IMG/VR virus record: IMGVR_UViG_3300033121_001571
Source of the DNA: a virus
Lineage: Duplodnaviria > Caudoviricetes
Strand: one strand, 5' to 3'
DNA: 64,000 nt
Part shown: one piece after another, positions 1 through 64,000 of the stretch
Layout: the number at the start of each line of letters is the position of its first letter
How positions within the stretch are numbered: position 1 is the stretch's first letter
The notes under the pieces: generated by a model
Seen by the model: only the letters and a program-made list of their open reading frames with translations
What the model was told of the DNA's origin: nothing
The model's database searches: none
Program-made: the position numbers and the translations under genes

Positions 1-314
1 ATATAATACTGCGATCTTTTGGATCTAACGTAACATAAAAAATTCTCTAGATCTATGGGATTTTCAAACCAGATATCAATGTCTGAATAGACGCCTTTCA
101 TTATTTTATTTATTGAATACAGATATGACAGGGCGGCGCCACCAGCAACATATCCCGAACACTCAAAAACTTTGAAAAGAAGATCTGAAAATTGTCTATT
201 AGAGATAGGTGCAGCTGTTGTTGTAAGCTTGTAAAACACATGTTTTTTATCAGACAGATCTGTCTGATAAGCAACTGTGTCAAGCACTAAATCTGTTTTT
301 TTGTTGTATGTCAC
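1..314 (-). CDS. Nucleotidyltransferase (Pol beta superfamily; tRNA nucleotidyltransferase/poly(A) polymerase head-like), partial, runs off the window
   Basis: Not in the ORF track. GTG at 314 overlaps the methylase TGA. The frame is open to the window edge and reads ...ECSGYVAGGAALSYLYSINKIMKGVYSDIDIWFE..., the hGG...DhDh signature. Confidence 0.7.
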   Translation of the reverse strand, partial: MTYNKKTDLVLDTVAYQTDLSDKKHVFYKLTTTAAPISNRQFSDLLFKVFECSGYVAGGAALSYLYSINKIMKGVYSDIDIWFENPIDLENFLCYVRSKRSQYY

Positions 315-1078
315 AGAGCGTTCACTATGTTGTTAAAGTACGATTCGTCTTTTTCTACGAGAAAAAACTTTCTACCTTTGTTTCTTGCAGCAAATGCAGC
401 AACGCCAGAACCTGCAAATGGATCAATGATCCAGTCACCAACATTAGTGTGAACTTCAATCGGTATCTCAAACAAAGAAACAGGCTTTTGCGTTGGATGA
501 ATTTTGTTTCTAAAGATCTCATTTATGTCTGTCCAGACATTTGATCTTCTGTAAAATTCACTCTTTGCTGGATATTTTTTGTTGAACCCCGCATAACCCC
601 TCTTTTCAGACAAGAGAGGAACGTTAAAGATCTTTGGTTTATTAGCTATTCCTTTGACAAAATAAGCAAGTTCTTCGCGTGTAAAGAGATAGTTGCTCGC
701 AGTTCCTATAGCACGTTTTTTCTTCCAAGTGATAAGCGAAGACATCTCAAACTTTTTCTTCTCTTCAACAGCTGAGATATACTTGAAGAAACTTCTGTTC
801 CCGGGTTTTCCAATTCCACCCCAAACATAACAAGCAGCTCTGTCATCTAACAGAGATGACCACTGTCGTGTCCAGTCTACCATCCATGAAACAAACTTAT
901 CTTCATCTAATATTTCGTTATCCCAACGCTCTGAAACAATACCGTTGTAAGGAGGATCTGTCAAGATCAAGTTTGTAACTCCGATCTGTTGTTTAGCATA
1001 ATCAACAACACTTTGATCGGTACAATCCCCGTGAACAACTATGCCATCAGCAAAAGTTTTCACTGTGAAATTAGACAT
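311..1078 (-). CDS. N6-adenine/N4-cytosine DNA methyltransferase (beta class)
   Basis: Motif IV TDPPY near the N-terminus, HPTQKP, and motif I DPFAGSG near the C-terminus. Start moved to ATG 1078. Confidence 0.9.
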   Translation of the reverse strand: MSNFTVKTFADGIVVHGDCTDQSVVDYAKQQIGVTNLILTDPPYNGIVSERWDNEILDEDKFVSWMVDWTRQWSSLLDDRAACYVWGGIGKPGNRSFFKYISAVEEKKKFEMSSLITWKKKRAIGTASNYLFTREELAYFVKGIANKPKIFNVPLLSEKRGYAGFNKKYPAKSEFYRRSNVWTDINEIFRNKIHPTQKPVSLFEIPIEVHTNVGDWIIDPFAGSGVAAFAARNKGRKFFLVEKDESYFNNIVNAL

Positions 1079-1871
1079 ACACAAACTCTCCTGATATCAT
1101 GGGTGAACCGTATTTAGCTTTTCCGACACACACTCTCAAATTTGGTAACACGTATTGATCAAATTGAGAGTGTGTGTGTCCCGATATCGATGTAAATTTC
1201 TTGTTAGGATGTGCTTTTGCAACATCTAACAGAAGATGACCCATAGATTGACACGTGTAAAACGGTACGTATTTGGGATCAGATTGCCCACCTTCAAATT
1301 TGTGGGACTCAGGGAAAGGCGGTACGTGAGTAACAATCATAAATTCATCATAACTAGATAAAGTTTTCATCAAGTTTTTCTTAAGATGTAAGACGCTGTC
1401 TGACGCAAGTTTTCTAGAAACTGACAAGATCTTGTCAGATTTATCGTAACTCTTCTCATAAAAATCACCGATAAATCGCCAATCATTCATAAACACAGTT
1501 CGGTCAATGTGACCAAACATGTCATACCATGAATCATGTCCTATCATGACTGTCTTTTTTGACAATTGAACAAATGTTTTATTTGTCAAATAGTTCAACC
1601 ACGTTGAAGAAGCAACTAATTTTTCAAGAGCATCTCTCACAATAGAAACATAAGAACCCCACATGTCATGGTTCCCACACACAAAATATATTGGTTTCTC
1701 CACTGTGTCAAGTAATTTCAAGTGTTGAATCAATGACGATGCAACAGAGATATCACCAGATAACACGTATCCAGCGTAAGGTTGTTCACGCAACATATCA
1801 ATGAACTCAACTAAAGAATTTTGTTCTATGTGATCTAAGTGAATGTCAGTTAACCAACCGAGTTTTGTCAT
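1071..1871 (-). CDS. Calcineurin-like metallophosphoesterase (CpdA/Icc-like)
   Basis: Motifs TDIHLD, SGDI, GNHD, THVPP, GHTH. Confidence 0.9.
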   Translation of the reverse strand: MTKLGWLTDIHLDHIEQNSLVEFIDMLREQPYAGYVLSGDISVASSLIQHLKLLDTVEKPIYFVCGNHDMWGSYVSIVRDALEKLVASSTWLNYLTNKTFVQLSKKTVMIGHDSWYDMFGHIDRTVFMNDWRFIGDFYEKSYDKSDKILSVSRKLASDSVLHLKKNLMKTLSSYDEFMIVTHVPPFPESHKFEGGQSDPKYVPFYTCQSMGHLLLDVAKAHPNKKFTSISGHTHSQFDQYVLPNLRVCVGKAKYGSPMISGEFVYV

Positions 1872-1914
1872 CTAGTACCTTTCATTAAGGTAACAACACG
1901 TTGTCACAAGAGTA

Positions 1915-2466
1915 TTATGATTTAACCCTAGACCAATAAAGTTCACTCTTGCTGTTTATTTGCGAGAATAGTTCTTTTCGTAAAGAGGGCCAATTCTTCA
2001 ACGAACGATACAACTTTATCAGCAATAACAATCTAGAAAAGTTCACATATAACCGATCTTTTCTAAAGACAAGAATTGAAATAATGCAAAAAATACTATA
2101 CAACGTAGCATACAAATACTCAAAAATTGAGAGTAGAAAAACTAAAGGAAGAACAAAAGGAAATGTGTAAACCAAAGAAAGTAATAAATTTTTAGGTTTT
2201 CTTTGAAAAAGAAGATCTTCATTACAATCAAAGTTTATTTCATAAAAGCTCATTCCATGAGGATCTCTAAAAAAATACACATTAAACGGTATCTCACCTT
2301 TTTCTGTGTACGAAAATCCACGTACACAATAGATACATTCATTTATCTTAGTGAACTTAAAAACAAAGATATCATCAAGTTCATTGTATTGTTGAATATA
2401 TTTTACATTCCTCCATGACTCAGAGATAACTGTAGAAATCATTTTAGTAAGGTTAAAAGTTGCCAT
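1915..2466 (-). CDS. Hypothetical membrane protein
   Basis: 183-aa ORF overlapping the PNK stop, with two hydrophobic segments (LLLSLVYTFPFVLPLVFLLSIF; LYSIFCIISILVF). Confidence 0.6.
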   Translation of the reverse strand: MATFNLTKMISTVISESWRNVKYIQQYNELDDIFVFKFTKINECIYCVRGFSYTEKGEIPFNVYFFRDPHGMSFYEINFDCNEDLLFQRKPKNLLLSLVYTFPFVLPLVFLLSIFEYLYATLYSIFCIISILVFRKDRLYVNFSRLLLLIKLYRSLKNWPSLRKELFSQINSKSELYWSRVKS

Positions 2467-3424
2467 AGTTCACCTGAAAACATGCAAGACCCAAAGATCT
2501 CCACAACTTAACAACAGAGTCTCTGTCATCAAGAACAAAATTGACATAATATTTTCCATATATGTTGTTGACGTACAGTTCCCTTTTTACAATATCATCA
2601 CTTCTAGAATCACCAGCAGTTCTCATGTACAAATCATAATGAATTGGCTTAGAATTTGGCAACAGACAGTGTGCATCAATAAATGCTTGTGTCTGTTGCC
2701 TGTATGTCTCTGGACGTGCAGAGACAAAGATTACTTTTGTGTTCTTGGTGTTAAAAGTAACAACTACGTCTCTAACTGGAGAGTTGATCTTATCTTTCAC
2801 GTGACACTCTGACGCATCATACGGTGATCGATCGCCTATAATTGCTAGAGTTCCGTCAAGATCACATATGATAGCATGGGGCAAAGAATTGTCTTGTTCA
2901 CTTTGATGAACTGGGATATTAGACACAAAGTTATGAACTTTGTCTTCAGGATAAGAAGATCCAACAGAGAATTGCTTGGCCATTCTTAATATGATTTCTG
3001 AGCTCATTGTCAACTCAGAAGAACACGATTCATTCCTCTTGTCATTTCTTTTGACACATTCATCAAGCGGAGTTCGTATCCACTTTTCCTCTACTGTCAA
3101 ACAAGAGAAATACTTGCTCATAGTCAAGACTTCTTTTACTGACTTTGATTTCAAATGTGTGTCATCACAAACAACATCAAAACCAGAATTTAACATATCT
3201 TTCAACAGAGATAACTTCATGTGTCTGACAAGAGATTCATACTTTTCATCTTTGATTGAAAAATCATACCATCGATTGTGAGGTCCGACCAACATATTTC
3301 TTATGTTGTCTCTGTTGAGTCTTAACATAGTCCCATTAGATTCAGCGACTAGTCTAGCAGCGTACGTAGACTTACCAGAGCCAGGTAAACCACGTAAAAC
3401 AACTATCTTTCTAGACGAATTCAT
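2453..3424 (-). CDS. pseT: Polynucleotide 5'-kinase/3'-phosphatase (T4 Pnkp-like)
   Basis: P-loop GLPGSGKST, NRDNIR and DDTHL in the kinase domain; HAD motifs CDLDGT, VSAR and LDDRDSV. Start moved to ATG 3424 (MNSSRK). Confidence 0.92.
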   Translation of the reverse strand: MNSSRKIVVLRGLPGSGKSTYAARLVAESNGTMLRLNRDNIRNMLVGPHNRWYDFSIKDEKYESLVRHMKLSLLKDMLNSGFDVVCDDTHLKSKSVKEVLTMSKYFSCLTVEEKWIRTPLDECVKRNDKRNESCSSELTMSSEIILRMAKQFSVGSSYPEDKVHNFVSNIPVHQSEQDNSLPHAIICDLDGTLAIIGDRSPYDASECHVKDKINSPVRDVVVTFNTKNTKVIFVSARPETYRQQTQAFIDAHCLLPNSKPIHYDLYMRTAGDSRSDDIVKRELYVNNIYGKYYVNFVLDDRDSVVKLWRSLGLACFQVNYGNF

Positions 3425-3428
3425 TCGT

Positions 3429-3459
3429 GGCCGAGAAGCGTACCTTATCGCCCTCGGCC
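3429..3459 (-). promoter_or_regulatory. GC-rich hairpin ending 4 nt upstream of the PNK start codon
   Basis: Minus strand reads GGCCGAGGGCG-ATAAGGTA-CGCTTCTCGGCC-ACGA-ATG. Confidence 0.6.
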
Positions 3460-3538
3460 TTCTGTTTATCAACAAGGATGTTGATTGTCCTACGTGAAGA
3501 GAAAATCACACGTTTAAGTCTGAAAGTCAGTCCTTAGA

Positions 3539-3627
3539 CTCGTTAGTTCTACCATTAAACTACCCAGGCACATGTAAGACTCTTTGAGTCTTGGGCCCGA
3601 GGTGAGAATTGAACTCACATTAACGAG
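3539..3627 (-). ncRNA. Circularly permuted tRNA-like domain 2 (YrlA-like topology)
   Basis: Minus strand: CTCGTT-AAT, T arm GTGAG-TTCAATT-CTCAC, acceptor 3' strand CTCGGGC then CCA, linker hairpin AAGACTC-AAA-GAGTCTT, acceptor 5' strand GCCTGGG, TA, D arm GTTT-AATGGTA-GAAC, T, AACGAG closing the stem. No anticodon loop. Confidence 0.8.
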
Positions 3628-3704
3628 CAATTCAGCAATCAGACGGTTGATTGATTTTTTTACTTCTCGTTCAGACAAATCAGTCTTTGGCAATAGACTG
3701 AGTT

Positions 3705-3798
3705 TGATTACCGCTATGCCTCTGCCAGTTGGGCTATCTCGGCAAGTTTTTTGCCAGCGCCGAGAGAAGGATTCGAACCTTCACTTTTCACAGTATCA
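3705..3798 (-). ncRNA. Circularly permuted tRNA-like domain 1 (YrlA-like topology)
   Basis: Minus strand: TGATACTGTG, T arm GAAGG-TTCGAAT-CCTTC, acceptor 3' strand TCTCGGC, 15-nt loop, acceptor 5' strand GCCGAGA (7/7 Watson-Crick), TA, D arm GCC-CAACTGGCAGA-GGC, then ATAGCGGTAATCA closing a bulged stem. Confidence 0.8.
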
Positions 3799-3854
3799 TT
3801 AGCGTTAGTCTTAAAGTAAGACTGCGCCTTCTGCAACTACGTTGCAGAAATCTT

Positions 3855-4583
3855 TTACTCGAAGATGTAGTTCAACATCTTCTCAGAAACTTTCTGTGCT
3901 TCAATCTCACGACTGTTGCACTCTTCTCTTGCAAATTTCACTGCTTTCTGCAGTTTCTCTACGCGAGAGAGCATATCAGCAACTTTTTGAGCAGGAAGGG
4001 CACCTGAAAACTTCACAGTCTTCCAGGTTCCAACAGTCTTATCTTCATAACCCTCCTTCACCTGAGCAGGATGCTTGTCTGTCGCAGGACTGAGAACGAG
4101 CGGAACAAAGACTTTCTTTGTTCTTGAAGTCTCAGCTGGTCGAGAGACATAAGCACCCACGTTCTTATCGAAGACCCAATCTTCTGAAGGATCAAGAACA
4201 GGAAGCTTGCTAACAAGCGTGTGAATATCTACAAGCTTCTTCTCAAGAAAAAGCAGATAAGTCACTGGTACGCTCTTTGCCAGAACTACATCACCCAGAG
4301 TAATATCAGCAGTCGCTGAGCAATTTGCATAGTCTTTGGTCGCAGTGATATCAAAAAACTCTACAAGAGTCTGTTGAATCTGCTTCAGAGCAGAACTGAC
4401 ATCAACTTGAACCTTAGTTGACTCAGAAGGAAGTTGTTCTCCAACCTCATCATTTGGACGATAAGTCCTAGAGATACCAGACAGCAACGCTGGCTTCTGC
4501 ACCTTCTGATAGAAGTCAGTCAGCGTGTTGTGAGCTTTTGCTTTTACTGATTTTTCAACTGCAACTACCTGACAAAGTCTCAT
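3855..4583 (-). CDS. Conserved uncharacterised protein (recalled as the DUF7873-type family), immediately upstream of the structured RNA
   Basis: Start moved to ATG 4583 (SD AGGTGA), giving 242 aa. MRLCQVVAVEK...KPALLSGISRTYRP...GEQLPSE...VPVTYLLFLEKKL...ATDKHPAQV...KFSGALP...KFAREECN resembles a hypothetical family I recall from actinobacteria and phages. Family name not verified. Confidence 0.75.
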   Translation of the reverse strand: MRLCQVVAVEKSVKAKAHNTLTDFYQKVQKPALLSGISRTYRPNDEVGEQLPSESTKVQVDVSSALKQIQQTLVEFFDITATKDYANCSATADITLGDVVLAKSVPVTYLLFLEKKLVDIHTLVSKLPVLDPSEDWVFDKNVGAYVSRPAETSRTKKVFVPLVLSPATDKHPAQVKEGYEDKTVGTWKTVKFSGALPAQKVADMLSRVEKLQKAVKFAREECNSREIEAQKVSEKMLNYIFE

Positions 4584-4599
4584 TTGTTCACCTGTTTCT

Positions 4600-4628
4600 A
4601 GTATACCGTCCCGTGTGCCAGTGGACAA
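4600..4628 (-). promoter_or_regulatory. Sigma70-type promoter for the protein-ncRNA-PNK unit
   Basis: TTGTCC-N17-TATACT, 16 nt upstream of ATG 4583. Confidence 0.65.
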
Positions 4629-4676
4629 CCCTAGTTTAATACAGTGAAACACTGTGTGAAAACTACAAATGAAAAT

Positions 4677-4744
4677 AGCAAAAAGCAAAACTGAAGACTT
4701 GAAACACCGTCTTAAGTGTCTTGTCTTCAGTTTTGCTTTTTGCT
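4677..4744. terminator. 22-bp perfect inverted repeat after the Hsp20 gene (terminator or processing site)
   Basis: AGCAAAAAGCAAAACTGAAGAC (4677-4698) and GTCTTCAGTTTTGCTTTTTGCT (4723-4744). Confidence 0.6.
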
Positions 4745-4745
4745 G

Positions 4746-5108
4746 TTACTTGATCTCTATCAACCTCTTTGCTGGATTTCTTTTCTTTAACTTAATGTTC
4801 AAGATACCATCTTCGAGCGTTGCAGAAGCTTCTACGATATCAACTACGCCAGAAGGTAACATCAGATCGTAAGATCTACTCTGCTCCTTAAGCGTATACG
4901 CAATATTGATTTTACCCTCAAGCAAAGTACAAGTCAACGTATCTTTCTTAACCCCAGGAAGCTTTACTTCAATCTCTAGGTCTTCTCCCACACTATTCAT
5001 CGTGTAAGAACAAGAGTCTCTAGCGTAGAAGTAATCATCTATAGGAAACGAACTCAAGATATCATCAAAAACTGACTTACGACTTGGAACTAAGAAACGA
5101 CTTAGCAA
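4746..5108 (-). CDS. Small heat-shock protein (Hsp20/alpha-crystallin)
   Basis: IEVKLPGVKK, ASATLEDGILNIKL and C-terminal IEIK (IXI motif). SD AAGGAG before TTG. Confidence 0.85.
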   Translation of the reverse strand: MLSRFLVPSRKSVFDDILSSFPIDDYFYARDSCSYTMNSVGEDLEIEVKLPGVKKDTLTCTLLEGKINIAYTLKEQSRSYDLMLPSGVVDIVEASATLEDGILNIKLKKRNPAKRLIEIK

Positions 5109-5168
5109 CTTTTTCTCCTTTCTTGTGTTGCTTGTTAACAGTAAACACTTACACTCACTTGTAAAGGC

Positions 5169-5549
5169 CTAGTATCCTAACTTTATTCTATTTTTATTTT
5201 TTTCACCCTTTTCAAGGAAAACTTTTTTGAACTCTGACATAGAAAAACCAGAAGCAATCACTATTTCAATCAAGTAGTGCATAGCGTCAGATAGTTCTTC
5301 AAGATACATTTCACGATCAAATTCTTTGACTTCTGTTGCACGATGGTGTTTAGAATTTTTCAACAAGACACAAGCTTCATACATCTCTTCCATACAACAG
5401 TGGACCAATTCTTTTATGTCTCGTTGTCCCTTCTTAGACGTTAAATCAAATGGAGACTTTGGAAAGTTTCTTTCTTGAGAAAGAAGATCCATGAATTCCT
5501 TCTGTTGAAGGAACATCTCTTCTAGAGAATCTTTCATGTTAGATCTCAA
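5169..5549 (-). CDS. All-alpha NTP pyrophosphatase (dimeric dUTPase/MazG-like)
   Basis: EEMYEA, LEELSDAMHY and C-terminal KGEKNKNRIKLGY. Confidence 0.8.
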   Translation of the reverse strand: MRSNMKDSLEEMFLQQKEFMDLLSQERNFPKSPFDLTSKKGQRDIKELVHCCMEEMYEACVLLKNSKHHRATEVKEFDREMYLEELSDAMHYLIEIVIASGFSMSEFKKVFLEKGEKNKNRIKLGY

Positions 5550-5764
5550 TTTTTATCAAGTTGAAAAATCGCTGCTCTATCAAGCAATTCTTGGTGCCAC
5601 TTCACGACCTTTTCCTTGTACGCAGCGCTTAGTACTAAACTATTATCTGTTGGTGACTGTTCTAACTCAATCTCTCTAAAAAGATCTGTGCAATCAATGC
5701 CAGTTATAATAGCTTCTTGAACTATCTGTACTACGCGGTGCCAAACTTCATCATTGACTTTCAT
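5546..5764 (-). CDS. Hypothetical protein (72 aa)
   Basis: Start moved to ATG 5764 (MKVNDEVWHRVVQIVQEAI). Coupled to both neighbours. Confidence 0.65.
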   Translation of the reverse strand: MKVNDEVWHRVVQIVQEAIITGIDCTDLFREIELEQSPTDNSLVLSAAYKEKVVKWHQELLDRAAIFQLDKN

Positions 5765-6386
5765 CTGTTTCTTCTTCTTTCGTAAGTTGTAAGATTGCAT
5801 CTCGAATGTCAAGTCCATCAATAGCATCTCCAATGCAAGTCCAACCTTTGAAGTTTCTTCTAGCAAATACTTCCAATTTTTCAACACCTGGAAACATAGA
5901 ATCTAGACTGTGTTGAAGTACATCAGGTTTTATAGAGTGTCCTTTATTTTGTGCCAAACACACAGAACGTTGTGATTTATCCTGAAGATCTTTGTAAACA
6001 CTCTTACCAGACGTACACACTAAAGCGATTTCATGTGCCTGTCTAAAAAGACGACCCATTCCAATTCTTGTGATATTGTTTATATTTTTTTCTTTAGAGG
6101 CGTCTTTTTTAATCTTTACCCACACGTATGTTTGCTTGAGTTTGAATCCCCAACTCTTTGCAACGTCTAAGCCAACGTCTAACAACGTTGAAGGCACCCA
6201 CAAAACTAAAACACAACCACTTGGATCAACAACAGATCTTATGTCTAAGTTTTTAATCTCGTTATTTGACAACTCTTTATATTGAGAAACAGCTGAACGT
6301 TTGGTCTTAGCTTTCATAGATCGAAGCTTATCATCAAAAGACCAGGGAGGATCTACTACGATTACTTTGAATTTCTTTGCAGCCAT
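5751..6386 (-). CDS. MT-A70 family adenine methyltransferase
   Basis: VDPPWSF, LVLWVP, WGFK..YVWVK, GMGR, HSIKP, LEVFAR..KGWTCIGD. Confidence 0.9.
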   Translation of the reverse strand: MAAKKFKVIVVDPPWSFDDKLRSMKAKTKRSAVSQYKELSNNEIKNLDIRSVVDPSGCVLVLWVPSTLLDVGLDVAKSWGFKLKQTYVWVKIKKDASKEKNINNITRIGMGRLFRQAHEIALVCTSGKSVYKDLQDKSQRSVCLAQNKGHSIKPDVLQHSLDSMFPGVEKLEVFARRNFKGWTCIGDAIDGLDIRDAILQLTKEEETDESQ

Positions 6387-6979
6387 GTCTTAACTTTTGA
6401 AGCTATAATTTCGTGCACTCCAAATGTACTCTTATCAGAAGAAACAATGATTGTGCTGTGCTTACCTGTGACTTCAGTAAGCAATTGATATTGTTCTTTC
6501 ACGGTTGATTGAAACTTGTTGTCAGATTCATAAACGTCTTTTGGAGTTTCTCTGTGACAGCTGTTAAGCAAAACAACTGTAAGATCTGGTTCTATAAGAA
6601 ACCAATTCAAAAATTTTACATACCACTTTGGTACGTTTGAAGCAATTCCATATATCTCAGCTGACAGCTTCCAGCGATCAACAACCACTACGTCAAACTT
6701 TAACATCTTGTAGAAGATAGACATTTGCAATAAAAACTTATTGAAGAACTGTACAGTTTGAAAAAAACTAGGAAATGTTTTAGCATAACCTTTCACTAAC
6801 ATGTAGTCTATCACTTTTCTTGTTCCAAACAATTTCTCACGATAAGAGATTTGAAAACAATCAGAAAAACTGTCTGTGAAAGAATTTATGTAATTGACTA
6901 ATAGGGGTATTTGTGTTGATTTTCCAACTCCATCGGGACCCTCAAACACAACCAAAGACCCGAGTTTGAAAATTTTCAT
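6362..6979 (-). CDS. tmk: Thymidylate kinase
   Basis: VFEGPDGVGKSTQ, VVVDRW..S..YG, PDLTVVL, YES..FQ. Confidence 0.88.
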   Translation of the reverse strand: MKIFKLGSLVVFEGPDGVGKSTQIPLLVNYINSFTDSFSDCFQISYREKLFGTRKVIDYMLVKGYAKTFPSFFQTVQFFNKFLLQMSIFYKMLKFDVVVVDRWKLSAEIYGIASNVPKWYVKFLNWFLIEPDLTVVLLNSCHRETPKDVYESDNKFQSTVKEQYQLLTEVTGKHSTIIVSSDKSTFGVHEIIASKVKTWLQRNSK

Positions 6980-6986
6980 TAATTAG

Positions 6987-7016
6987 AGTATACTGTCAGA
7001 GCATATTGTTGAACAA
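6987..7016 (-). promoter_or_regulatory. Sigma70-like promoter for tmk (probably leaderless)
   Basis: TTGTTC-N18-TATACT, 7 nt before the ATG. Confidence 0.45.
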
Positions 7017-7265
7017 GTACAGTTTACTTGCTAATAAATCATATGTTTCACTTTTGATGCTATCAGATAACTTCTCTAAAACGCTTGACATTCTATCTTT
7101 TGATTCTTGATCAAGTCTTGGCACTATGTTAGTGACAATATACGACTCTACGCTCTCTGCTAACTCTTCAGATAGCTGACGTAAAACATACTCTGGCATC
7201 CTACCTGTCAATTCTTCACTTATGATCTTTTTAAGATCAGAGATCTTGATGTCCACGTCAGTCAA
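6996..7265 (-). CDS. Small protein with the shared N-terminal leader (DIKISDLKKIISEEL)
   Basis: ORF track; leader motif shared with other small ORFs. Confidence 0.65.
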   Translation of the reverse strand: MTDVDIKISDLKKIISEELTGRMPEYVLRQLSEELAESVESYIVTNIVPRLDQESKDRMSSVLEKLSDSIKSETYDLLASKLYLFNNML

Positions 7266-7593
7266 CAGAACCCTTCTTTAGAGAAATAGATATAGCATTT
7301 GAAACAAGTGATCTTAAGTCGTCTTCAGTCTGTTTGACAACTTTGTCAACGACGTTTTGAATGTGTTTGAAAGTTACATCATCAAAATTTCTAGTCTCAG
7401 AATCAAACTTATCTCTAAAAGATAGAACGAGATTTTTCTGCATAGTGCTACGCAACTTCTCAGAGAACCCACTGATTGCATCAACTAGATTCTTATTTGA
7501 ATCTACGTTCTGCACGGGTTCAGTCTGAAAGACTGCAGGCGACATAGCAACTTCTTTGATTAACTTCTTTAGATCTCTAACTGAGATTTTCAC
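7258..7593 (-). CDS. Small protein with the shared N-terminal leader (MKISVRDLKKLIKE)
   Basis: Start moved to GTG 7593, 5 nt after the ATACTTA motif. Confidence 0.7.
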   Translation of the reverse strand: MKISVRDLKKLIKEVAMSPAVFQTEPVQNVDSNKNLVDAISGFSEKLRSTMQKNLVLSFRDKFDSETRNFDDVTFKHIQNVVDKVVKQTEDDLRSLVSNAISISLKKGSVD

Positions 7594-7609
7594 GTCAATA
7601 AGTATTGCA

Positions 7610-10123
7610 TCAACACTTACTGACGCCACACGCAGCACAAGTCATACAACCTTGCATGTACTGCAAGTCTTGACTACCACAATTTTCACAAGTTTTTTCA
7701 AGTCTGTATTTTGTTCCATCAGAAACATAACTCTTGCTTAAAACTTTTGCAAGTGCTGTTGAAAATGAAGTGATATCTGAATATTTGTCTTTTCTCAGTT
7801 GTTCAACAATGAAATTAACAGGAACTCCGTGTCGTAGAGACAAAGAAACCATTCTTGTTAAAGAACCATAAGAAGGATTGTCAAATAAGTTAACAATGTC
7901 TTTAAAAACAAGCAAGTCTTTCTCTGAATCATCAACGCTTATTTCTAAGTTATAAGTCACAACACCGTCAGAATTCTTTCCATTTTTAATGATAGTTCCT
8001 TTTTTGAATTTCTTTGGTACTTCAACGTGTTGTGACAAACCTGCAAACACTTCATATGGTTTATCGTTCAACAAACCCACAATTACCAAATACGTCTCTC
8101 CCTTCACGTTGACCCGAGATAAATCACACTTAAGCTCTTTTGGCCTCTTTTGTGCGTTGCCAACTAATATTCCTGAAGCATCCTGACGGTCAGAAGAACC
8201 GTTCTTTGACAAGTTCTCTGTAGAGACAAGCACACCGTTCTTAGACTCATCTCTGTACATGGTTATACCTTTACAACCTAGTTTCCATGCAAGCATATAA
8301 GTCTCTGAGATCTGTTCACTCGTTGCGCTCTTTGGAAGATTTATTGTCTTAGACAGACTGTGCTCACAGAACTGTTGTGCAGTAGCTTGGATCTTTACAG
8401 CTGAAAGGTGAGGAATTTCATTTGCTGTGAAACCCCAATAAGGAGATCTCTTGATATCTGTCTCACCAGTAATATCTTTCCAAAGCTGGAGTCCATGGTG
8501 AGTCACCATGTACTCTTGCCAAGAGTCGCCAGAGTCATCTACGAAATCAATCTTTTCTGCGGAGTCTTTATTGACTTTTCTTCTTCTCCCGTACTCCAAC
8601 AAAAACACAGGTTCAATACCACTAGTTGTCTGTGTCATCGTTGAAACAGTACCAGCAGGTGCAGTGGTAGTCAACGCAATATTTCTACGTCCATATGTAA
8701 CAAGATCTTGTATCTCTTCTGGTAAGAGATATTGCTTTAGTCTGTCTAAGTAAGGATGACTCTCTGCATATCGTTTAGGATCACAAACAGGAAACTTACC
8801 TCTTTCTTTTGCCATAAGAACAGATTCTCTGTGTGTAGCAAGTGCTAGTGTTTTATAGATCTCTTCAGTGAGTTTCAAAGACTCATCACTTCCATATCCA
8901 ATGTTAAGATACGCAAACACATCTCCAAGAGCAGTGATTCCAGTGCCAGTGCGGCGACCTTTCACACCAGCTTCTCTTATTCTTTCCCACAACCTTTCTT
9001 CTACAGAAGAAACTTCATCTGGCTCATTACTACAGTTAACTTTTTCGATGATTTTATTGACTGCTTCTAATTCTAAGTCTACGAGATCATCCATCAACCG
9101 TTGAGCTTTTCTAGCGTCTTTTTCAAAAGCATCAAAATCAAACTTTGCAGCAGACGTAAACGGATCAGAGACATATTTCACTAGATTGATCAACAACAGA
9201 CGACAAGAATCATACTTGGATAGACCAATTTCTCCGCACGGATTAGTCGATATTGTCTCAAATCCTTTATCACTGAAGATATCAGCCATAGAGTCTTTAG
9301 TCATTCTATCCCAGAAAAACACTCCAGGATCTCCACACTTCCACACTGCCAGCGCTAACTGATCCCAAATCTTTCTAGCTTTTACTGTCTTTGTCAGTTT
9401 AGCAGTTTCTGGTGTTGCAGAAACAGGCCAACGCAAAACAAAGTTATCATCATTTTCAACTGCTTGCATAAACTCATCAGTTAACCTGATTGATATGTTA
9501 GCTCCCGTGACATTTTCTTGATTTGTTTTGATATCAATAAATGTCTCTATTTCTGGATGATAACAAGAGATTGTCATCATAAGCGCGCCACGGCGACCGC
9601 CTTGACCAACTTCTCTAGTTGAATTTGAGTACCTCTTCATAAACCCAGCAATGCCATCTGTTGTCCTAGCGGCATTTGTGGTTGGCATTCCTTTTGGTCG
9701 AATGTTAGACAGATCAAACCCTACACCTCCTCGACGTTTGGAGATCTGAACTAATTGCTGGTCGGTCATACAAATCCCACCGTACGAATCTAGTGGAGAC
9801 GGAATGACAAAACAGTTAGAAAGTGATTGTATCTGGTTAGAGTTTCCTATACCAGACATTGGTGATCCTTGAGGAACAATTTTCCAGTTAGAAAACAACT
9901 GATAGATCTCATCATACGTCATTGGATTGGGATACATCGACTCAATACGCAAAAACTCTTTTGCAAGTCTTTTGTGCATGTCGTCTGGTGTCACTTCAAT
10001 GACATCATTTTCGATATTTCGAAGAGCATATTTTTCTACAAAAGCATCTGCTGCTAACTCATCACCCTTGAAATACTTTAACGATTCAGCCTTTGCAAAA
10101 GCGTCTAATTTTTTATTTGTCAT
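7610..10123 (-). CDS. nrdJ: Class II (adenosylcobalamin-dependent) ribonucleotide reductase
   Basis: SLSNCFV, RRGGVG, RRGALM, TNPCGEI, TTAPAGT, SKTINLP, KGITMYRD, and a C-terminal CENCG...CAACGVSKC Zn ribbon. No beta subunit nearby. Confidence 0.92.
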   Translation of the reverse strand: MTNKKLDAFAKAESLKYFKGDELAADAFVEKYALRNIENDVIEVTPDDMHKRLAKEFLRIESMYPNPMTYDEIYQLFSNWKIVPQGSPMSGIGNSNQIQSLSNCFVIPSPLDSYGGICMTDQQLVQISKRRGGVGFDLSNIRPKGMPTTNAARTTDGIAGFMKRYSNSTREVGQGGRRGALMMTISCYHPEIETFIDIKTNQENVTGANISIRLTDEFMQAVENDDNFVLRWPVSATPETAKLTKTVKARKIWDQLALAVWKCGDPGVFFWDRMTKDSMADIFSDKGFETISTNPCGEIGLSKYDSCRLLLINLVKYVSDPFTSAAKFDFDAFEKDARKAQRLMDDLVDLELEAVNKIIEKVNCSNEPDEVSSVEERLWERIREAGVKGRRTGTGITALGDVFAYLNIGYGSDESLKLTEEIYKTLALATHRESVLMAKERGKFPVCDPKRYAESHPYLDRLKQYLLPEEIQDLVTYGRRNIALTTTAPAGTVSTMTQTTSGIEPVFLLEYGRRRKVNKDSAEKIDFVDDSGDSWQEYMVTHHGLQLWKDITGETDIKRSPYWGFTANEIPHLSAVKIQATAQQFCEHSLSKTINLPKSATSEQISETYMLAWKLGCKGITMYRDESKNGVLVSTENLSKNGSSDRQDASGILVGNAQKRPKELKCDLSRVNVKGETYLVIVGLLNDKPYEVFAGLSQHVEVPKKFKKGTIIKNGKNSDGVVTYNLEISVDDSEKDLLVFKDIVNLFDNPSYGSLTRMVSLSLRHGVPVNFIVEQLRKDKYSDITSFSTALAKVLSKSYVSDGTKYRLEKTCENCGSQDLQYMQGCMTCAACGVSKC

Positions 10124-10166
10124 TTTTAACCTAAATTCACGAACTAAGACAGATTACATTCATAAA

Positions 10167-11573
10167 TCAATCTCTAGACTTGTTGCTAGTTGTCTCAGAA
10201 ACAATCTTTTCGCGTTGCAGTTCTTTCCACTTGCTTCTTAACGTTGCTTTGATATCTTCTTCATTTTCTTTATTTGCATCTGCAGGCGTACTAGACTCTC
10301 CCACAACAGTAAAAGAGGATCTACTTGTATCTATCTTGATGGGATAGACAAGACCGTCTCGACCTGATCGGTTTTTTGCTATGTAAATTCTACCAAGGCC
10401 TGTTGCTTTTTCGTGAACTCTTCTAGAGAGACCAAGAATAAAATCAGCAACGTGAGCTTTACCATATGCTTCAGACATATTTGTCATATCAATGATCTCT
10501 GAACTTGCACCCTCTTTGTTAGATTGAGAAGCAGTTGCAATTGGAAATCCCTTTTCATCAGCTAAGGAACGCAGTTCTTCATAGATCAACTTTAATTCAT
10601 GCCTTAATGAATCATACTCTCTAGTAGATCTCATGATGTCTGCATAGTCAACTATGACAAGATCGGGCTTAAATCCCTTTAATTCTAATCTTTCCATGTG
10701 TGCTCTTAACGTGAACACTGACGCAGAGTTAGATGGAAAGTGTTTAATAATGAGTTTCCCTAAGCTCATGTTCTTGTACTTATCCATAACTTGGTCTTTT
10801 GAATCGATAACATCGCTAGCATTGATGTCACACAAATTTGAATCATATCTGACACCTATCACGTGTTCTGCTAACTCAAACGTGTAGTGCAACACATTTT
10901 TTTGCATACGTAAAGCATTTGCACCAAGTGCAGTCAAAAAGTGTGATTTTCCCACGCCAGAACATGCAACAACTACAAACAGTTCACCTTTACCCATTCC
11001 ACCGTTAAGAATGTCTTTTTGATCTAACTCAGCTATTCCTGTTGGAATACAGTCTCTGCTTAATCTAGTAAATCTAGCTTCATAGTCAACAAAAAAATCA
11101 TGACCCATAGACGGGCTTGTACCAACTTGAGTGGCTTTCTTAATCTCTGAAACTATGCTGTCATATTTTTCAGAGTCAGAGTCAATCTTTGAAATTGCGT
11201 TCTCAATAGCCTTCTTAAGAGCTTGTTTACGACAAAATTCAATGCTTTTGTCTTTAACGTATGGTAAATCACCAGGATCTGGGTTTAGTTTAACTTTTTG
11301 TAAATAACTGATTATTTGTGTCTGGATATACTCATCTGCGTTAGTCTTCAACGCATCTTTAACAAGCGTTAACAAAATTGAAAATGAAGGAAACGTCTTG
11401 TATTTTTTTGCATGAGAAAAATACTTCTCTGTCAAAAATGACAGATGCTTTGATTCTATGTACTTTGGATCAAAGACTTCTAACATATCCTCAGCAAATT
11501 TCTGGTCTACTAAAAGCGCTTGAACAAACTTCTCTTGAAAAGAAGAACCAAAATCTGCAAACGAATTAATCAT
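10167..11573 (-). CDS. DnaB-like replicative helicase (T4 gp41-like)
   Basis: Walker A ACSGVGKS, YTFEL, IVDYADIM, TASQSNK, KNRSG. Confidence 0.92.
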   Translation of the reverse strand: MINSFADFGSSFQEKFVQALLVDQKFAEDMLEVFDPKYIESKHLSFLTEKYFSHAKKYKTFPSFSILLTLVKDALKTNADEYIQTQIISYLQKVKLNPDPGDLPYVKDKSIEFCRKQALKKAIENAISKIDSDSEKYDSIVSEIKKATQVGTSPSMGHDFFVDYEARFTRLSRDCIPTGIAELDQKDILNGGMGKGELFVVVACSGVGKSHFLTALGANALRMQKNVLHYTFELAEHVIGVRYDSNLCDINASDVIDSKDQVMDKYKNMSLGKLIIKHFPSNSASVFTLRAHMERLELKGFKPDLVIVDYADIMRSTREYDSLRHELKLIYEELRSLADEKGFPIATASQSNKEGASSEIIDMTNMSEAYGKAHVADFILGLSRRVHEKATGLGRIYIAKNRSGRDGLVYPIKIDTSRSSFTVVGESSTPADANKENEEDIKATLRSKWKELQREKIVSETTSNKSRD

Positions 11574-12528
11574 TCAATTCCTGTCTTGCTAAGTACTGCA
11601 AATCATAACAAACACTCTCAACATCTAAATCAGATATGTGTTCATCATGAAGCAGACGGTACAACGTAATCTTATCAATGTGAGGCTTATTTGTACCACA
11701 GGTATAATCAATCTTAAGCCGTGTCTGTTGAGTCAACATACTTCCATCTAAAAAAACTAATCTCCAATTCTGTTTTACGAGTTCAGCTTCGTCAATCACT
11801 CTCTTGTACAATTTAGAATCACTGATGTGCGTGTGACAATAATTCAACAGATCTTCTACCAAGACTGACTCTTGTGACGACAATATTGGAAACAGTTTAG
11901 AGACAGTCTTAAATCCAAATCCCTTCACTCCGGGAATGTTATCGCTTGGATCTCCACACAAACACTTTGCTAACGCAAAGTTCTGCGGAGTGATTCTGAA
12001 TTCATCAAATATGTTTTGTTCTGACACATACTTTTTCTTGTGAAAACTGTAGATCAGCGTGTTTTCATCTACTAATTGATAGAAATCTTTGTCAGAAGAT
12101 GCAATGATGTTTTTTTGTCCTCTCAGTGCATACTTGCAAAGATACGATATAACATCATCTGCTTCACACTCAGATGCATATAGTTGGTGAACTGGCAAAT
12201 TTTTCAAAAACTGGATAAGAATCACAGTCTGTCTTTGTCTGTTATCGTCTGTTGATGGAATATCTCCCTCGTAATAACGATTAAGTTTTTCTGGTTTTCT
12301 ATTCATCTTATATTCGCTAAAGATGCTTCTTCTCTTGGAAGACCCACCTCCTTCCCACGCGATAAAGACTTGCTTTGGTTTGATCTCTCTAATCAACTTT
12401 TGAAGAGTCTTGACATAACCAATAAAGCCTCCCATTGGTTCACCGTTAGCATCCATAGATGGAAATGCAGACCAAGATCTCAAAAACAGGTTTGCTGAAT
12501 CAATGATTAGGTTAGTAGAATCATTCAT
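11566..12528 (-). CDS. 5'-3' exonuclease/flap endonuclease (T4 RNase H-like)
   Basis: IIDSANL, YKMNR, EADDVI, SSDKDFYQL, GDPSDNIPGVKGFGFKT. Start moved to ATG 12528. Confidence 0.92.
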   Translation of the reverse strand: MNDSTNLIIDSANLFLRSWSAFPSMDANGEPMGGFIGYVKTLQKLIREIKPKQVFIAWEGGGSSKRRSIFSEYKMNRKPEKLNRYYEGDIPSTDDNRQRQTVILIQFLKNLPVHQLYASECEADDVISYLCKYALRGQKNIIASSDKDFYQLVDENTLIYSFHKKKYVSEQNIFDEFRITPQNFALAKCLCGDPSDNIPGVKGFGFKTVSKLFPILSSQESVLVEDLLNYCHTHISDSKLYKRVIDEAELVKQNWRLVFLDGSMLTQQTRLKIDYTCGTNKPHIDKITLYRLLHDEHISDLDVESVCYDLQYLARQELND

Positions 12529-12578
12529 TACATGTAAATTACAAATACTCAAACTGACGTACAGATAATTACACTTGC

Positions 12579-13193
12579 ATGAGTTCTCTGCTTTTAGAAT
12601 TTCTTTCGCTTTCATTAAATGAAATCAGAAGCAAAACATTTTCACTTAAAACATTCGAACAACTTCCCTCTAGAACGAAAATGATTGACTATGCAAACAG
12701 ACACTTGGTAAGAGCTGGATTGGGAACATCAAGAGCAACTTACATCTTATCTTCTAAGAAAGCGTTAAAGATTGCAAGAAATAACGCGGGTGTAGATCAA
12801 AACATAGCAGAGATAGTTGCATCTGCGAAGTTAAAAAGCGATTTGTTCCCGAAAGTTTATGATTTTGACGAAAATGGTAAATGGATCATTGCTGACTTAG
12901 TCAGACAGCTACGAAATACTGAAGAATTTACTGAAATCACTGGTTACACACCAGATGATTTTTTTAGTGATGTCACTCTTGGCGCAAGCTCTACAGAAGA
13001 ATTTGTAAAAGCATTTCCAAACACAACTCAAACAGGTATAGCATTGTTTGATGAACTATCTACAATACATAAATTAGATCCACAATTTGGAATGGATCTA
13101 GCTTATGATAACTGGGGTATAACTCCTGACAGACGTCTAGTGATGTTAGACTCTGGGATGACAAACAGCATCTACGAAAAATGGTACGAATGA
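12579..13193 (+). CDS. Protein kinase-like fold enzyme, paralog A
   Basis: Gly loop GLGTSRATY, ALKIA, alphaC QNIAE, catalytic loop DLAYDNWG, and LDSG as the DFG equivalent. Confidence 0.75.
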   Translation: MSSLLLEFLSLSLNEIRSKTFSLKTFEQLPSRTKMIDYANRHLVRAGLGTSRATYILSSKKALKIARNNAGVDQNIAEIVASAKLKSDLFPKVYDFDENGKWIIADLVRQLRNTEEFTEITGYTPDDFFSDVTLGASSTEEFVKAFPNTTQTGIALFDELSTIHKLDPQFGMDLAYDNWGITPDRRLVMLDSGMTNSIYEKWYE

Positions 13194-13885
13194 GACAGAC
13201 AATAACATTAAATGAGTTAAGAACGATCATATCGGATTCTTTGCTGCAAGAATCTGTTATTGACAAACTTAACGATGCTGTCAAAAATAAAGAATCTGAA
13301 GAAGACGCTGCAAAAAAATTGTTAGCTATCGCTAAAAAAAACTTACGAAAGATAGGTTTTGGATCATCAAGAGTATCTTATGCGCTTTCTTCAAAAAAGG
13401 TGCTAAAGATTGCACTAAATTCAAAAGGTTATATTCAGAACAGAGTTGAATTTTTGTTGTCAAACAAACAAGATATCAACAAACATGTCACAAAAGTTTT
13501 TGCAACAGCACCATATAACACTTTCAATTTCATAATCAGCGAACTTGTACGCCCAGCAAATATGCGTGACATCATCAATGTCACAGGCACAATTTTGAGT
13601 AAATTTTTAACATACGTCTATGACGTGAAAAATTCTCCAGAGATGGTTGAATACCTAACAAAAGAAAATAAAATAACACCACAAGGCCTAGAATTAGCTC
13701 AATGGTTGAGCAATCTAGAAGACAAATATGACGTATATATCACAGATCTTTACATGCCAGAACAATGGGGTATGACATCAGATCAGAAACTCGTGGTGTT
13801 AGACACAGGATTCACGGGAGAGACTTCGAACTTCTACGGGTCTTCTAGATATGAAAACGATTGGATCAGCCCGTTAGATGACTAA
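13190..13885 (+). CDS. Protein kinase-like fold enzyme, paralog B
   Basis: IGFGSSRVSY, VLKIA, QNRVE, DLYMPEQWG, LDTG. ATGA-coupled start at 13190. Confidence 0.72.
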   Translation: MRQTITLNELRTIISDSLLQESVIDKLNDAVKNKESEEDAAKKLLAIAKKNLRKIGFGSSRVSYALSSKKVLKIALNSKGYIQNRVEFLLSNKQDINKHVTKVFATAPYNTFNFIISELVRPANMRDIINVTGTILSKFLTYVYDVKNSPEMVEYLTKENKITPQGLELAQWLSNLEDKYDVYITDLYMPEQWGMTSDQKLVVLDTGFTGETSNFYGSSRYENDWISPLDD

Positions 13886-15079
13886 TCACTCACTGACAAC
13901 TTCGTCTTGATCATCACTTTCTGATTCTTCATCATCACTTGCTGGTGATCCAAACTGTTTAGTCAAGGCTGTGTCAATGATTTTTTCAATGTAAGTCTTA
14001 TATAATGGATCTTTTCTGATTTGGTCAAATTCATCTTTTCTAAAAGACTTAGAAAGAATTTCTTCTCCCGTTTGGACATTCACAACTTCAAGTTTTTTCC
14101 AACCACCATCACCAGAAATCGAAAGTTTTTGATTGTTATGAACAACTGAATTCTTGTCACAATAAGCTCGCAATACATCAAACAATTCTTCATTTTCATC
14201 AATACCCACACCAAACAAGATTTTAAACTCAAACTTTTGAAATGGTGGGGCTACCTTGTTTTTCTTGATGTTAACAGTGACTTTAATGCCAATCTCATTT
14301 CCTGCTTTGTCTTTTACTGGTGACCCTGAACCTAATCTTATTCTCACAGAAGCGTGAAATGGAATTGCACGACCGCCAGGAACAAAATTTGGATCGCCGT
14401 GCATAACTCCTATGCTTGTTTTTAACTGGTTGATACAGATCAAAGTGATGTTATTTTTAGCCAAGACACCAGATATCTTTCTCATACACTTCGCAATGAC
14501 TCTAGCTTGAAGACCCATTGTGTCTTTGTCATATTCACCCTCTAGTTCTGCTTTTGGTGACGTAGCTGCAACGCTGTCCCAAATCACTAAAATTGGAACA
14601 TTTTTATCAATGATCTGCTTTGCTTTTTCAATAGTGCTTTCCATGATATGGAACACTTCTTCTGTACAGTGAGTATCAACATAAACAAATCTCTTGCTAA
14701 CATCAACACCCATCTTTGCTAACTTGTCTACGGGTGTAGCATTTTCTGTGTCAATATAAACAACTAAACCTCCCAAACTTTGAACATATGACGCAGCGTT
14801 ATATGCTAAGTGTGACTTGCCAGAACTTGGAAGTCCTGATATCTCAATGACTCTTCCTTCTGGATAACCGCCTCCTGCTGCGTTCCTGATCGCGTAATTT
14901 AACTGAACAGAACCCGTGTCTAACCACCTTTTGACAATAGTTGGTGCTTCTGCCTCAGACAAGTTATAAGCAACCCTGAGTCCCATCTCTTTGTTGATAT
15001 CCTTTATCAACTGAGATGTAAAATCATCTACTGCCTTGTTCTCTTTTTCTTTTTTAGACACGTTTCCTCTTGTTTGCAA
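13886..15079 (-). CDS. recA: RecA/UvsX recombinase
   Basis: GGYPEGRVIEISGLPSSGKS, YIDTENA, IWDSVAA, GLQAR, INQL, PGGRAIPFHASVRI, KNKVAPP. Confidence 0.95.
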   Translation of the reverse strand: MQTRGNVSKKEKENKAVDDFTSQLIKDINKEMGLRVAYNLSEAEAPTIVKRWLDTGSVQLNYAIRNAAGGGYPEGRVIEISGLPSSGKSHLAYNAASYVQSLGGLVVYIDTENATPVDKLAKMGVDVSKRFVYVDTHCTEEVFHIMESTIEKAKQIIDKNVPILVIWDSVAATSPKAELEGEYDKDTMGLQARVIAKCMRKISGVLAKNNITLICINQLKTSIGVMHGDPNFVPGGRAIPFHASVRIRLGSGSPVKDKAGNEIGIKVTVNIKKNKVAPPFQKFEFKILFGVGIDENEELFDVLRAYCDKNSVVHNNQKLSISGDGGWKKLEVVNVQTGEEILSKSFRKDEFDQIRKDPLYKTYIEKIIDTALTKQFGSPASDDEESESDDQDEVVSE

Positions 15080-15093
15080 AAATAAATGCTAGT

Positions 15094-15128
15094 GAGACCA
15101 ACGGCTTCTATGACGTTGGTCTCTTTTT
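15094..15128. terminator. Intergenic hairpin between SSB and RecA, with a T tract on the + strand
   Basis: GAGACCAACG-N10-CGTTGGTCTC-TTTTT. Confidence 0.55.
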
Positions 15129-15142
15129 CAAGTGACTACTTT

Positions 15143-16006
15143 TCAGTCTTTTTCAAGATCTTCAAAAGCAGCATCTAACGACATAGTCTTTTTAGGCGCA
15201 GCATCGAGGTCTACAACAGGACTCTTCTTCTTTTTATCCTGTTTTAGTTCTGACTCAAGCTTATCTACAAGATCAAGTTTCTTCTCGCTTGACTTATCAG
15301 TATAAGAACCATCAGAAGCAAATGAAGATGGACTTCCCGCTTCTAGCCACTTATTCAAGATGTCTTCAATTTCGCTCTCTGTCTTAGTATTAAACCTGTA
15401 CAGAGGCATGATATCATCAGGTACTGACTGAAGCCACTTGTTCATCTCATCAACGTCTTTAGAAAGCGGAGATGAACTTCTTGCAACGTCAACAGACAGA
15501 TCAAGGGCACTTTTTCCCTTTGCTTGTGTGGCTTTCACCTTAAGATCAAGACCACTTTTTGGATCCATGATGTCTGCTTGTATCTCTTCATCCAAGTAGA
15601 ATCCTAGCATTCTTTGCATTATTGTCTTGCTGAATGTCCATATCTGGACGCCTAGTTGTGGAGCATCACGATCAATGATCGCAGCGTGACTTCTCAATTT
15701 TGGATTGAGTTGCTTTGCAATCTGCTTGTCTTCATCTTTTCCAGATGAATAAAGTTTCTTCTGCAGATCATAAATTGGATCTGGTTTTCCAAATTGCTTT
15801 GGAGCTACTATTGACTCACCACCAACATAATAGATCCAAAGATCTTTGAAAGGTGTGCCATCTTCTGTAGACTTCCAGGGCACACACCTGATTTTATACT
15901 CGCCTACTGTCTGACACTTCTTCCACTTTTGGAGCTTGTTTGCGTTTTTTGTTGAAAAATCGAATTCTTGCAACTTCTTTCGAATTGCATCTAAGTTTAC
16001 TGCCAT
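15143..16006 (-). CDS. Single-stranded DNA-binding protein (T4 gp32-like)
   Basis: Adjacent to RecA. KIRCVPW, FGKPDPI, VQIWTF, DIMDPKSGLDL and acidic tail LDAAFEDLEKD. Confidence 0.8.
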   Translation of the reverse strand: MAVNLDAIRKKLQEFDFSTKNANKLQKWKKCQTVGEYKIRCVPWKSTEDGTPFKDLWIYYVGGESIVAPKQFGKPDPIYDLQKKLYSSGKDEDKQIAKQLNPKLRSHAAIIDRDAPQLGVQIWTFSKTIMQRMLGFYLDEEIQADIMDPKSGLDLKVKATQAKGKSALDLSVDVARSSSPLSKDVDEMNKWLQSVPDDIMPLYRFNTKTESEIEDILNKWLEAGSPSSFASDGSYTDKSSEKKLDLVDKLESELKQDKKKKSPVVDLDAAPKKTMSLDAAFEDLEKD

Positions 16007-16030
16007 GTTTTCCTTTTTTTGTTTGAACGA

Positions 16031-16309
16031 TTACGTCTTTTTAGACTTTTTTTCGTAACTATTTTTTCGTTTGTTGGCATTGACATCATCAGCAGATGCG
16101 CCTAATGGTGCCATGTAGCCCATTATAGCGCCAACTCCTGAAAATTCGTCAACATTTTGTTTCTGATCTAATCTGTCTTTGTCGTCTTTTTTTGTGCTCT
16201 TAGCACTTTTGACAGAGTTAGATTTTGACACTAACTGCTGAGGAACTCTTGCATTAGCTTGCTCACTTAAAAGCAAGTCAAGATATTCCTTGAGAAGTGT
16301 CAAATCCAT
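16031..16309 (-). CDS. Small protein (leader MDLTLLKEYLDLLLSE)
   Basis: ORF with ATATTTA 6 nt upstream. Confidence 0.65.
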   Translation of the reverse strand: MDLTLLKEYLDLLLSEQANARVPQQLVSKSNSVKSAKSTKKDDKDRLDQKQNVDEFSGVGAIMGYMAPLGASADDVNANKRKNSYEKKSKKT

Positions 16310-16332
16310 CGCTTATAAATATACTGCCAACT

Positions 16333-16929
16333 TCAAATTTGACCCTTTTCTTGCTTAGTAGCAATAAGATCAGATAAATGAACTATCGTAGCAAGCTTTG
16401 GTTCTTTCATACTATATTTCTTATTTGCGTCCTCGTACATACCGTCATTCAATAAAATTGCAAGATACTCTTCTTGAGAAAGAGTAACGTTAAAATGTTG
16501 ACACAACCACAGAGATCTGTGTGGCACTAACATATATTTCAAATTCTCATTAACTGCATAGTCTTCTCCAAGTTTTTGACGACGCCATTCTTCTGCAGGA
16601 ACATAATAATCGTTTGTCAAATCACCAGCTTTTCCAATATCATGAAACAACGATGTTAATATGACTGAATCCTTCATAGATTTCCACTCTGATTGTTCAC
16701 AATAAGATTTCATCATCACTACAGCATTCTTACACACTCTAAGAGAGTGATCGACTAAACCGCCAGCAAACGAATTATGATAAGAACGCTTACTAGACGC
16801 GGGACACAGAGCAAGTCTCTCACCAAAATGATCAACTAACTTAAGTGCAGATTCAGATCGATCACCAATCTTAGAAAGAAGATCTCTAAATTGATTAAAG
16901 TTTTCAGTGATCTCTTCAGCAGTCAGCAT
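16333..16929 (-). CDS. HD-domain phosphohydrolase (YhaM-like HD domain)
   Basis: PASS..YHNSFAGGLVDHSL, LFHDIGK, VHLSDL. Upstream TTGAAC-N17-TAAACT promoter. Confidence 0.85.
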   Translation of the reverse strand: MLTAEEITENFNQFRDLLSKIGDRSESALKLVDHFGERLALCPASSKRSYHNSFAGGLVDHSLRVCKNAVVMMKSYCEQSEWKSMKDSVILTSLFHDIGKAGDLTNDYYVPAEEWRRQKLGEDYAVNENLKYMLVPHRSLWLCQHFNVTLSQEEYLAILLNDGMYEDANKKYSMKEPKLATIVHLSDLIATKQEKGQI

Positions 16930-16953
16930 GTAGTAAGTTTACTATGCAGTGGT

Positions 16954-18156
16954 TTAAAGTTCAAGCTCAGTTATCTTCAGAGGAAATGCTTGAACGTATC
17001 TCTTAGTCTTCACAAAATCAATTGACTTAACAAGATCAACAAATTCTCGTGGTACATCTACATACATAGCATCATGCACAAAAAATAAAGGTCTGATCTT
17101 TTTAGAGATCTGCTCATACTGTTTAATCAAACCAGCAAATCCAAGCAAGACAACATCTACGCCAGAAGACTGTGCAAAATAGTTAACTAAAACATGGTCT
17201 TTTATATCATCAACAAAGATAGGCCGGCCGAAAGCATTCATCACATAACTGTCATCTGCAACTTGTTGTTTCAAACGTTTCACAAGTTTTTTAGTCTTAA
17301 ACGTTGATTTTGCAAATTCATACAACCTACTCTCTTCTGGCAAGAATTCACTACTCTTACCGCTTCCATAGATCTCAGAAATGATGATCTCTTTAATCTT
17401 GCTTCTATCTAACGACGTTACTTGCGCTCTTTCAGCAACCCACGAATACAGATCACTTGAGTTACAAGTACCATTAGCTTCATATAAACATATTCTTGGT
17501 TCAAGTTCTGAAAAATCTACACTTAAAATCACACCATCATCATAGACTGATCTCAGTAATCTTGCTCTGTGTTCTTTCTTTAGAGTCAAAACGTGTGGGC
17601 CAGACATCACTGTTAACCTTCCTGTCAAAGTGTTCATTCTGTCATATTCCACTCTACCAACAAATCCATTTTCATCTGGCAAAAATGTCTTAAGAGATGC
17701 AACGTTCCCATCACGAGCTTGCACAAGATCTCTAAGCACAGACTTATCAACACGTATAGACTTAAGAGCCTGAAGAGACGGTGTTTCTTTCACCCACGTG
17801 CCCTCATAATAATGTTTTGAAACCTTGGGTAGGGTAACCATTAACCTATCCACAAGATTTTTCGTGAAGTCTCTGTGTGCTTTCTGTGAAACGTACTTAC
17901 TCCACACAGAACTTCTTGTAGCACCCAATTGTGACAACATACGATTTATGTTTGATGGAATATCAAACAACATGTCTTGCCTGTAAAGTTTTAAAATTGT
18001 GTTAAGACAATCAGAAGCATTCTGATCGTGATACGTTTTTAAGACATAAAAATCTCTTGGAACGTTTTCTGTCCAATAAAAACTCTCAGGTGATTCACTG
18101 TTAAAACACAAGCTCTTCTCTGTTCCCAACAGAGTGTTAGATACACAAACATTCAC
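16954..18156 (-). CDS. Minimal family A DNA polymerase domain
   Basis: TGRL, motif A SVDFSELEPR, motif B RSKIKE....IYG, NYFAQS, motif C VHDA. Only 400 aa. Confidence 0.82.
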   Translation of the reverse strand: MNVCVSNTLLGTEKSLCFNSESPESFYWTENVPRDFYVLKTYHDQNASDCLNTILKLYRQDMLFDIPSNINRMLSQLGATRSSVWSKYVSQKAHRDFTKNLVDRLMVTLPKVSKHYYEGTWVKETPSLQALKSIRVDKSVLRDLVQARDGNVASLKTFLPDENGFVGRVEYDRMNTLTGRLTVMSGPHVLTLKKEHRARLLRSVYDDGVILSVDFSELEPRICLYEANGTCNSSDLYSWVAERAQVTSLDRSKIKEIIISEIYGSGKSSEFLPEESRLYEFAKSTFKTKKLVKRLKQQVADDSYVMNAFGRPIFVDDIKDHVLVNYFAQSSGVDVVLLGFAGLIKQYEQISKKIRPLFFVHDAMYVDVPREFVDLVKSIDFVKTKRYVQAFPLKITELEL

Positions 18157-18190
18157 TTTGAATTAGTACAACAAAAAGTGCAAAATTACA

Positions 18191-21043
18191 TCACTTCTTC
18201 GTGGGTAACTGTGAAGGTATACTCTTGATAACATCCAACACGTTTGGTGCACCTTCAAACACTCCGTATGCATCGTAGTAACCCCACGTCCATTGTGTTT
18301 CGAATTTTCCAGGCGTTATAGTGTGAGTCAATCCAGTGACAACATACAAGTTATCTATTGAAGTTCCTGTATTAAAATCAACAAAAAATATCTGTGCCAT
18401 CTGTGCTAACGGACAACCAAGCGTAGACATAGAAAGTGTCGCTGGAATGACTCTTAACGGCAATCCAGAAACACCGGATCCATTTGGCATAATCACGTTC
18501 TTGGCACTGTTTGATCTAAGCATGTTTACAGTGCTAAGCAACGCATCTGCTTTTGATGATAAGTTTGCAGACACTATCGTACTTCCATTTGCACCATATG
18601 TTATGGAAGGAACCATCTTTGAAACAACATCTTTAATTTGACGAACATTTGAAAATTGCGTCAGCTTGATCTTACCAGTCTTTGCATCTAACGTGATTTG
18701 GTTGTTGATTGCGTCTAAGTTTAGAATAGACGACTGTGTTAGTGACTTTTGATCAATGAATTTCTTCGCATAGTCAGTTGACCCCACTTCTATAAATGTC
18801 TTTTCATTTGCATTTTTCAAGATAGTTGCTGCTGCTTTGTGAGGATTAGCTTGTTTATCATAGACGTGAATCCTCATAATTTTTCTGAGTTGTTGACCTT
18901 TTAACTGGTTGTCAAACAACATAGTCGCATCTTTTGCAGAATAAGCAAGAGTCAATAACACATCAGAATCGCCGACTTGCGTGGGACGTTCGTGTGTTGT
19001 TTCAACGTACATCTCTATGACTGGCTTTTTGAAGGGCCCATATCTACTGTTCATTGCAGACAGCGCATTTTCAAAATCTTTTTCTTTGTTCTTCAAAATA
19101 GAAGCATCTTTGTTTTTTGGATCGTATGGTTCATAATAACTTCGTAATCCGTAACCTATCGCACGGTTGTCTAAGACTTGTGCATTGATAACAAGTCTCA
19201 AAAATTCTTCTAGCGTGATCTTCTCCCCACCACGTCTGATGACGTGGTCTCTATACTGATCTAAAAATACTTGAAGATCAATAGGAAACTCAGCGATGCT
19301 GTGTCCAGAAACAGGCCCGCACTGGTCATTTAAAACGTAAAATAACAACTGTAGTTCATCAACAGCGTCAGCACTAGTCATACATTGACCAACAAAAACA
19401 GAAAATAACTTTCCAAATGAGACAACGCCTCGATTAAACTCTTTTACGTTGTTGTTTTTGTTATCATTTTTGTATTTAGCGATCTCTGCTAACAGCGGTG
19501 AATCAACAACAGAAGAATTGTGATCACCGGGCAAAAATGGATCAGGCCCGGAGATAAGCTCTTGAAACTTTTTTCTAACGTTGTCAGCAACTTTTGTTTC
19601 ATACCTAGCTTTAAGATCAAACTTTGTTTTTGACTGATCTTGTTTGTACAGTTTGTTGAGAGCGTCGATAAGTTTTTTCACAGTTGCTGGATCTTTACTG
19701 TCTTTCATATGTTTAAGAGTGTCTATAGCTTGTGAAACATCACTAGGTTTCCAATCTGGAAACTCTCCGATCTCAGCTGAATCTAGAACTTGATGAATTC
19801 TGATCTCTTTGTTAATTCCTTCTGGCGGATCTAGTTTTAACTTCTTTCTATACGAAGAGATATCTTCAGATAACTGTTGTATGTCATCTAATAACTTCTG
19901 CGCATCGCCACGAGTGTCTGATATTTTTAAAGAACGTAGTTCTGAAACGCCTTTTGTATACAATTCTACTCCTATAGACACTTGCCCAACTTGATCAAAA
20001 TTAAAACTTGTGTTTATGATTCCATACGCTTCTCTGACCATCATGTTGTTGTTGATATATTCGAAATATAGATTACCTGTGTTAACAGGTGCTCTCCACC
20101 CATAAGTTACCCAAATAGTAACGTTAGAATACGATCTAGGTCTAAGCAAGTCACTTATCTCTGCGAGTCTAGATCTGTCGTGTAGTTTTAGTTGTAAGTG
20201 CGCTTTCTTATATGAATATGTTCCTACTGCTGGCGTAACTGTCACACTGAAATTTTCAATGCTAGCAAATGGTCTGAATGGATCTAGTATTTCATTGTAC
20301 CTATCACCTTGTGCTTGAGCATTTGGTCTTGGTGACACCATTGTAACAGGCGACGTAAACATCTCAACGCCAGCATAATCAACTTCAATTCCATTTGATG
20401 TGACTTGCTTTCCCTGAAGCATAGCCTTATCAGCAGACGACATGTTTTTAACATCAACATTACCTAACAAAAATCTTAATTGACTCATAGGTGGTAATGC
20501 ACCGTTAGGTTCTCTAGAAACTTGGAATTCTACATCAAGATATGGTACAAGACTAGACACCACAACATTTGGCATACTGTTGAGAAATGTCTCAATTCTT
20601 TTAGTGTGTCTATTTGCTGGATGTAGGAATGGTGCCTTAGACGAAAAAAGCAACACTGGTTTCTTGAGATCAAAGTCTTTGCCGATTATCAAACCAGCAT
20701 CTGAAATTGTCTTGAGGTTTTTCCCGTCTAAGTACTTGTCTGCACCTTTTGCACCAAAAAACTTTTGTGATCCAACGTTAGTGTAGATCGTAAATCGATT
20801 TTCAAGATCTTGTTTGTTGATTGGGTCAGCGCCAGTAGAAAGATCAGTCAAATTTTTGACAAAATCTTCACTCTTGTAAACTCCGTGAGCGTCATTTTCA
20901 ATTAGTCTGCTAAGACGCTTTAGAGGTTTATCAAACTCTTCAAGAGGGCCACCTAAATCAACATCAACACCTGATGCCATATCAATAGGCACCATCATAG
21001 AATTGATCTGTTCTAGCGTTGAAAATTTAGTCATTTTATCCAA
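18191..21043 (-). CDS. Putative baseplate hub protein
   Basis: Located after LysM and tube-initiator genes. VTYGW and C-terminal LGCP...NLYVVTGLTHTITPGKFET resemble hub proteins. Confidence 0.55.
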   Translation of the reverse strand: MDKMTKFSTLEQINSMMVPIDMASGVDVDLGGPLEEFDKPLKRLSRLIENDAHGVYKSEDFVKNLTDLSTGADPINKQDLENRFTIYTNVGSQKFFGAKGADKYLDGKNLKTISDAGLIIGKDFDLKKPVLLFSSKAPFLHPANRHTKRIETFLNSMPNVVVSSLVPYLDVEFQVSREPNGALPPMSQLRFLLGNVDVKNMSSADKAMLQGKQVTSNGIEVDYAGVEMFTSPVTMVSPRPNAQAQGDRYNEILDPFRPFASIENFSVTVTPAVGTYSYKKAHLQLKLHDRSRLAEISDLLRPRSYSNVTIWVTYGWRAPVNTGNLYFEYINNNMMVREAYGIINTSFNFDQVGQVSIGVELYTKGVSELRSLKISDTRGDAQKLLDDIQQLSEDISSYRKKLKLDPPEGINKEIRIHQVLDSAEIGEFPDWKPSDVSQAIDTLKHMKDSKDPATVKKLIDALNKLYKQDQSKTKFDLKARYETKVADNVRKKFQELISGPDPFLPGDHNSSVVDSPLLAEIAKYKNDNKNNNVKEFNRGVVSFGKLFSVFVGQCMTSADAVDELQLLFYVLNDQCGPVSGHSIAEFPIDLQVFLDQYRDHVIRRGGEKITLEEFLRLVINAQVLDNRAIGYGLRSYYEPYDPKNKDASILKNKEKDFENALSAMNSRYGPFKKPVIEMYVETTHERPTQVGDSDVLLTLAYSAKDATMLFDNQLKGQQLRKIMRIHVYDKQANPHKAAATILKNANEKTFIEVGSTDYAKKFIDQKSLTQSSILNLDAINNQITLDAKTGKIKLTQFSNVRQIKDVVSKMVPSITYGANGSTIVSANLSSKADALLSTVNMLRSNSAKNVIMPNGSGVSGLPLRVIPATLSMSTLGCPLAQMAQIFFVDFNTGTSIDNLYVVTGLTHTITPGKFETQWTWGYYDAYGVFEGAPNVLDVIKSIPSQLPTKK

Positions 21044-21329
21044 TCAAAGCTGCGACTTCACTCAAGTCAGGAATTTTAACAAGTGTTCCTGCTGGAACTT
21101 GTAATCCCCATCCAATGTCACTAGCAGCTGCAAGAATCCACCAATATCTAGCATCGTTGTAAACAACGCCAGCTACCGTGTCAAGTCTTTCTGCACCACG
21201 GAGAACGATCTCTTTTGTAGAAATTCTGTTATTTTTTACTGCACTTCGAATCGCTTGAATAGTTTTTGATGTACCAAATTGTGAACCAAAGTCAATGATC
21301 GAAGTTCGAGAGTATCTGCTGAATGCCAT
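21036..21329 (-). CDS. LysM/tail-X baseplate wedge protein
   Basis: ERLDTVAGVVYNDARYWWILAAAS...VPAGTLVKIP. Confidence 0.8.
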   Translation of the reverse strand: MAFSRYSRTSIIDFGSQFGTSKTIQAIRSAVKNNRISTKEIVLRGAERLDTVAGVVYNDARYWWILAAASDIGWGLQVPAGTLVKIPDLSEVAALIG

Positions 21330-21332
21330 GTG

Positions 21333-24300
21333 TTAACTCTTCTTGTTCTTAACTGGAACAGCTCTTTGTGACATCGTACCAACTGGATACACTGGCGCTC
21401 TGTTATATCCCATGTGATCAATACCTGGCGATATGTCGTGAATTGGTGAAAACGAAACTGTTATCTTGCACATTTTGGGTGCAGTTCTACCAGGAGACAC
21501 TTCCCATGTAACGTTATCGTTCCAGTCAAATCCTAAACTGTCAATCGTACCAGCGATACCTTTTCCTCCAACTTCTTTGAATGATTTTGCTATTGCATTT
21601 GCATCTTGACCATCTTCTTTTAAGAACGTTGACAATAACTGAGCAAACTCATCAGTCTTTGCACTTATTGCTTTTCCTACGATCTTATCAATAGTGTATT
21701 TTGTTGGTCTAAGCATCGTCAGTGGAATCACATATCTTCCACCGATATAACGACTCTGAAACTCACTTGGATTATCGTATTGTTGCTTGATTGTCTGTGC
21801 ATTTATATCCATCCCGCCGAAATCAGCTTCTTCATTAACTTCAACTTTACAGACGACTAACTGGTTATCTAGAATCTTTTCAATACGAACTTGAAAGAAA
21901 TCTGGCACTCCTGTCTGCCAAAACATAAGTGCATTCTGCGGTTTTCCAGAAAAATTGACAGAAATAGTTGAGTCATTGTACAAAGGATACGGAGTGTTTC
22001 CTTGTGGAATAAATGTCAATTCACTTGGAGTTTTCACAGATTCAAGAAATGCTTTAATGAGTTTTTCATAGTCAGCTTGCGTAAGTTTATCAATGTCTGT
22101 GAAAACTTTGTTGTCTAATTTCATAGTTGGATCTCCCAAACCAAACAACCTAGCTAAACCAAATCTAGAATAGTTTGTCTTCCACATATCACCAAGTCTG
22201 ATCCTGACTAACGGGCTTGCACCAATTAACTGAGAAAATGGTTGTGTAAACAAATACTTGCCGTCTTTGTCTTGTAATTTTTTCCCAGCTGTGTATTGAG
22301 GATATACTAAAGTGACTAACTTATTGATCTTGTTCCACATAGCATCAAAGTCTGGAAGTGACGTCGAAACTAGATAAAAGCTCATGGCCATTTTTCTAGC
22401 TGTGCTCTTATAGATCTTTACTGGCTCTACTCTCCCATAATAGTCACCTGATTCATAGTTTGGTGCAAACTCATCTGTAAGAGAAGTCAAGAATGCATGA
22501 AAAGAAATAATTTCATTTGTTCTCACGTCGTGAAAATAAAACGGCACGTATTCTGCGTCTAACATTTTTTCCATAGAATCAACAACGTCTTGTGGAATCC
22601 TCCAACCGTTTGCTTTTGTTCCTATGTGAGATTGTGCTCTAGAATCTAGATCACTTAACACACCAATAGACGGATCAAAAGAACCCAATTCTTTTGCTGC
22701 AATCGCAGATGTTCCAATGTTAGAAGGTAACAAATAAAGTGCTGGTGCTCTGTTAGATGCCCACGCTAATTTAAGACTGTTTTGAAGTCTGTTTTTTGAT
22801 GCTGCATTTCCATTTAAATTTCCATATGCATCCATAGAAGAAACTTTCAATCCTGGACCTATGACATTTTTGTCATAACTTGTCTCTTGAACTGATAAAA
22901 GAGCATCTCCAAGTTGAGCAAAAACGTTACAAGCGTTGATTACCTTAGAAGATTTTAGAAGATCAACGAATGCTAAAAGTTTTTCTACTGCATCAATTGG
23001 ATTGCTTCCAATCTTTGAAAGATAGTCAATGATAACATAGCTAGAACGCACAATTGCTCTGCACACTACAGCGTTAAATCCAGCATCTTGTCCAAAAGAG
23101 TCTGCAACCGCTAGACCAATAGCTCCAAGAGGGTTGTCTGTTTTAAGACCAAAGAACGCGCGGGCGCCCGTTCTCAAACACTCTCCAAAAGAGTGAATAG
23201 TTGGATTGATTCCCACCAAACTAGCTATGTCAAGATTTACAGCAGAAGTAATTGTTCCTAAAAGACCACCAGTCTGATCTTTCTTTTGCCCACTATAATA
23301 ACGACCCAACGCGTATCTTCCCAAAGTGTCTCTAGTTGGATTCTTAGTCTGAGGACTTATAAGATTAAGAAGTGCGCCCAAGCTCTCTATTATGATTTCT
23401 AAACTTGCAACCAGCGCTGCAGAAAGAGGAATCATACCTAACGCATCCATTCCTGAAAATTTATCGCTAGGGTTGTTAAGAGAACCCCAAGAATCAGAAC
23501 CACCAATATCAATGATGTTATCTGTTGGAACTTCTGTGTCTGCTAACTGTTTTAAGATATCCTTTGTTTGAAGCGTGATATTTTTTACTTTAGTGACACC
23601 GAGTTGAGAAGTTCCTGGTAACACTGCAATTGATGAAGCAACGGTTGAACTAGGATCAAATCCTTGGTCATTAGACAATATCTCTGACGTCGCTCTCATC
23701 ATAAGTGCAGGACCAACTTGCATCATCTTTCTAGAAGAAACACTCTCTCCTCCCTTGCTAGATCCCTTTTCTAACCCAACAAGCACTGTAGGATTGTAGT
23801 AGGGAGATACGTTTTCTGTGTCAGGATAAGACACCTGCAAAAATGGAGGAAGATTTGAGTTTTCTTCAATTGGTTGAAATCTGTTGTTTTTCAACACAGC
23901 AGACGTATATTTCTTTATTGTCTTTGAGGTCTCAGTGTCTGCTTTGATCAATAAATCATTTCCGTCTGGAATATTAGCTGAGGACTTTCCTTTCTTAAAC
24001 TCCGTTGCTATCTCAGGAAATTGCTCAGAGTAATATGAGTTTAGTGCTGGCTCAAACCCTTCTTGATTATCCGGAAACTTAATAGGAGTTGGATTACCTT
24101 GATCTGCTGAAAGATTTATCTCAGAGTAACCTGGAGAGACTGGAATATTGTTTGGGACGCCGTTAGTCTGTTCTGTACCAGAGGTAGAGTCACTAAGATA
24201 TTTTGATAGCCTCTCTTTTGTTTTCTTTGTTAGATCTTTTTTAGTGTTATCTTTTTTGATATCGCCAGAAGAATACTGCCCCTGAGAACCTCCTTGGTCT

Positions 24301-24374
24301 TCTGGCACACCTGTGTCATAAGTGTACAGATCTCCATCTATACTAAACCCGCCCGTGCCAGTGTCAATTGGCAT
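21333..24374 (-). CDS. Putative baseplate/tail-tube initiator protein
   Basis: Located after the tape measure. FHAFLTSLTDEF..YYGRVEPVKIYKSTARK..F, KINKLVTLVYPQY and SPLVRIRLGD resemble tube-initiator domains. Confidence 0.6.
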   Translation of the reverse strand: MPIDTGTGGFSIDGDLYTYDTGVPEDQGGSQGQYSSGDIKKDNTKKDLTKKTKERLSKYLSDSTSGTEQTNGVPNNIPVSPGYSEINLSADQGNPTPIKFPDNQEGFEPALNSYYSEQFPEIATEFKKGKSSANIPDGNDLLIKADTETSKTIKKYTSAVLKNNRFQPIEENSNLPPFLQVSYPDTENVSPYYNPTVLVGLEKGSSKGGESVSSRKMMQVGPALMMRATSEILSNDQGFDPSSTVASSIAVLPGTSQLGVTKVKNITLQTKDILKQLADTEVPTDNIIDIGGSDSWGSLNNPSDKFSGMDALGMIPLSAALVASLEIIIESLGALLNLISPQTKNPTRDTLGRYALGRYYSGQKKDQTGGLLGTITSAVNLDIASLVGINPTIHSFGECLRTGARAFFGLKTDNPLGAIGLAVADSFGQDAGFNAVVCRAIVRSSYVIIDYLSKIGSNPIDAVEKLLAFVDLLKSSKVINACNVFAQLGDALLSVQETSYDKNVIGPGLKVSSMDAYGNLNGNAASKNRLQNSLKLAWASNRAPALYLLPSNIGTSAIAAKELGSFDPSIGVLSDLDSRAQSHIGTKANGWRIPQDVVDSMEKMLDAEYVPFYFHDVRTNEIISFHAFLTSLTDEFAPNYESGDYYGRVEPVKIYKSTARKMAMSFYLVSTSLPDFDAMWNKINKLVTLVYPQYTAGKKLQDKDGKYLFTQPFSQLIGASPLVRIRLGDMWKTNYSRFGLARLFGLGDPTMKLDNKVFTDIDKLTQADYEKLIKAFLESVKTPSELTFIPQGNTPYPLYNDSTISVNFSGKPQNALMFWQTGVPDFFQVRIEKILDNQLVVCKVEVNEEADFGGMDINAQTIKQQYDNPSEFQSRYIGGRYVIPLTMLRPTKYTIDKIVGKAISAKTDEFAQLLSTFLKEDGQDANAIAKSFKEVGGKGIAGTIDSLGFDWNDNVTWEVSPGRTAPKMCKITVSFSPIHDISPGIDHMGYNRAPVYPVGTMSQRAVPVKNKKS

Positions 24375-24377
24375 TTT

Positions 24378-24557
24378 TCACCTGCCCATAAGTACACTGC
24401 TTGAAAAAGTAGATATTGCGTTCACAAACAACGAAAGTAAATTTTTCGTAGTGCTTTCAATCTTGATCTTTTGAGCTTCGTCAGCGTTTTTTAACGCATC
24501 AAGATATAGAGGATCTGATTCAAGCTTTGTCAAGAGTTCATTAAGATCTATTTTCAT
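24378..24557 (-). CDS. Hypothetical protein (59 aa), below the track cutoff
   Basis: ATGA overlap with the tape-measure stop; reads MKIDLNELLTKLESDPLYLDALKNADEAQK...VLMGR. Confidence 0.55.
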   Translation of the reverse strand: MKIDLNELLTKLESDPLYLDALKNADEAQKIKIESTTKNLLSLFVNAISTFSSSVLMGR

Positions 24558-27500
24558 TGAGGACCAAGAGTTATTGGAGGTACTGGTGAATTTCTGTTGT
24601 CTGGTAGAGGTGCTTGTGCAGGTTTGCTCTGATCAGTCAAGAAGTTCAATCTATCTCTTACTATAGATTCTTTTCTTAGAATCATGACTTTTTCAACTTC
24701 ATCAACATTCATTGAGATCTGAAAGTTTACGTTGACAACAACAGCTTTATTAGTGACTTTGTAAACACCCGTCTTACCAATTCCAATTCCCTTTGCAACT
24801 GCCTCTAGTCTAGCTGGAATATCGATCTTGCTACCTGCTGCTAACGCAGTGTCAAGATCATTTACTCTCTTGACCATTTCTTCAACAGCACCAAGAGCAG
24901 TTGCAATACCTCCCGACTTGAGTGCATCCGCTGTTTTATTCAATGGCATCGCAGCGCCTTGCTTAGCGGCACCAGCGGCCATGCTGTTTGCTTTAACTAG
25001 CGCGTTATTTATCTTCTTGGTGAGAACTTCTGGCATGTTCTCGACGCCCTTCTCGAAACCTGCGGTCACATTTTGACCAATGTCTTCAAAAACTTTTGAT
25101 GGTGAGTGAATATCAAAGACTTTCTTTGCAACCTTGATCAAGTCTTTGAAAACAGGAATGTCTAACAGTTCATTTAACTTTTTACCAATAGCATCAACGA
25201 CATTTGAAAATACTTCAGAGATTGCTTTGATACTAAAGACATCTTTGATAGCATCAAATGCTTTTTTAAACGTACTCTTTACAGTTGCAACGATACCATC
25301 GTCACCAACGAAGACGTTCTTTATCTTGTCAATAATACCAGAGAACCAATCAGATGCTTTAGACCAAACACCTTTGATAGAATCCCACGCAGAAGAAAAT
25401 GACGTAGAGATAGATTCTTTGATCTTAGTAAAGATCTTTTGTAACGGTGCAATGACCTTATCATTAAAGAACGTTTCCATAGTTGACCAAATTGCAACAA
25501 TTCCTTCATATGCTTTCTTAAACGGCCACGTTAGTAAATTGACAGCAGAGTTAAAGAAAGAAACTACCGCGTTAAATCCCGCTTTGATAGAAGCCCACAA
25601 GCTGTCAAATGCACTTGAAATTATCTTTAGAACACCTTGTTCTTTAAACGCAGAAACAATCTTTGCTGTGAATTCTCCCAACTTCTTCATAACATCACCA
25701 GCAAAATCGTAAATTTTACTCAGTAACTTGAAAAGCTTACCAAAGACTGGTATGTCCTCTCCTTTCTTTAGAACTTTTGAGATAACGCTGTAAAACTTAC
25801 TCATAAACTCAAACGCAAACTTTACACCCGTAGCAATCAACAAAGGTATAGAGTCAATAGCAAATTCTATACCTTTTTTCACTGTGTTAACTAAGTTTTT
25901 TCCTATTGCTGCAATAGAATCAGCCATCTTGTCTGTGTCACCAGAAAACAGATCTCTGATAAATTGTCCAACAGAAGCAACTAAATCAATCTCAGCAGAG
26001 AGGTATTCTTTGAATCTACCAGTGAAATTTTTGCCAAGTGCGCTTGTCATTCCGTCAAATAGTTGTTTTGATAACTCAGAAGCTTTAGATGCAATCGTCT
26101 GTTGAAAACTTGGAGGCAAGAGTCCAAATGTAAGTGTGTTGATTATACCAAGACTTAACACACCAACTTTTGCTTCAGTTTCGCCAAATTTCTCCGTTAG
26201 AGTCTTTTGATATTTTTCCATAGCCTTACTAGTCTCAACTGCAACACCTGCAATCGCAGCAGCTATTCCAATCTTTCCAAGAGCACCACCAAACTTGCTC
26301 ATAGATTTAGCACCAGATGCTTCAACTGCTTGTGTAAATCCACCAGAAACTAACTCAAATACTTTTGTACCAAGTGTTGGTATGTACTTTACTATTGCTG
26401 AAGTGAGTGCTGTCAATAGCGCCTTTGATAGAACAGGACCGAACAACGCAGTTGCTAAAAATGGAAGCGCAGGACGGATCATATTCAAAAATTCTTCAGA
26501 CTTCAAATAGTTGAATATCTTACCAGCAACTACACTAAACAAGTTCTTTGCAGCTGGCCACAGAACTTTCCAAGCGCCCTCTAACGACTTAGCAATTGGA
26601 CCAAATGCATCTAAAACAAACCCAGCACCCTTTGAACCGCTCTTTAACTTTGCAATAGCTGCTGACGGATCATTTATAAGATCTGCTAAGAAATTCATTC
26701 CTTTTGCTGCAGAATCTGCGACCCACTTGATTCCCTGTGCTGTTATGTTAGCTAACGCCTTAAACATAGTCTTAAACCCGTTAACTATCCTGGCACCAGA
26801 CGAAGAAGAAGCATCAAAAAATGTGAAGAACTTTGAACGTAATTGATTCATAAGTTCAGGCAAAGATGCTTTTCCCTCTGACAGGTCTTTGAAAAATTTC
26901 ACAATAGCATCTGTCACGCCTGATGCTAATTTTCTAAACTTGTCAGGTTTGAAAAAGTCTGCTATTCCGCCTAAGAAATCTTTCATTCCTGGGAATGTCT
27001 GGACAAACATTCTACCCAGTTTGACTCCTTCCATGTACACGACTTGTAGACCCCTCTTGATGTTATAGATGATCTCTCTGAATTCTCTTGATGACTGAAT
27101 ACCTCCTAGTATTCCCTTAATAAACATGTCAAAAAATCCACCAGTCTGAGTTGCACCAGGTTTCACAAGTCTTTCAATGTTATCAGCTAACTTTGACATA
27201 GCTTCTGCTTGTGTCAGTGTCTTCTTTTCAGCGTCACCACCTTTCTTTTTCACTTCATCTAAAGATAACCCCTGATTTTTCAGAGAAAACGCCATTCTTG
27301 CTGTTGCTTCATCAAGACCTGTTGTCTGTGACAACAACTTTAGCTCTTGTCTTGACATGTTTTCTGCAGATTTTCCTGCTGACAAGAAAGCTTTTCTCAA
27401 AGAATCAACTTGAGACGCAGGGTCTTGTGCTTCCATCAACTTGAAAGCATCAACCTGAACTCCGAACGCTTGTGAAAGCTTTGCAGCGTTTTCAGCAGCA

Positions 27501-28552
27501 GAATCAAATGTCTCAAATGCATCTAACGTTCCAACGATCTTCTCAAGTTCTACACCCAACTTTCTAGCAAACACAGACGCTTCAGATATCTGTTTGACAG
27601 TAGCGCCGGCGAAGTGTTTAACATCAACAAGCGCTTTGGCTACATCTTTACCAATAATCTTTGAATCCATAGCAAAGGCTTTACCCATCTCAAGAGCATA
27701 CTTTGCTGTGTCTTTCATAACGTCTGCAAGTTTATCTCCAGCTACGAGTGCTCTTTGAGCAAATGCAGCCATCTGATCATCAGCGACTCCAAGGCCCTTT
27801 TGATATGCTAAGATCGCTCCGCCGTTAGATTGTAGTTCTTTAGTGAGTCTCTGAAATGAAGCACCCATAGCGACAGCAAGTTTTGTAAATGCTTCAATTC
27901 TCTCAGCTAGATTTCCAAAGACTCTCCAAGCCGACAAACCCGTGTCTGAGAACCCTTTTAGGGTCGTAGACATCTCAATTACTGTCTTTGGCGTGGGACC
28001 AGTCAGAGCACCAAACTCTTTTCTTAAGTGTTCAAGAGCTAGTGCTAATTCATTCATACCGCCACCTGCAGCAGCTGCCATATCGACAAGACCTGTAAAG
28101 ATCTTAAGCGGAATTGCTATGATAGCAGCTCCAACGTTAAACAAACCACCCGCGAAACTAGACAAAAAGCTAAGTGAAGATTTGCTTATTGCAACAATGT
28201 TTCGAAATCCCTGGTATAACCCCGACAGCGCGCCAACTGACAAAGCTGCTGCTACGGGGAATTTCTTTTCTAATTGAGTTGAAACTTTTTTGAATTGGTC
28301 TTGTGCCGTCTTAGTTACAGAGCTAGTGTCTTCTATAGATTTTTTCAGTTTTTCAAGATTGATATCATTTAACTCTTCTGCTGATTTTTTCTGCTTGGAA
28401 AAATCAACTTTTTGAGCTGCAGATGCTAATTTCTCCATCAAAGAAATCTGAGTCTCAAGAGATTTCTCAAGTTTCTCTGAAGCTTTTGTAACAGCTTCTA
28501 TTGTTTCATTGAGTTTTTCTGCAAACTCTAACTGAGACTTATCAACAGCCAC
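24554..28552 (-). CDS. Tail tape measure protein
   Basis: 1332 aa, helical and Ala/Gly/Lys-rich, with periodic aromatic repeats; lies downstream of tube and chaperone. Confidence 0.88.
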   Translation of the reverse strand: MAVDKSQLEFAEKLNETIEAVTKASEKLEKSLETQISLMEKLASAAQKVDFSKQKKSAEELNDINLEKLKKSIEDTSSVTKTAQDQFKKVSTQLEKKFPVAAALSVGALSGLYQGFRNIVAISKSSLSFLSSFAGGLFNVGAAIIAIPLKIFTGLVDMAAAAGGGMNELALALEHLRKEFGALTGPTPKTVIEMSTTLKGFSDTGLSAWRVFGNLAERIEAFTKLAVAMGASFQRLTKELQSNGGAILAYQKGLGVADDQMAAFAQRALVAGDKLADVMKDTAKYALEMGKAFAMDSKIIGKDVAKALVDVKHFAGATVKQISEASVFARKLGVELEKIVGTLDAFETFDSAAENAAKLSQAFGVQVDAFKLMEAQDPASQVDSLRKAFLSAGKSAENMSRQELKLLSQTTGLDEATARMAFSLKNQGLSLDEVKKKGGDAEKKTLTQAEAMSKLADNIERLVKPGATQTGGFFDMFIKGILGGIQSSREFREIIYNIKRGLQVVYMEGVKLGRMFVQTFPGMKDFLGGIADFFKPDKFRKLASGVTDAIVKFFKDLSEGKASLPELMNQLRSKFFTFFDASSSSGARIVNGFKTMFKALANITAQGIKWVADSAAKGMNFLADLINDPSAAIAKLKSGSKGAGFVLDAFGPIAKSLEGAWKVLWPAAKNLFSVVAGKIFNYLKSEEFLNMIRPALPFLATALFGPVLSKALLTALTSAIVKYIPTLGTKVFELVSGGFTQAVEASGAKSMSKFGGALGKIGIAAAIAGVAVETSKAMEKYQKTLTEKFGETEAKVGVLSLGIINTLTFGLLPPSFQQTIASKASELSKQLFDGMTSALGKNFTGRFKEYLSAEIDLVASVGQFIRDLFSGDTDKMADSIAAIGKNLVNTVKKGIEFAIDSIPLLIATGVKFAFEFMSKFYSVISKVLKKGEDIPVFGKLFKLLSKIYDFAGDVMKKLGEFTAKIVSAFKEQGVLKIISSAFDSLWASIKAGFNAVVSFFNSAVNLLTWPFKKAYEGIVAIWSTMETFFNDKVIAPLQKIFTKIKESISTSFSSAWDSIKGVWSKASDWFSGIIDKIKNVFVGDDGIVATVKSTFKKAFDAIKDVFSIKAISEVFSNVVDAIGKKLNELLDIPVFKDLIKVAKKVFDIHSPSKVFEDIGQNVTAGFEKGVENMPEVLTKKINNALVKANSMAAGAAKQGAAMPLNKTADALKSGGIATALGAVEEMVKRVNDLDTALAAGSKIDIPARLEAVAKGIGIGKTGVYKVTNKAVVVNVNFQISMNVDEVEKVMILRKESIVRDRLNFLTDQSKPAQAPLPDNRNSPVPPITLGPQ

Positions 28553-28591
28553 GACTTGCTATAGGTATGAACGCATTCAGTTAGATTTAGA

Positions 28592-28870
28592 TCACAATGG
28601 CCAAGGTATACCCAAAATACGTTCAAACTCTCTAGCAGAGGCGTTTTTAAGATTTAACTTGTGCAACACGCTATCAACTGTAGCTCCAGGTCTGTTTAAT
28701 TCATCCTGAAATCTTTTTGAATTTAACATAGCTCTTGCAACAGCATCAACTTCTTCTGGCGTACCTTTGACTTTGACGTTGACCATCTTGCCAAGCAACC
28801 AGGCAGCTACAGACGCAAAAAAAATCTTTCCAATAAGATTCAATCTTAATTCATTTATTTGTTGCGACAC
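28592..28870 (-). CDS. Hypothetical virion-module protein
   Basis: ORF with ATATTTA 4 nt upstream of GTG. Confidence 0.7.
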   Translation of the reverse strand: MSQQINELRLNLIGKIFFASVAAWLLGKMVNVKVKGTPEEVDAVARAMLNSKRFQDELNRPGATVDSVLHKLNLKNASAREFERILGIPWPL

Positions 28871-28913
28871 AACGTAAATATGGACATGTCATCTATAATC
28901 ATAGATAGAGTTC

Positions 28914-29183
28914 TTGAACATTCTTAAACCGGGTTCTCTAATCTTGCTAAAGTGCTATTGTAACACAAAAGAAACAAAATCACACTATCACAAATTATTA
29001 GATCCAATCAATTTACAAAACATATTTGTTCCTATGAACTTTCCTTTGTTTTTTTTGAACATAGAAAGCACCAATAACAGTATGTCTATATTGAAAGGAC
29101 TAGAGATAATAAGCGTCTACTACAACAATACCTTACAAAAGTTGTTGTTGACAAAAAATTACAACTACGTATTGATCACGTAA
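28914..29183 (+). CDS. Hypothetical protein, very AT-rich
   Basis: Opposite-strand ORF filling the gap. Confidence 0.45.
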   Translation: MNILKPGSLILLKCYCNTKETKSHYHKLLDPINLQNIFVPMNFPLFFLNIESTNNSMSILKGLEIISVYYNNTLQKLLLTKNYNYVLIT

Positions 29184-29445
29184 ATCTTCTAAGTCTTGCA
29201 GGCGTCTTGTCTCTGGTCATATTTTGTAATGATCTAGTTGTTGGATCATTGTGATGTAAAGCTCTAGAACGAGCGTCTCCGCCTTCAGTTGATTTTTCTA
29301 ATTCTTTATTGACTCTCTCTATAAAGAATTTCTTGTATGCAACAGGCAAAGTCATAGCTTCAGTGAACGAAAATCCCATATAGTACATCAATAAAAACGT
29401 AGGCTCTAAAACTACAATCTCTTTGTCAGCTTGACTGAGGCCAAA
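29176..29445 (-). CDS. Tail assembly chaperone extension (gpGT-like), probably reached by a +1 frameshift
   Basis: The +1 frame overlaps the end of the chaperone: FGLSQADKEIVVLEPTFLLMYYMGFSFTEAMTLPVAYKKFFIER. Confidence 0.65.
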   Translation of the reverse strand, partial: FGLSQADKEIVVLEPTFLLMYYMGFSFTEAMTLPVAYKKFFIERVNKELEKSTEGGDARSRALHHNDPTTRSLQNMTRDKTPARLRRFT

Positions 29446-30289
29446 GAAACGATGGACCGATCGGAATCGATACCTCCTCTTCGGCTTCACAGCTTGGACA
29501 CACTGAATTTTGTGACATAACAATACCAGGTTCGTTATTTCGAATATAACTTCGAAGTGATAGAGAATCTCTAGCAGGCATAACTTGAATAAATCTTCCT
29601 ATAGCTGCTTTGTCAGTCACAGAATCAATTGCAATTATGTTTTGATGAAGCATTGATGTAACATGTGACTCGCTTGGAAGACCAAGTTTCTTCTGCTTTT
29701 CTTTTGTCTGTGAAGCTTCTTCTTCATCTCTTCCAGTCAAAAACTTAAACTTGACTACTTTTTTCGTAAGTGGAAGAGTGACTTCAAATAGATTTTTTCC
29801 TTCCTCTAACGGATTTATAGTTAATCTCTTGATCTCAAGTTCTTTCAAATCAAATAATCTCTTAGTCTTTGCTTCACACTTACTGCACTCAACTTCTGCT
29901 TCATAGTCTGAACCGTAACCTGTCACTCTAATTGCTACCATAAGAGCAGCGCGGTCACCAACTAAAAGATCTGCGGGATTCACAGTTTTATCAAGTATAC
30001 ATGACTTCAATAACTCAGAAATCGTAGTACCTTTCTTCATAAAAGCTGTAGAGGTCAAGATGTCTTCCTCTTTCGCAGTCATTACTTTAATCTCAATAGA
30101 GTCTTTCATGTAGAAAGGAGAACCAACTGGATACACCAGACCATTTGACGGAAGAGGGACAATTTCAATTGGAACAGAATAAGAAAATTCTGCCTTAGCT
30201 CTGTCAGCTAAAGACATAGCTGGAATACCTTGCACTTGCTGTGGCGTTGTCTGAGAGAACACTGAGTTCTTTGACTCTCTATCGTCCAT
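29426..30289 (-). CDS. Tail/baseplate assembly chaperone (T4 gp26/gp51-like, with CxxC pairs)
   Basis: VPLPSNGLVY, MTAKEEDIL, LLVGDR..L..IRVTGYG.DY, CSKC, CPSC, and terminal FLWP. Confidence 0.8.
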   Translation of the reverse strand: MDDRESKNSVFSQTTPQQVQGIPAMSLADRAKAEFSYSVPIEIVPLPSNGLVYPVGSPFYMKDSIEIKVMTAKEEDILTSTAFMKKGTTISELLKSCILDKTVNPADLLVGDRAALMVAIRVTGYGSDYEAEVECSKCEAKTKRLFDLKELEIKRLTINPLEEGKNLFEVTLPLTKKVVKFKFLTGRDEEEASQTKEKQKKLGLPSESHVTSMLHQNIIAIDSVTDKAAIGRFIQVMPARDSLSLRSYIRNNEPGIVMSQNSVCPSCEAEEEVSIPIGPSFLWPQSS

Positions 30290-30328
30290 GAGTATTATTT
30301 ACCTATTACTTTTTTTATCTACACAAAT

Positions 30329-30535
30329 TTATGCAACTGGAATGACATTGTACTTTACATTGAAAGTCCAGTTGTTGTCTACGAATTGTTCAATCTGTTT
30401 TTCTGAAATGTTAAACACACTCAATATAAACTCCCACTTTTCTTGATACTCTTCTATTTCTATAGAACCCAAAACAAGATCATAGTCTAACCGCTCCTGC
30501 AAAAAGAAAACACTTGTGAGGTTGTACAAAAACAC
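30329..30535 (-). CDS. Hypothetical protein
   Basis: ORF abutting the upstream gene. Confidence 0.45.
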   Translation of the reverse strand: MFLYNLTSVFFLQERLDYDLVLGSIEIEEYQEKWEFILSVFNISEKQIEQFVDNNWTFNVKYNVIPVA

Positions 30536-30885
30536 TAGAAAGGCTGAGGTTCTTGCAAATTTGCATTTGCAACATTCAGATCTTGTTCTGTTGACAAGAT
30601 ATAAGCTTCTACGCTTGGATCAAGACCCAGTTCTACAAGGTCTTTTCTAGATGCGAGACTCAACTCTCCGTCAGCAACTAAATGTTCTAAGAATTTTCTA
30701 GTAGTGTTTATGCTATAACCAATCTCAACAGCGATAGGTCCTATCAAGACTGGTCCACCATCGCGATGCAACAGTCTCATTATCTTATTTCTAACTGATG
30801 GAGGCGGTTGTTGACTCACTCTTGAATTCAACACGCTGGGATCAATACCAGACTTTGTGCCCCAAACTTTGAAGATCTTTGGCAT
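30535..30885 (-). CDS. Putative winged-helix DNA-binding protein
   Basis: IMRLL...IAVEIGYSINTTRKFLEHLVADGEL fits a wHTH pattern. Confidence 0.6.
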   Translation of the reverse strand: MPKIFKVWGTKSGIDPSVLNSRVSQQPPPSVRNKIMRLLHRDGGPVLIGPIAVEIGYSINTTRKFLEHLVADGELSLASRKDLVELGLDPSVEAYILSTEQDLNVANANLQEPQPF

Positions 30886-30888
30886 CTG

Positions 30889-31104
30889 TTAACTCTCAGT
30901 TTTATCAAGGTATTTCATCAAGTTTGTCATATATGACAAACAAGACGTTGCTGTCACGTAAACTTTATCTGCAGTCGAACCTGCAGTAGTACTAGTGATT
31001 TTTCTCAAACTCGTTAAAGCAGATATTGCTTTTTTTGCAAATTCAATTGCAAGCTTTCGTCTTTCAGCAAGTGGGATATTGCTATAATCAGTATTATCTT
31101 CCAT
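30889..31104 (-). CDS. Hypothetical protein
   Basis: ORF with ATACTTA 8 nt upstream. Confidence 0.6.
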   Translation of the reverse strand: MEDNTDYSNIPLAERRKLAIEFAKKAISALTSLRKITSTTAGSTADKVYVTATSCLSYMTNLMKYLDKTES

Positions 31105-31157
31105 CGCTTCTTTAAGTATCAGCTTGATTTCTTAGTATCAACTATTGAAAATCAATC

Positions 31158-31394
31158 TTATTCAACTTGTTGTAATGTAGACATGTGTACTGTAAACCTG
31201 TGATAGTTAACTTTATCGTCAGTGCGCTTGACTACAACAAGGCTAGGATAACGAAGTCCAAGCCATCGAACATAGGTTACAGGAATTTTCCGACCAGTTG
31301 TTGGACTAGTGTAGATGAATTTGGTACCACGTTCAAATGGTTCCATTAAAGATTCTTTAATCAGATAGACTAGTTGTTTCTTGGTGATTTTCAT
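31158..31394 (-). CDS. Small protein with the shared N-terminal leader (MKITKKQLVYLIKE)
   Basis: ORF track; leader motif. Confidence 0.7.
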   Translation of the reverse strand: MKITKKQLVYLIKESLMEPFERGTKFIYTSPTTGRKIPVTYVRWLGLRYPSLVVVKRTDDKVNYHRFTVHMSTLQQVE

Positions 31395-31598
31395 TGAGAG
31401 CTGCCACTATAACTAGTTATGCGAAACAAGTCGCAATCAAAATGATCAACGTAAATGTACTCTGTTTGCTGTTGTTCCTAAAACAGTTTCTACAGCAATC
31501 TCTATATCACTTAGTTTTTCTAATATCTCTTTGACTTACTGAGTGACCATATCACGTTTTTCTTCTTTGGTCTTGTTTCTAATGTCATCTTTGAGCAT
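31391..31598 (-). pseudogene. Probable disrupted small ORF (in-frame TAA plus frameshift)
   Basis: Reads MLKDDIRNKTKEEKRDMVTQ*VKEILEKLSDIEIAVETVLG.... A second frame, QTEYIYVDHFDCDLFRITSYSGSSQ, ends in an ATGA overlap with the next gene. Confidence 0.4.
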
Positions 31599-31605
31599 GA
31601 CTCTT

Positions 31606-32124
31606 TTAAGTATCCAAGTTATCTCTAAGTATTGATAGTAAGTGATCGTACTCAAGTGTCTCTGCGTAACCGTCACCGGTAAATGTACGTATGTCAACAA
31701 CAACAACGCTTGCGTACCAAGATTTGATCAGTTTAAACATGACATCAGTTAACACTGTATACACCATATCATCAATCACAAATTTTTTGTCTTTTTTAAT
31801 TTGGGGTTTAACTTTGTCAGGATCAAAGTTTCCAATCACTACGATGTTTTCAGCATTATCAATGTACAGATTAGAAACATCTTCTTCTGTAACATACCAC
31901 TCTTCTTGATCAACATTTTCAATTTTTTCTGAACTAAAATCAGTCAATACAACATTAACATATATTTCAGTGTTTACGTCATCGTTGTCATATGGATGAA
32001 CCGTGATACTGCTTCCGTCATGATCAACTCTAAAGACAACATACTTTCGATCAAACTTCTGTCGAGCATGATCAAAAACAATGATTTTGTGTAATAAGTC
32101 TTTTGTCGCTTTGAGATGAGGCAT
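31606..32124 (-). CDS. Hypothetical protein
   Basis: 172-aa ORF directly after the tube gene. Confidence 0.7.
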   Translation of the reverse strand: MPHLKATKDLLHKIIVFDHARQKFDRKYVVFRVDHDGSSITVHPYDNDDVNTEIYVNVVLTDFSSEKIENVDQEEWYVTEEDVSNLYIDNAENIVVIGNFDPDKVKPQIKKDKKFVIDDMVYTVLTDVMFKLIKSWYASVVVVDIRTFTGDGYAETLEYDHLLSILRDNLDT

Positions 32125-32127
32125 GGA

Positions 32128-32616
32128 TCAGAATTGCAAGATCCAAGCATCAGCTCTAAGCGTCAGCGAAATCTCTGTGAGTCCTTCATCTTCATACGAT
32201 AGATCACCAAAGTTTGCTTCAGTGATAAACGCTCCCTTTCCGTCCCAATATTCAACTACGGTACCAACAGGATCTAACATCTTAAGTGCAACGTCTCTCT
32301 TATAGAAGTCAGCGTAACCAGATCTTCCAGATACAACTTCAAAGTGAAGTCGAATCCATTCCATCACTTGCTGAGCACCAGAAGGTGCAATTGGATCGTG
32401 CAAAGTAACAGAGATGGTGTTGAACTTTGTTTTACCAGCGATATACCTGTGTGAGTTAATGAATGGAATCTCTAACTCACCAGTTGTAACAGTTGGCCTA
32501 GCTGCTGTTTTAAGCAAAAATGCATCGATACCCTCGATCATAAGCACCCACTGGTGCTTCTTCTTAGGGTGAAATTTGTTAGGCAACATTGATGCAACGT
32601 CGAGCGTCTCAGCCAT
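32128..32616 (-). CDS. Tail tube protein (T4 gp19-like)
   Basis: RYIAGK..F..ISVTLHDPI.PSGAQQVMEW, YADFYKRD, LKMLDPVG.VVE.W...GAFIT.ANFGDL. Confidence 0.92.
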   Translation of the reverse strand: MAETLDVASMLPNKFHPKKKHQWVLMIEGIDAFLLKTAARPTVTTGELEIPFINSHRYIAGKTKFNTISVTLHDPIAPSGAQQVMEWIRLHFEVVSGRSGYADFYKRDVALKMLDPVGTVVEYWDGKGAFITEANFGDLSYEDEGLTEISLTLRADAWILQF

Positions 32617-32726
32617 TTTCTTCTTCCTCGTTCACTAATTATCTATGATTTACAAAATCTCAACTTATTTGAAGGATTTGCAATCTTACTTCTGCCACTT
32701 CCCTACACTCACGTACGGTCTCTCAA

Positions 32727-32817
32727 GCCCACAGAGCCCACTAAGAATATTATTTAACTGACTTATTGTGGCAAATATGTCAAAATTCAAAGATTTTTCT
32801 AACAACACTCTGTGGGC
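32727..32817. repeat. Intergenic element copy 1 (AAATAATATTCT on the minus strand, inside a 10-bp inverted repeat)
   Basis: GCCCACAGAG 32727-32736 and CTCTGTGGGC 32808-32817; AGAATATTATTT at 32744-32755. Confidence 0.5.
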
Positions 32818-32834
32818 GGAAGGCATGTTACTGT

Positions 32835-33269
32835 TCACTTATCGATTGGTTCATTAATGATAATTTTCTCAAAAAAGCCAGCGATGATAGAAGAAAGTTC
32901 ACTTGCAAATATTCCACTCTTTGAAAGAATGTCATTAATTGCAGGTTGCACTAAAACTTCAACATCTTCAATTCTAGCTGGAACTTCTAAGGTTGAATCA
33001 ATTCCTAAAGATTGAAGTTTAGCTTCTAATTTTTCTGCAATATCATGTCTAAGATCACCCCCAACATAATCGCACAAAGCATCAACAACAACTTGTGAAA
33101 CTGCAATCCTCAAGTCTTCACAATATGCTTTCTTATCTTCTTCACTATTTCCCATCAACTCTGAAGTTGTGAAAAAAGTCTCAGATAGAGTGTTTTTCCC
33201 ACTTGCTTTCATCTCACTCAAAATGAGATTGCGAAGTTGTTTTGGGTTCAGTTTTACTACTTTGTTCAT
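32835..33269 (-). CDS. Protein with the shared N-terminal leader (VKLNPKQLRNLILSE)
   Basis: ORF track; leader motif. Confidence 0.7.
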   Translation of the reverse strand: MNKVVKLNPKQLRNLILSEMKASGKNTLSETFFTTSELMGNSEEDKKAYCEDLRIAVSQVVVDALCDYVGGDLRHDIAEKLEAKLQSLGIDSTLEVPARIEDVEVLVQPAINDILSKSGIFASELSSIIAGFFEKIIINEPIDK

Positions 33270-33280
33270 TGTTTACTCAA

Positions 33281-36200
33281 TTAGATTTGTGCTGCACCGT
33301 TCTGGACAACAAAGTCAAGCGATACGTACTCCAACGCTTTAACAGGTTTGACAATGATCTTACCTCTAAGAGTGTTGTTTTCGATATCAGTCTTGGTTGT
33401 AGTCGATGTATCAATCATAATCTTGTACTTGTCTATACCTGCAAGTGCTTGGATTCTATCAAGCTTTGGCTTGACTGCACTACTGAATTTTGCAAGTGTT
33501 GCTTCACGTGAAGGTTCAAACATTATTGTCTGCGCAATGTCACGAACCTGTCTACGAAGATCAATCATCAATCTTCTTACGTTGACCCTATCTAGAGCTG
33601 ATGCTGCAGCTTGAAGAGTCTTCTGTCCCCAAATCACTACACCACCAGCTGGGTTTCCTGTTGGAGATGAGTTACCTGGGAATGCAACTAGTGGATTGAT
33701 GTTAACATCATATAGATCATCCATGTTTGATTTTGACAATTTGACCTTAGCTTCAAGAGTTGAAACTAGAGCACCTCTTGTGAAACCAGCTGGTGCAAAC
33801 CATGGGTGACCAAGTTTGTCATTTAACGCAAGCGCTCCCAACACAACTGCCGAAGGTGGCACAACTAAGTTTGTGTTTGTGTTTGGATCTGTAAGAGTCA
33901 CGTCTGGAAAGTATGCTGCTGCAAAGTTTGAATCAAGCGCGCGGGAAGAGAAGTTATCAGCTATCTTCTTCACTGAAACTTGTGTTGAACTATCAGCAGC
34001 AATGATGTTTCCGTTGTCATCACAGTGCTCAACGTCCATCAAATAAAGAGCATCAAATCTCTCAGTTGTTGCAGCGGTCGCATAATCAGTAACTGCAGGA
34101 TTTCTTATTCCTGGAATTGCTAGAACTTGGATGTCTACGTTAGTGGTGTTCTTCATTATATCGATAGCTTTGGTGTAAGAACGGACGTTTGGTCCCAAGT
34201 TCTGTCCCCTGTTAGAGTCATCCATGTCTGCTTTGACAGCAGTATCATTGATGTTATACTCATTTCTATCGAAGATATTGACACCATCAAATCCACCTTG
34301 CAAGAAGAAGGTAAACTTTGCGTACCTTCTGTTAGCTTGTGTCAAATCGGTAGTTGCAAGTTTTCTTGTCTTTGTTGTTTCATTTGTGACAATGTTTCCA
34401 TCACGAACATAAGAAGCTGACATCCAAAGTGAGGAATCAGCAACACCAGTTGAAGCAGTCACAACCATGATATTCTCTAATGAGAATGCATTCAGACAGA
34501 ATCTATCAGCGTCTAAGATACCATTTGCCGCTGTGTCTGCAACACCGTTGTTATCACCAACAGCGAATGTCACAGAATCAGTGAGATGTTGTGGGAAGAA
34601 CATAGAGAATGCACTCAATGACTCATTCTGTAAAGTGCTTGCATTTGGCGTTGTCAATGAGACAATGTGTTCAAACTGAGCACCCCAGTAAAGAAGAGGA
34701 TTTGCAGCAAGCTTGTTGCCAGATCCTTGAGTGATATTTAATCTCAAAGGAACTGGTGGTGTCTGTGCTTTCTTCAACACAGAAGAAACAGCTGCTTGTG
34801 TCGTAGAAGGCGTTGCAAGCGGTGCAGAACCTGACGTAACTAAGTGTGAGACACCTCTAAATCCAAATGGCAGTGCAGTTGGATCTACTGAAGCATTGTC
34901 AACTAGAGAAGAAACTTCTACACGAACAATATTTGACTTGTTCTCATAGTTACCCTCAATGATCAGTCTTTGATTTGTTTCTGCTCTGTTAAAGTCAAAG
35001 AACGCATTTACATCACCAATTACTTTTGCGATGTATCTGTCTGACGAAGGATCAAGAGACAAAGCCCTGTGCTGCTCAATGTAGATTGGATTTGTGTCAC
35101 TGTCATCCCAATCTCTGATCACTAAGTCAAATGTTCCATACCTGTTCAATGGATCGCTAGAAGGAACGAGATTCTCAATTGAGAACTTGTATGCTTGTGC
35201 AACGCCAGAACCAGCGCTTAATGCGTGAAGTCTGAACAAGTTTATTGCTTGTCCACCAAACTTTTGTGAAGTAACCCACGGTGTCTTTGCATAAGAGAAT
35301 CTATCAGTCCAACTTTCATAGTTTGGAACTGTCGTGTTTCCTGTAGCTCTGCTCAGAGATCCAGTTGTTAAGAACGCAGATGACTCAACACCAACTTTTG
35401 CTGCTCTAGAACCACCAGATCCAGAAGTAGTGTGCAGTAAACCAGTTCCGGTAACGACCGCAACACTGTTGTGAATATCCCAGTGTGCATACAAGAAGTG
35501 TCCAGCTTGTTGAAGTTTGTAAGGATCTGTGTTCATAACCTTTGCAAAATAATTTGGTGACGTCATGTCAAAGGACGCAGTGATCACGTTTGGATACAAA
35601 AAATCTGTACCTTTGTGACCGTTTAACAACATGACAAAGTCTTGCTTTGAAACGTTATTTTCACTAAGTACAACAGCGCCCAAAAGTCCGCCAGATGCAA
35701 CAGAATCAGTTGCAACCATATCAGAACCAGGAACTGCGTTATTTCCTTCTGCGGAAGAAGAAAGTTTCAATATGACACCTGATGGTGCCATCACAATTCC
35801 TCTAACTATTGGTACAGACGCTGTAGTACCCGGAACTACGCCTGCTGCCCCTTGCAGACCAGCAGAGCTAAAGAACGTAGAACCTGCTGATTCAGACATA
35901 AATGCACCAAGAAAATATGTTCTACCAAGAACAGAGTTACTTCCAGAATTTGCATAAGTGTTTCCAAACAAGAAACCATCTGAAAATCTTGGCTGGTTTT
36001 CACCAACTGTGAAACCGGCATTTGTCACTGAACCGTCGCTGTTTCTTGTTTTACCGTTTCCAACGCCTAAGACTCTTACGTAAGTCACAGCGCCAGCGTT
36101 TCTAAGCCACTCATTGACAGCGATTGGACCAAATTTTGATCCATCAGTTTCACCAAACTTAGCATAAAAATCTTCAATCGAACCAAGCGTTAAAGGAACG

Positions 36201-36328
36201 AACGCTGGACCTTTGTTTGCAGTACCAATAACGCCAGCTGGAGTTCCAACTGGAGCTACAGACACTGGCCCAGATATATCGATTTCGTTGCTCGAAACTC
36301 CAGGTGAACCAAACTTAACTTGTGCCAT
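33281..36328 (-). CDS. Tail sheath protein, copy 1 (T4 gp18-like)
   Basis: SPGV...EID, GTANKGPAFVP, PWFAPAGFTRG, INPLVAFPG, VIWGQKTLQ..ASALDRVNVRRL. Confidence 0.95.
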   Translation of the reverse strand: MAQVKFGSPGVSSNEIDISGPVSVAPVGTPAGVIGTANKGPAFVPLTLGSIEDFYAKFGETDGSKFGPIAVNEWLRNAGAVTYVRVLGVGNGKTRNSDGSVTNAGFTVGENQPRFSDGFLFGNTYANSGSNSVLGRTYFLGAFMSESAGSTFFSSAGLQGAAGVVPGTTASVPIVRGIVMAPSGVILKLSSSAEGNNAVPGSDMVATDSVASGGLLGAVVLSENNVSKQDFVMLLNGHKGTDFLYPNVITASFDMTSPNYFAKVMNTDPYKLQQAGHFLYAHWDIHNSVAVVTGTGLLHTTSGSGGSRAAKVGVESSAFLTTGSLSRATGNTTVPNYESWTDRFSYAKTPWVTSQKFGGQAINLFRLHALSAGSGVAQAYKFSIENLVPSSDPLNRYGTFDLVIRDWDDSDTNPIYIEQHRALSLDPSSDRYIAKVIGDVNAFFDFNRAETNQRLIIEGNYENKSNIVRVEVSSLVDNASVDPTALPFGFRGVSHLVTSGSAPLATPSTTQAAVSSVLKKAQTPPVPLRLNITQGSGNKLAANPLLYWGAQFEHIVSLTTPNASTLQNESLSAFSMFFPQHLTDSVTFAVGDNNGVADTAANGILDADRFCLNAFSLENIMVVTASTGVADSSLWMSASYVRDGNIVTNETTKTRKLATTDLTQANRRYAKFTFFLQGGFDGVNIFDRNEYNINDTAVKADMDDSNRGQNLGPNVRSYTKAIDIMKNTTNVDIQVLAIPGIRNPAVTDYATAATTERFDALYLMDVEHCDDNGNIIAADSSTQVSVKKIADNFSSRALDSNFAAAYFPDVTLTDPNTNTNLVVPPSAVVLGALALNDKLGHPWFAPAGFTRGALVSTLEAKVKLSKSNMDDLYDVNINPLVAFPGNSSPTGNPAGGVVIWGQKTLQAAASALDRVNVRRLMIDLRRQVRDIAQTIMFEPSREATLAKFSSAVKPKLDRIQALAGIDKYKIMIDTSTTTKTDIENNTLRGKIIVKPVKALEYVSLDFVVQNGAAQI

Positions 36329-36373
36329 TATTCGTACCTTCGATGTCTAAGTATTTGATCATATCAAAAGTGA

Positions 36374-39300
36374 TCACAAGAACTCAACTCCTGTTGTAGT
36401 AATCACAAAGTCTAACGCAATAAATTCAAACGTTTTCGTTGGCCAGATCACGATCTTGCCGTTCATCTTGTTGAGTTCAACGTCCTGAGTTGTGTTGTTT
36501 GAATCATTACAGATTACTTGGAACTTCTCAATTCCAGACTGTGCTTGTACAAGACCAAGTCTAAGAGTGCTATCTGAGAAGAATTTGTCTCTTGTTGCTT
36601 TGTTGTTTTGTTCAAAAGTCAACTTCAATGCAATCTCAATAACGAGTCTCTTGACCTCAAGGAGAAGTCTTCTCACGTTGACTCTGTCTAAAGCTGACTT
36701 TGCAATCTGAAGCGTTCTTTGTCCGTAAACAACAAATCCCAACTTCGGAAACACAGCAATTGGATTGATACGTGAAAGTTGTAGTCTGTCTCTGTCACGA
36801 GCATCAAGACGTACTTCTACATTTTTTACAAAGTCTAGAGCAGCACGATTGAAACCAGCTGGTGCAAACCATGGGTATGCAACTAGATCGTTAAACGCAA
36901 TTGCTCCAAGTGCAGCGACAGAAGCTGCAACTTTGACTCTTCTCTTATTGACAGCGTCGTCTATCCAAACACTTGGGAAGTAAACACCTGCGTAGTTGTT
37001 ATCGATTGCTCTAGAATCGACTGCAGCTGCAGTGTAATCTACGTTCAAACGATTCGTTGAATCATCATAGATTCTAAGAGCGCCGTCATCGTATCCTGGA
37101 ATATCCATCATGTAATAAGCCATTCCGTACTCTCTTGACTTTCTCATTGCATAATCAGTTAAGAATGGTTCTCTGATTCCTGGGATTGCAAGAAGATTTG
37201 TGTTCACTACCATAGGATCAGTCATGATGTCAATTGCAGTGACGTACGAAGCAACGTTGCTATTTGCCTGTCCAACACCATTTGGATTAACTAACAATCC
37301 TGGAGCAACGTAGCTTCCCTCAGCACCACCGCTTGCATCAAAAGACGTAGCAAGATCGTTCATCTTTTGTGCATTCTTGTCTAAGAAGTTTAGACCATCG
37401 TAACCACCGTACATGAAAGTGGTGAATTTTGCGTAAGTTGTAAACCTGTTAAATTCAGCAGCTGTGCCGCTTGATAGCAACGTAGCAAGCGTGATTCTTC
37501 TGCCAATGCTGCTTGAAATCGTATATGACGTTGTGTCGATTGTACCTTTTCGTAGGTACGCTGCTTCTCTCATGTGGTCATTTACTGACGATGTCAAGTG
37601 TGACAGAGAAGTGTTTGAGAATGCAACCTTGCTTAGAGTAAACTTGTTGTTACAGAAAGTGTCTGCTCCAGAACCAGTAACAAGAGTGTCTAACTTCTTG
37701 ATACCCAAGAACTTTGTGTATGACTCAAGCAGATTGTTCTTTTCTGAAGTAACGTTGCAATTCAGAGGATCATTGTTCTTTTCAAACTTCACACCCCAGT
37801 AAAACTGTGGCGAAGCAAGTTCAAGAGGTCCTGGCTGACCAACAAAGGTACCAGCTGTGCTGACATCACCCTTTGTCACTTTAACTCTGAATGGAATTGG
37901 AGGCAAAATTGCGCCTGACAGTGCAGATGCAACACCCGTACCCATAACACCAACAATCTTTGGTGTTGTGCCAGCCGTATCATTCAAAGAATCATTTGTC
38001 TTTAACAGCTCAACACCCCTGAATCCGAATGGTAACGTGACTTCAGGAACTAGTGCGCGGTCGACGGCATCATCAATTATGACCCTGACGTACTTTGATC
38101 TGTTGTTGTATTTTCCAGAAACAACGTGTCTTCTCTCTGATGCAGAAGTTGCATCAAAGTTAAATGACACTTTTCTGTCGCCTATGACTTTACCAATGTA
38201 TCTTTCAGAATAAGGATCAAGATTACAATCTGGGAAAGATTCAAGTACTTGTTGATTGATATCAGTGTCATTCCAGTCTCTGATCTGCACGGTGAAAGAT
38301 CCGTACTTGTTTGAATCATCAACAGAAGCTTTGATGTTCGTTATAGAAATTTTGTATAAGTTGTTTGCATATGCACCATCGTCAAGTGACTCAAAGTAGA
38401 ATAGATCGTATTCGGTAGCACCGAAAGGTTGTGAAATAAACATAGGAGTCTTTGGTGTAGAGTAACGAGTGTCAAAAGATCCGTATCTCTGACGCATAAT
38501 CATAGATGCATCACCAGAGTTTGCACTTGTTAAAGTAGATCCAGATAGAACACCGACAGTTGTTGCAGTTGCAAGTTCATCATCAACAGGAAAATCTGCA
38601 TAAAGTAAGTGTTGTTCTGTGCTGAATTTTTGAGGATCAGTGTTGAGGATCTTTGCAAAGTAATCTTTTGAAGATGGGTCTAAAGACGCTGAGAAAATTC
38701 TCACTCCAGATGCACCGTCTGTGACTCCAAAAGATGCACCGTTTGATGATGATAAGACTAACTTAAACAATCCACTTGAGATCGTTGCAGCATCATCAGG
38801 ACCAGCAGCGGTGAATACACCAACAGAAGATTCATTTCCGTCAAGAATCATCATACGAGTTCCAGATGCTAGCAACACCATTCCTCTCACAAGGTTAACA
38901 GTTGAACCATTGAAAGAACTGTTATCTGTGAACATCGGCATTCCATAAGCTTCATTTGAACGTAAAGAGTGTCTTGCTGTCAAGAACTGCACAGCGCCAG
39001 TGTGGCGGCCGCGAGAATCATCTGCAGCAGATGCACCGTATAAATACACACCAGCATTCTTAACTCTACCAGCGCGAGTAGTAGTATCAATATCAGAAGT
39101 TGTCGTGTTAGCACCAGCTCCCAAGACTCTCAAATATGTAAGTGCAGTTCTGTGTTTTAAGAACTCATTGACAGCATAAGGACCTTGTTTGTTGACATCA
39201 AGATTGCCAAAAACAGAAACAAACTGATCCATAGAACGCACTGTTAAAGGAACGAATGCGGGACCTTTGTTTGCAGTACCAATAACGCCAGCAGGCGTAC

Positions 39301-39382
39301 CAACAGGTACTGCGTCTACTGGCTGAGATTTGTCAATCTCTCTCTCATAAAAATTTGGTGCTATGAAAGTCTGTTCTGCCAT
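36374..39382 (-). CDS. Tail sheath protein, copy 2 (T4 gp18-like)
   Basis: GTANKGPAFVP, PWFAPAGFNRA, INPIAVFP, VYGQRTLQ..KSALDRVNVRRL. Confidence 0.95.
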   Translation of the reverse strand: MAEQTFIAPNFYEREIDKSQPVDAVPVGTPAGVIGTANKGPAFVPLTVRSMDQFVSVFGNLDVNKQGPYAVNEFLKHRTALTYLRVLGAGANTTTSDIDTTTRAGRVKNAGVYLYGASAADDSRGRHTGAVQFLTARHSLRSNEAYGMPMFTDNSSFNGSTVNLVRGMVLLASGTRMMILDGNESSVGVFTAAGPDDAATISSGLFKLVLSSSNGASFGVTDGASGVRIFSASLDPSSKDYFAKILNTDPQKFSTEQHLLYADFPVDDELATATTVGVLSGSTLTSANSGDASMIMRQRYGSFDTRYSTPKTPMFISQPFGATEYDLFYFESLDDGAYANNLYKISITNIKASVDDSNKYGSFTVQIRDWNDTDINQQVLESFPDCNLDPYSERYIGKVIGDRKVSFNFDATSASERRHVVSGKYNNRSKYVRVIIDDAVDRALVPEVTLPFGFRGVELLKTNDSLNDTAGTTPKIVGVMGTGVASALSGAILPPIPFRVKVTKGDVSTAGTFVGQPGPLELASPQFYWGVKFEKNNDPLNCNVTSEKNNLLESYTKFLGIKKLDTLVTGSGADTFCNNKFTLSKVAFSNTSLSHLTSSVNDHMREAAYLRKGTIDTTSYTISSSIGRRITLATLLSSGTAAEFNRFTTYAKFTTFMYGGYDGLNFLDKNAQKMNDLATSFDASGGAEGSYVAPGLLVNPNGVGQANSNVASYVTAIDIMTDPMVVNTNLLAIPGIREPFLTDYAMRKSREYGMAYYMMDIPGYDDGALRIYDDSTNRLNVDYTAAAVDSRAIDNNYAGVYFPSVWIDDAVNKRRVKVAASVAALGAIAFNDLVAYPWFAPAGFNRAALDFVKNVEVRLDARDRDRLQLSRINPIAVFPKLGFVVYGQRTLQIAKSALDRVNVRRLLLEVKRLVIEIALKLTFEQNNKATRDKFFSDSTLRLGLVQAQSGIEKFQVICNDSNNTTQDVELNKMNGKIVIWPTKTFEFIALDFVITTTGVEFL

Positions 39383-39452
39383 TTCTAGATCCTGTTGTAA
39401 TTACTGAATGCGATGGTAAGTATTCGTCATAACTACCATATCATGACAGAAT

Positions 39453-40727
39453 TCATTGATCAACAACAGTAAAACTTACACCTGAAAGATCAAAATCATC
39501 TGGTAACACAGATTCTCCTTGTGACGTCACTCTAACAAACTTTTCTTTGACGTTTCCTTGAAGATCTTTTATCAATATCTTTTTCCACTTGGAACGAGGC
39601 GCTCCGCGCGGTCGATTCTGTAACGCTGGATCATCTGGAACAACTGCATCTTTGTTAGGGTAAAGCAACGTTCTTTGGTCATCCCTAGCGTCTCTTCTGT
39701 TATTCTTTGTCAAATTTAACGGAAGCGTAGGGTCATCAACGCCAAGAAACGGTTCTTCTACAGTGTCTGTATCACTAATGTCACTTTCAGGAGTAACTAC
39801 GTTGAAATCAACAATTGGTGCAGAAACATACCTTCTGATAGGTACTGTCTGTCCAGGCTCTGATGACACAAACAAATATGCAGGTATCTCTATTGAGATA
39901 TTTGATTTGATTATTCTCTCTTTTGTTGACATATCATCGAAGTTGTTTTCTGATGAAAATCCAGAAACAACTTTAGCAACGTACCAATATCCCTTCTCTG
40001 TTTCAACTCGCCAACACGTTCCACCTTGAGGAAGATAAGAACTTATGACTTGTTGAACAATAGTGTTCATGTGTAGAGTGTATTGAGTCCAAAACATCAC
40101 TTCATACTTTAACAAAACAAATTGCGGAGTCGGTACAACTATGATTTCATAGATGTTATTTGATTTATCGCCCACAAATAAACCTCCATCAATAACTGTT
40201 GGATCGTTGCTTAGATCGCCTATAGACCTACTTGTTCCTACTTGGAAGTCTTGTGCTGCATCAGTGCTGACAGCTAGATTTGATTGGTTTCTAAGCATAA
40301 GTCTATTGATCAAATTTTGATAATTCCTGTCAGTTTTTGACAATCTACGTTTTACATAAATCTCACCGACTTGTTGGTTGATTCCCATAGAACTAAGAAT
40401 CTGTAAATCTTGTACTACTTCTGTTCTCCCAATTGCTATCAAAGGTAAAATAACTGAGCCATTTTGATCTCTTAATTTTCCTTTTGTTTTTGCTATAGCC
40501 CACTTCTCGCCAGAAGCAAATATCACAGGTATCTTTCTCTGTTCTCCATTTAGATCTACTTGTAGATTCAACTGATCATTAAAGAGCTTCAACAAAGCTC
40601 TATCAACATCCTCTATAGTAGAAGATGGTATGTTAAATTCTTCCGCAAGTGTATCACTATCATAACCTGAAGGTAAAGGTTCAACGCCAAAACGAGTTTT
40701 AGCATACGTGTTAAATCTAGTTGCCAT
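39453..40727 (-). CDS. Tail terminator/sheath stabiliser (T4 gp15-like)
   Basis: Lies between neck and sheath genes. IEDVDRA, KIPVIFASGEKW, ILPLIAI.R, P.FV.LKYEV.FWT. Confidence 0.7.
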   Translation of the reverse strand: MATRFNTYAKTRFGVEPLPSGYDSDTLAEEFNIPSSTIEDVDRALLKLFNDQLNLQVDLNGEQRKIPVIFASGEKWAIAKTKGKLRDQNGSVILPLIAIGRTEVVQDLQILSSMGINQQVGEIYVKRRLSKTDRNYQNLINRLMLRNQSNLAVSTDAAQDFQVGTSRSIGDLSNDPTVIDGGLFVGDKSNNIYEIIVVPTPQFVLLKYEVMFWTQYTLHMNTIVQQVISSYLPQGGTCWRVETEKGYWYVAKVVSGFSSENNFDDMSTKERIIKSNISIEIPAYLFVSSEPGQTVPIRRYVSAPIVDFNVVTPESDISDTDTVEEPFLGVDDPTLPLNLTKNNRRDARDDQRTLLYPNKDAVVPDDPALQNRPRGAPRSKWKKILIKDLQGNVKEKFVRVTSQGESVLPDDFDLSGVSFTVVDQ

Positions 40728-41407
40728 CAGTCATCCTCTCCATAGAAAGCATTAGCGTGATGCGAATTATCTGCAACTGCACCCTTTTGTGAAACTTCTG
40801 CTGGACCAGTCAAAGGTTTAGACAAAACTCCCGCTTCAACAAGAGCTCTCTTGTCTCCAGTTTCACCTTCATCATTTGTAGAAAATCCTCGTTGCTGAAC
40901 AAATTTGTTTTGCAACGCATCATCATCTGTGTATGATATGTCTGTTGGACCAATTTTAAGACTATCAATTGCACCCTCACGAGCTTTAACACCATTTATC
41001 TTCATTGACAATTTGTGTTCAGCTTGTCCAAATATTGTCTTTGTGATTTTTTGATCCACAATCTCATACAAAACATCATTAAAAGAAAAATAGTCTCCTA
41101 TCGTTATGTTTATACCTTTTTCAACTAGATCACGATACTGAACAAATAATTCGATGTTATACTTTTGGTCTACGCCAAATTGTGATATCTCAGTATCGCC
41201 CTGGTACTCTGCGTCTACGATTGCATCGATAGCTATGGGATTATCATAAATCTTTTTTAGAGCTTCATCATAAACATCGTGTGTCACTGTCTTTAACTCA
41301 GAAACTGGATATAAAAACACTCTTTGTCCAATAATGTCCTTTATGATCTCTTTTGTCAAATCAGAGATCAAATTTAACTCACGTTGAGTCACGAACAGTC
41401 TTGCCAC
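40727..41407 (-). CDS. Neck/head-closure protein (T4 gp14-like)
   Basis: Position; HDVYDEA, FGVD, IGDYFSF...YEI. Start moved to GTG 41407 (MARLF). Confidence 0.7.
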   Translation of the reverse strand: MARLFVTQRELNLISDLTKEIIKDIIGQRVFLYPVSELKTVTHDVYDEALKKIYDNPIAIDAIVDAEYQGDTEISQFGVDQKYNIELFVQYRDLVEKGINITIGDYFSFNDVLYEIVDQKITKTIFGQAEHKLSMKINGVKAREGAIDSLKIGPTDISYTDDDALQNKFVQQRGFSTNDEGETGDKRALVEAGVLSKPLTGPAEVSQKGAVADNSHHANAFYGEDD

Positions 41408-41432
41408 AATGATATGTATCAACAGATTACAC

Positions 41433-42152
41433 ATGAAACATCTTAAACTTGAAGCAGCGTTTTCAATAGAAGACGCAAACAAGTTATCTCTTGGTTTAAA
41501 CGTCAATAAAACATCAAATATGAATCCTCAACTTTTAGCATTTCAACTTTATGACACAAACCAACTTTACAACAACGCTAAAAGATATTACGATGATATC
41601 GTTGCACACACTAGTTACATTAACAATGCACAATTAGTCAACTATATCAAACGTTTCTCAGAAAGTTCGACATATGCTTGGCTCGAGATTGATGCAAGTC
41701 CAGACGCACCACAATACGGCGCTTCAACAGTTGGAACTGCAGCTGCTAAAAAAGGTTATGGTCCACTCATCTATGATATGGTCCTAAGCAGCGTAAATGG
41801 ACTAGTTCCAGACAGGATATCAGTTTCTCCAAAAGCACAAAAAGTGTGGCAACACTACTTTGAAAAAAGAAAAGACGTTGATCACAAATTGTTAGATGAT
41901 CCAGATGATCCATGGACGCCAGAAAAAGAAGATGACACAAGTAGAATGCATCCTGGACGTGAAAACAATCCACTCAATTATGCATATAGCAAACACACCA
42001 GCATGAATCTTCATCCATTCTTGACAGCAAACTCAGAACTAGTCAAAAAATTGCTAGAACTTTTCAAATCGTTATCTGAAGACAAGATTAAGAATGCAAT
42101 CACAGACGGTGGAAAAGAATTTTTCTACAACAGAATGCTTGAAAATGGTTAA
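41433..42152 (+). CDS. Putative GNAT-like fold protein, paralog A
   Basis: AAAKKGYGPLIYD (motif A-like) and LVPDRISVSPKAQKVWQHY. Start moved to ATG 41433. Confidence 0.55.
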   Translation: MKHLKLEAAFSIEDANKLSLGLNVNKTSNMNPQLLAFQLYDTNQLYNNAKRYYDDIVAHTSYINNAQLVNYIKRFSESSTYAWLEIDASPDAPQYGASTVGTAAAKKGYGPLIYDMVLSSVNGLVPDRISVSPKAQKVWQHYFEKRKDVDHKLLDDPDDPWTPEKEDDTSRMHPGRENNPLNYAYSKHTSMNLHPFLTANSELVKKLLELFKSLSEDKIKNAITDGGKEFFYNRMLENG

Positions 42153-42861
42153 TGAATTTGCTCTGTTAGAAAAAGCAGAAACTGTACCTGGCGCAGCTAA
42201 GGACGGTTTAGCGCTCCAGATCATAGCAACAGGAAACGTCAAATATTACATTCTTTATGATGCAAAACGTCTTTATCAACACATTAAAACCAAGTATGAA
42301 GAAGCTAAAAAAATAAACATAGTTGATCTAAAAGATGTTTCTGATTACATTTTGATGTTCACTAAAAACTTATCAAGTCAAATAATAGGTATGGTTTTCA
42401 TACAACACAATGAAAATCAGTATGGAGGTGCAGAGATAAAACGTTCAGCTGCAAAGAAAGGATATGGTCCACTGTTAATGGACATAGTGATGTCAAGTGA
42501 AGGAGCACTCGTGCCAGATAGAACATATGTCTCAAAAGAAGCACAAAATGTGTACAAGTTCTACAAAGATTCTAGAAAAGACGTCATATCAAAACCACTT
42601 GACGATGAAAATGATCCAAAAACACCTCAGAAATATGATGACACAAAAAGATTGTATCCAGGTGGTTCTAGCAATCCAATTAACTACGCATATTTCCCAA
42701 CGCAAAAACTTTCGCTAGAGATGTTAACAAATAATCACTCAACGTTTGTAAATAAATTAGACAAACTCTTGGGCGAAGAAACTGCTGGTACTGTTTATGT
42801 TAGAATATTCAATGCATCCGATTCATTCTTTGACGTAAAGTTTAGTGGCAGAATCAGATAG
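42145..42861 (+). CDS. Putative GNAT-like fold protein, paralog B
   Basis: SAAKKGYGPLLMD and LVPDRTYVSKEAQNVYKFY. Start moved to ATG 42145. Confidence 0.55.
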   Translation: MVNEFALLEKAETVPGAAKDGLALQIIATGNVKYYILYDAKRLYQHIKTKYEEAKKINIVDLKDVSDYILMFTKNLSSQIIGMVFIQHNENQYGGAEIKRSAAKKGYGPLLMDIVMSSEGALVPDRTYVSKEAQNVYKFYKDSRKDVISKPLDDENDPKTPQKYDDTKRLYPGGSSNPINYAYFPTQKLSLEMLTNNHSTFVNKLDKLLGEETAGTVYVRIFNASDSFFDVKFSGRIR

Positions 42862-42862
42862 A

Positions 42863-44062
42863 TCAACCAATTACAATTGCTTTGCCAACTGGCATTGGAG
42901 CATATTTTAACTGTTTATTCAACTGTTCTGCAGCATTAGCTTGTTGTTCTAACAACTTTGCATGCGTCAAATTCGCGAGCCATTCTTTCAATTGTGTTGA
43001 AAGCTTGTCTTTGTCTTCACGAGCTTGTGTCAACAAACTTTCACCATCTAATTGGATCTCTGCATTTGGAATTGGTATAGATGAGATCTTTGATCTAACG
43101 TGTCCTAAAATTTCTTTTGATAAAGCAAGACAGTACTGTCTGATCCATTGTCTACCGGGCTGAGTGATACTGTTAAATGGGATGTTACCGAGAGGAACAT
43201 TGCTTGGTCCTGACACACCATTTAAAGATGAATCAAAACTACCAGAGATACCAGAGCCAATCGCGGTTGGGTCTAGAGGATTAGCATAAAATCCAACTCG
43301 TATAAACAACTTTCCAACTTGTGAATCAAGCGTTGGAATAGGGAAAATTCTCAGATTAGAACCTATTAACTTGTAACTGTAGTTTGAACGCCTGACTCTA
43401 AAAGCAGCTTCAAGCATACTTCTTCTCAAGACATCTTCAAAGATTGGTAGAACATAAAAAACTGTAGCATTAACATATGATTCATAGTTAAAGCTTGTTG
43501 CTAAGAAGTTAGTGATGTTTGAAGCATTCAACAAATAGTGTTGCGCCGCAATTGGTTCAACGTGAAATATCTCTATGATTCTATACTTTGATTTTTTGTC
43601 TGCTGACAGCGTATCCCACAGCAACGTACCAGACGCTGCTGATTTTAGATCTGAATAGATGTTATAGTCCTGTTGACCTGTCACAAGATCAATATAAGCA
43701 TACTCAGAATCCCAAGATCCTCCTGTTCCCGCAAGAGAAGAATACGCATCTGCTTGCCTGCTGATAAATTCTAAGTTCTGTCTTGGATAAACATTTGTCA
43801 AATCAAATGAACTTGTTGGCATACCCAAGACATTTGCAAGCTCTGATTCAATCTTTGATTCATGAATCAATCTTGAATATTCACACGTAGCTTCTTCTAA
43901 ACAAGCCCATATCTGTTTAGAACTTAACTCTACAGACAAGATATCATCACCAAGTTTTCTTTTAACAAACACAACCATGCTATCAGCCTCAGATTGAAAC
44001 TGAGAATCAGAATCAAAAAAACCAAATGGTGTTGGATTCAAAGTTTGAGAAAACGTTGGCAC
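42863..44062 (-). CDS. Neck/head-tail adaptor protein (T4 gp13-like)
   Basis: KRKLG..ILSVEL...QI..C.EEA and QWIRQYCLALSKEILG.VRSK...IPIP....LDG..L. Start moved to GTG 44062. Confidence 0.85.
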   Translation of the reverse strand: MPTFSQTLNPTPFGFFDSDSQFQSEADSMVVFVKRKLGDDILSVELSSKQIWACLEEATCEYSRLIHESKIESELANVLGMPTSSFDLTNVYPRQNLEFISRQADAYSSLAGTGGSWDSEYAYIDLVTGQQDYNIYSDLKSAASGTLLWDTLSADKKSKYRIIEIFHVEPIAAQHYLLNASNITNFLATSFNYESYVNATVFYVLPIFEDVLRRSMLEAAFRVRRSNYSYKLIGSNLRIFPIPTLDSQVGKLFIRVGFYANPLDPTAIGSGISGSFDSSLNGVSGPSNVPLGNIPFNSITQPGRQWIRQYCLALSKEILGHVRSKISSIPIPNAEIQLDGESLLTQAREDKDKLSTQLKEWLANLTHAKLLEQQANAAEQLNKQLKYAPMPVGKAIVIG

Positions 44063-44093
44063 GAATGTAATTATCTTTAGAAGACATAGAACT

Positions 44094-44477
44094 GTGGAAG
44101 ATAACGATTGGGAAGTCAGTGATCTATTGACTGTAAAAATCAAAAACAAACAGTCTTATAGAGACACATGTGAAATCACCATTATAGGAAAAGGATTTGA
44201 TGTTGGGGAAGAAAGCACAGAATACATCTGTTACGTACCCGAATATGAACACATCTCAGATAGTTTTATCATAACAAACCATCACGTAAATTGGTATGGA
44301 TTAGAACAAAAATACTTAGGAGAAAAAGGAATCTTTGTCACAAGACAAACAAGCGTTATCAAACATAAAAAAGGTCAAGATGGTGCTTTATGTTGCAAGT
44401 GCAAAAACTTTATCCAGTGGGCACCAAGAAATAACAAGTATTACATCTGCAGATCGTGTAAAATCAACCCTTACTGA
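44094..44477 (+). CDS. Hypothetical protein with C-terminal Zn finger
   Basis: CCKCKN...YICRSCK. Confidence 0.7.
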   Translation: MEDNDWEVSDLLTVKIKNKQSYRDTCEITIIGKGFDVGEESTEYICYVPEYEHISDSFIITNHHVNWYGLEQKYLGEKGIFVTRQTSVIKHKKGQDGALCCKCKNFIQWAPRNNKYYICRSCKINPY

Positions 44478-45273
44478 ATGATTCAAAGTGCATTGGATCG
44501 CACCTTCCATCAAACCATCCACCCCAATAGAATTCATTCTCATAAAAGATATCAACAAGTTCTCTAACTGAACCTTTTTCACCCTTCAAAGCACCTGTTG
44601 TACCTAACATATTCCATTGCACATTTAGATCAATAGCGGTACCCCAACTGTGATTTGACAAAACTGTTCTAGAACCACGTATAAATCTTGGAACCCAAGC
44701 GCCTCCAAATGTCAACAACTTGTCTTTAAGCCCCTGTTTTTCTATCTGATCAAAAGCTTTGACTAAAGAATCAGCAACTTTCTTATGAACATAGATCTTT
44801 CCAGATTTTGGAGCGCCTGATATTCCAATCAACTGTGGCACAACAACAGATACGATGTTATCATTTGCCCAATTGTTTGTTATTTTCACAGCCTCTTTGT
44901 TGTTTGGCTGTGGATCTGCAACGTACTCAATCTTTCCATATATTTTTTCACGTTCATCAGCCATAGACACTGGGTATGTTTTTGGTTTTGGAGGCCAACC
45001 ATGTTGTGAATCATCATTGCTGGAATCTGAATAAAGATTCAAACCTAACTCTAGAGCCTTACCTAAGGTCCTTGGTCCCACTTTCCCGTCGTAGGCAGAC
45101 GGATCTGTAAATACTTTTCTTTGAAAGAGAATTGTTTCCTCTTTCGTCTTAGGTCCAAATGTACCATCAATAATGACTTCTGAAGAAGGATTTATTCCAA
45201 CAAGAAATCCTTGCCAAACTGCAACATCCCAACCTTTCAGATTTTCACTCAAAACACGAGTTATGTTAGTCAT
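44464..45273 (-). CDS. Endolysin: peptidoglycan-binding domain plus M15 peptidase
   Basis: DGTFGPKT...FQ...DGKVGPRT (PG binding); R..RG....SNHSWGTAIDLN and WGG.F...DPMHFE (M15). Confidence 0.9.
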   Translation of the reverse strand: MTNITRVLSENLKGWDVAVWQGFLVGINPSSEVIIDGTFGPKTKEETILFQRKVFTDPSAYDGKVGPRTLGKALELGLNLYSDSSNDDSQHGWPPKPKTYPVSMADEREKIYGKIEYVADPQPNNKEAVKITNNWANDNIVSVVVPQLIGISGAPKSGKIYVHKKVADSLVKAFDQIEKQGLKDKLLTFGGAWVPRFIRGSRTVLSNHSWGTAIDLNVQWNMLGTTGALKGEKGSVRELVDIFYENEFYWGGWFDGRCDPMHFESFSKG

Positions 45274-45439
45274 TTAGAACGTTCTTTCTAAGACTAAGTT
45301 TCTGTTGAAGCTGTTCATTAAGAGAAACTAGCTTTTCATTAAGTGAACTACGAACACTTTCATCAGAAGTAACTTGTAACTCAAGTCTTGTCTTGTTAAT
45401 CTCATCAAGCAACTCAAAAAATGTCATCTGTACATTCAT
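45266..45439 (-). CDS. Small coiled-coil protein upstream of the endolysin
   Basis: The track ORF start overlaps the tmRNA; ATG 45439 (or 45427) lies just after the tmRNA 3' end. Confidence 0.55.
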   Translation of the reverse strand: MNVQMTFFELLDEINKTRLELQVTSDESVRSSLNEKLVSLNEQLQQKLSLRKNVLND

Positions 45440-45443
45440 CCTG

Positions 45444-45759
45444 TGGAGTACTGCGGAATTGAACCGCAGTCCAAGATCTAGAATCACTCAAGTCATTCAC
45501 AGTCTTAGCTAGAGACTAGCGTTTTTTGCTCCAGTAAAGTCTTGAGCAGTGCACTTGATTTTAAAGAGAATCACTCTTTTTTTTGTGACATTCTGTTTCT
45601 AGGCTGTCACAACCCAAGACAAACTAAGCTGCTAGCTTAAGAGAGTCAATGCGGCCGTTATCGTTGGCAACTAACGTTCACTTGGATTTTAATCTGGTTC
45701 CTAGTGTACCAGCGACTGCACTCAAGTAACTTTCAACCCTGTCGAAACCTTTGTACCCC
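45444..45759 (-). ncRNA. ssrA: tmRNA, tag peptide ANDNGRIDSLKLAA
   Basis: 5' end GGGGTACAAAGGTTTCGAC; 3' end GACTGCGG-TTCAATT-CCGCAGTACTCC-A with a G3:U70 pair; tag ORF 45668-45624 follows TAGTT and ends LAA-stop. Confidence 0.95.
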
Positions 45760-46134
45760 TCACTTCTTTCGTCTTGCTTTAGATTTATTTATCATCGGCA
45801 TCTTTGGATACGGTGCTGAATCGTATTCATCATCGTGAGAATCGTCAGACATCTCTTTGATCTTTTCTATCTGGTTATCAATAGTTGATAACACAACTTC
45901 TCTTATTTCTTCTGTACCAGAAGATTCAAACAGATTTACTTTTCCATCTTTAACTAAAGGAACAGTGAATGAATTACTTGACACAGGCGTCTGTGTACCG
46001 CCATTTAACTTCAACAAAATTTCTGATTTTACTGTCTTCTGTAGAGATTGCATCTTACTCGTCTTATTTTGAACAGACGATAGCAATTCAAGCAAATCAA
46101 TCACTGATTGATCATCTAGCGTTAAAACAAACAT
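45760..46134 (-). CDS. Hypothetical protein
   Basis: ORF whose TGA abuts tmRNA nucleotide 1. Confidence 0.7.
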   Translation of the reverse strand: MFVLTLDDQSVIDLLELLSSVQNKTSKMQSLQKTVKSEILLKLNGGTQTPVSSNSFTVPLVKDGKVNLFESSGTEEIREVVLSTIDNQIEKIKEMSDDSHDDEYDSAPYPKMPMINKSKARRKK

Positions 46135-46173
46135 GGTGGTGTATCACAGAACTAACTATGACACACCGTAAGA

Positions 46174-46461
46174 TCAGAAGTCCTTACCAGTGAAAGAATA
46201 GTGCTTACGAAGCAAGTTAAACAGAGTTCTTGCTTGGTGACCATTTAACCGAAGCTCAGAGTATAACCCATCTACGTTATCAAGAAACAACGTAGTTGAA
46301 TTCACACCCTGATCAGTCCTAATCGCAGCGTTAAATGCATTAGGATCTCTCCTCGTTGTCTCTGAACGAACTCGACCATTTCGATCTAGTCTTGAAACTA
46401 GACGCGCCTGCTTGTTTGCAGTGACATGTCTCTTACTTCTCTTAGTTCTCTTAGTTGCCAT
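46174..46461 (-). CDS. Small, highly basic protein (putative nucleic-acid binder)
   Basis: MATKRTKRSKRH... Arg/Lys-rich; SD GGAG. Confidence 0.7.
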   Translation of the reverse strand: MATKRTKRSKRHVTANKQARLVSRLDRNGRVRSETTRRDPNAFNAAIRTDQGVNSTTLFLDNVDGLYSELRLNGHQARTLFNLLRKHYSFTGKDF

Positions 46462-46544
46462 TTTGACTAACTCCAGTTGCTCTTTGTTGAAGAGTTAAAA
46501 TAAGATTAATGCACCTTTACGCACTGTTTAACACTTTAATCACA

Positions 46545-46616
46545 CGAGAATAATCTTCATCATTGTATGTATACAACTACACAAGAAGCTCAAATAATAT
46601 TCTGAGTGTATTCTCG
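46545..46616. repeat. Intergenic element copy 2
   Basis: CAAATAATATTCTGAGTGT at 46591-46609; inverted repeat CGAGAATA/TATTCTCG. Confidence 0.5.
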
Positions 46617-46635
46617 CACTACTAACTAAGGCAAA

Positions 46636-47172
46636 TTATTGCTTGCTATGCTTGCTATCGTATCTCTCTTTGAGAGAAAAATATTTCTTATTGCTGTCAA
46701 CAGAAGTTTCTTCGACTTTTTGAGTTTCAAACTTCTTTATAGCTTTTTTCAACTCAGAAACCCTGTTATCAGTCTTCACTTCTGTCTTTTCAAGAACAAC
46801 TTTGACAGATGGAACGTTGTGTGTTTTGTTGTTAACAATAACGCTCTCAGTCACACATTTCACAGGAACTTTGAATTGAACTGGAAAAGAACAAGGAACA
46901 AAAAATCTACCTTCTACGACCATCTCAACAGAACACTCATAAGTTGTTTCAGGTTTCACAGACTCAACTAAAGACGGGACAACAAATGAAAGAGAATCTT
47001 GACCAGATACTCTACCAGAGAATGCTATGCTTTTATCTTCGGACAATTTTAACAACAATCTACTCATAGTAGGATTTTGATTTGTTCCTTGAACCGCAAC
47101 CTTAAATGTCAGATCGTTGTTTTCATCAATAACGAGTTGAATAACATCTTTCTCGCTGTCTTCGAAATTCAC
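46636..47172 (-). CDS. Hypothetical virion-module protein
   Basis: Start moved to GTG 47172, 5 nt after ATACATA. Confidence 0.65.
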   Translation of the reverse strand: MNFEDSEKDVIQLVIDENNDLTFKVAVQGTNQNPTMSRLLLKLSEDKSIAFSGRVSGQDSLSFVVPSLVESVKPETTYECSVEMVVEGRFFVPCSFPVQFKVPVKCVTESVIVNNKTHNVPSVKVVLEKTEVKTDNRVSELKKAIKKFETQKVEETSVDSNKKYFSLKERYDSKHSKQ

Positions 47173-47183
47173 AAATATATGTA

Positions 47184-47555
47184 TCACTTACTACGCGTTA
47201 TAGAAATCTTAATGTCTGATTTCGAATTTTCAACTTCATTAAGTTTACTTTTGACTCTCGGAGAAGGCACCTCTGGATCAATATTGAGGACGTCAGTACC
47301 TTTGATTGACATCATAGAAAAATTCTCAGTATTCACCGTCATTAACTTTGCATAAACAGTTACTCTAAATGGTTTTCTCTTACCCGATTGTCCTCTTCGT
47401 AATCTTCTTCTTAACAGATCAATAGCGTCATTGTCTGTGGCTGCAGCTTCAACAAACAACTCTGAAACAAAACCTTGTACTGCAATGTGAAGTGGATCAT
47501 TGTCTAAGCCACTTGATATTCCCATCAAAGCTATTGAACGTGAATTTAAAGTCAT
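47184..47555 (-). CDS. Hypothetical protein
   Basis: ORF within the structural operon. Confidence 0.65.
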   Translation of the reverse strand: MTLNSRSIALMGISSGLDNDPLHIAVQGFVSELFVEAAATDNDAIDLLRRRLRRGQSGKRKPFRVTVYAKLMTVNTENFSMMSIKGTDVLNIDPEVPSPRVKSKLNEVENSKSDIKISITRSK

Positions 47556-47560
47556 GTCAC

Positions 47561-48217
47561 CTAGACTCTCGTCACAGTGACAGTCTGCGTTCCAGAGTCT
47601 TCAGATATAGTTTGATTGATGTCACTTCCATTGGAAGGAACTTTTCTCGATGTTGGCGTAACAACAAGAGGTTTTGTTGGATCAAGACCCATCAATTTGT
47701 ATATCTCTAATAACATAGTTGCTTGTTCTGAAGTCAGACCAGTGTTTGACACAAGCACATCTAAGTTATCTAAATTTGTTGCTCTAGTTGTTGTGTAACC
47801 CTGTGCAGTCAGTGCTGCTTGCACGGTCGCTTGATCAATTCCTCCCACGGTCACTGCAATAGCAGCAGAAGATCTTTCAATGATCACAGTGACTGTGTAA
47901 TCACCTACCGTTGGAACAAACATAGAACCTGAAGGATTAAGAGAGTAAAGATTACCTTCAATTCTAAGTTCGTGATCTGACTCTTGTGGTCGAATTGTCC
48001 AACCATCAACTGTGTTCAAAAAGATATATGGAGCAATCGATTGTGTTGCTGAAATTGGATCACCTGCAACGCTAGTGAAAGCATAGATGTACTTGCTGTT
48101 GTCACTGATCATAACCCAGTCTTTCCAACGCGAATAAAGATCTTTAACTGTGAAAGAAACAGTACCAGAAGTAAGCGTGATTAATTTTGCACTCCCATCA
48201 AAGTTATATCCCATCAA
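47561..48217 (-). CDS. Putative virion structural protein
   Basis: N-terminus VKDLYSRWKDW resembles LKCLYSFLKEEW of 51479-53140. Confidence 0.6.
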   Translation of the reverse strand: MMGYNFDGSAKLITLTSGTVSFTVKDLYSRWKDWVMISDNSKYIYAFTSVAGDPISATQSIAPYIFLNTVDGWTIRPQESDHELRIEGNLYSLNPSGSMFVPTVGDYTVTVIIERSSAAIAVTVGGIDQATVQAALTAQGYTTTRATNLDNLDVLVSNTGLTSEQATMLLEIYKLMGLDPTKPLVVTPTSRKVPSNGSDINQTISEDSGTQTVTVTRV

Positions 48218-48228
48218 TCACCATCTTG

Positions 48229-51200
48229 TCATGAATTTAGATACTGCCTGTCTATGACTTGTGATACTGGAATTGTCAACCCTGATGACCCCAGTGATTG
48301 TGACAAGTATCTAGTGTTTTGGTAACCCAGTGACAACACTGATATGTCCACAGTTGGATATGTTGTAGCATCAATGTTTGCAGTGAATGTACCAGAAGTA
48401 ACGTCTTCTTGCCCAGTGATTTCTGTTCTTGTGTTGTAGTTGTAGACTCTAACCTCTGAAGGATTTCGTAAGTTTGTCAACGTGAGTGGCAACAGATCAA
48501 GAGGATATTCTGCCTGTCTAGAGCCAGTTGTGCTATTCGTGATAAAGTAAAAAGATGTGATAGCTGTAACGTTTGGAACTCTTGTCTTAAATCTAATCTT
48601 CATCTTGAATCCATTAGATGGATTGATAGAAGATGAAAGTTCAGATGGAAGATAGTTGAATTGTAAGTCACCAGACACAGTGCCAGTCGTCTTCTGATCA
48701 ACTACTACTGTTGTAGAGTTTGTTATTTGAGTTACTTTTGAACCTTGAGCTACGTTTGTTCCCCACACATAATCTCCAACAGAAACACCGTTAGTACTTA
48801 ACATTGATATGCTAGTTGAATCAACACCCGCTGATCCAGATGGAACTATGAATGATAAGTTCTTGTAAGAGCCGCTGAATCCCAACCCGTCATTTTTGTC
48901 CATTTGATACGTGATCTCATAGTTGTTAATGGAGCTAGCACCAGCCATCACAGGTTGAACCATTGGAAAGTTCGCGTGGCCCAAGAAATAATACGGAGAC
49001 GTGAACTCGATAATCGTACCGCTAGTTGGCATGTATAGACCGCCTGCAGACGTAAATGAAGCTGAGCCAGTTGTAACTGAATACTGGCTTGAAGTGTCAG
49101 ACGTTGACTCATTCATCAATAATCCAATTCTACCAGATTGTGACTCAAACACTAAGTTTCCGTTTGTTGCACCTGTGTTTGTGCAAGTAAATGTAAAACT
49201 TGTTGACAGCGGCGTAGACGCAGCAGTGATAGTCTTGCTTCCAAGGTTTATTGCACCAGATTGTGAAGAAGAAAGAACAGTTATCAACAGACCAGTTCTT
49301 TTGTTATGTACAATTGAAGAAGTGACTGTTGCAGTAGTAGTCACTCTTGACCAAGAAGCAGTGATTGGACCGATCGGATCACAAACAAAGTGATCAAACC
49401 AGTGTGTTCCATAACAAGACGTCTGCGCAGTGTAAGGCAACGTAGCATAAACTGACTTGTGATATCCATTTAGAATTGGAGTTACTGGTGCATTAATGTA
49501 GTCACCCTGAACATTTTCTAATGTGATATTTTTATGAGAGTTATCAGACGTGTAAAGATTTGTTCGAGTGTGTGGTGTGTAACAACGTTTTACTTCTACG
49601 TTATTTGATGCTGCACCAGCAACAAGAACAAACAAGTTAGCAGACATCGTAGGATAATAAGTGAGTGTTCCGTTAGTGCCGCCGCTGTTTGTTGCTGCAA
49701 ATTGAAACTGCGTAGTTGACGGTGCAGCAGTAAGAGTCTTGCTTCCCACCGGGATTGGAGTTGTGTCAGAACACTGTAAAACATATACGATATCTCCTGT
49801 CTTTAGACCGTGTGCAACTGAAGAAGTGACTGTTGCAGTAGTAGTCACTCTTGACCATGACTGCCCATCTCTTTGAGATCCACCAAGATCAAGAGAACCA
49901 GTTTTTGATCCCAAGTTTCTTAACTTAACACTGGTACATCCTGCTGTACCAACGTTCAATATACCAGAATAAGGTTGTACTAAGTTTAATCCACCAAATG
50001 ATAAACCGTCTATCTTTATGGAAGAACAAGCAGTTGCAAGATCAAAAGCAAACATAGGGTTAGAGGTAGTTGTAGTTGACACTGCGGTATCAAAGTAAAC
50101 AGTGTTGTTAAATGTCAAACCTGTGCAAGTTGTCAACAAAAATCTTCCAAGACCATGAGTGCAACTGTTAAATGTACAATTTGCAACTCTTGTCAGCGTT
50201 GCACAACCAGTAGTTGCGTTGCCCCTAGCAACAAATGAAAATAATTTGACTCTTGTCCAAACAACATTAGAAACGTCTGTTAAAGATAGAACGTATCTAC
50301 CAGATGCTGCTAAAGTCGCAGAAGTAAAAGTAGAGTCAGATACAGTACCCCCTGCAAAACAAAGTGTCATAGATAAACCAAATGCAGCAGTCGCGGCTTC
50401 TTGTCCTACACCAACTTGGTTCCACGCAATAGACGAAGCTATCTCTTGGACAAGAAGCTGAGACATAGTGCAAAAATTTGTCAATGAAACAGAATACGGC
50501 TGAGTGAATGAGGCATACCAATTCATAGCAGCGATATCGATATCAATAACGCCACCACCGGTAGTAGTAAAATCGTACCTAGTTGCTAACGTTGCGTTTG
50601 GTAAAACGTTCGCTGTTGGTGTTGCCGCAGTACAACACATGAATAAAACATTAGGGATTCTAATGTTAAGACCTGCTGTTGGAAGAAAACCACCAGTGTT
50701 GTTAGTTCCATCATGTTGAAATCTGACAACACCTGCAGTTGATATCCAACAACACTTTCCTCGAAAATCAGTTGCAACGTTTGCTGATGTTGCAGTTAAT
50801 GACCCTGCACAGGGATAAAATTCATACTGTCCAGAACCAACTGACGTTTCTACCCAAACACCCGGACAATAGACGATTGAACCATTACTTGGAATCTGAT
50901 ACGTGTCCGTGTTTGCACCCGTTGTCGTTCCTAAACTATACCAAGCACCTCTGACTTTAAAAGTGTTTAATCTGTTAACGGTTGCTGTAAGAGCATCAAC
51001 ACCAACTATCTCGATCCAGCCGACTGTGTCTGCGCCTGTTGCTGTAGCACCAATGCCAGATAGAGCTCCGGCAGCAAATGCAACACTGTTCCATTGTTTG
51101 ATCTTTATGAATCCTGACGCGGGCATAGCTGCACCAGCAGCAGTCGGCGCAGCTGTCAACGCAGAGTAAACGCCAATCAACAACCCGCTAGCAGAACCTT

Positions 51201-51468
51201 GTGAAATAGTAGTGTTACTTGCAGGTACGTTTCCCGTGCCTGTGTTATAAGGAATCAGTCTAACATTGACACCTGTAAACTCAATCGTACCACCAAGTGT
51301 TGCTGACATAGTGATGTTACCCATAGCAGCAGACGTGTTGTTGTTTGTACCATATCTCGAGTCTTGATCTACTGTAAGATATCCACCGTTAATGTTGTAA
51401 GTGTCTGAACCAGTTTTTGCTGCTAAAGTGTCAATGTTAACACTTGTTGTAATTGCAAATGTAGCCAT
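48229..51468 (-). CDS. Large Thr/Ser/Gly-rich virion fibre or spike protein
   Basis: 1079 aa, beta-rich, with two internal repeat domains starting SWSRVTTTATVTSS..H....G. Confidence 0.65.
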   Translation of the reverse strand: MATFAITTSVNIDTLAAKTGSDTYNINGGYLTVDQDSRYGTNNNTSAAMGNITMSATLGGTIEFTGVNVRLIPYNTGTGNVPASNTTISQGSASGLLIGVYSALTAAPTAAGAAMPASGFIKIKQWNSVAFAAGALSGIGATATGADTVGWIEIVGVDALTATVNRLNTFKVRGAWYSLGTTTGANTDTYQIPSNGSIVYCPGVWVETSVGSGQYEFYPCAGSLTATSANVATDFRGKCCWISTAGVVRFQHDGTNNTGGFLPTAGLNIRIPNVLFMCCTAATPTANVLPNATLATRYDFTTTGGGVIDIDIAAMNWYASFTQPYSVSLTNFCTMSQLLVQEIASSIAWNQVGVGQEAATAAFGLSMTLCFAGGTVSDSTFTSATLAASGRYVLSLTDVSNVVWTRVKLFSFVARGNATTGCATLTRVANCTFNSCTHGLGRFLLTTCTGLTFNNTVYFDTAVSTTTTSNPMFAFDLATACSSIKIDGLSFGGLNLVQPYSGILNVGTAGCTSVKLRNLGSKTGSLDLGGSQRDGQSWSRVTTTATVTSSVAHGLKTGDIVYVLQCSDTTPIPVGSKTLTAAPSTTQFQFAATNSGGTNGTLTYYPTMSANLFVLVAGAASNNVEVKRCYTPHTRTNLYTSDNSHKNITLENVQGDYINAPVTPILNGYHKSVYATLPYTAQTSCYGTHWFDHFVCDPIGPITASWSRVTTTATVTSSIVHNKRTGLLITVLSSSQSGAINLGSKTITAASTPLSTSFTFTCTNTGATNGNLVFESQSGRIGLLMNESTSDTSSQYSVTTGSASFTSAGGLYMPTSGTIIEFTSPYYFLGHANFPMVQPVMAGASSINNYEITYQMDKNDGLGFSGSYKNLSFIVPSGSAGVDSTSISMLSTNGVSVGDYVWGTNVAQGSKVTQITNSTTVVVDQKTTGTVSGDLQFNYLPSELSSSINPSNGFKMKIRFKTRVPNVTAITSFYFITNSTTGSRQAEYPLDLLPLTLTNLRNPSEVRVYNYNTRTEITGQEDVTSGTFTANIDATTYPTVDISVLSLGYQNTRYLSQSLGSSGLTIPVSQVIDRQYLNS
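49315..49857. repeat. 39-bp exact direct repeat, 504 bp apart
   Basis: TGAAGAAGTGACTGTTGCAGTAGTAGTCACTCTTGACCA at 49315-49353 and 49819-49857. Confidence 0.9.
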
Positions 51469-51478
51469 TGATTAATCA

Positions 51479-53140
51479 TCATGGGTTACTGTAGTTACGC
51501 TCAAGAGCTGCAACTAGTGAGATAGAGTTTGCTGTTGATCTTGCTATCGTTCCTTGTGCTCTAACGTATTGTCCAGTACTCAATCCAATTCCTATTGCAG
51601 TAATCGTTGCATCAGTACCTGCTGTACGTCCACCTTGAACGTTACCATCGTAGTTAAACGTACGTTGAATTGATGTTTGTGAAGATATTGAACCAGACAT
51701 ATCTGCACCGTCATTGTCATCAACAATCAAAGCTCCAGACTCTCCGAAATCATTTCCCGCTCCTGGGAGGGTGGTGAAATACACCCAATACTTTGCGGAT
51801 GCATCTGATGATAAGTTTGTACCAAAGTTAATTGTTAACACTGCAACGTATGGATACGTTCTGTTTGTTGCACCGTTATCTCTGAACGTAAGTCTGTTTG
51901 TATCAGACGAAGAAAATCCTTCAATGATAACACCAGAACCACCGCCTGCTGGGTTTGTTGGACTTAACGTTCCTGCTTCAAGAGTATCACCAACGAATCT
52001 CAATAACAAATCTGCAGTCTTACCTGTCACAGAAACAGATCCCGTTGCAATTGAATTGATATTTCTGTTCTGTCGCAACAAGAACTGAACTTTTTCATAG
52101 ATCTGTTCAGCCGTAGCACCAAGAGAAGCACTCTTGTAAAGGGTGAAAGAAGCTGACGTCTGAGATGCTGGAAATGTCGTGGTGATATTGATCATATTTC
52201 TGGCTTGCGGCACGCCACCGTTTAAGTTGTATGTACCTTTTGCAGACCCGCTGTGGATCTTAAGTGTTCCACCGACAAAGTTTGATCCAGAGATTCCACC
52301 CGCAGAAGATGTCAACGTGTTCTGACCAGACGTAAACACACCGTCTACTCCTGAATGTGTTCCTGCATCAATCACAATACCGAAAGATCTAGCGTTGTTT
52401 GTAGTATCAACGTCTCTCTTGAAAGATCCAGTGAAATACCTTACATTGATCTCGTTGTACGGAGTAGAACCGGAGACGCTTGTGTCAGCGTTAGTAACTT
52501 TAAGATCTGTGCCAGTACCAATAGGAAATCTATATGCAATAGAATCCATTGACGTAACACCGATGTCCGTCAAGTTGGCATCGTCGTATGTCTGTGCATA
52601 CTCACGAACGAAGATCTTAAATGACGTTCTTCTATCAAATCCGTCTGTGTAGTTGCCATCTCCATTAGGATCTGACAAAACTTGCACAGCTTGATTCACT
52701 TGTCCAGTCAATTGAATGTTAACAGAGCCAGAACCTTGATCATAGTAAAGCTGATCGTCTGATTCAATAGAACCCAAACCTATGATACCCGACCATTTTT
52801 GTGTCGTTGAACCAGACACGTTCTTAACAGTCCATCCAGCAGTCCTAATCAGATATCTTGCAGTATCATTCAAAAAATCCCACCCATCAACAAACTCGAA
52901 TGACTCGTCTGTGATTGGTACCATTGGAAACGGATAAGCGGCTAAATTTTTGTTATTTGGATCGTTACGCCACTCTTCTTTCAAGAAAGAGTATAAACAC
53001 TTAAGAGTCACACCGTCAGTGCTAAGACTGCCTGTGGTCACTAATTTGATAGTGCCAGATGCAGGATTAATGTACACTTCTTTTGTGCTGTCGTCAGCTG
53101 CAGAATCATTCAAGCTGTCGGGATCTGTCAGTAGCGTCAT
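51479..53140 (-). CDS. Putative virion structural protein
   Basis: 553 aa, Ser/Thr/Gly-rich, first gene after the capsid terminator; ATATTTA upstream. Confidence 0.65.
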   Translation of the reverse strand: MTLLTDPDSLNDSAADDSTKEVYINPASGTIKLVTTGSLSTDGVTLKCLYSFLKEEWRNDPNNKNLAAYPFPMVPITDESFEFVDGWDFLNDTARYLIRTAGWTVKNVSGSTTQKWSGIIGLGSIESDDQLYYDQGSGSVNIQLTGQVNQAVQVLSDPNGDGNYTDGFDRRTSFKIFVREYAQTYDDANLTDIGVTSMDSIAYRFPIGTGTDLKVTNADTSVSGSTPYNEINVRYFTGSFKRDVDTTNNARSFGIVIDAGTHSGVDGVFTSGQNTLTSSAGGISGSNFVGGTLKIHSGSAKGTYNLNGGVPQARNMINITTTFPASQTSASFTLYKSASLGATAEQIYEKVQFLLRQNRNINSIATGSVSVTGKTADLLLRFVGDTLEAGTLSPTNPAGGGSGVIIEGFSSSDTNRLTFRDNGATNRTYPYVAVLTINFGTNLSSDASAKYWVYFTTLPGAGNDFGESGALIVDDNDGADMSGSISSQTSIQRTFNYDGNVQGGRTAGTDATITAIGIGLSTGQYVRAQGTIARSTANSISLVAALERNYSNP

Positions 53141-53247
53141 CTAGGTTTCTCTCGTCTAAATATGAAACATTTCTGTAGGTGTATAGTCAAACTTAAATTT
53201 CAGCACACAAAACACTTTATGAGACACTTTATTTTTTCTTTATAGGC

Positions 53248-53311
53248 TTCTGTGTTTACCACCCAAATAATATTCTGTGTGTCACGTGTGGGCACAAACA
53301 ATGGCACAGAA
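53248..53311. repeat. Intergenic element copy 3
   Basis: CAAATAATATTCTGTGTGT at 53264-53282; inverted repeat TTCTGTG/CACAGAA. Confidence 0.5.
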
Positions 53312-53345
53312 AAGAAACGGACCAGCCTAAGATATAGGCTGGTCC
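53308..53345 (-). terminator. Rho-independent terminator after the major capsid gene
   Basis: 11-bp stem GGACCAGCCTA/TAGGCTGGTCC followed by GTTTCTTTTCT on the minus strand. Confidence 0.85.
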
Positions 53346-53366
53346 TCTATGTCAAGCTAAGTTAAC

Positions 53367-55262
53367 TTAGATGATGTTCATGTCGGTGACGGTGACTGTA
53401 CCGAAGAAGTCGGAGCGAACCATCTTCTTACCGTACCTTGTCATCACGCCCTTCCTTGGGACAAAGTCCTCAGTATTGTAGAGCGTTGGAGTCACAATCA
53501 ATGGAACGTATGGTGCGTATACGTATCCTGTCTCAAGAGGACTGCCGCCCTTGTAACCGACCAAGACCTTGTTACGAGGGAATGCAGCATCTTTGTACAC
53601 GGTGAATCTGTTAGAAACAGAACCAATTGACTCACATCCGATTGTGAATGGTGCTGAAACTTGACCATCGCCATCAACAGTGAACTTTGACTTCCAGAGC
53701 GTGCTCTGTTCAAAGATTGTTGCAACGTCTGGACCACAGACTAAGAAGTTAGCTGAACCTCTCAACGTCTTACGTTGAATTGTGTTTGCTACGTCAACGC
53801 AGGTCTCCACAAGACCCTCGTACCACTCTCTGATCGTACCAGTGAATGCTGGTCCAATTGACAGCGAGTTTGCAAGCTGCTGCACTTGACCAGTTACCTT
53901 GTTAAGGAACTTACCAGGAGCACGTGACCAGTAGTAGTTTGCACCGTTTGCCTGAGTCACGAGATCTTGTAAGATCTCCTTGTCAATCTCAAGAGCAATC
54001 TGCTGAGACAAGATGCTCGTCAACTCGACCTCTGCATCCAACTGGTGGTATGCATTTAGGTCTTGCGCAAGCTCTGGTGACCAGCGTGCTCTCAACTTAC
54101 GAGTGACTGCTGTTATAGGAATTGACTCAATCTTGATATCAACTTCTGGAATTGCTGGAGATGGTGTAGAACCAAAGTCAGTTTCAAAGCTTGGGATCGT
54201 AAGAGTTGCACCAGAAGTTGAGTCTACTGACAATGCGTCTGCGATTGCCATTGACATCTTCTGAGTTGCAGAACCCATTGCAGGTACTGAACCACCGTTT
54301 GACAGTCTGATGACTAACTGGATGTGAGTTCCATCAAGAGGTGCAGGAGTAAACACTGATCCAGTCCAGTTACCTCTCTTGTTGAGTCTTCTCAAGTTGA
54401 GAATACCCTTACCAGACTGATAAGACTCACCCCATTCTAGAGCACCGTTAGTTGTTGCAAAACCAAAGAGTGCAATCTGATCAACGGCGCTGAAATCACC
54501 CTTTGTGATCTTGCTGCTGATGTCTGTCACTGCAAAGTGAACAAACGTAACATCAAGGTTATTTGCTGCAACGTCAGACTCAACCTGAGGATCGTAGCCT
54601 AACATTCTTGCGTTCGTACCAGAGAAATCATTTGAAGAAGCAACGATACCACCAGCTGTCCATGCTTCAGAAGCACCCGTCCAAGCACCCAAGTTCAAAC
54701 CTGAACCAGACAACGTCAATGTGCCTGAGTGAACCTTGGTGTAACCAGTGTTAACGAGATCATACATACCACCAGCTGCAAGAGATCCTGACTGGACACC
54801 TTTGCCTGCTGGGTTGTTGTAAAGAGACTGACCTCTCATGTAAGTCTCAGATGCAGGGCTACTTGTTGGGATAGCTGCAGCTTCACCACCAACGTTCGTT
54901 CCGAACGTATAATCAAGATAGAAGATAAGTCCAGAAGGAAGACTCATTGGTTGAATTGAGACTAACTCATTTGCAACTAATCCACCGAATACTCTTCTGA
55001 TGATTGGGAATGCAATGTTGCTAAATCCCTGGATCTGTCCAGAAGAAGTAACAGCACCACCACCAGTTGACAATGACGCAGACTCCTTTAGAATCTGTGC
55101 TGCCTGGTTCTCAAACAACTGTGCTAGAGTCGTGCGCTTGTGAGCGTCAAGACCCTTCAAGAGACCTGTCTTGTTCCACTTCTCAACTAACTTTGCTCGC
55201 TCGACATCAACATTTCTTTCCTTGATGCCTGCTGTTAGCTGCTCTAACGTGATTTTATTCAT
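53367..55262 (-). CDS. Major capsid protein (T4 gp23-like)
   Basis: KW...GLL.GL, FENQ, FPIIRRVF, VSIQPMSLPSGLIFYLD, TRKLRARWSPELAQDL..YH.LDAEVEL, GYVYAPYVPL, PRKGVMTRYG. Confidence 0.97.
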   Translation of the reverse strand: MNKITLEQLTAGIKERNVDVERAKLVEKWNKTGLLKGLDAHKRTTLAQLFENQAAQILKESASLSTGGGAVTSSGQIQGFSNIAFPIIRRVFGGLVANELVSIQPMSLPSGLIFYLDYTFGTNVGGEAAAIPTSSPASETYMRGQSLYNNPAGKGVQSGSLAAGGMYDLVNTGYTKVHSGTLTLSGSGLNLGAWTGASEAWTAGGIVASSNDFSGTNARMLGYDPQVESDVAANNLDVTFVHFAVTDISSKITKGDFSAVDQIALFGFATTNGALEWGESYQSGKGILNLRRLNKRGNWTGSVFTPAPLDGTHIQLVIRLSNGGSVPAMGSATQKMSMAIADALSVDSTSGATLTIPSFETDFGSTPSPAIPEVDIKIESIPITAVTRKLRARWSPELAQDLNAYHQLDAEVELTSILSQQIALEIDKEILQDLVTQANGANYYWSRAPGKFLNKVTGQVQQLANSLSIGPAFTGTIREWYEGLVETCVDVANTIQRKTLRGSANFLVCGPDVATIFEQSTLWKSKFTVDGDGQVSAPFTIGCESIGSVSNRFTVYKDAAFPRNKVLVGYKGGSPLETGYVYAPYVPLIVTPTLYNTEDFVPRKGVMTRYGKKMVRSDFFGTVTVTDMNII

Positions 55263-55289
55263 TTTCTTATCTCCGTAACTAAACTAAGA

Positions 55290-56963
55290 TCACTGGATTC
55301 CAGCAAGCTTTGCCCACCTATCTGCCTCAGCAGACTCATTTAAAGCAACGCTTGATGTGCGTGCTACAGGCTTAGATGAAGAACCAAGAGTTGACTTTGA
55401 CTCAGCCACAACCTTCTTCTTCCCGTCTAAGAGCGCGCGCTTGATGCTCTCGTACACTAACTTAACTTCTCTAGGGTTTTTTGCCTCAGCCAACTGATCA
55501 ACAACAGCTGATTTCTGAGACTGAGTCAATGACTCATCCTGTAAAAGTTTGTTTGCGTATGTTAAGCGAACGTTGTCCAGATTTACCTTGGCCAACTTGT
55601 TACGAAGAGGATTTGAACTCTCCGTTAGTGAAGAACCGTTATTTGAACGACTCTGTCTCTCATTCAAAGCCTTTGTCAACTTATCAGTAAGTGACTTAGA
55701 CTCAGTAAACTTTTTGATGAGTTGAACTCTCTTTGCTTTATATGCAGATGCAGCTTTAACGTTGCCCTCTGCCATCGCACGGCCTTGAAGAGTTCTAAAC
55801 TCGTGGATCTTGTTCTTCAACACATTCTGAAGACGCTTGTGTTGGTTGACTCTATTGACTGATTCCTCCATAGGATCACAGCTATCATCAGCTTGAACCA
55901 TGTCAGTTTCAACCATCTCTGATTCTTCCATATCATCATCCATCTCATCATCTTCTGACAAGTCTTCAAGATCTTGATCCCATACATCACCATTGTCAGA
56001 ACCATCACCAAATGTTGTTGTATCATGCGATAACTTAGCTTCACGCATAGCTCTCATTCTCTTAATCTCATTTCTGAGCATCTTTTCATCAATCTCAACG
56101 ATTGTGTCATCACTCAATTTAAGCATCTCTCCCATACCCTGATCAGATTCTCCAGAATCTGACAAATCGCCAAGGTCAACTTGATCTTCGTTAGATTCAT
56201 CTCCAGCGTCTAAAGATGCAGAGTCATCTGTTGACTCAGAAGAATCATCTTCATCTTCGTCAGTAACTAAATCTACACCAACCTCATCTAAATCAATATC
56301 GTCTGGTAGACCAGTCAACTTGAGTGTGACATCTGCTTCATCTACTCTGTTGGTGTTTTTCATTTTCTCTTCTCTGATCTTTTCTAACGACTCATTGCAG
56401 TTTTCTAATTTTTCCTCGTAGACTTTCTTTGTTGTAGCGTCTAACTCAGAAATCTCCTGCAAACGATCGTATGTATCTTGCACTCGTGCAATTACGTCAG
56501 AAATTTTGAACAAATATGTTTCTTGTTTAGAAACTTTTGGTGAAACGCTTTCAATTATACGCACTTCACTGCATAATTTTTTAACTTTCATATCAATTTC
56601 TGACAATGCATCTAGGTTAACGAGCTTTTTTACAGTCTCTACGACTGGAACATCATCTTGACCCAATGAATCAAGATCTAAAGTGATTTTACCTTCTTCG
56701 TCAGGAGGGCTTAAAGCTTCGCCACTATTTCCAACGTCTGGCACTGACACATCTGCTTCTGGTTCAAGAAGCACTTGATCAACAGGAATACCTGTGTCAT
56801 CTAATTCAAGATCACTGTTCTCATTCATCAATAAATGAGATTCAATAAACTCCCTTATCTTTGGAGTCACTGCTTCAATGATTTTTTTCGTAGCAGACGC
56901 TTGAGCGACCTCGCTTACTTGTCGCACGTCAGCTAAAGCGTCCTCGTAAAGTTGTCTGCTCAT
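55290..56963 (-). CDS. Prohead scaffold/core protein (T4 gp22-like)
   Basis: Directly upstream of the capsid gene; acidic coiled coil with many L-x-E sites; ends RWAKLAGI. Confidence 0.8.
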   Translation of the reverse strand: MSRQLYEDALADVRQVSEVAQASATKKIIEAVTPKIREFIESHLLMNENSDLELDDTGIPVDQVLLEPEADVSVPDVGNSGEALSPPDEEGKITLDLDSLGQDDVPVVETVKKLVNLDALSEIDMKVKKLCSEVRIIESVSPKVSKQETYLFKISDVIARVQDTYDRLQEISELDATTKKVYEEKLENCNESLEKIREEKMKNTNRVDEADVTLKLTGLPDDIDLDEVGVDLVTDEDEDDSSESTDDSASLDAGDESNEDQVDLGDLSDSGESDQGMGEMLKLSDDTIVEIDEKMLRNEIKRMRAMREAKLSHDTTTFGDGSDNGDVWDQDLEDLSEDDEMDDDMEESEMVETDMVQADDSCDPMEESVNRVNQHKRLQNVLKNKIHEFRTLQGRAMAEGNVKAASAYKAKRVQLIKKFTESKSLTDKLTKALNERQSRSNNGSSLTESSNPLRNKLAKVNLDNVRLTYANKLLQDESLTQSQKSAVVDQLAEAKNPREVKLVYESIKRALLDGKKKVVAESKSTLGSSSKPVARTSSVALNESAEADRWAKLAGIQ

Positions 56964-56991
56964 TTTCTCTTACGTAAGTATATCGCAGAGT

Positions 56992-57528
56992 TCACGAATT
57001 TGTGCCAGAATCTCCAAGAATACCTGGTTTGCCGAGCAAATTTGCATCGTGCATCTTTGGACCAGTCACAGTTGGAGATTTTGTACCAGTACCAGGAGCA
57101 CCTGGGACATAATTTGGCTTGATATCAGCAACAGCAATCTGCGGATCTACTGACTTATCTGTACCTTCAGTTTTGCCAGGTCCAGGAGATGTGATATCAG
57201 GAATGTAAGAATTTGCAGGATCACCGGGACTATTCCAAACAACATCTGCACCTTCAGCTGTATTTGGAGCTTGCACAGGCGCATTCAAAGCGCTATAGTC
57301 AAGGTAAACACCATTTGGGAAAAATCCAGTATCACCCTGTTGTAAAACAGGTTGTAACAGATTTTTCCCCATCTCAACCACAACTTCTCTTGCTTCTACT
57401 TCTTTTCCCACGAGATCTTGTGTGGGTGACTGTAAAACAGGATCTGTGCTCTTGAAAAGCTTATTCAATAACGTGTTTTTAGTAGATGCAACAGGAGCGT
57501 ATGTTGTGTATTTACCTTGACCTGACAT
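56992..57528 (-). CDS. Hypothetical Pro/Gly-rich head-module protein
   Basis: Start moved to ATG 57528 (SD GAGG). Confidence 0.65.
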   Translation of the reverse strand: MSGQGKYTTYAPVASTKNTLLNKLFKSTDPVLQSPTQDLVGKEVEAREVVVEMGKNLLQPVLQQGDTGFFPNGVYLDYSALNAPVQAPNTAEGADVVWNSPGDPANSYIPDITSPGPGKTEGTDKSVDPQIAVADIKPNYVPGAPGTGTKSPTVTGPKMHDANLLGKPGILGDSGTNS

Positions 57529-57554
57529 GTTCGCCTCAATGATATCTATGTTGA

Positions 57555-57806
57555 TCAATCAATAGCAATCTCACGCGCAAGCTTCAATTTTGCTTCTTGA
57601 ATCTTTTCAAGGCGCTTCTTGAGTCTTGTTTCTTCTATTTTTAACGCTTTAGCGTAATCAATCTTCTTCTCAAGCGAATCGGCAAGCTCATCAGCTTCAG
57701 TTTCCTCTGCGGAAACATCTGCAGGATCTTTCATCTTGCCAAACTTACCAGCTTCTTCTTTTACAAGCTGACGTAACAAATCTTTTGTGAGTTTTACAGT
57801 CTTCAT
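57555..57806 (-). CDS. Small protein with the shared N-terminal leader (MKTVKLTKDLLRQLVKEE)
   Basis: Start at ATG 57806; leader motif. Confidence 0.7.
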   Translation of the reverse strand: MKTVKLTKDLLRQLVKEEAGKFGKMKDPADVSAEETEADELADSLEKKIDYAKALKIEETRLKKRLEKIQEAKLKLAREIAID

Positions 57807-57833
57807 GGTATTTGTGTGTACCTTCACAAGTAA

Positions 57834-58238
57834 CTATTTGTTAAACGCGAGAAATTCCCAATTTTTTGTCATTTCTGGTCCGAATATATCAGTTGGGTCT
57901 CCTTCAAAGTGCTCAACGCTATTCATTGTAGGCGTAACTGAGTGTCCATTATCACCTGCATTTTGCATTTTCACAAGTGTTGTCTTTGCAGTGTTTTCAA
58001 AAATTGACTGCATTAACTTGTTTCCCTGAGCAACGTTTGTTATAGCTTCTTTCAATGGAGTGTCAAGAACAGGATTAAATTTCCTAGGTTGAGGCACTTG
58101 AGAACGTTTTTGAACTTCTTGGACTGGTGATTTCCTTTGTTCTGCTAAGTTAAACTGCGTCGTAGTCAAACCCTCAGCCAAAATCTCAACTAAACATTCT
58201 TTTATGATCGATTTGAGTTGTTGTCTTGAAAGTTTCAT
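57834..58238 (-). CDS. Protein with the shared N-terminal leader (MKLSRQQLKSIIKE)
   Basis: ORF track; leader motif. Confidence 0.75.
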   Translation of the reverse strand: MKLSRQQLKSIIKECLVEILAEGLTTTQFNLAEQRKSPVQEVQKRSQVPQPRKFNPVLDTPLKEAITNVAQGNKLMQSIFENTAKTTLVKMQNAGDNGHSVTPTMNSVEHFEGDPTDIFGPEMTKNWEFLAFNK

Positions 58239-58615
58239 CAGCCCACCGTCAAACCGTTACTACCCGTGAACAGCGCAACGTTAGTTGGATCAATCGTTGT
58301 CTGCGCAGCATATACACTAAAAGTGACCGTACCTGCAGTTGAATAAAAAAACATTGATCTCGTACGTACGTCAAATTCTTGTGTCACAGAACCAGAAACA
58401 AGAAAATAGTTTCCTCCCATAACACCTAATCTAGAAAATCCAACTCTTAAATCAGTTCCTGCTAAACTTGTGTTGCACACCTTGACTGATTTTGTCACTT
58501 TGTCAAAATCAATCCTAACAACGTTTCCCGCTGAAACGTTTGAAGATGTAACAAATGGTATACCAGAAACCATGTACTCTGGTGCTGAGTTAAATGATGA
58601 ACGTGGCCAATCCAT
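58238..58615 (-). CDS. Putative head structural/decoration protein
   Basis: Beta-rich 125-aa protein in the head operon. Confidence 0.55.
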   Translation of the reverse strand: MDWPRSSFNSAPEYMVSGIPFVTSSNVSAGNVVRIDFDKVTKSVKVCNTSLAGTDLRVGFSRLGVMGGNYFLVSGSVTQEFDVRTRSMFFYSTAGTVTFSVYAAQTTIDPTNVALFTGSNGLTVG

Positions 58616-58617
58616 TG

Positions 58618-59217
58618 TTACCTCTTTAAAGTCAGAATCTCATTTAAGATTCTGTCTATTCTGACTGAACGTCCAAAAAATTGATCTATCTCTTTTCTTG
58701 AAACAACTTTGTTTTCTGTGAAAAGAAAAGCTCCTGGCGTCGATGGCTCAGAAACAATATCAAAACAAATCAATTGGTAATCATTCTGCACAACATCATA
58801 ATCACCATCTTTCTTTGTAGTACCCACTCCACGTGAAGATATTCCAATTTGGACTTTTGACTCAATGAGAGATCTTAGAGTTTGACCCATAGGCGTATTT
58901 AAAACTTCGACAGTTCCATACACTTCATTTCCTTTCATCTCTAAAGATCTAACGATGTGTGAAACATTTTTCAACGATATCACAGACTCTGGAGGGTGGT
59001 CCAACTCGCCTAAAGCACGGTTCTCTAGAATAAATTTTTGATAGTTCCTCACTTCACGCTCTAAAACGTTCTGAGGATAAATTCTACCATTTTGGTTAAG
59101 AGTGTCTGCTTTTTGTAAAATTCCCTTAAGAATTATAGAACTCTTGTTAGTCTCTACGTCTTCTTTTAAAGTATAAGAGAACGGCATATAGCTTGTAATC
59201 TCTCTCAAGTCACTCAC
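58618..59217 (-). CDS. Prohead protease (T4 gp21-like)
   Basis: NQNGRIYP, ALGELDHP, NVSH, LNTPMG, GISSRGVG, FDIVSEPSTPGA. Confidence 0.95.
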   Translation of the reverse strand: MSDLREITSYMPFSYTLKEDVETNKSSIILKGILQKADTLNQNGRIYPQNVLEREVRNYQKFILENRALGELDHPPESVISLKNVSHIVRSLEMKGNEVYGTVEVLNTPMGQTLRSLIESKVQIGISSRGVGTTKKDGDYDVVQNDYQLICFDIVSEPSTPGAFLFTENKVVSRKEIDQFFGRSVRIDRILNEILTLKR

Positions 59218-60067
59218 TCTTACCTCCAGACAACTCGTTATCTAGTTGTAGATATAGCATGACTCTAGCAATAGTCTGATCATCAATAATGTCAAATTGC
59301 TCTAGCACAAGTTGTTCTTTGAATGTTTTTAGTTTTTCTGTCACTAGATTGTCTAAGTTTTGTGCTCTAGAATCAATGTTTTCTAACAGATTAGTTTTTA
59401 TTTGAGTAAGTTTTTCTCTGATTTTTTCAGAATTTGAATTAGCTTCACTAAAAGCATATGTTCTTAACAAGTCTTTTTGCTCTGGTGTCAAAACGTTAGA
59501 ATACTTCTCATTTAACTTTCTAGTGATCACATGCATAAGAGCACGAGCGGTGTTAGTTGATAAAGAATTTTCTGAAATCGTCTGTACTTTACTTGACTTA
59601 TCTTTCAACAACCATTTGACTACTTCATCTTCATACTGTGCTAACCTTCTAAGATCTGGCTCTGATGATCTCCAATCTTCAAATAGAGTGTGAATAGTTG
59701 AAAGAATCTTGTAATCGTCAACGTGACGATCATAAAAATCTGGATCTTGCAGGCTTTTATTTATAGAATCTATCAGATATGATTTTTCTTTCTCAAGTTT
59801 TGTTCTGTCTCTTTTTCTAGCGGCAAGCTTTGCTTCTTGTAAGATGTTATATGCAACTGCTTCTGAAGAGACTGTTGTTTTATGAAGAGCATTTACAAGA
59901 CGAAATTCTTTGTATATCTCTGAATCAGGTTTGAAATATTTCTTCATCAAGTGGAGCGCTCTCTTCGAGTCTTTGTTTTCACCCTCAACAAGAGAGTGTG
60001 ACATCTTCAAGATCAAAAATTCATAAAGTAAACCAACATTTCTTTTCTTTTTTGACTTAGCTGGCAT
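59210..60067 (-). CDS. Head-module protein between portal and protease
   Basis: 285-aa helical ORF starting ...KKRNVGLLYEFL. Confidence 0.7.
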   Translation of the reverse strand: MPAKSKKKRNVGLLYEFLILKMSHSLVEGENKDSKRALHLMKKYFKPDSEIYKEFRLVNALHKTTVSSEAVAYNILQEAKLAARKRDRTKLEKEKSYLIDSINKSLQDPDFYDRHVDDYKILSTIHTLFEDWRSSEPDLRRLAQYEDEVVKWLLKDKSSKVQTISENSLSTNTARALMHVITRKLNEKYSNVLTPEQKDLLRTYAFSEANSNSEKIREKLTQIKTNLLENIDSRAQNLDNLVTEKLKTFKEQLVLEQFDIIDDQTIARVMLYLQLDNELSGGKSE

Positions 60068-60094
60068 TAGTGATTACTCGAAGAGATTCGCTCT

Positions 60095-62089
60095 TCAATC
60101 CTCGTCATCACTAATTATATCCAGCTCTTCTGACACGTCAAAATACTGTTTCTCAGCATTTTCTGTCAAGACTTTTTTATTTGCAAAATGTTTGTTCATT
60201 TTGTTCAAAGATGCTTGAATGTCTTGAGTAACTCTTGTCTTTTCATACAAGAATTCATCTTTTTCTCTGCGCATAAATCCATCAACTAAAGGATTTGTTA
60301 CCACTGATTTAGCACTTGCCTGGTCGTATGGATCTGAAAATGATTTATCGGATGATGTCATCTTATAGTGATCGGGCATATGTGTCTTACTTGCACCGTG
60401 AGTTCTTTTACGTGAACGATTGTAAAGCACTTTTTTAATGTGTGAATTTGGTTTAATTGGTGCTTTATCAAGCTCAAATCTAAGATTGATATCATCACTA
60501 TCATCATAATCAGAAGACGTAAGCAACTCAACACCTGGTTCATCTAACTCTTCTGGTTCATCTTCTGCGTTTTCAGGTGGCGGTGTCTCTTCAGCAGGTT
60601 CTGCAACAGGTTCTGTTTCGCCGCCCCCGAATAGTCCCTCGTCACCGCCAGATAATTCTTCGCCACCACCAACAGCTGCTTCTATTGATGCATCTGTCAA
60701 TTTTTCTTGAAGCCTCTGGCGTTTGATAGATTCAATCTCTTCAGAGTTCAGATCCCAAATATTTCTCTGAATAAACTCTTGAGAACCCATATTCTCTGGC
60801 ATAGACGCAGCAATCTCAAACTTTGTCCTCCACAGTTCTAATTTCTGTTGTTGAGCAACAGTCGATGGATTTGAGAGTCTCAACACAAAATTTTGCAAAT
60901 CACTGCTTGTGAATCCCTTTGCATACAGGTGAATGATTGCGATCTTGTTTAACTCTGACAAAAACATCTTTTGAATGCTGTTGATCGTTCTAGAAAACCT
61001 TATGTCTTCTTGTGAAAGAGTTGACTTAGAACCTAACATTTCATCATATCCCAAATAAGCTCTTGGAATCTTAAGAGCTGCAAATAACTTCTTTTGTATG
61101 TACGCAACATCTTCAATTGCAGCAGTGTTCTGGCCGCCAGCGAGTGTGTCAATCTTTGTGCCTGAATCACCACCACGAACAGGCAACAGATAATCTTCAT
61201 CAACTGACATACCGTTGTATCTAAGATCTACTCTACCAGTTGCTCTATCAACAACTTGGTTAGTGCGCATTCTAGCTCTTTGTTCTTCAACATAATTTGC
61301 AACATCTTCTGGTGCTAAGTTTCCTACGTCTATGTAAAAGACTCTTCTTTCAGGAGCACGAGTGATTCTATAAACTAACATCGCATCTTCAATTAAGATC
61401 AGTTGTCTCCAGATCCTTCTTGCACCCTCTAAGACTGATGAACCATACGGAAGAAATGTGTCATTGCTCAATAGTCGAAAGTGCGTGACTTCCCAATTTT
61501 CAAGTGTTCTGTTTCCCATAGTTGCCCACCTGAACCGCACGCCAAATGGATCTTGTGGGTCAAAGTTTTCTTCTCTTTCAATTTCATTGACAGGAATTGG
61601 AATAACGTTAATGATTCCATCAACAGGGTGGACATCATTCAACAAAAACGTATCACCAAATTTACATGCATTCCTAACCCAAGGTTTGAAATTAAACTCT
61701 ATGTTGATGATATCATAAAATAATTCTTCTAAGACTTCTTGAATTTTTTCATTATTTGAGTGAATATGCAAGATTCTACCTTTGTCATTTTGTGCACATA
61801 TCTCTTCTGCGTATATGTCAAGAGCCGAAGACAACTCAGGCGTCTGTTCCATCTCCTGAAAGTCTTGATATCTCATCATTCTTTCAGCAATGTTATAAGC
61901 GTTGCCAGTGATATTGCTATACGTTGGTGTGATAGACTTACTGAATAACAATGCACCAGATGACTTTGTTCTGTCTGGCACAGCTGCTACAGTGTCAATA
62001 CTTCTGATTTTTTTCTTAACAACAGGACCAGATCTGAAAAGTTTAGTTAATCTAGAAAATAGAGTCCTAGAATCATTCTTTTTTGCCAT
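60095..62089 (-). CDS. Portal protein (T4 gp20-like)
   Basis: YGSSVLE, LIEDAMLVYRITRAPERRVFYIDVGNL, EDYLLPVRGG, IDTLAGG, ALKIPRAYL, EDIRFSRTI. Confidence 0.97.
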   Translation of the reverse strand: MAKKNDSRTLFSRLTKLFRSGPVVKKKIRSIDTVAAVPDRTKSSGALLFSKSITPTYSNITGNAYNIAERMMRYQDFQEMEQTPELSSALDIYAEEICAQNDKGRILHIHSNNEKIQEVLEELFYDIINIEFNFKPWVRNACKFGDTFLLNDVHPVDGIINVIPIPVNEIEREENFDPQDPFGVRFRWATMGNRTLENWEVTHFRLLSNDTFLPYGSSVLEGARRIWRQLILIEDAMLVYRITRAPERRVFYIDVGNLAPEDVANYVEEQRARMRTNQVVDRATGRVDLRYNGMSVDEDYLLPVRGGDSGTKIDTLAGGQNTAAIEDVAYIQKKLFAALKIPRAYLGYDEMLGSKSTLSQEDIRFSRTINSIQKMFLSELNKIAIIHLYAKGFTSSDLQNFVLRLSNPSTVAQQQKLELWRTKFEIAASMPENMGSQEFIQRNIWDLNSEEIESIKRQRLQEKLTDASIEAAVGGGEELSGGDEGLFGGGETEPVAEPAEETPPPENAEDEPEELDEPGVELLTSSDYDDSDDINLRFELDKAPIKPNSHIKKVLYNRSRKRTHGASKTHMPDHYKMTSSDKSFSDPYDQASAKSVVTNPLVDGFMRREKDEFLYEKTRVTQDIQASLNKMNKHFANKKVLTENAEKQYFDVSEELDIISDDED

Positions 62090-62146
62090 GTAAACTCATA
62101 CTAAATAATATGAACAAAAAAGCTCAATGAACAAGAGTCATGTTTG

Positions 62147-62437
62147 TCAATCAACTTTTCTTAACGAGACTATTTTTCTCTTCTTTGCGTACACATAAGA
62201 AGATGGTGTACTGATCATATCAGTTAAAGTTTTCTTGAGTGCTTCTAAAGATCTGCTGACGGAACTCAACGCATGAGGATTTTTATCTTTCAAATTAGAC
62301 TCAAACTTCTCAATAGCAGACAACAACTTACTTGCATTTGCTACAACTAAGCTCATTGCACTGTGCTCAGAGCCTTCATTTATAGACTCAAGTTCTTCTT
62401 TGACTAATTTTCTGATAAACTCTTCTGAAACATTCAT
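62147..62437 (-). CDS. Small protein with the shared N-terminal leader (MNVSEEFIRKLVKEEL)
   Basis: Start moved to ATG 62437, 5 nt after ATAATTA. Confidence 0.7.
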   Translation of the reverse strand: MNVSEEFIRKLVKEELESINEGSEHSAMSLVVANASKLLSAIEKFESNLKDKNPHALSSVSRSLEALKKTLTDMISTPSSYVYAKKRKIVSLRKVD

Positions 62438-62448
62438 GTTGTTAATTA

Positions 62449-64000
62449 TCACTTGAACAACCAACTCATATTAGAAAGTTCTTTTGGCAAAGAACTGTTT
62501 GCGATTTTAGGGTGTGCAATTGTTTTTGTTGTCATAATAGCGTTATTTGCAACTTGAACTTGATCCTTGTAAAGAGAATTTTTTGTAACAGACATAGCTT
62601 TTAATATTGCTCTTTGCATATCATCATCATTTGTTGTCTGCACAGTCGATTCTCCTAACGTTAACCACACGCCTATTGCTAGCGACATGATCAAATCATC
62701 ATACCCATCTTTTGTAGATTCAGGCCTGTTACCGTTCCAGATAAATGTCAATAACTGATCATATAACCTGCTAGAGTAAGTCTTGATCAAGCGATTTCTT
62801 AACGTTTCTTCTAACTTTGACAACATAGTCAAACGATTTTTTGAAGTAGTGATAAATCCTGGAATGTCTGTCTGTTTAGGTCCTGTTTCTTTACTAACTT
62901 TGTATTTCTTTTCATAGAACAAGTTCTTATATCCTAGATCTCTGATCTTGACATTTGTCAAGTACCCGAATGTGTTCTGTTCAACTACAACAAATGCTTC
63001 ATTGTATTTTGAAGCCCAGAACATGATCAAGTCCGCTAATTTCTCAGGTGGTATCTTACCCATATACTCAGCAACTACAGAACAATCAATTTTGTCGATA
63101 ATGTGAAATGCAGAATAGTCTTTAGCGTCTCCCCTTGAAACATCTGCTGACAACAAGTACTCACGGTCAGGTATTGGCTCTGACCAGATCCAAACATTTC
63201 TATCGTTACCTGCTTTCGCAATAGGAATGAGCGTGTGTTTTTTTATGTTTTCAAGATCATCAGCTTGTAAAAATGTGTCTCCAGATGCAATGAATGAACA
63301 CTCATATTCTTGAGCAATCTTCTTCCTTGAAAGAGATTTTGTCTCTTGAACAAACCAAGCTCGATCACGTTCAGGATGAACATCCCACATAAGTTTTATG
63401 GGATTAAATCCGTTTACTCCTGCTTCAGCTTCCACCCACAAATCGTGATAAATTCCACCAACACCATTTGGAGATGAAATCAAGATCACATCACCACCAG
63501 TAGAAACTGTTGGTTGAAGACCAGTCCAAATATCATCAAAGTCATCAATGTGAGCACACTCATCAATGATTAGAAGCGATAGTGCCTCTGATCTACCTGC
63601 GTCTGGAGACGTTGGGATTGCTTTGATTTTTGATCCGTTATTAAACGTAACTTGTTGTTTTGATGGTTCAAATTTTGGAAGAAGCAACCATTCAGGTAAG
63701 TTGTTAAGAACAACCTTGACCTTGTCAATCATGTTGATAGCTGTGGGCAATTTAGTTGCAATAACAAGTATATTTTTGTCTTTATGAAAAATGGCCATCC
63801 ACACAGCATATGCTGCTGTCACAGTAGACAAACCTAATTGTCTTGACTTACAACATATGTTTAACCTGTTGTTCATAAACATATTCAAACAATCATCTTG
63901 AAATGGATACGTCTTAAATGGCAACAGACCTTTTGTCGGGTGTTGGATTTTAACGTAGTTGTTCAAAAAATAGATAGGATCTCTTCCACACTTTAATATC
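62449..64000 (-). CDS. Terminase large subunit (T4 gp17-like), 5' end outside the window
   Basis: YPFQ, KSRQLGLST, LLIIDECAHI, ISSPNG, QEYEC, SADVSRG..DYS, VEQN, DDLIMSLAI. The frame is open to the window edge. Confidence 0.96.
   Translation of the reverse strand, partial: ILKCGRDPIYFLNNYVKIQHPTKGLLPFKTYPFQDDCLNMFMNNRLNICCKSRQLGLSTVTAAYAVWMAIFHKDKNILVIATKLPTAINMIDKVKVVLNNLPEWLLLPKFEPSKQQVTFNNGSKIKAIPTSPDAGRSEALSLLIIDECAHIDDFDDIWTGLQPTVSTGGDVILISSPNGVGGIYHDLWVEAEAGVNGFNPIKLMWDVHPERDRAWFVQETKSLSRKKIAQEYECSFIASGDTFLQADDLENIKKHTLIPIAKAGNDRNVWIWSEPIPDREYLLSADVSRGDAKDYSAFHIIDKIDCSVVAEYMGKIPPEKLADLIMFWASKYNEAFVVVEQNTFGYLTNVKIRDLGYKNLFYEKKYKVSKETGPKQTDIPGFITTSKNRLTMLSKLEETLRNRLIKTYSSRLYDQLLTFIWNGNRPESTKDGYDDLIMSLAIGVWLTLGESTVQTTNDDDMQRAILKAMSVTKNSLYKDQVQVANNAIMTTKTIAHPKIANSSLPKELSNMSWLFK

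What the first reader, a model, noticed from the sequence alone, without database searches (positions are those of the whole stretch)
2453..4628. Candidate undescribed system: uncharacterised protein + tRNA-mimic RNA + polynucleotide kinase as one transcription unit
Seen: a 22-bp hairpin insulates the unit upstream. A TTGTCC-N17-TATACT promoter then precedes a 242-aa uncharacterised protein, whose stop codon is followed within a few nt by ~430 nt of structured sequence with two permuted tRNA-like domains. PNK, a membrane protein, a phosphoesterase, a methylase and a nucleotidyltransferase follow, mostly overlapping. Known: T4 Pnkp with Rnl1 repairs tRNA cut by PrrC, and bacterial YrlA RNAs sit beside Ro60/Rsr and often RtcB in RNA-repair operons. 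Inference: the 242-aa protein occupies the position Ro60 usually holds and may bind the RNA. The resulting RNP could decoy tRNA-targeting defences or scaffold RNA repair. No Ro60 or RNA ligase gene is present in this window.
Basis: partly seen in the sequence, partly recalled or inferred. Interest (0 to 1): 0.88.

Follow-up and report, generated by a model that had tools for sequence, protein, structure and literature searches.

The report
DUF7873 protein with double tRNA-mimic RNA
This giant phage carries an unstudied protein gene (DUF7873) followed by a folded RNA with two back-to-front tRNA look-alikes; the same gene-RNA pair recurs in hundreds of bacteria and phages and is described in no paper or RNA library I could search, but the neighbouring RNA-repair kinase is only a local neighbour.

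Summary
On the minus strand, a 242-aa ORF (3855-4583) is a full-length member of Pfam DUF7873. It is followed by 430 non-coding bases (3425-3854) holding two circularly permuted tRNA-like domains (3709-3794 and 3537-3630), then a T4-type polynucleotide kinase-phosphatase.

The protein-RNA pairing is strongly conserved. The permuted modules occur in the 500 nt after the DUF7873 stop codon in 142 of 159 loci (230 modules). Controls gave 2 on the reverse complement and 0 inside the gene. The loci span more than 200 viral contigs and at least 569 bacterial species. All helices covary, and the two heads sit inside one RNA of about 370 nt with its own conserved motifs.

The wider seven-gene "system" is not conserved. 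PNK is adjacent in 1 of 90 phage loci and 0 of 80 bacterial loci, and no other neighbour is shared across phyla.

Ro60 is not required. 44 of 101 DUF7873-positive Streptomyces genomes and 11 of 15 phage records lack TROVE, and the Ro60-binding motif of YrlA is absent.

DUF7873 has no recognisable fold relative. A symmetric homodimer is predicted (ipSAE 0.69, best control 0.00).

The most likely reading is a Ro60-independent RNA-protein particle built on tRNA mimicry, of unknown function. This scan has found the same pair many times on other DNA.

The parts
4674..4747 (-). Long hairpin (perfect 22-bp core) followed by a T-rich tail. It probably terminates the upstream Hsp20-like gene and insulates the unit.
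   Evidence: Inverted repeat I1: arms 4674-4705 and 4716-4747, 88% complementary. Hsp20 Pfam hit for 4746-5108.
4600..4628 (-). Promoter-like site TTGTCC-N17-TATACT, 17 nt before the AGGTG ribosome-binding site and the ATG.
   Evidence: 9 of 12 consensus positions. The number of such sites in the region is not above shuffles, so it is only plausible.
3855..4583 (-). DUF7873 protein gene (242 aa). It is the conserved protein partner of the RNA and is predicted to form an intertwined homodimer.
   Evidence: Pfam PF25283, E 3.8e-99. AF2 model pLDDT 93.4. No fold or sequence relative of known function. Dimer ipSAE 0.69 against best control 0.00.
3490..3854 (-). One structured non-coding RNA of about 365 nt that starts right after the stop codon. 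Its order is 5' hairpin, module 1, hairpin, module 2 enclosed by a long-range stem, UUAAACG motif, then a 3' hairpin. The ends are inferred, not mapped.
   Evidence: MFE z-score -3.9. Consensus fold of 20 full-length homologues gives 44 pairs, 36 of them with compensatory changes, including long-range stems around each module.
3829..3849 (-). 5' hairpin (9 bp, 3-nt loop) directly after the stop codon. An equivalent hairpin is present in most homologues.
   Evidence: I3; alignment columns 10-55.
3709..3794 (-). Permuted tRNA-like module 1. In order: closing stem, AAAGU variable loop, T arm 3782-3766, 7-bp acceptor-like hairpin (3765-3759 with 3743-3737, 15-nt loop), UA, and a D arm of the GCCCAA..GG..GAGGC type.
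   Evidence: Model R1 73.7 bits, E 2.7e-21 (this sequence was a seed). Rfam YrlA only 23.2 bits against a gathering score of 69. Covariation on alignment A5.
3680..3701 (-). Hairpin between the two modules (7 bp, 8-nt loop).
   Evidence: (I2).
3537..3630 (-). Permuted tRNA-like module 2. It has its T arm at 3618-3602 and a 7-bp acceptor-like stem with an inserted hairpin in its 25-nt loop. These are followed by UA, a 4-bp D arm, and a closing stem CUCGUU/AACGAG.
   Evidence: Model R2 57.4 bits, E 5.2e-16 (seed). Covariation on alignment A6. Closing stem 6 of 6 pairs.
3518..3644 (-). Long-range stem GUCUGA (3644-3639) with UCAGAC (3523-3518) that encloses module 2. It is flanked by two family-specific single-strand motifs: AUCAAUC at 3655 and UUAAACG at 3517.
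   Evidence: Stem columns 280-288 with 409-417 covary. The motifs are found downstream in 83 and 78 of 165 loci, against 10 and 9 on the reverse complement.
2453..3424 (-). T4-type polynucleotide kinase-phosphatase. It is a local neighbour that may be co-transcribed here, since no U-tract terminator lies between. It is not part of the conserved unit.
   Evidence: AAA_33 plus HAD_PNKP; phrog_505. Adjacent to DUF7873 in only 1 of 90 phage-set loci and 0 of 80 bacterial loci.

Best explanation
The conserved unit is two genes, not seven. It consists of the DUF7873 protein gene and, directly behind its stop codon, one structured RNA of about 370 nt.

The RNA core is two circularly permuted, anticodon-less tRNA look-alikes. 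Each has, in order, a T arm, a 7-bp acceptor-like hairpin, U8/R9 and a D arm, and is closed by a stem where the anticodon stem would be.

Proposed mechanism:
1. Protein and RNA are transcribed together.
2. The RNA folds into two tRNA-shaped heads held in a fixed scaffold.
3. A DUF7873 homodimer binds the RNA, giving a particle that works without Ro60.
4. The tRNA-shaped heads let the particle engage factors that recognise the tRNA elbow or acceptor end. RNase P, CCA-adding and tRNA-modifying enzymes are known to do this for YrlA.
5. In phages the particle serves the tRNA and translation arm of the genome. Possible roles are as a decoy for tRNA-directed nucleases or as a platform that brings tRNA-handling enzymes together.

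In this phage lineage the pair happens to sit in front of Pnkp and may be read through into it.

Shown: the anatomy, the conservation of the pairing, the covariation, the independence from a Ro60 gene, and the non-conservation of PNK. Inferred: co-transcription, protein-RNA binding, the dimer, and any function.
For: - DUF7873 membership.
- Relatives: 75 cultured-phage records, 212 IMG/VR stretches, and at least 569 bacterial species.
- Position of the modules: they lie in the 500 nt after the stop codon in 142 of 159 loci (230 modules). Controls gave 2 on the reverse complement, 0 inside the gene, and 6 upstream, which I took to be tRNA junctions without checking. The first T arm lies a median of 103 nt after the stop and the second a median of 152 nt later.
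- Covariation: the T arm, acceptor and D stems are 97-100% paired with 3-5 pair types per position. Covariation scores are 0.58 and 0.67, against 0.17 and 0.21 in shuffles and at most 0.21 when the partner is slid.
- Closing stem: perfect in 40% of modules, against 5.6% with shuffled partners.
- One RNA: long-range stems enclose each module, and the conserved motifs AUCGAYC and UUAAAYG are strand-specific.
- Specificity: the covariance models hit only these two sites in the 64-kb window, and hit after the DUF7873 gene in most of the 90 other phage-set loci (read from the tables, not tallied), including several the pattern scan missed.
- Neighbours: no protein neighbour is conserved across phyla, and PNK is adjacent in 1 of 90 and 0 of 80 loci.
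- Ro60 not required: 11 of 15 phage records have no TROVE, and 44 of 101 DUF7873-positive Streptomyces genomes have none.
- Dimer: ipSAE 0.69 against best control 0.00. The three runs share at least 97% of contacts and partner pLDDT is 87. This mark was reached by 20 of 30 known homodimers and 1 of 23 monomers.
Against: - There are no transcript, processing or binding data.
- Gene adjacency alone does not show that the protein binds the RNA.
- The seed modules for the covariation counts were picked by a pattern that already required the three helices. Percent paired is therefore partly circular, although the variety of pair types and the positional controls are not.
- TROVE is present in 57 of 101 DUF7873-positive Streptomyces genomes (odds ratio 1.86, p 0.03, not corrected for relatedness) and in 4 of 15 phage records. 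In Rhizobium phage RHph_Y65 it lies about 5.4 kb away in the same tRNA island. A link to Ro60 in trans is therefore not excluded.
- The whole genome of this phage could not be searched.
- About 10% of DUF7873 loci show no module with my scan.
- An earlier check recorded in this scan priced the Ro60-independent particle reading at only 22 in 100.
Confidence: 0.5

Rival explanations
1. The RNAs are ordinary YrlA/YrlB-type Y RNAs that work with a Ro60 protein encoded elsewhere, in the phage or in the host. DUF7873 would be an accessory factor or merely a linked gene.
For: - The architecture is that of YrlA, and Rfam YrlA gives weak hits at the right place (23-37 bits).
- M. smegmatis YrlA also has a 7-bp acceptor stem and is cut by RNase P (PMC4201824).
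- TROVE is found in 4 of 15 DUF7873 phage records. In one it lies about 5.4 kb away in the same tRNA island.
- TROVE is found in 7 of the first 10 carrier genomes searched by handle. In a 251-genome Actinomycetota sample it is in 3 of the 4 carriers, one of them counted already.
- The rest of this phage genome could not be searched.
Against: - 44 of 101 DUF7873-positive Streptomyces genomes lack TROVE, and the association is weak (odds ratio 1.86).
- 11 of 15 phage records lack TROVE, including complete genomes of 68-300 kb.
- In the four bacterial genomes where TROVE loci were scanned, weak YrlA-like hits lie beside the TROVE gene, so Ro60 appears to have RNAs of its own there.
- The Ro60-binding motif GNCGAAN0-1G is not enriched: 37 of 165 loci downstream, against 55 on the reverse complement. 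It is absent from the window RNA.
- All scores are far below the family's gathering score.
Confidence: 0.15
2. The structured stretch is a cis-acting processing or stability element. Its tRNA-like folds would recruit RNase P or RNase Z to cut the transcript, defining the 3' end of the DUF7873 mRNA or the entry into downstream tRNA or PNK transcripts. It would not be a stand-alone functional RNA.
For: - It starts within a few bases of the stop codon.
- In phages it usually lies inside tRNA arrays that RNase P must process.
- The loop after the acceptor 3' strand begins NCCA in 29% of modules (1.6% expected) and AC in 69% of module 1. This is what an RNase P substrate would keep.
- There is a precedent: RNase P cleavage of M. 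smegmatis YrlA.
Against: - A processing signal needs one tRNA-like fold. It does not need a conserved 370-nt architecture with two different heads, enclosing long-range stems and conserved single-strand motifs.
- The same RNA follows DUF7873 in the bacterial loci, where no conserved gene follows it and the tRNA calls in the downstream 900 nt were few and mostly sat on module 1 itself.
- Many acceptor loops are only 4-7 nt.
Confidence: 0.12
3. Protein, RNA, Pnkp, membrane protein, phosphoesterase, methylase and nucleotidyltransferase form one RNA-repair or counter-defence system.
For: - The genes lie on one strand with short overlaps: PNK and the 183-aa ORF overlap by 14 nt, and the phosphoesterase and methylase by 14 nt.
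- No U-tract terminator lies between the RNA and PNK.
- One close relative (L014, 70% identity) also has PNK beside the pair.
- A first-stage note reports an Rnl1 ligase and a large tRNA set elsewhere in this genome (unchecked).
Against: - PNK is adjacent in 1 of 90 phage-set loci and 0 of 80 bacterial loci.
- The membrane protein, phosphoesterase and Hsp20 are adjacent in none, and the methylase in one.
- No neighbour family is shared across 20 loci from different phyla.
- The methylase is a DNA N6/N4 methylase.
- The 'nucleotidyltransferase' has no Pfam match.
Confidence: 0.08
4. The modules are circularly permuted tRNA genes, as in Cyanidioschyzon. Their transcripts would be circularised or religated and then opened at the acceptor end to give working tRNAs.
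For: - The 3' half precedes the 5' half.
- The modules have a 7-bp acceptor stem, U8, a GG D loop and a TTCRA T loop.
- NCCA follows the acceptor 3' strand in 29% of modules.
- A kinase-phosphatase lies next door here.
Against: - There is no anticodon loop. The closing stem runs on into conserved flanking RNA and long-range stems.
- ARAGORN calls no tRNA in the window and only odd, overlong 'tRNAs' on a few homologues.
- 71% of modules lack CCA, and many acceptor loops are 4-7 nt.
- No ligase or PNK is conserved with the pair.
- The two heads keep distinct, conserved identities rather than tracking codon needs.
Confidence: 0.04

Closest known systems
YrlA-class bacterial and phage Y RNAs with Ro60/Rsr (Rfam RF02553; Chen et al. 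2014, PMC4201824)
   Same: - Non-coding RNA whose core is a permuted tRNA mimic: T arm, then a closed acceptor-like stem, then a D arm, with the RNA ends where the anticodon arm would be.
- Often two RNAs in tandem (YrlA and YrlB).
- Found in bacteria and in phage tRNA regions.
[quoted passage not shown]
   Different: - Encoded behind DUF7873, not beside a TROVE gene.
- Scores 23-37 bits against the family's gathering score of 69.
- Lacks the GNCGAAN0-1G Ro60-binding motif.
- Both heads are embedded in one conserved RNA of about 370 nt with its own motifs (AUCGAYC, UUAAAYG).
- Present in many genomes without any TROVE gene.
T4 Pnkp with Rnl1, the tRNA repair pathway that counters PrrC
   Same: The downstream gene has the T4 Pnkp architecture: an N-terminal P-loop kinase and a C-terminal HAD phosphatase. 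The context is a T4-like giant phage (gp23, gp20 and terminase).
   Different: No ligase is in the window. PNK linkage to the DUF7873-RNA pair is not conserved. Nothing ties the tRNA mimic to repair beyond adjacency.
Two-piece (permuted) tmRNA genes and circularly permuted tRNA genes
   Same: The gene order places the T arm and acceptor 3' strand (often with CCA) before the acceptor 5' strand. Model R2 weakly hits the tRNA-like domain of the phage's own tmRNA.
   Different: There is no mRNA-like tag frame and no anticodon loop. The modules have a full D arm, unlike tmRNA. The two modules are fixed in one larger scaffold.

Membership tests
Pfam DUF7873 (PF25283) | Full-length match above the curated cut-off of 27 bits | tested here: met
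   331.8 bits, E 3.8e-99, residues 2-241 on profile positions 3-242 of 244. The invariant ATDKHPAQ motif is present.
YrlA / bacterial Y RNA (Rfam RF02553) | Permuted tRNA-like domain: T arm, closed acceptor-like stem, D arm | tested here: met
   Both modules show it, with covariation in all three helices.
YrlA / bacterial Y RNA (Rfam RF02553) | Score at or above Rfam's gathering threshold of 69 bits | tested here: not met
   23.2 bits in the window and 25-37 bits in homologous loci.
YrlA / bacterial Y RNA (Rfam RF02553) | Encoded next to a Ro60/TROVE gene | tested here: not met
   No TROVE in the window. None in 11 of 15 phage records with the pair. In bacteria the TROVE gene, when present, lies about 37-200 kb away. 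The rest of this phage genome could not be searched.
YrlA / bacterial Y RNA (Rfam RF02553) | Ro60-binding helix carrying the GNCGAAN0-1G motif (Chen et al. 2014) | tested here: not met
   Absent from 3425-3854. Found in 37 of 165 downstream regions, against 55 on the reverse complement and 92 inside the gene, so it is not enriched.
YrlA / bacterial Y RNA (Rfam RF02553) | Physical binding to Ro60 | not testable with these tools
   Needs immunoprecipitation or a gel shift.
T4-type polynucleotide kinase-phosphatase (Pnkp) | N-terminal P-loop kinase plus C-terminal HAD/DxDxT phosphatase in one chain | tested here: met
   AAA_33 at residues 25-170 and HAD_PNKP at residues 199-340 (E 3.2e-46). phrog_505 polynucleotide kinase, E 3e-81.
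Circularly permuted tRNA gene | Halves that together restore a complete tRNA with an anticodon stem-loop | tested here: not met
   There is no anticodon loop. The closing stem continues into conserved flanking structure. ARAGORN finds no tRNA in the window.
Ro60 / TROVE protein | Is DUF7873 a divergent TROVE ring? | tested here: inconclusive
   No TROVE or other Pfam match. Fold searches list no Ro60 among their matches, and the best is 3kdq, of unknown function (Z 9.9, rmsd 8.4 A). At 242 aa it is about half the length of the TROVE-containing reading frames found here (463-703 aa in most genomes). A missing fold match does not prove the folds differ.

The most novel reading that the evidence does not exclude
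DUF7873 and its two-headed tRNA-mimic RNA form a previously undescribed, Ro60-independent ribonucleoprotein. A symmetric protein dimer would hold one RNA that presents two different tRNA-shaped heads. The particle would be widespread in soil bacteria, carried in phage tRNA islands, and would act on the tRNA-handling machinery. Possible roles are as a decoy for tRNA-directed nucleases or as a scaffold for tRNA processing or repair enzymes.
Probability: 0.35. Interest if true: 0.85.

Novelty: new variant of a known kind. Interest (0 to 1): 0.68.

Why it matters
Bacterial tRNA-mimic Y RNAs are known only as partners of Ro60, and what their tRNA-like domain does is still open. Here an RNA of the same design, doubled and fixed in a larger scaffold, is tied to a different protein of unknown fold.

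The pairing occurs in half of the sampled Streptomyces species, in several other phyla, and in phages of Actinobacteria, Cyanobacteria and Proteobacteria, often inside their tRNA gene clusters. That breadth implies a general and unrecognised function at the interface of tRNA biology and phage-host conflict.

The pair is easy to test, because cultured carriers exist (Gordonia, Arthrobacter, Rhodococcus, Klebsiella, Rhizobium and Vibrio phages, and Streptomyces). It would also add a missing family to RNA libraries and correct small 'hypothetical protein' calls laid over the RNA in phage records.

Tried and rejected
- Whole-genome search of this phage for Ro60 or a ligase was not possible, because no genome is held.
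- Fold searches of a confident DUF7873 model (pLDDT 93) found nothing at E of 0.001 or better in PDB or BFVD. The wide search gave only 3kdq (unknown function, Z 9.9 at rmsd 8.4 A) and generic helical hairpins.
- A profile search of PDB sequences, NCBIfam, PADLOC and PHROGs gave nothing. The protein atlas returned only DUF7873 clusters.
- I first thought DUF7873 tracked Ro60: 5 of 5 bacterial genomes had both, against 3% of an Actinomycetota sample. A within-genus test in 201 Streptomyces genomes showed this was mostly shared phylogeny. The counts were both 57, DUF7873 only 44, TROVE only 41, neither 59. I dropped the idea that Ro60 is required.
- A fixed-register closing stem is only about 53% paired, because the variable loop is 3-6 nt long. 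A flexible-register count with shuffled partners was used instead.
- RNAalifold on loosely trimmed seeds missed the closing stem.
- The G3:U70 alanine identity pair is not conserved, judged by inspecting the sequences.
- Literature: 'DUF7873' appears in no paper. Searches for permuted tRNA in phages and for phage Y RNAs found only the Ro60-linked work. Burroughs and Aravind 2016 and the 2020 Ro60 review could not be opened.
- The weak covariance-model hits elsewhere in tRNA arrays are probably junctions between neighbouring tRNAs, not extra modules. I inferred this from their positions and did not check it.

Full report
**What is in the window**

The unit lies on the minus strand of a T4-like giant phage contig. 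The contig carries gp23 capsid, gp20 portal and terminase genes, plus ribonucleotide reductase, thymidylate kinase, MazG-like and methylase genes. No whole genome is held for it.

Reading 5' to 3' on the minus strand:
- An Hsp20-like gene (4746-5108) is followed by a long hairpin, with arms at 4674-4705 and 4716-4747 and a perfect 22-bp core.
- A promoter-like TTGTCC-N17-TATACT lies at 4628-4600. It matches 9 of 12 consensus positions, and such sites are not above shuffle expectation.
- A 242-aa ORF spans 3855-4583.
- 430 non-coding bases span 3425-3854.
- A polynucleotide kinase-phosphatase follows. Its likely start is the ATG at 3424, which places the P-loop near the N terminus.
- After it come a 183-aa ORF with a hydrophobic stretch and a calcineurin-like phosphoesterase. 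Next are an N6/N4 DNA methylase and a truncated ORF with no family match.

**The protein**

The 242-aa ORF is a full-length member of Pfam DUF7873 (E 3.8e-99). It has no PHROG, NCBIfam or PADLOC family and no relative among solved structures.

An AlphaFold2 model built from 62 homologues is confident (pLDDT 93.4, pTM 0.70). It shows long helical hairpins packed against a beta sheet. No significant fold match was found in PDB or BFVD. The best was 3kdq, itself of unknown function, at Z 9.9 with rmsd 8.4 A.

Two copies are predicted to form a symmetric, intertwined dimer. The ipSAE was 0.69 in three runs that share at least 97% of contacts, with partner pLDDT 87 and a best control of 0.00. This mark was reached by 20 of 30 known homodimers and 1 of 23 monomers. 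The nearly invariant residues G36, Y41, S193 and G194 lie in that interface. This supports a dimer but does not show one.

**The RNA**

The stretch folds better than shuffles (z -3.9). It holds two domains in which the tRNA 3' half precedes the 5' half:
- Module 1 (3709-3794) has its T arm at 3782-3766. This is followed directly by a 7-bp acceptor-like hairpin, then UA and a D arm. A stem closes the module where the anticodon stem would be.
- Module 2 (3537-3630) has the same plan, with an extra hairpin in the acceptor loop.

ARAGORN calls no tRNA here. Rfam's only relevant match is YrlA at 23.2 bits, against a gathering score of 69.

**Is the pairing conserved?**

DUF7873 relatives are found in 75 cultured-phage records. 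Their hosts include Gordonia, Arthrobacter, Rhodococcus, cyanobacteria, Klebsiella, Serratia, Rhizobium, Ralstonia and Vibrio.

In all ten annotated phage records I opened, a stretch of about 340-700 nt follows the gene. It is unannotated or carries only tiny 'hypothetical' ORFs, and it usually lies inside a tRNA cluster.

A pattern scan for 'T arm, 7-bp hairpin, U-N, D arm with GG' gave these counts over 159 loci:

| Region scanned | Modules | Loci with at least one |
|---|---|---|
| 500 nt after the stop codon | 230 | 142 |
| Reverse complement of that region | 2 | 2 |
| Inside the gene | 0 | 0 |
| Upstream of the gene | 6 | 6 |

I took the six upstream hits to be junctions between neighbouring tRNAs but did not check them. 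The first T arm lies a median of 103 nt after the stop. The second lies a median of 152 nt further on.

Covariance models built from 40 module-1 and 35 module-2 sequences hit only the two sites in the 64-kb window. They also hit after the DUF7873 gene in most of the 90 other phage-set loci, including several that the pattern scan had missed. I read this from the hit tables and did not tally it.

**Covariation**

The T arm, acceptor and D stems are 97-100% paired, with three to five pair types at most positions. Covariation scores are 0.58 and 0.67, against 0.17 and 0.21 in shuffles (0 of 500 reach the observed value) and at most 0.21 when the partner is slid.

One caveat applies. The seeds were chosen by a pattern that required these helices, so percent paired is partly circular. 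The diversity of pair types and the positional controls are not.

The closing stem was not part of the selection. It is perfect (6 of 6) in 40% of 208 distinct modules, against 5.6% with shuffled partners.

**One RNA, not two**

A consensus fold of 20 full-length regions gave 44 pairs, 36 of them with compensatory changes. These include a long-range stem around module 2. In the window it is GUCUGA (3644-3639) paired with UCAGAC (3523-3518). A shorter stem surrounds module 1.

Two single-strand motifs are family-specific and strand-specific. AUCGAYC occurs in 83 of 165 loci, against 10 on the reverse complement. UUAAAYG occurs in 78 of 165, against 9. Both are present in the window.

The loop after the acceptor 3' strand begins NCCA in 29% of modules, where 1.6% is expected. 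It begins AC in 69% of module 1. This recalls M. smegmatis YrlA, whose 7-bp stem is cut by RNase P and receives CCA in vivo (PMC4201824).

**What is not conserved**

PNK lies beside DUF7873 in only one of 90 phage-set loci (L014, a 70%-identical relative) and in none of 80 bacterial loci. The 183-aa protein, the phosphoesterase and Hsp20 appear in none, and the methylase in one.

Across 20 bacterial loci from different phyla, the only shared protein family is DUF7873 itself. The seven-gene 'system' is therefore a local arrangement.

**Ro60**

No TROVE protein is in the window. Four of the 15 phage records with the pair have one. In Rhizobium phage RHph_Y65 it lies about 5.4 kb downstream in the same tRNA island.

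An apparent strong co-occurrence in bacteria largely dissolved within one genus. Among 201 Streptomyces genomes the counts were:

| | TROVE present | TROVE not found |
|---|---|---|
| DUF7873 present | 57 | 44 |
| DUF7873 not found | 41 | 59 |

The odds ratio is 1.86 with p 0.03, uncorrected for relatedness.

In the four bacterial genomes where I scanned TROVE loci with Rfam, weak YrlA-like hits lie beside the TROVE gene. The YrlA Ro60-binding motif is not enriched in the DUF7873-linked RNA. Ro60 is therefore not required, though a looser functional link remains possible.

**Reading and standing**

The best-supported account is a self-contained protein-RNA module. It resembles a Y RNA particle in design but has a different protein partner.

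I found no paper that names DUF7873 and none that describes the pairing. The RNA is not in Rfam 15. Two possibly relevant papers could not be opened.

This scan has reported the same pair many times on other DNA (162 notes in at least 104 genomes). One earlier check priced the Ro60-independent particle reading at 22 in 100. Those notes agree with what I found independently before reading them.

My additions are the within-genus Ro60 test, the motif test, the dimer prediction, and the demonstration that PNK linkage is local. Function remains inferred.

Noticed in passing
window 45441-45759 (-): The phage encodes its own tmRNA (Rfam 79.8 bits; tag peptide ANDNGRIDSLKLAA). Model R2 weakly hits its tRNA-like domain at 45436-45480.
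   Followed up: partly
L005:3890-4099 (Microcoleus phage My-WqHQDG): A HEARO (IS605-type) RNA (129 bits) sits inside the gap after the DUF7873 gene. The first module there has an 82-nt acceptor loop, so a mobile element seems to have landed in or beside the RNA.
   Followed up: no
L179:5391-6580 (Rhizobium phage RHph_Y65, record 138390-139579): An unannotated gap of 1.2 kb lies upstream of the phage's TROVE gene, in the same tRNA island as the DUF7873-RNA pair. It probably holds the Ro60-linked Y RNAs. This phage would allow a direct comparison of the two RNA sets.
   Followed up: no
L001:4663-5131 (Gordonia phage Ziko genes 125 and 126): Two small annotated 'hypothetical proteins' (114 and 210 nt) lie over the conserved RNA. 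Model R1 hits at 4925-5004 and 5077-5181. They are probably miscalled ORFs.
   Followed up: partly
L053:4980-5219 (-): In this IMG/VR contig the two modules lie on the opposite strand, about 1.3 kb downstream of the DUF7873 gene (60 and 71 bits). This suggests an inversion or a second unit.
   Followed up: no
Streptomyces genomes: Where both genes are on one contig, one TROVE gene often lies about 65-140 kb from DUF7873, as in G001, G196, G272, G299, G329, G367 and G431. It looks like conserved chromosomal synteny rather than an operon.
   Followed up: no
window 1915-2466 (-): The 183-aa ORF after PNK has no family in Pfam, PHROGs, NCBIfam or PADLOC and no relative beside other DUF7873 genes. 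It has a hydrophobic stretch at residues 93-135.
   Followed up: partly
same genome, about 99 kb before the window (first-stage note e1-5710111): A second tandem pair of permuted tRNA-mimic RNAs is reported upstream of alkB in this phage. I could not reach that DNA to see whether a second DUF7873 or a Ro60 gene goes with it.
   Followed up: no

Follow-up and report, generated by a model that had tools for sequence, protein, structure and literature searches.

The stretch between the DUF7873 gene and the gene for a T4-type polynucleotide kinase-phosphatase (Pnkp) in the T4-like myovirus studied here raises the question of what kind of RNA lies there. A first-pass annotation of the window, that is, the whole 64,000-nucleotide DNA analyzed in this work, had described two tRNA-like units in which the tRNA 3' half precedes the 5' half, and all the elements it listed for both units are indeed present on the minus strand. 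Judging from sequence, positions 3429-3828 (minus strand) are shown to form one structured non-coding RNA of about 400 nt, and its family is absent from Rfam. In a literature search we found no published description of this RNA family, and nothing relevant on tandem or double tRNA-like RNAs or on permuted tRNA in phages. The features of the locus are listed below, where R1 is a covariance model made from phage copies, with a seed that includes unit 1 of the window and excludes unit 2.

2453-3424, minus strand: T4-type Pnkp gene (Pfam HAD_PNKP, 3.2e-46, and AAA_33; PHROG 505, 3.2e-81)
3429-3459, minus strand: terminal hairpin with loop AAGGUAC and without a U run; the Pnkp start codon is 4 nt on
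3468-3485, minus strand: 7-bp hairpin (ATCAACA / TGTTGAT; sequence and MFE fold), variable in relatives
3493-3538, minus strand: 3' strands of the unit 2 stalk (Pa 3523-3518, Pb 3508-3503, Pc 3499-3493)
3538-3526 and 3517-3511, minus strand: 3'-side loops of the unit 2 stalk, UCUAAGGACUGAC and UUAAACG, both conserved
3539-3627, minus strand: tRNA-like unit 2 (R1 34.6 bits, E 4.3e-13; outside the seed)
3627-3622 with 3544-3539, minus strand: anticodon-position stem of unit 2
3618-3602, minus strand: T arm of unit 2
3601-3595 (3' strand) and 3569-3563 (5' strand), minus strand: acceptor of unit 2, with two G-U pairs
3594-3570, minus strand: 25-nt linker of unit 2, which begins with CCA and contains a 6-bp hairpin
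3560-3546, minus strand: D arm of unit 2 (4-bp stem, 7-nt loop)
3628-3669, minus strand: 5' strands of the unit 2 stalk (Pc 3669-3663, Pb 3657-3652, Pa 3644-3639)
3651-3645 and 3638-3628, minus strand: 5'-side loops of the unit 2 stalk, the conserved AUCAACC and a loop with CUGAA
3679-3704, minus strand: block B, with more YUNA motifs and the 3' strand of the enclosing helix P1 (UGCC, 3692-3689)
3705-3798, minus strand: tRNA-like unit 1 (R1 80.1 bits, in part by construction, as the seed contains this unit; Rfam YrlA 23.2 bits, E 0.036)
3798-3790 with 3714-3705, minus strand: stalk stem of unit 1
3782-3766, minus strand: T arm of unit 1
3765-3759, minus strand: acceptor 3' strand of unit 1
3758-3744, minus strand: 15-nt closing loop of unit 1, which starts with GCUG
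3743-3737, minus strand: acceptor 5' strand of unit 1
3734-3718, minus strand: D arm of unit 1, tRNA-Leu-like (3-bp stem, 11-nt loop with GG)
3799-3828, minus strand: 5' strand of P1 (GGCG, 3828-3825) and block A, four tandem NNYUNA hexamers (3823-3799)
3829-3849, minus strand: 9-bp hairpin directly 3' of the DUF7873 stop codon (sequence and MFE fold)
3855-4583, minus strand: DUF7873 gene, 242 aa (Pfam PF25283, E 5.6e-99)

The predicted RNA is clearly composed of two arms, each a helical stalk with conserved internal loops that carries a permuted tRNA-shaped cap. In each cap the T arm, a loop-closed acceptor stem and the D arm follow one another, and the anticodon loop is absent. Head 1 is tRNA-Leu-like in its D arm, tRNA-Leu being the best match of this segment in 56.5 of 63 family members, and head 2 has a generic class I shape; across the family, the D arm of head 1 has a 3-bp stem with a loop of 10-11 nt, and that of head 2 a 4-bp stem with a loop of 7-8 nt. 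Unit 1 also carries U8-A9. The CCA noted earlier in unit 2 does directly follow the acceptor 3' strand, but the discriminator base that should precede it is absent. Folded as a single sequence, the region has a z of -5.15, a stability matched by 0 of 100 shuffles. R1 matches units 1 and 2 and no other place in the 64 kb, and a nucleotide search of the phage GenBank collection gave no match to the region.

The conserved spacing between the units (85-120 nt across the family, 99 nt in the window), together with conserved helices that bridge their flanks, bears out the earlier suggestion that they are parts of one multi-domain RNA. The surrounding hairpins proposed at the same time (AGTCT/AGACT and CAATCA/TGATTG) fared less well, as relatives favor tandem hexamer motifs and strands of long-range helices instead. 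A G+C-rich hairpin of different sequence also follows the DUF7873 stop codon in relatives, and their terminal hairpin has a conserved GGAUA in the apical loop, often followed by a U run (intrinsic terminator). As regards the DUF7873 gene, its start was set at the ATG that matches the start of the homologues in a protein alignment (the longest open reading frame extends to 4688), and a promoter-like TTGTCC-17-TATACT lies by the gene at 4628-4600.

Our comparisons show that the family spans phages and several bacterial phyla, immediately downstream of DUF7873 and on the same strand. An R1 match was found 3' of the DUF7873 gene at 77 of 80 phage loci, with 158 of 159 matches at phage loci sharing the strand of the gene; at three phage loci R1 found no RNA within 1.5 kb of it. 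Among bacterial loci the match was present in 79 of 80, the single miss being a truncated contig, and at one locus (L157) the RNA is on the strand opposite to the DUF7873 gene. In the window, 3855 is the last position of the gene and the RNA begins at about 3828, on the same strand. The bacterial pairs are chromosomal, occur in hundreds of species and have no phage or defense context; their other neighbors are not conserved, and in each locus 540-690 nt after the DUF7873 gene are free of genes.

Covariation, on which the earlier reading had been staked, was found: the permuted order, the spacing and the helices recur with compensatory changes at about 150 loci. Across 138 independent bacterial copies, pairing holds in 93.9% of cells, and the covariation score of 0.678, compared with 0.19 in shuffles, was reached by none of 500 shuffles. 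Pairing reaches 98-100% in the T, acceptor and D stems, which show many pair types, and drops to 36-49% in slid controls. The stalk stem at the anticodon position is 81.6% paired in a model-guided alignment of the 138 copies, an alignment that leans towards the model; plain MAFFT alignments fail to keep the anticodon-position stems in register, and pairing there is 51.5% and 42.5%. In line with the two halves having been read as those of a tRNA in reverse order, ARAGORN recognizes both window units as tRNA after in silico re-permutation and addition of a synthetic anticodon loop and CCA; re-permuted family units were called in 58/63 and 62/63 cases, and controls in 0/126. Across the family, loops of 5 to 224 nt close the acceptor. 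In one relative, an entire HNH endonuclease gene is found inside such a loop.

The stalk loops of the family, AUCRACC, UUAAACG and UCUAAGGACUGA, are all present in the window, along with Pa, Pb and the hexamer block. Pb is 97.7% and Pa 87.0% paired, and all 15 pairs covary in 37 sequences in whose choice Pa and Pb played no part; RNAalifold recovers both helices unaided. Support for Pc is confined to part of the family (57% paired). For the flanks of unit 1, RNAalifold gave no consensus from a MAFFT alignment, and P1 is therefore argued from compensatory changes inspected by eye in relatives only (GGAGCG/CGCUCC, GGAGUG/CACUCC, AGGGA/UCCCU and AGAGAA/UUCUCU). Three or four tandem NNYUNA hexamers stand upstream of head 1 family-wide, and the spacing from one YUNA to the next is 6 nt in 127 of 191 successive pairs; RRYTSA occurs 4.9 times per RNA, compared with 1.2 times in shuffles and 1.95 times for its reverse complement. 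Two coding interpretations of block A, a coding repeat (YUN-ANN, Leu-Lys/Arg-like) and a tmRNA-like tag, were discarded because start, stop, resume codon and tmRNA features are lacking; the NNYUNA pattern itself is compatible with coding.

The protein partner suggested by this linkage belongs to a family of 7090 relatives with a typical length of 243 aa; phage and bacterial members have 79 positions in common that are conserved to at least 90%. The name DUF7873 appeared in no paper in our literature search. A Foldseek search against the PDB returned nothing at E <= 0.001, a wide structural search gave generic helical matches only (Z <= 8.7), an ESM Atlas search gave DUF7873 itself only, a PDB sequence profile search found nothing below E 0.1, and PHROGs and PADLOC hold no family for it. 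DUF7873 has no recognizable RNA-binding fold and is not strongly basic (pI 5.7-8.8); the abundance of conserved acidic and His residues would be just as compatible with an enzyme. A search for fused forms turned up only a single longer protein, a weak hint that DUF7873 occurs on its own. A DUF7873 homodimer is supported by a complex test, with a predicted score of 0.70 versus 0.00 for the best control; this score is a model confidence and no measurement, and of proteins solved as pairs, 20 of 30 attained the mark of 0.70, compared with 1 of 23 among those solved as single chains. The homodimer runs agreed in at least 97% of contacts, with a partner pLDDT of at least 87.

The best overall explanation, to which we assign a probability of roughly 60%, is that the RNA and the predicted DUF7873 homodimer constitute a ribonucleoprotein acting as a tRNA mimic. 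The RNA would be co-transcribed with the DUF7873 gene, or transcribed next to it, and would assemble with the homodimer into a particle that presents two tRNA elbows to enzymes recognizing the tRNA shape. Candidate targets may include RNase P, the CCA-adding enzyme, modification or repair enzymes and tRNA-targeting nucleases, and the particle could work like Ro60-YrlA with a different partner protein. Gene adjacency by itself is no demonstration of DUF7873-RNA binding. Within this ribonucleoprotein, the range of loop lengths and the HNH insertion suggest that the acceptor-closing loops are dispensable.

The tRNA-like character of the heads invites other explanations. Sequences of the T and D arms are close to those of real tRNAs, as would be expected if the units were functionless remains of ordinary tRNA genes, decayed, rearranged or misassembled; this view is refuted by conservation and covariation at about 150 independent loci in phages and in bacteria of several phyla, and its probability is close to nil. 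ARAGORN finds no tRNA in the window, a contiguous cloverleaf with an anticodon arm is absent from the units, and the Rfam tRNA model (RF00005) matches the T arm of unit 1 only (14.9 bits). As in the permuted tRNA genes of Cyanidioschyzon-type algae, the tRNA 3' half is encoded first; however, those genes keep the anticodon arm and yield working tRNAs that mature via a circular intermediate, whereas the window units have no anticodon loop and their stem runs into a long conserved stalk. As in two-piece tmRNA genes, the T arm and acceptor 3' strand (CCA) precede the acceptor 5' strand and the loop might be excisable. Unlike two-piece tmRNA, the window RNA has a full D arm and lacks a tag reading frame, pseudoknots and G3-U70, pair 3-70 of the acceptor being C-G in both units. 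In this regard, the tmRNA models (RF00023 clan) have no match in 3000-4300 at E up to 10, and the same phage carries a standard one-piece tmRNA at 45441-45759; both facts, like the missing G3-U70 and tag frame, also speak against the RNA being a precursor. Such a precursor would be cut by RNase P at position +1 of each acceptor 5' strand (3743 and 3569) and its closing loops trimmed to CCA, giving multi-piece tRNA-like molecules with free acceptor ends. Even charging of the tRNA-Leu-like head would be conceivable: the anticodon is not known to be read by LeuRS, and head 1 combines the tRNA-Leu-type D arm with a discriminator that is mostly A. The closing loops begin N-C-C/U-N (exact NCCA in 30/87 unit-1 and 23/87 unit-2 copies) and often end in U at -1, with G at +1 in most copies, and their range of 5 to 224 nt, one with the HNH gene, is most easily tolerated if the loop is removed; RNase P cleavage and CCA addition are known for M. 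smegmatis YrlA (PMC4201824). However, the exact CCA is absent from most copies, the loop of window unit 1 starts with GCUG, the CCA of unit 2 lacks a discriminator, and many loops are tight (6-7 nt); we consider processing of this kind highly improbable. The RNA alone could also be an uncleavable tRNA decoy that soaks up host tRNA-targeting nucleases or tRNA-binding defense proteins during infection, working alongside the Pnkp repair enzyme, with DUF7873 merely stabilizing or processing it. In each head the tRNA elbow is complete and the anticodon loop, where anticodon nucleases cleave, is missing; tRNA genes lie in the flanks of 39/87 phage loci, and phage tRNA repair and tRNA supply are established as counter-defense (PMC7824862). 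Pnkp and a metallophosphoesterase also adjoin the module here and in 4 related contigs; these are the only distinct contigs with Pnkp adjacency among 87 viral loci, compared with 0/83 bacterial loci, and Pnkp was accordingly discarded as a conserved third component, being adjacent in close relatives only. We judge the decoy quite unlikely, given that the pair is chromosomal in hundreds of bacterial species and away from phage or defense contexts, that the local proteins have no PADLOC match, and that stalk loops and DUF7873 conserved to such an extreme degree point to a specific partner and not to a passive sponge.

A different possibility is that the RNA is a functional Y RNA, binding Ro60/Rsr (that of the host, in the case of the phage) and tethering it to an effector, with DUF7873 accessory or unrelated. 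YrlA (RF02553) is the Ro60/Rsr-bound Y RNA of bacteria and mycobacteriophage (PMC4201824; bioRxiv 10.1101/312249), and the recognition of a YrlA-type permuted mimic by the first-pass annotation holds as far as the order of T arm, closed acceptor and D arm is concerned. Both RNAs set this order on a flank-formed stem at the anticodon-stem position, retain NCCA-like remnants and a plausible RNase P site, occur in bacteria and phages, and are encoded beside a presumed protein partner; tandem Y RNAs adjoining Ro60 are also known (PMC4201824). YrlA is the top Rfam match, albeit below threshold: unit 1 scores 23.2 bits against a gathering score of 69 bits, unit 2 is unreported, and relatives score 27-49.6 bits, all below 69. 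Genuine Ro60-adjacent RNAs are in turn cross-matched by R1 at 36-44 bits. TROVE is encoded elsewhere in the genome of 8/11 bacterial DUF7873 carriers tested and is lacking in 3/11; in a sample of one class it was found in 4/7 carriers versus 13/144 non-carriers (Fisher p = 0.003, uncorrected for relatedness), and the co-occurrence may reflect shared ancestry among large actinomycete genomes. Because TROVE co-occurs with DUF7873 in bacterial carriers, Ro60 could still be involved. Membership in the YrlA or Y RNA family does not follow, since the score stays below 69 bits, GNCGAA is missing and no TROVE gene is found among the long reading frames of the window (40 of at least 150 aa scanned for TROVE/Ro60), nor in five records of related phages (one with 98% completeness). 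Of GNCGAA, which a sequence before unit 2 had been noted to resemble only loosely, no copy is found on the minus strand in 3425-3854, and the equivalent in the family is CUGAA. Whereas the published YrlA criterion is a position within 4 kb of the Ro60/Rsr gene and on the same strand (PMC4201824), TROVE in carrier genomes is more than 100 kb from the DUF7873 locus or on another contig, and never adjacent. Moreover, 3 of 4 TROVE regions inspected have a YrlA-like RNA of their own, and those in one Streptomyces region carry a different conserved stem motif; the window family thus coexists with separate Ro60-adjacent YrlA-like RNAs in the same genomes. The RNAs also differ in build: YrlAs are RNAs of 80-130 nt with GNCGAAN0-1G near the 5' end (the presumed Ro60 contact) and a TROVE neighbor, whereas the window RNA has two heads in about 400 nt, a DUF7873 neighbor, and its own stalk loops and hexamer block. 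On balance, a Ro60-bound Y RNA appears unlikely.

Returning to the ribonucleoprotein of RNA and DUF7873, we tentatively propose, as a possibility rather than an expectation, that it is a previously unrecognized, Ro60-independent particle, in which a symmetric dimer would hold the two-headed mimic, the hexamers and stalk loops would be its binding sites, and the tRNA machinery would be engaged as by no known system. The particle may yet depend on Ro60, since Ro60 co-occurs elsewhere in 8/11 bacterial carriers. In this phage, Pnkp and a metallophosphoesterase share a block with the module, and its most likely use is therefore in tRNA damage or repair conflicts during infection; this link is specific to the lineage.

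If the pairing is functional, DUF7873 and its RNA would represent a second class of tRNA-mimicking ribonucleoprotein besides Ro60-Y RNA, with carriers that include cultivable Streptomyces, Sorangium and Deinococcus, as well as many large phages. In the window phage, DUF7873, the RNA, Pnkp and the phosphoesterase would then probably form an RNA-repair or tRNA-conflict block. If true, the proposal would assign a function to a highly conserved family of orphan proteins with about 7000 relatives and would offer a tractable system for the roles that tRNA-shaped decoys and scaffolds play in cells and during infection.

The interval 3425-3854 (minus strand) is exactly the gap between two minus-strand genes of a T4-like myovirus. 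The window also encodes a gp23-type capsid protein, a gp20 portal, large terminase, tail sheath, baseplate, RecA, ribonucleotide reductase and DnaB. The flanking genes, and two helices of the RNA that fills the gap, are listed here.

Genes flanking the RNA and helices of its unit 2 stalk
3855-4583, minus strand: DUF7873 gene, upstream of the RNA (Pfam PF25283, E 5.6e-99; start set by homologues)
2453-3424, minus strand: T4-type polynucleotide kinase-phosphatase (Pnkp) gene, downstream of the RNA (HAD_PNKP 3.2e-46, PHROG 505)
3644-3639 with 3523-3518, minus strand: helix Pa, 87% paired across 37 sequences
3657-3652 with 3508-3503, minus strand: helix Pb, 97.7% paired across 37 sequences

The first-pass annotation had described two circularly permuted tRNA-like units here, each ordered T arm, loop-closed acceptor stem and D arm, and all the elements that it listed were found at their positions on the minus strand. 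ARAGORN detected no tRNA in the window, and at gathering thresholds Rfam returned only a tmRNA, away from the region. In a permissive Rfam search the best match in the region was YrlA, the bacterial Y RNA partner of Ro60, on unit 1 (3691-3812; 23.2 bits, E 0.036, gathering score 69), and the tRNA model aligned with the unit 1 T arm only. Relative to shuffles, the folding z of the 432-nt stretch is -5.15, and both units appear in its minimum-energy fold. When each unit was excised and its halves were put back in tRNA order around a synthetic anticodon loop, with CCA added, a check proposed at the outset, ARAGORN called tRNAs in 58/63 copies of unit 1 and 62/63 of unit 2, the window's two included, and in 0/126 controls.

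The same architecture recurs widely. Searches with the DUF7873 protein retrieved 7 and then 80 phage loci, in which the same two permuted units lie just 3' of the DUF7873 stop codon; a script imposing strict pattern and pairing rules recovered both in 61 loci, representing 53 distinct sequences, at a separation of 85-120 nt, and no unit on the opposite strand. R1, a covariance model of 105 positions and 22 pairs seeded with 48 phage copies of unit 1, matched 77/80 phage loci, with 158 of 159 matches on the strand of the DUF7873 gene. Its only matches within the 64-kb window were unit 1 (80.1 bits), which belongs to the seed, and unit 2 (34.6 bits, E 4e-13), which does not. As an independent test, R1 was applied to 80 bacterial loci, none of them in the seed: 142 matches were obtained in 79, mostly two per locus and 70-350 nt after the gene, and the sole locus without a match is a contig ending 227 nt after the gene. 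In the resulting alignment 93.9% of cells are paired, as opposed to 36-49% in slid controls, and the covariation score is 0.678 versus 0.19 in shuffles. Pairing reaches 99.5% or more in the T, acceptor and D stems; in the anticodon-position stem it is 81.6%, and compensatory changes there are numerous. The initial observation is real, and the RNA is conserved.

With regard to the heads themselves, tRNA-Leu genes of the same loci are the best match for the unit 1 segment from U8 to 26 in 56.5/63 cases; the same comparison gave no clear tRNA type for unit 2. In the acceptor-closing loops, which are 5-224 nt long, the first base is discriminator-like (A for unit 1, U or G for unit 2) and the second is C; an exact NCCA start occurs in 30/87 copies of unit 1 and 23/87 of unit 2. 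The last loop base is often U and the next base usually G. In one phage locus (IMGVR_UViG_3300036820_000026, L035:2372-2932) the unit 1 loop holds a complete gene for a 186-aa HNH homing endonuclease (Pfam HNH 3.2e-15, plus a homing-endonuclease repeat), which places the acceptor strands CCGGGGT and ACCCCGG about 610 nt apart; the loop must therefore be either dispensable or removed.

Unit 2 is borne on a long composite stalk. All 15 pairs of Pa and Pb covary across the 37 sequences, neither helix was used in choosing the sequences, and RNAalifold recovers both unaided. The conserved strands AUCRACC and UUAAACG lie between Pb and Pa, a CUGAA-containing strand and UCUAAGGACUGA lie between Pa and the inner stem, and a third helix, Pc, is present in part of the family. 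Unit 1 and its stem are enclosed by helix P1, whose strands, by inspection, change together among relatives (GGAGCG/CGCUCC, GGAGUG/CACUCC, AGGGA/UCCCU, AGAGAA/UUCUCU). The RNA ends 3' in a hairpin that in most members carries GGAUA in its apical loop, and a U run often comes next; the window's copy (3459-3429) differs in its loop, lacks the U run and abuts the Pnkp start codon.

Just inside P1 stand three or four tandem NNYUNA hexamers, with a YUNA-to-YUNA spacing of 6 nt in 127/191 successive cases; RRYUSA occurs 4.9 times per RNA, versus 1.2 in shuffles and 1.95 for the reverse complement. Other copies follow unit 1 or sit in the stalk loop of unit 2. Some of these motifs pair locally in the window and its closest relatives, which the first-pass annotation had seen as AGTCT/AGACT hairpins; in more distant members they are direct repeats unable to pair. 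The hexamer block (window 3799-3823, minus strand, and its equivalents in relatives) adjoins the tRNA-Leu-like head and in one frame reads YUN-ANN, a Leu/Phe codon followed by an A-initial codon; this reading may be codon-like in nature, reflect a repeat that binds protein, or be coincidental.

Pnkp lies 3' of the RNA in only 4 distinct related contigs and in no bacterial locus, so it is a lineage-specific neighbour outside the module, although its position beside the RNA fits a theme of tRNA damage and repair (PMC7824862). Beyond it lie a 183-aa ORF without known function, a metallophosphoesterase and a DNA methylase; Hsp20-like and MazG-like genes lie upstream of the DUF7873 gene. The flanks of 39/87 phage loci contain tRNA genes. 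The window also carries a complete one-piece tmRNA gene (45441-45759, minus strand; Rfam 79.8 bits) with the tag peptide ANDNGRIDSLKLAA (ARAGORN).

The DUF7873-RNA pair also occurs in bacterial chromosomes without phage context. The 7090 relatives of the protein (E <= 1e-5) are nearly all 243-244 aa long and 55-74% identical, and a survey with one genome for each species detected it in at least 536 species, including many Streptomyces, Sorangium, Deinococcus radiomollis, Ktedonobacterales, Armatimonadota, Acidobacteriota and Chloroflexota. Variants were observed. One Ktedonobacterales locus (L124:4106-4935) has two complete two-headed copies about 0.9 kb 3' of the gene. In a Ktedonobacter locus (L157:3395-3652) the RNA lies on the strand opposite the gene, and hence can have its own promoter. 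Some phage copies (L038 and L044) carry, about 350-450 nt after the gene, an extra element 3' of unit 2 resembling an anticodon arm and then a T arm; in L038, unit 1 has lost both T arm and acceptor stem, leaving a single-headed RNA. In one bacterial metagenome contig (L175; 1177-3263, 9407-10687) a THUMP-like methyltransferase, a metallophosphoesterase and a PolyA_pol/CCA-adding-type nucleotidyltransferase lie within a few kb of the pair; the other bacterial loci showed no conserved neighbours.

The AlphaFold model of DUF7873 is confident (pLDDT 82.6), with long helices and a long beta hairpin, and structure and sequence-profile comparisons found no convincingly similar solved fold. Conservation is 90% or higher at 79 positions, among them 15 acidic and 13 basic residues, two His and one Cys, and the pI ranges from 5.7 to 8.8, features compatible with either an enzyme or a binding protein. 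The homodimer scored 0.70 in model confidence, against 0.00 for the best control, a mark reached by 20/30 proteins solved as pairs and 1/23 solved as single chains; contacts agree at 97% or more between runs, with partner pLDDT of at least 87. This modelling supports a symmetric homodimer.

As to YrlA, the architecture proposed initially holds as a YrlA-type tRNA mimic, but family membership does not, since published YrlA RNAs are defined by Ro60 gene adjacency and a GNCGAA motif (PMC4201824). The window's long ORFs contain no TROVE domain, nor do five related phage records, of which one is 98% complete, and the RNA strand of the region contains no GNCGAA. Ro60 is not irrelevant, however: 8/11 bacterial DUF7873 carriers tested also encode TROVE at a distance, either beyond 100 kb or on a separate contig, and among 151 genomes of one class TROVE occurs in 4/7 carriers versus 13/144 non-carriers (Fisher p = 0.003, not corrected for kinship). 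YrlA-like RNAs lie directly beside the TROVE gene in 3/4 TROVE loci inspected, indicating that the two systems coexist as separate loci. In a Streptomyces genome (L171:4600-5000) two tandem YrlA-like RNAs directly precede the TROVE gene, each with GGUGCGMAGGC...CUACUUC ahead of it, a repeated stem motif absent from the window's RNA. They score 35 bits, under the Rfam YrlA threshold, and this model thus seems to under-detect actinomycete Y RNAs.

The literature searched yielded no published description of the DUF7873-RNA pair. The window's RNA would work like a YrlA-type tRNA mimic but lies outside the YrlA family as defined. With adjacency taken to suggest binding and shape to suggest function, the mechanism judged most probable is a DUF7873-RNA particle, which would display the tRNA elbows of both heads, and in which, in an attractive picture, a DUF7873 dimer would face the two-headed RNA.
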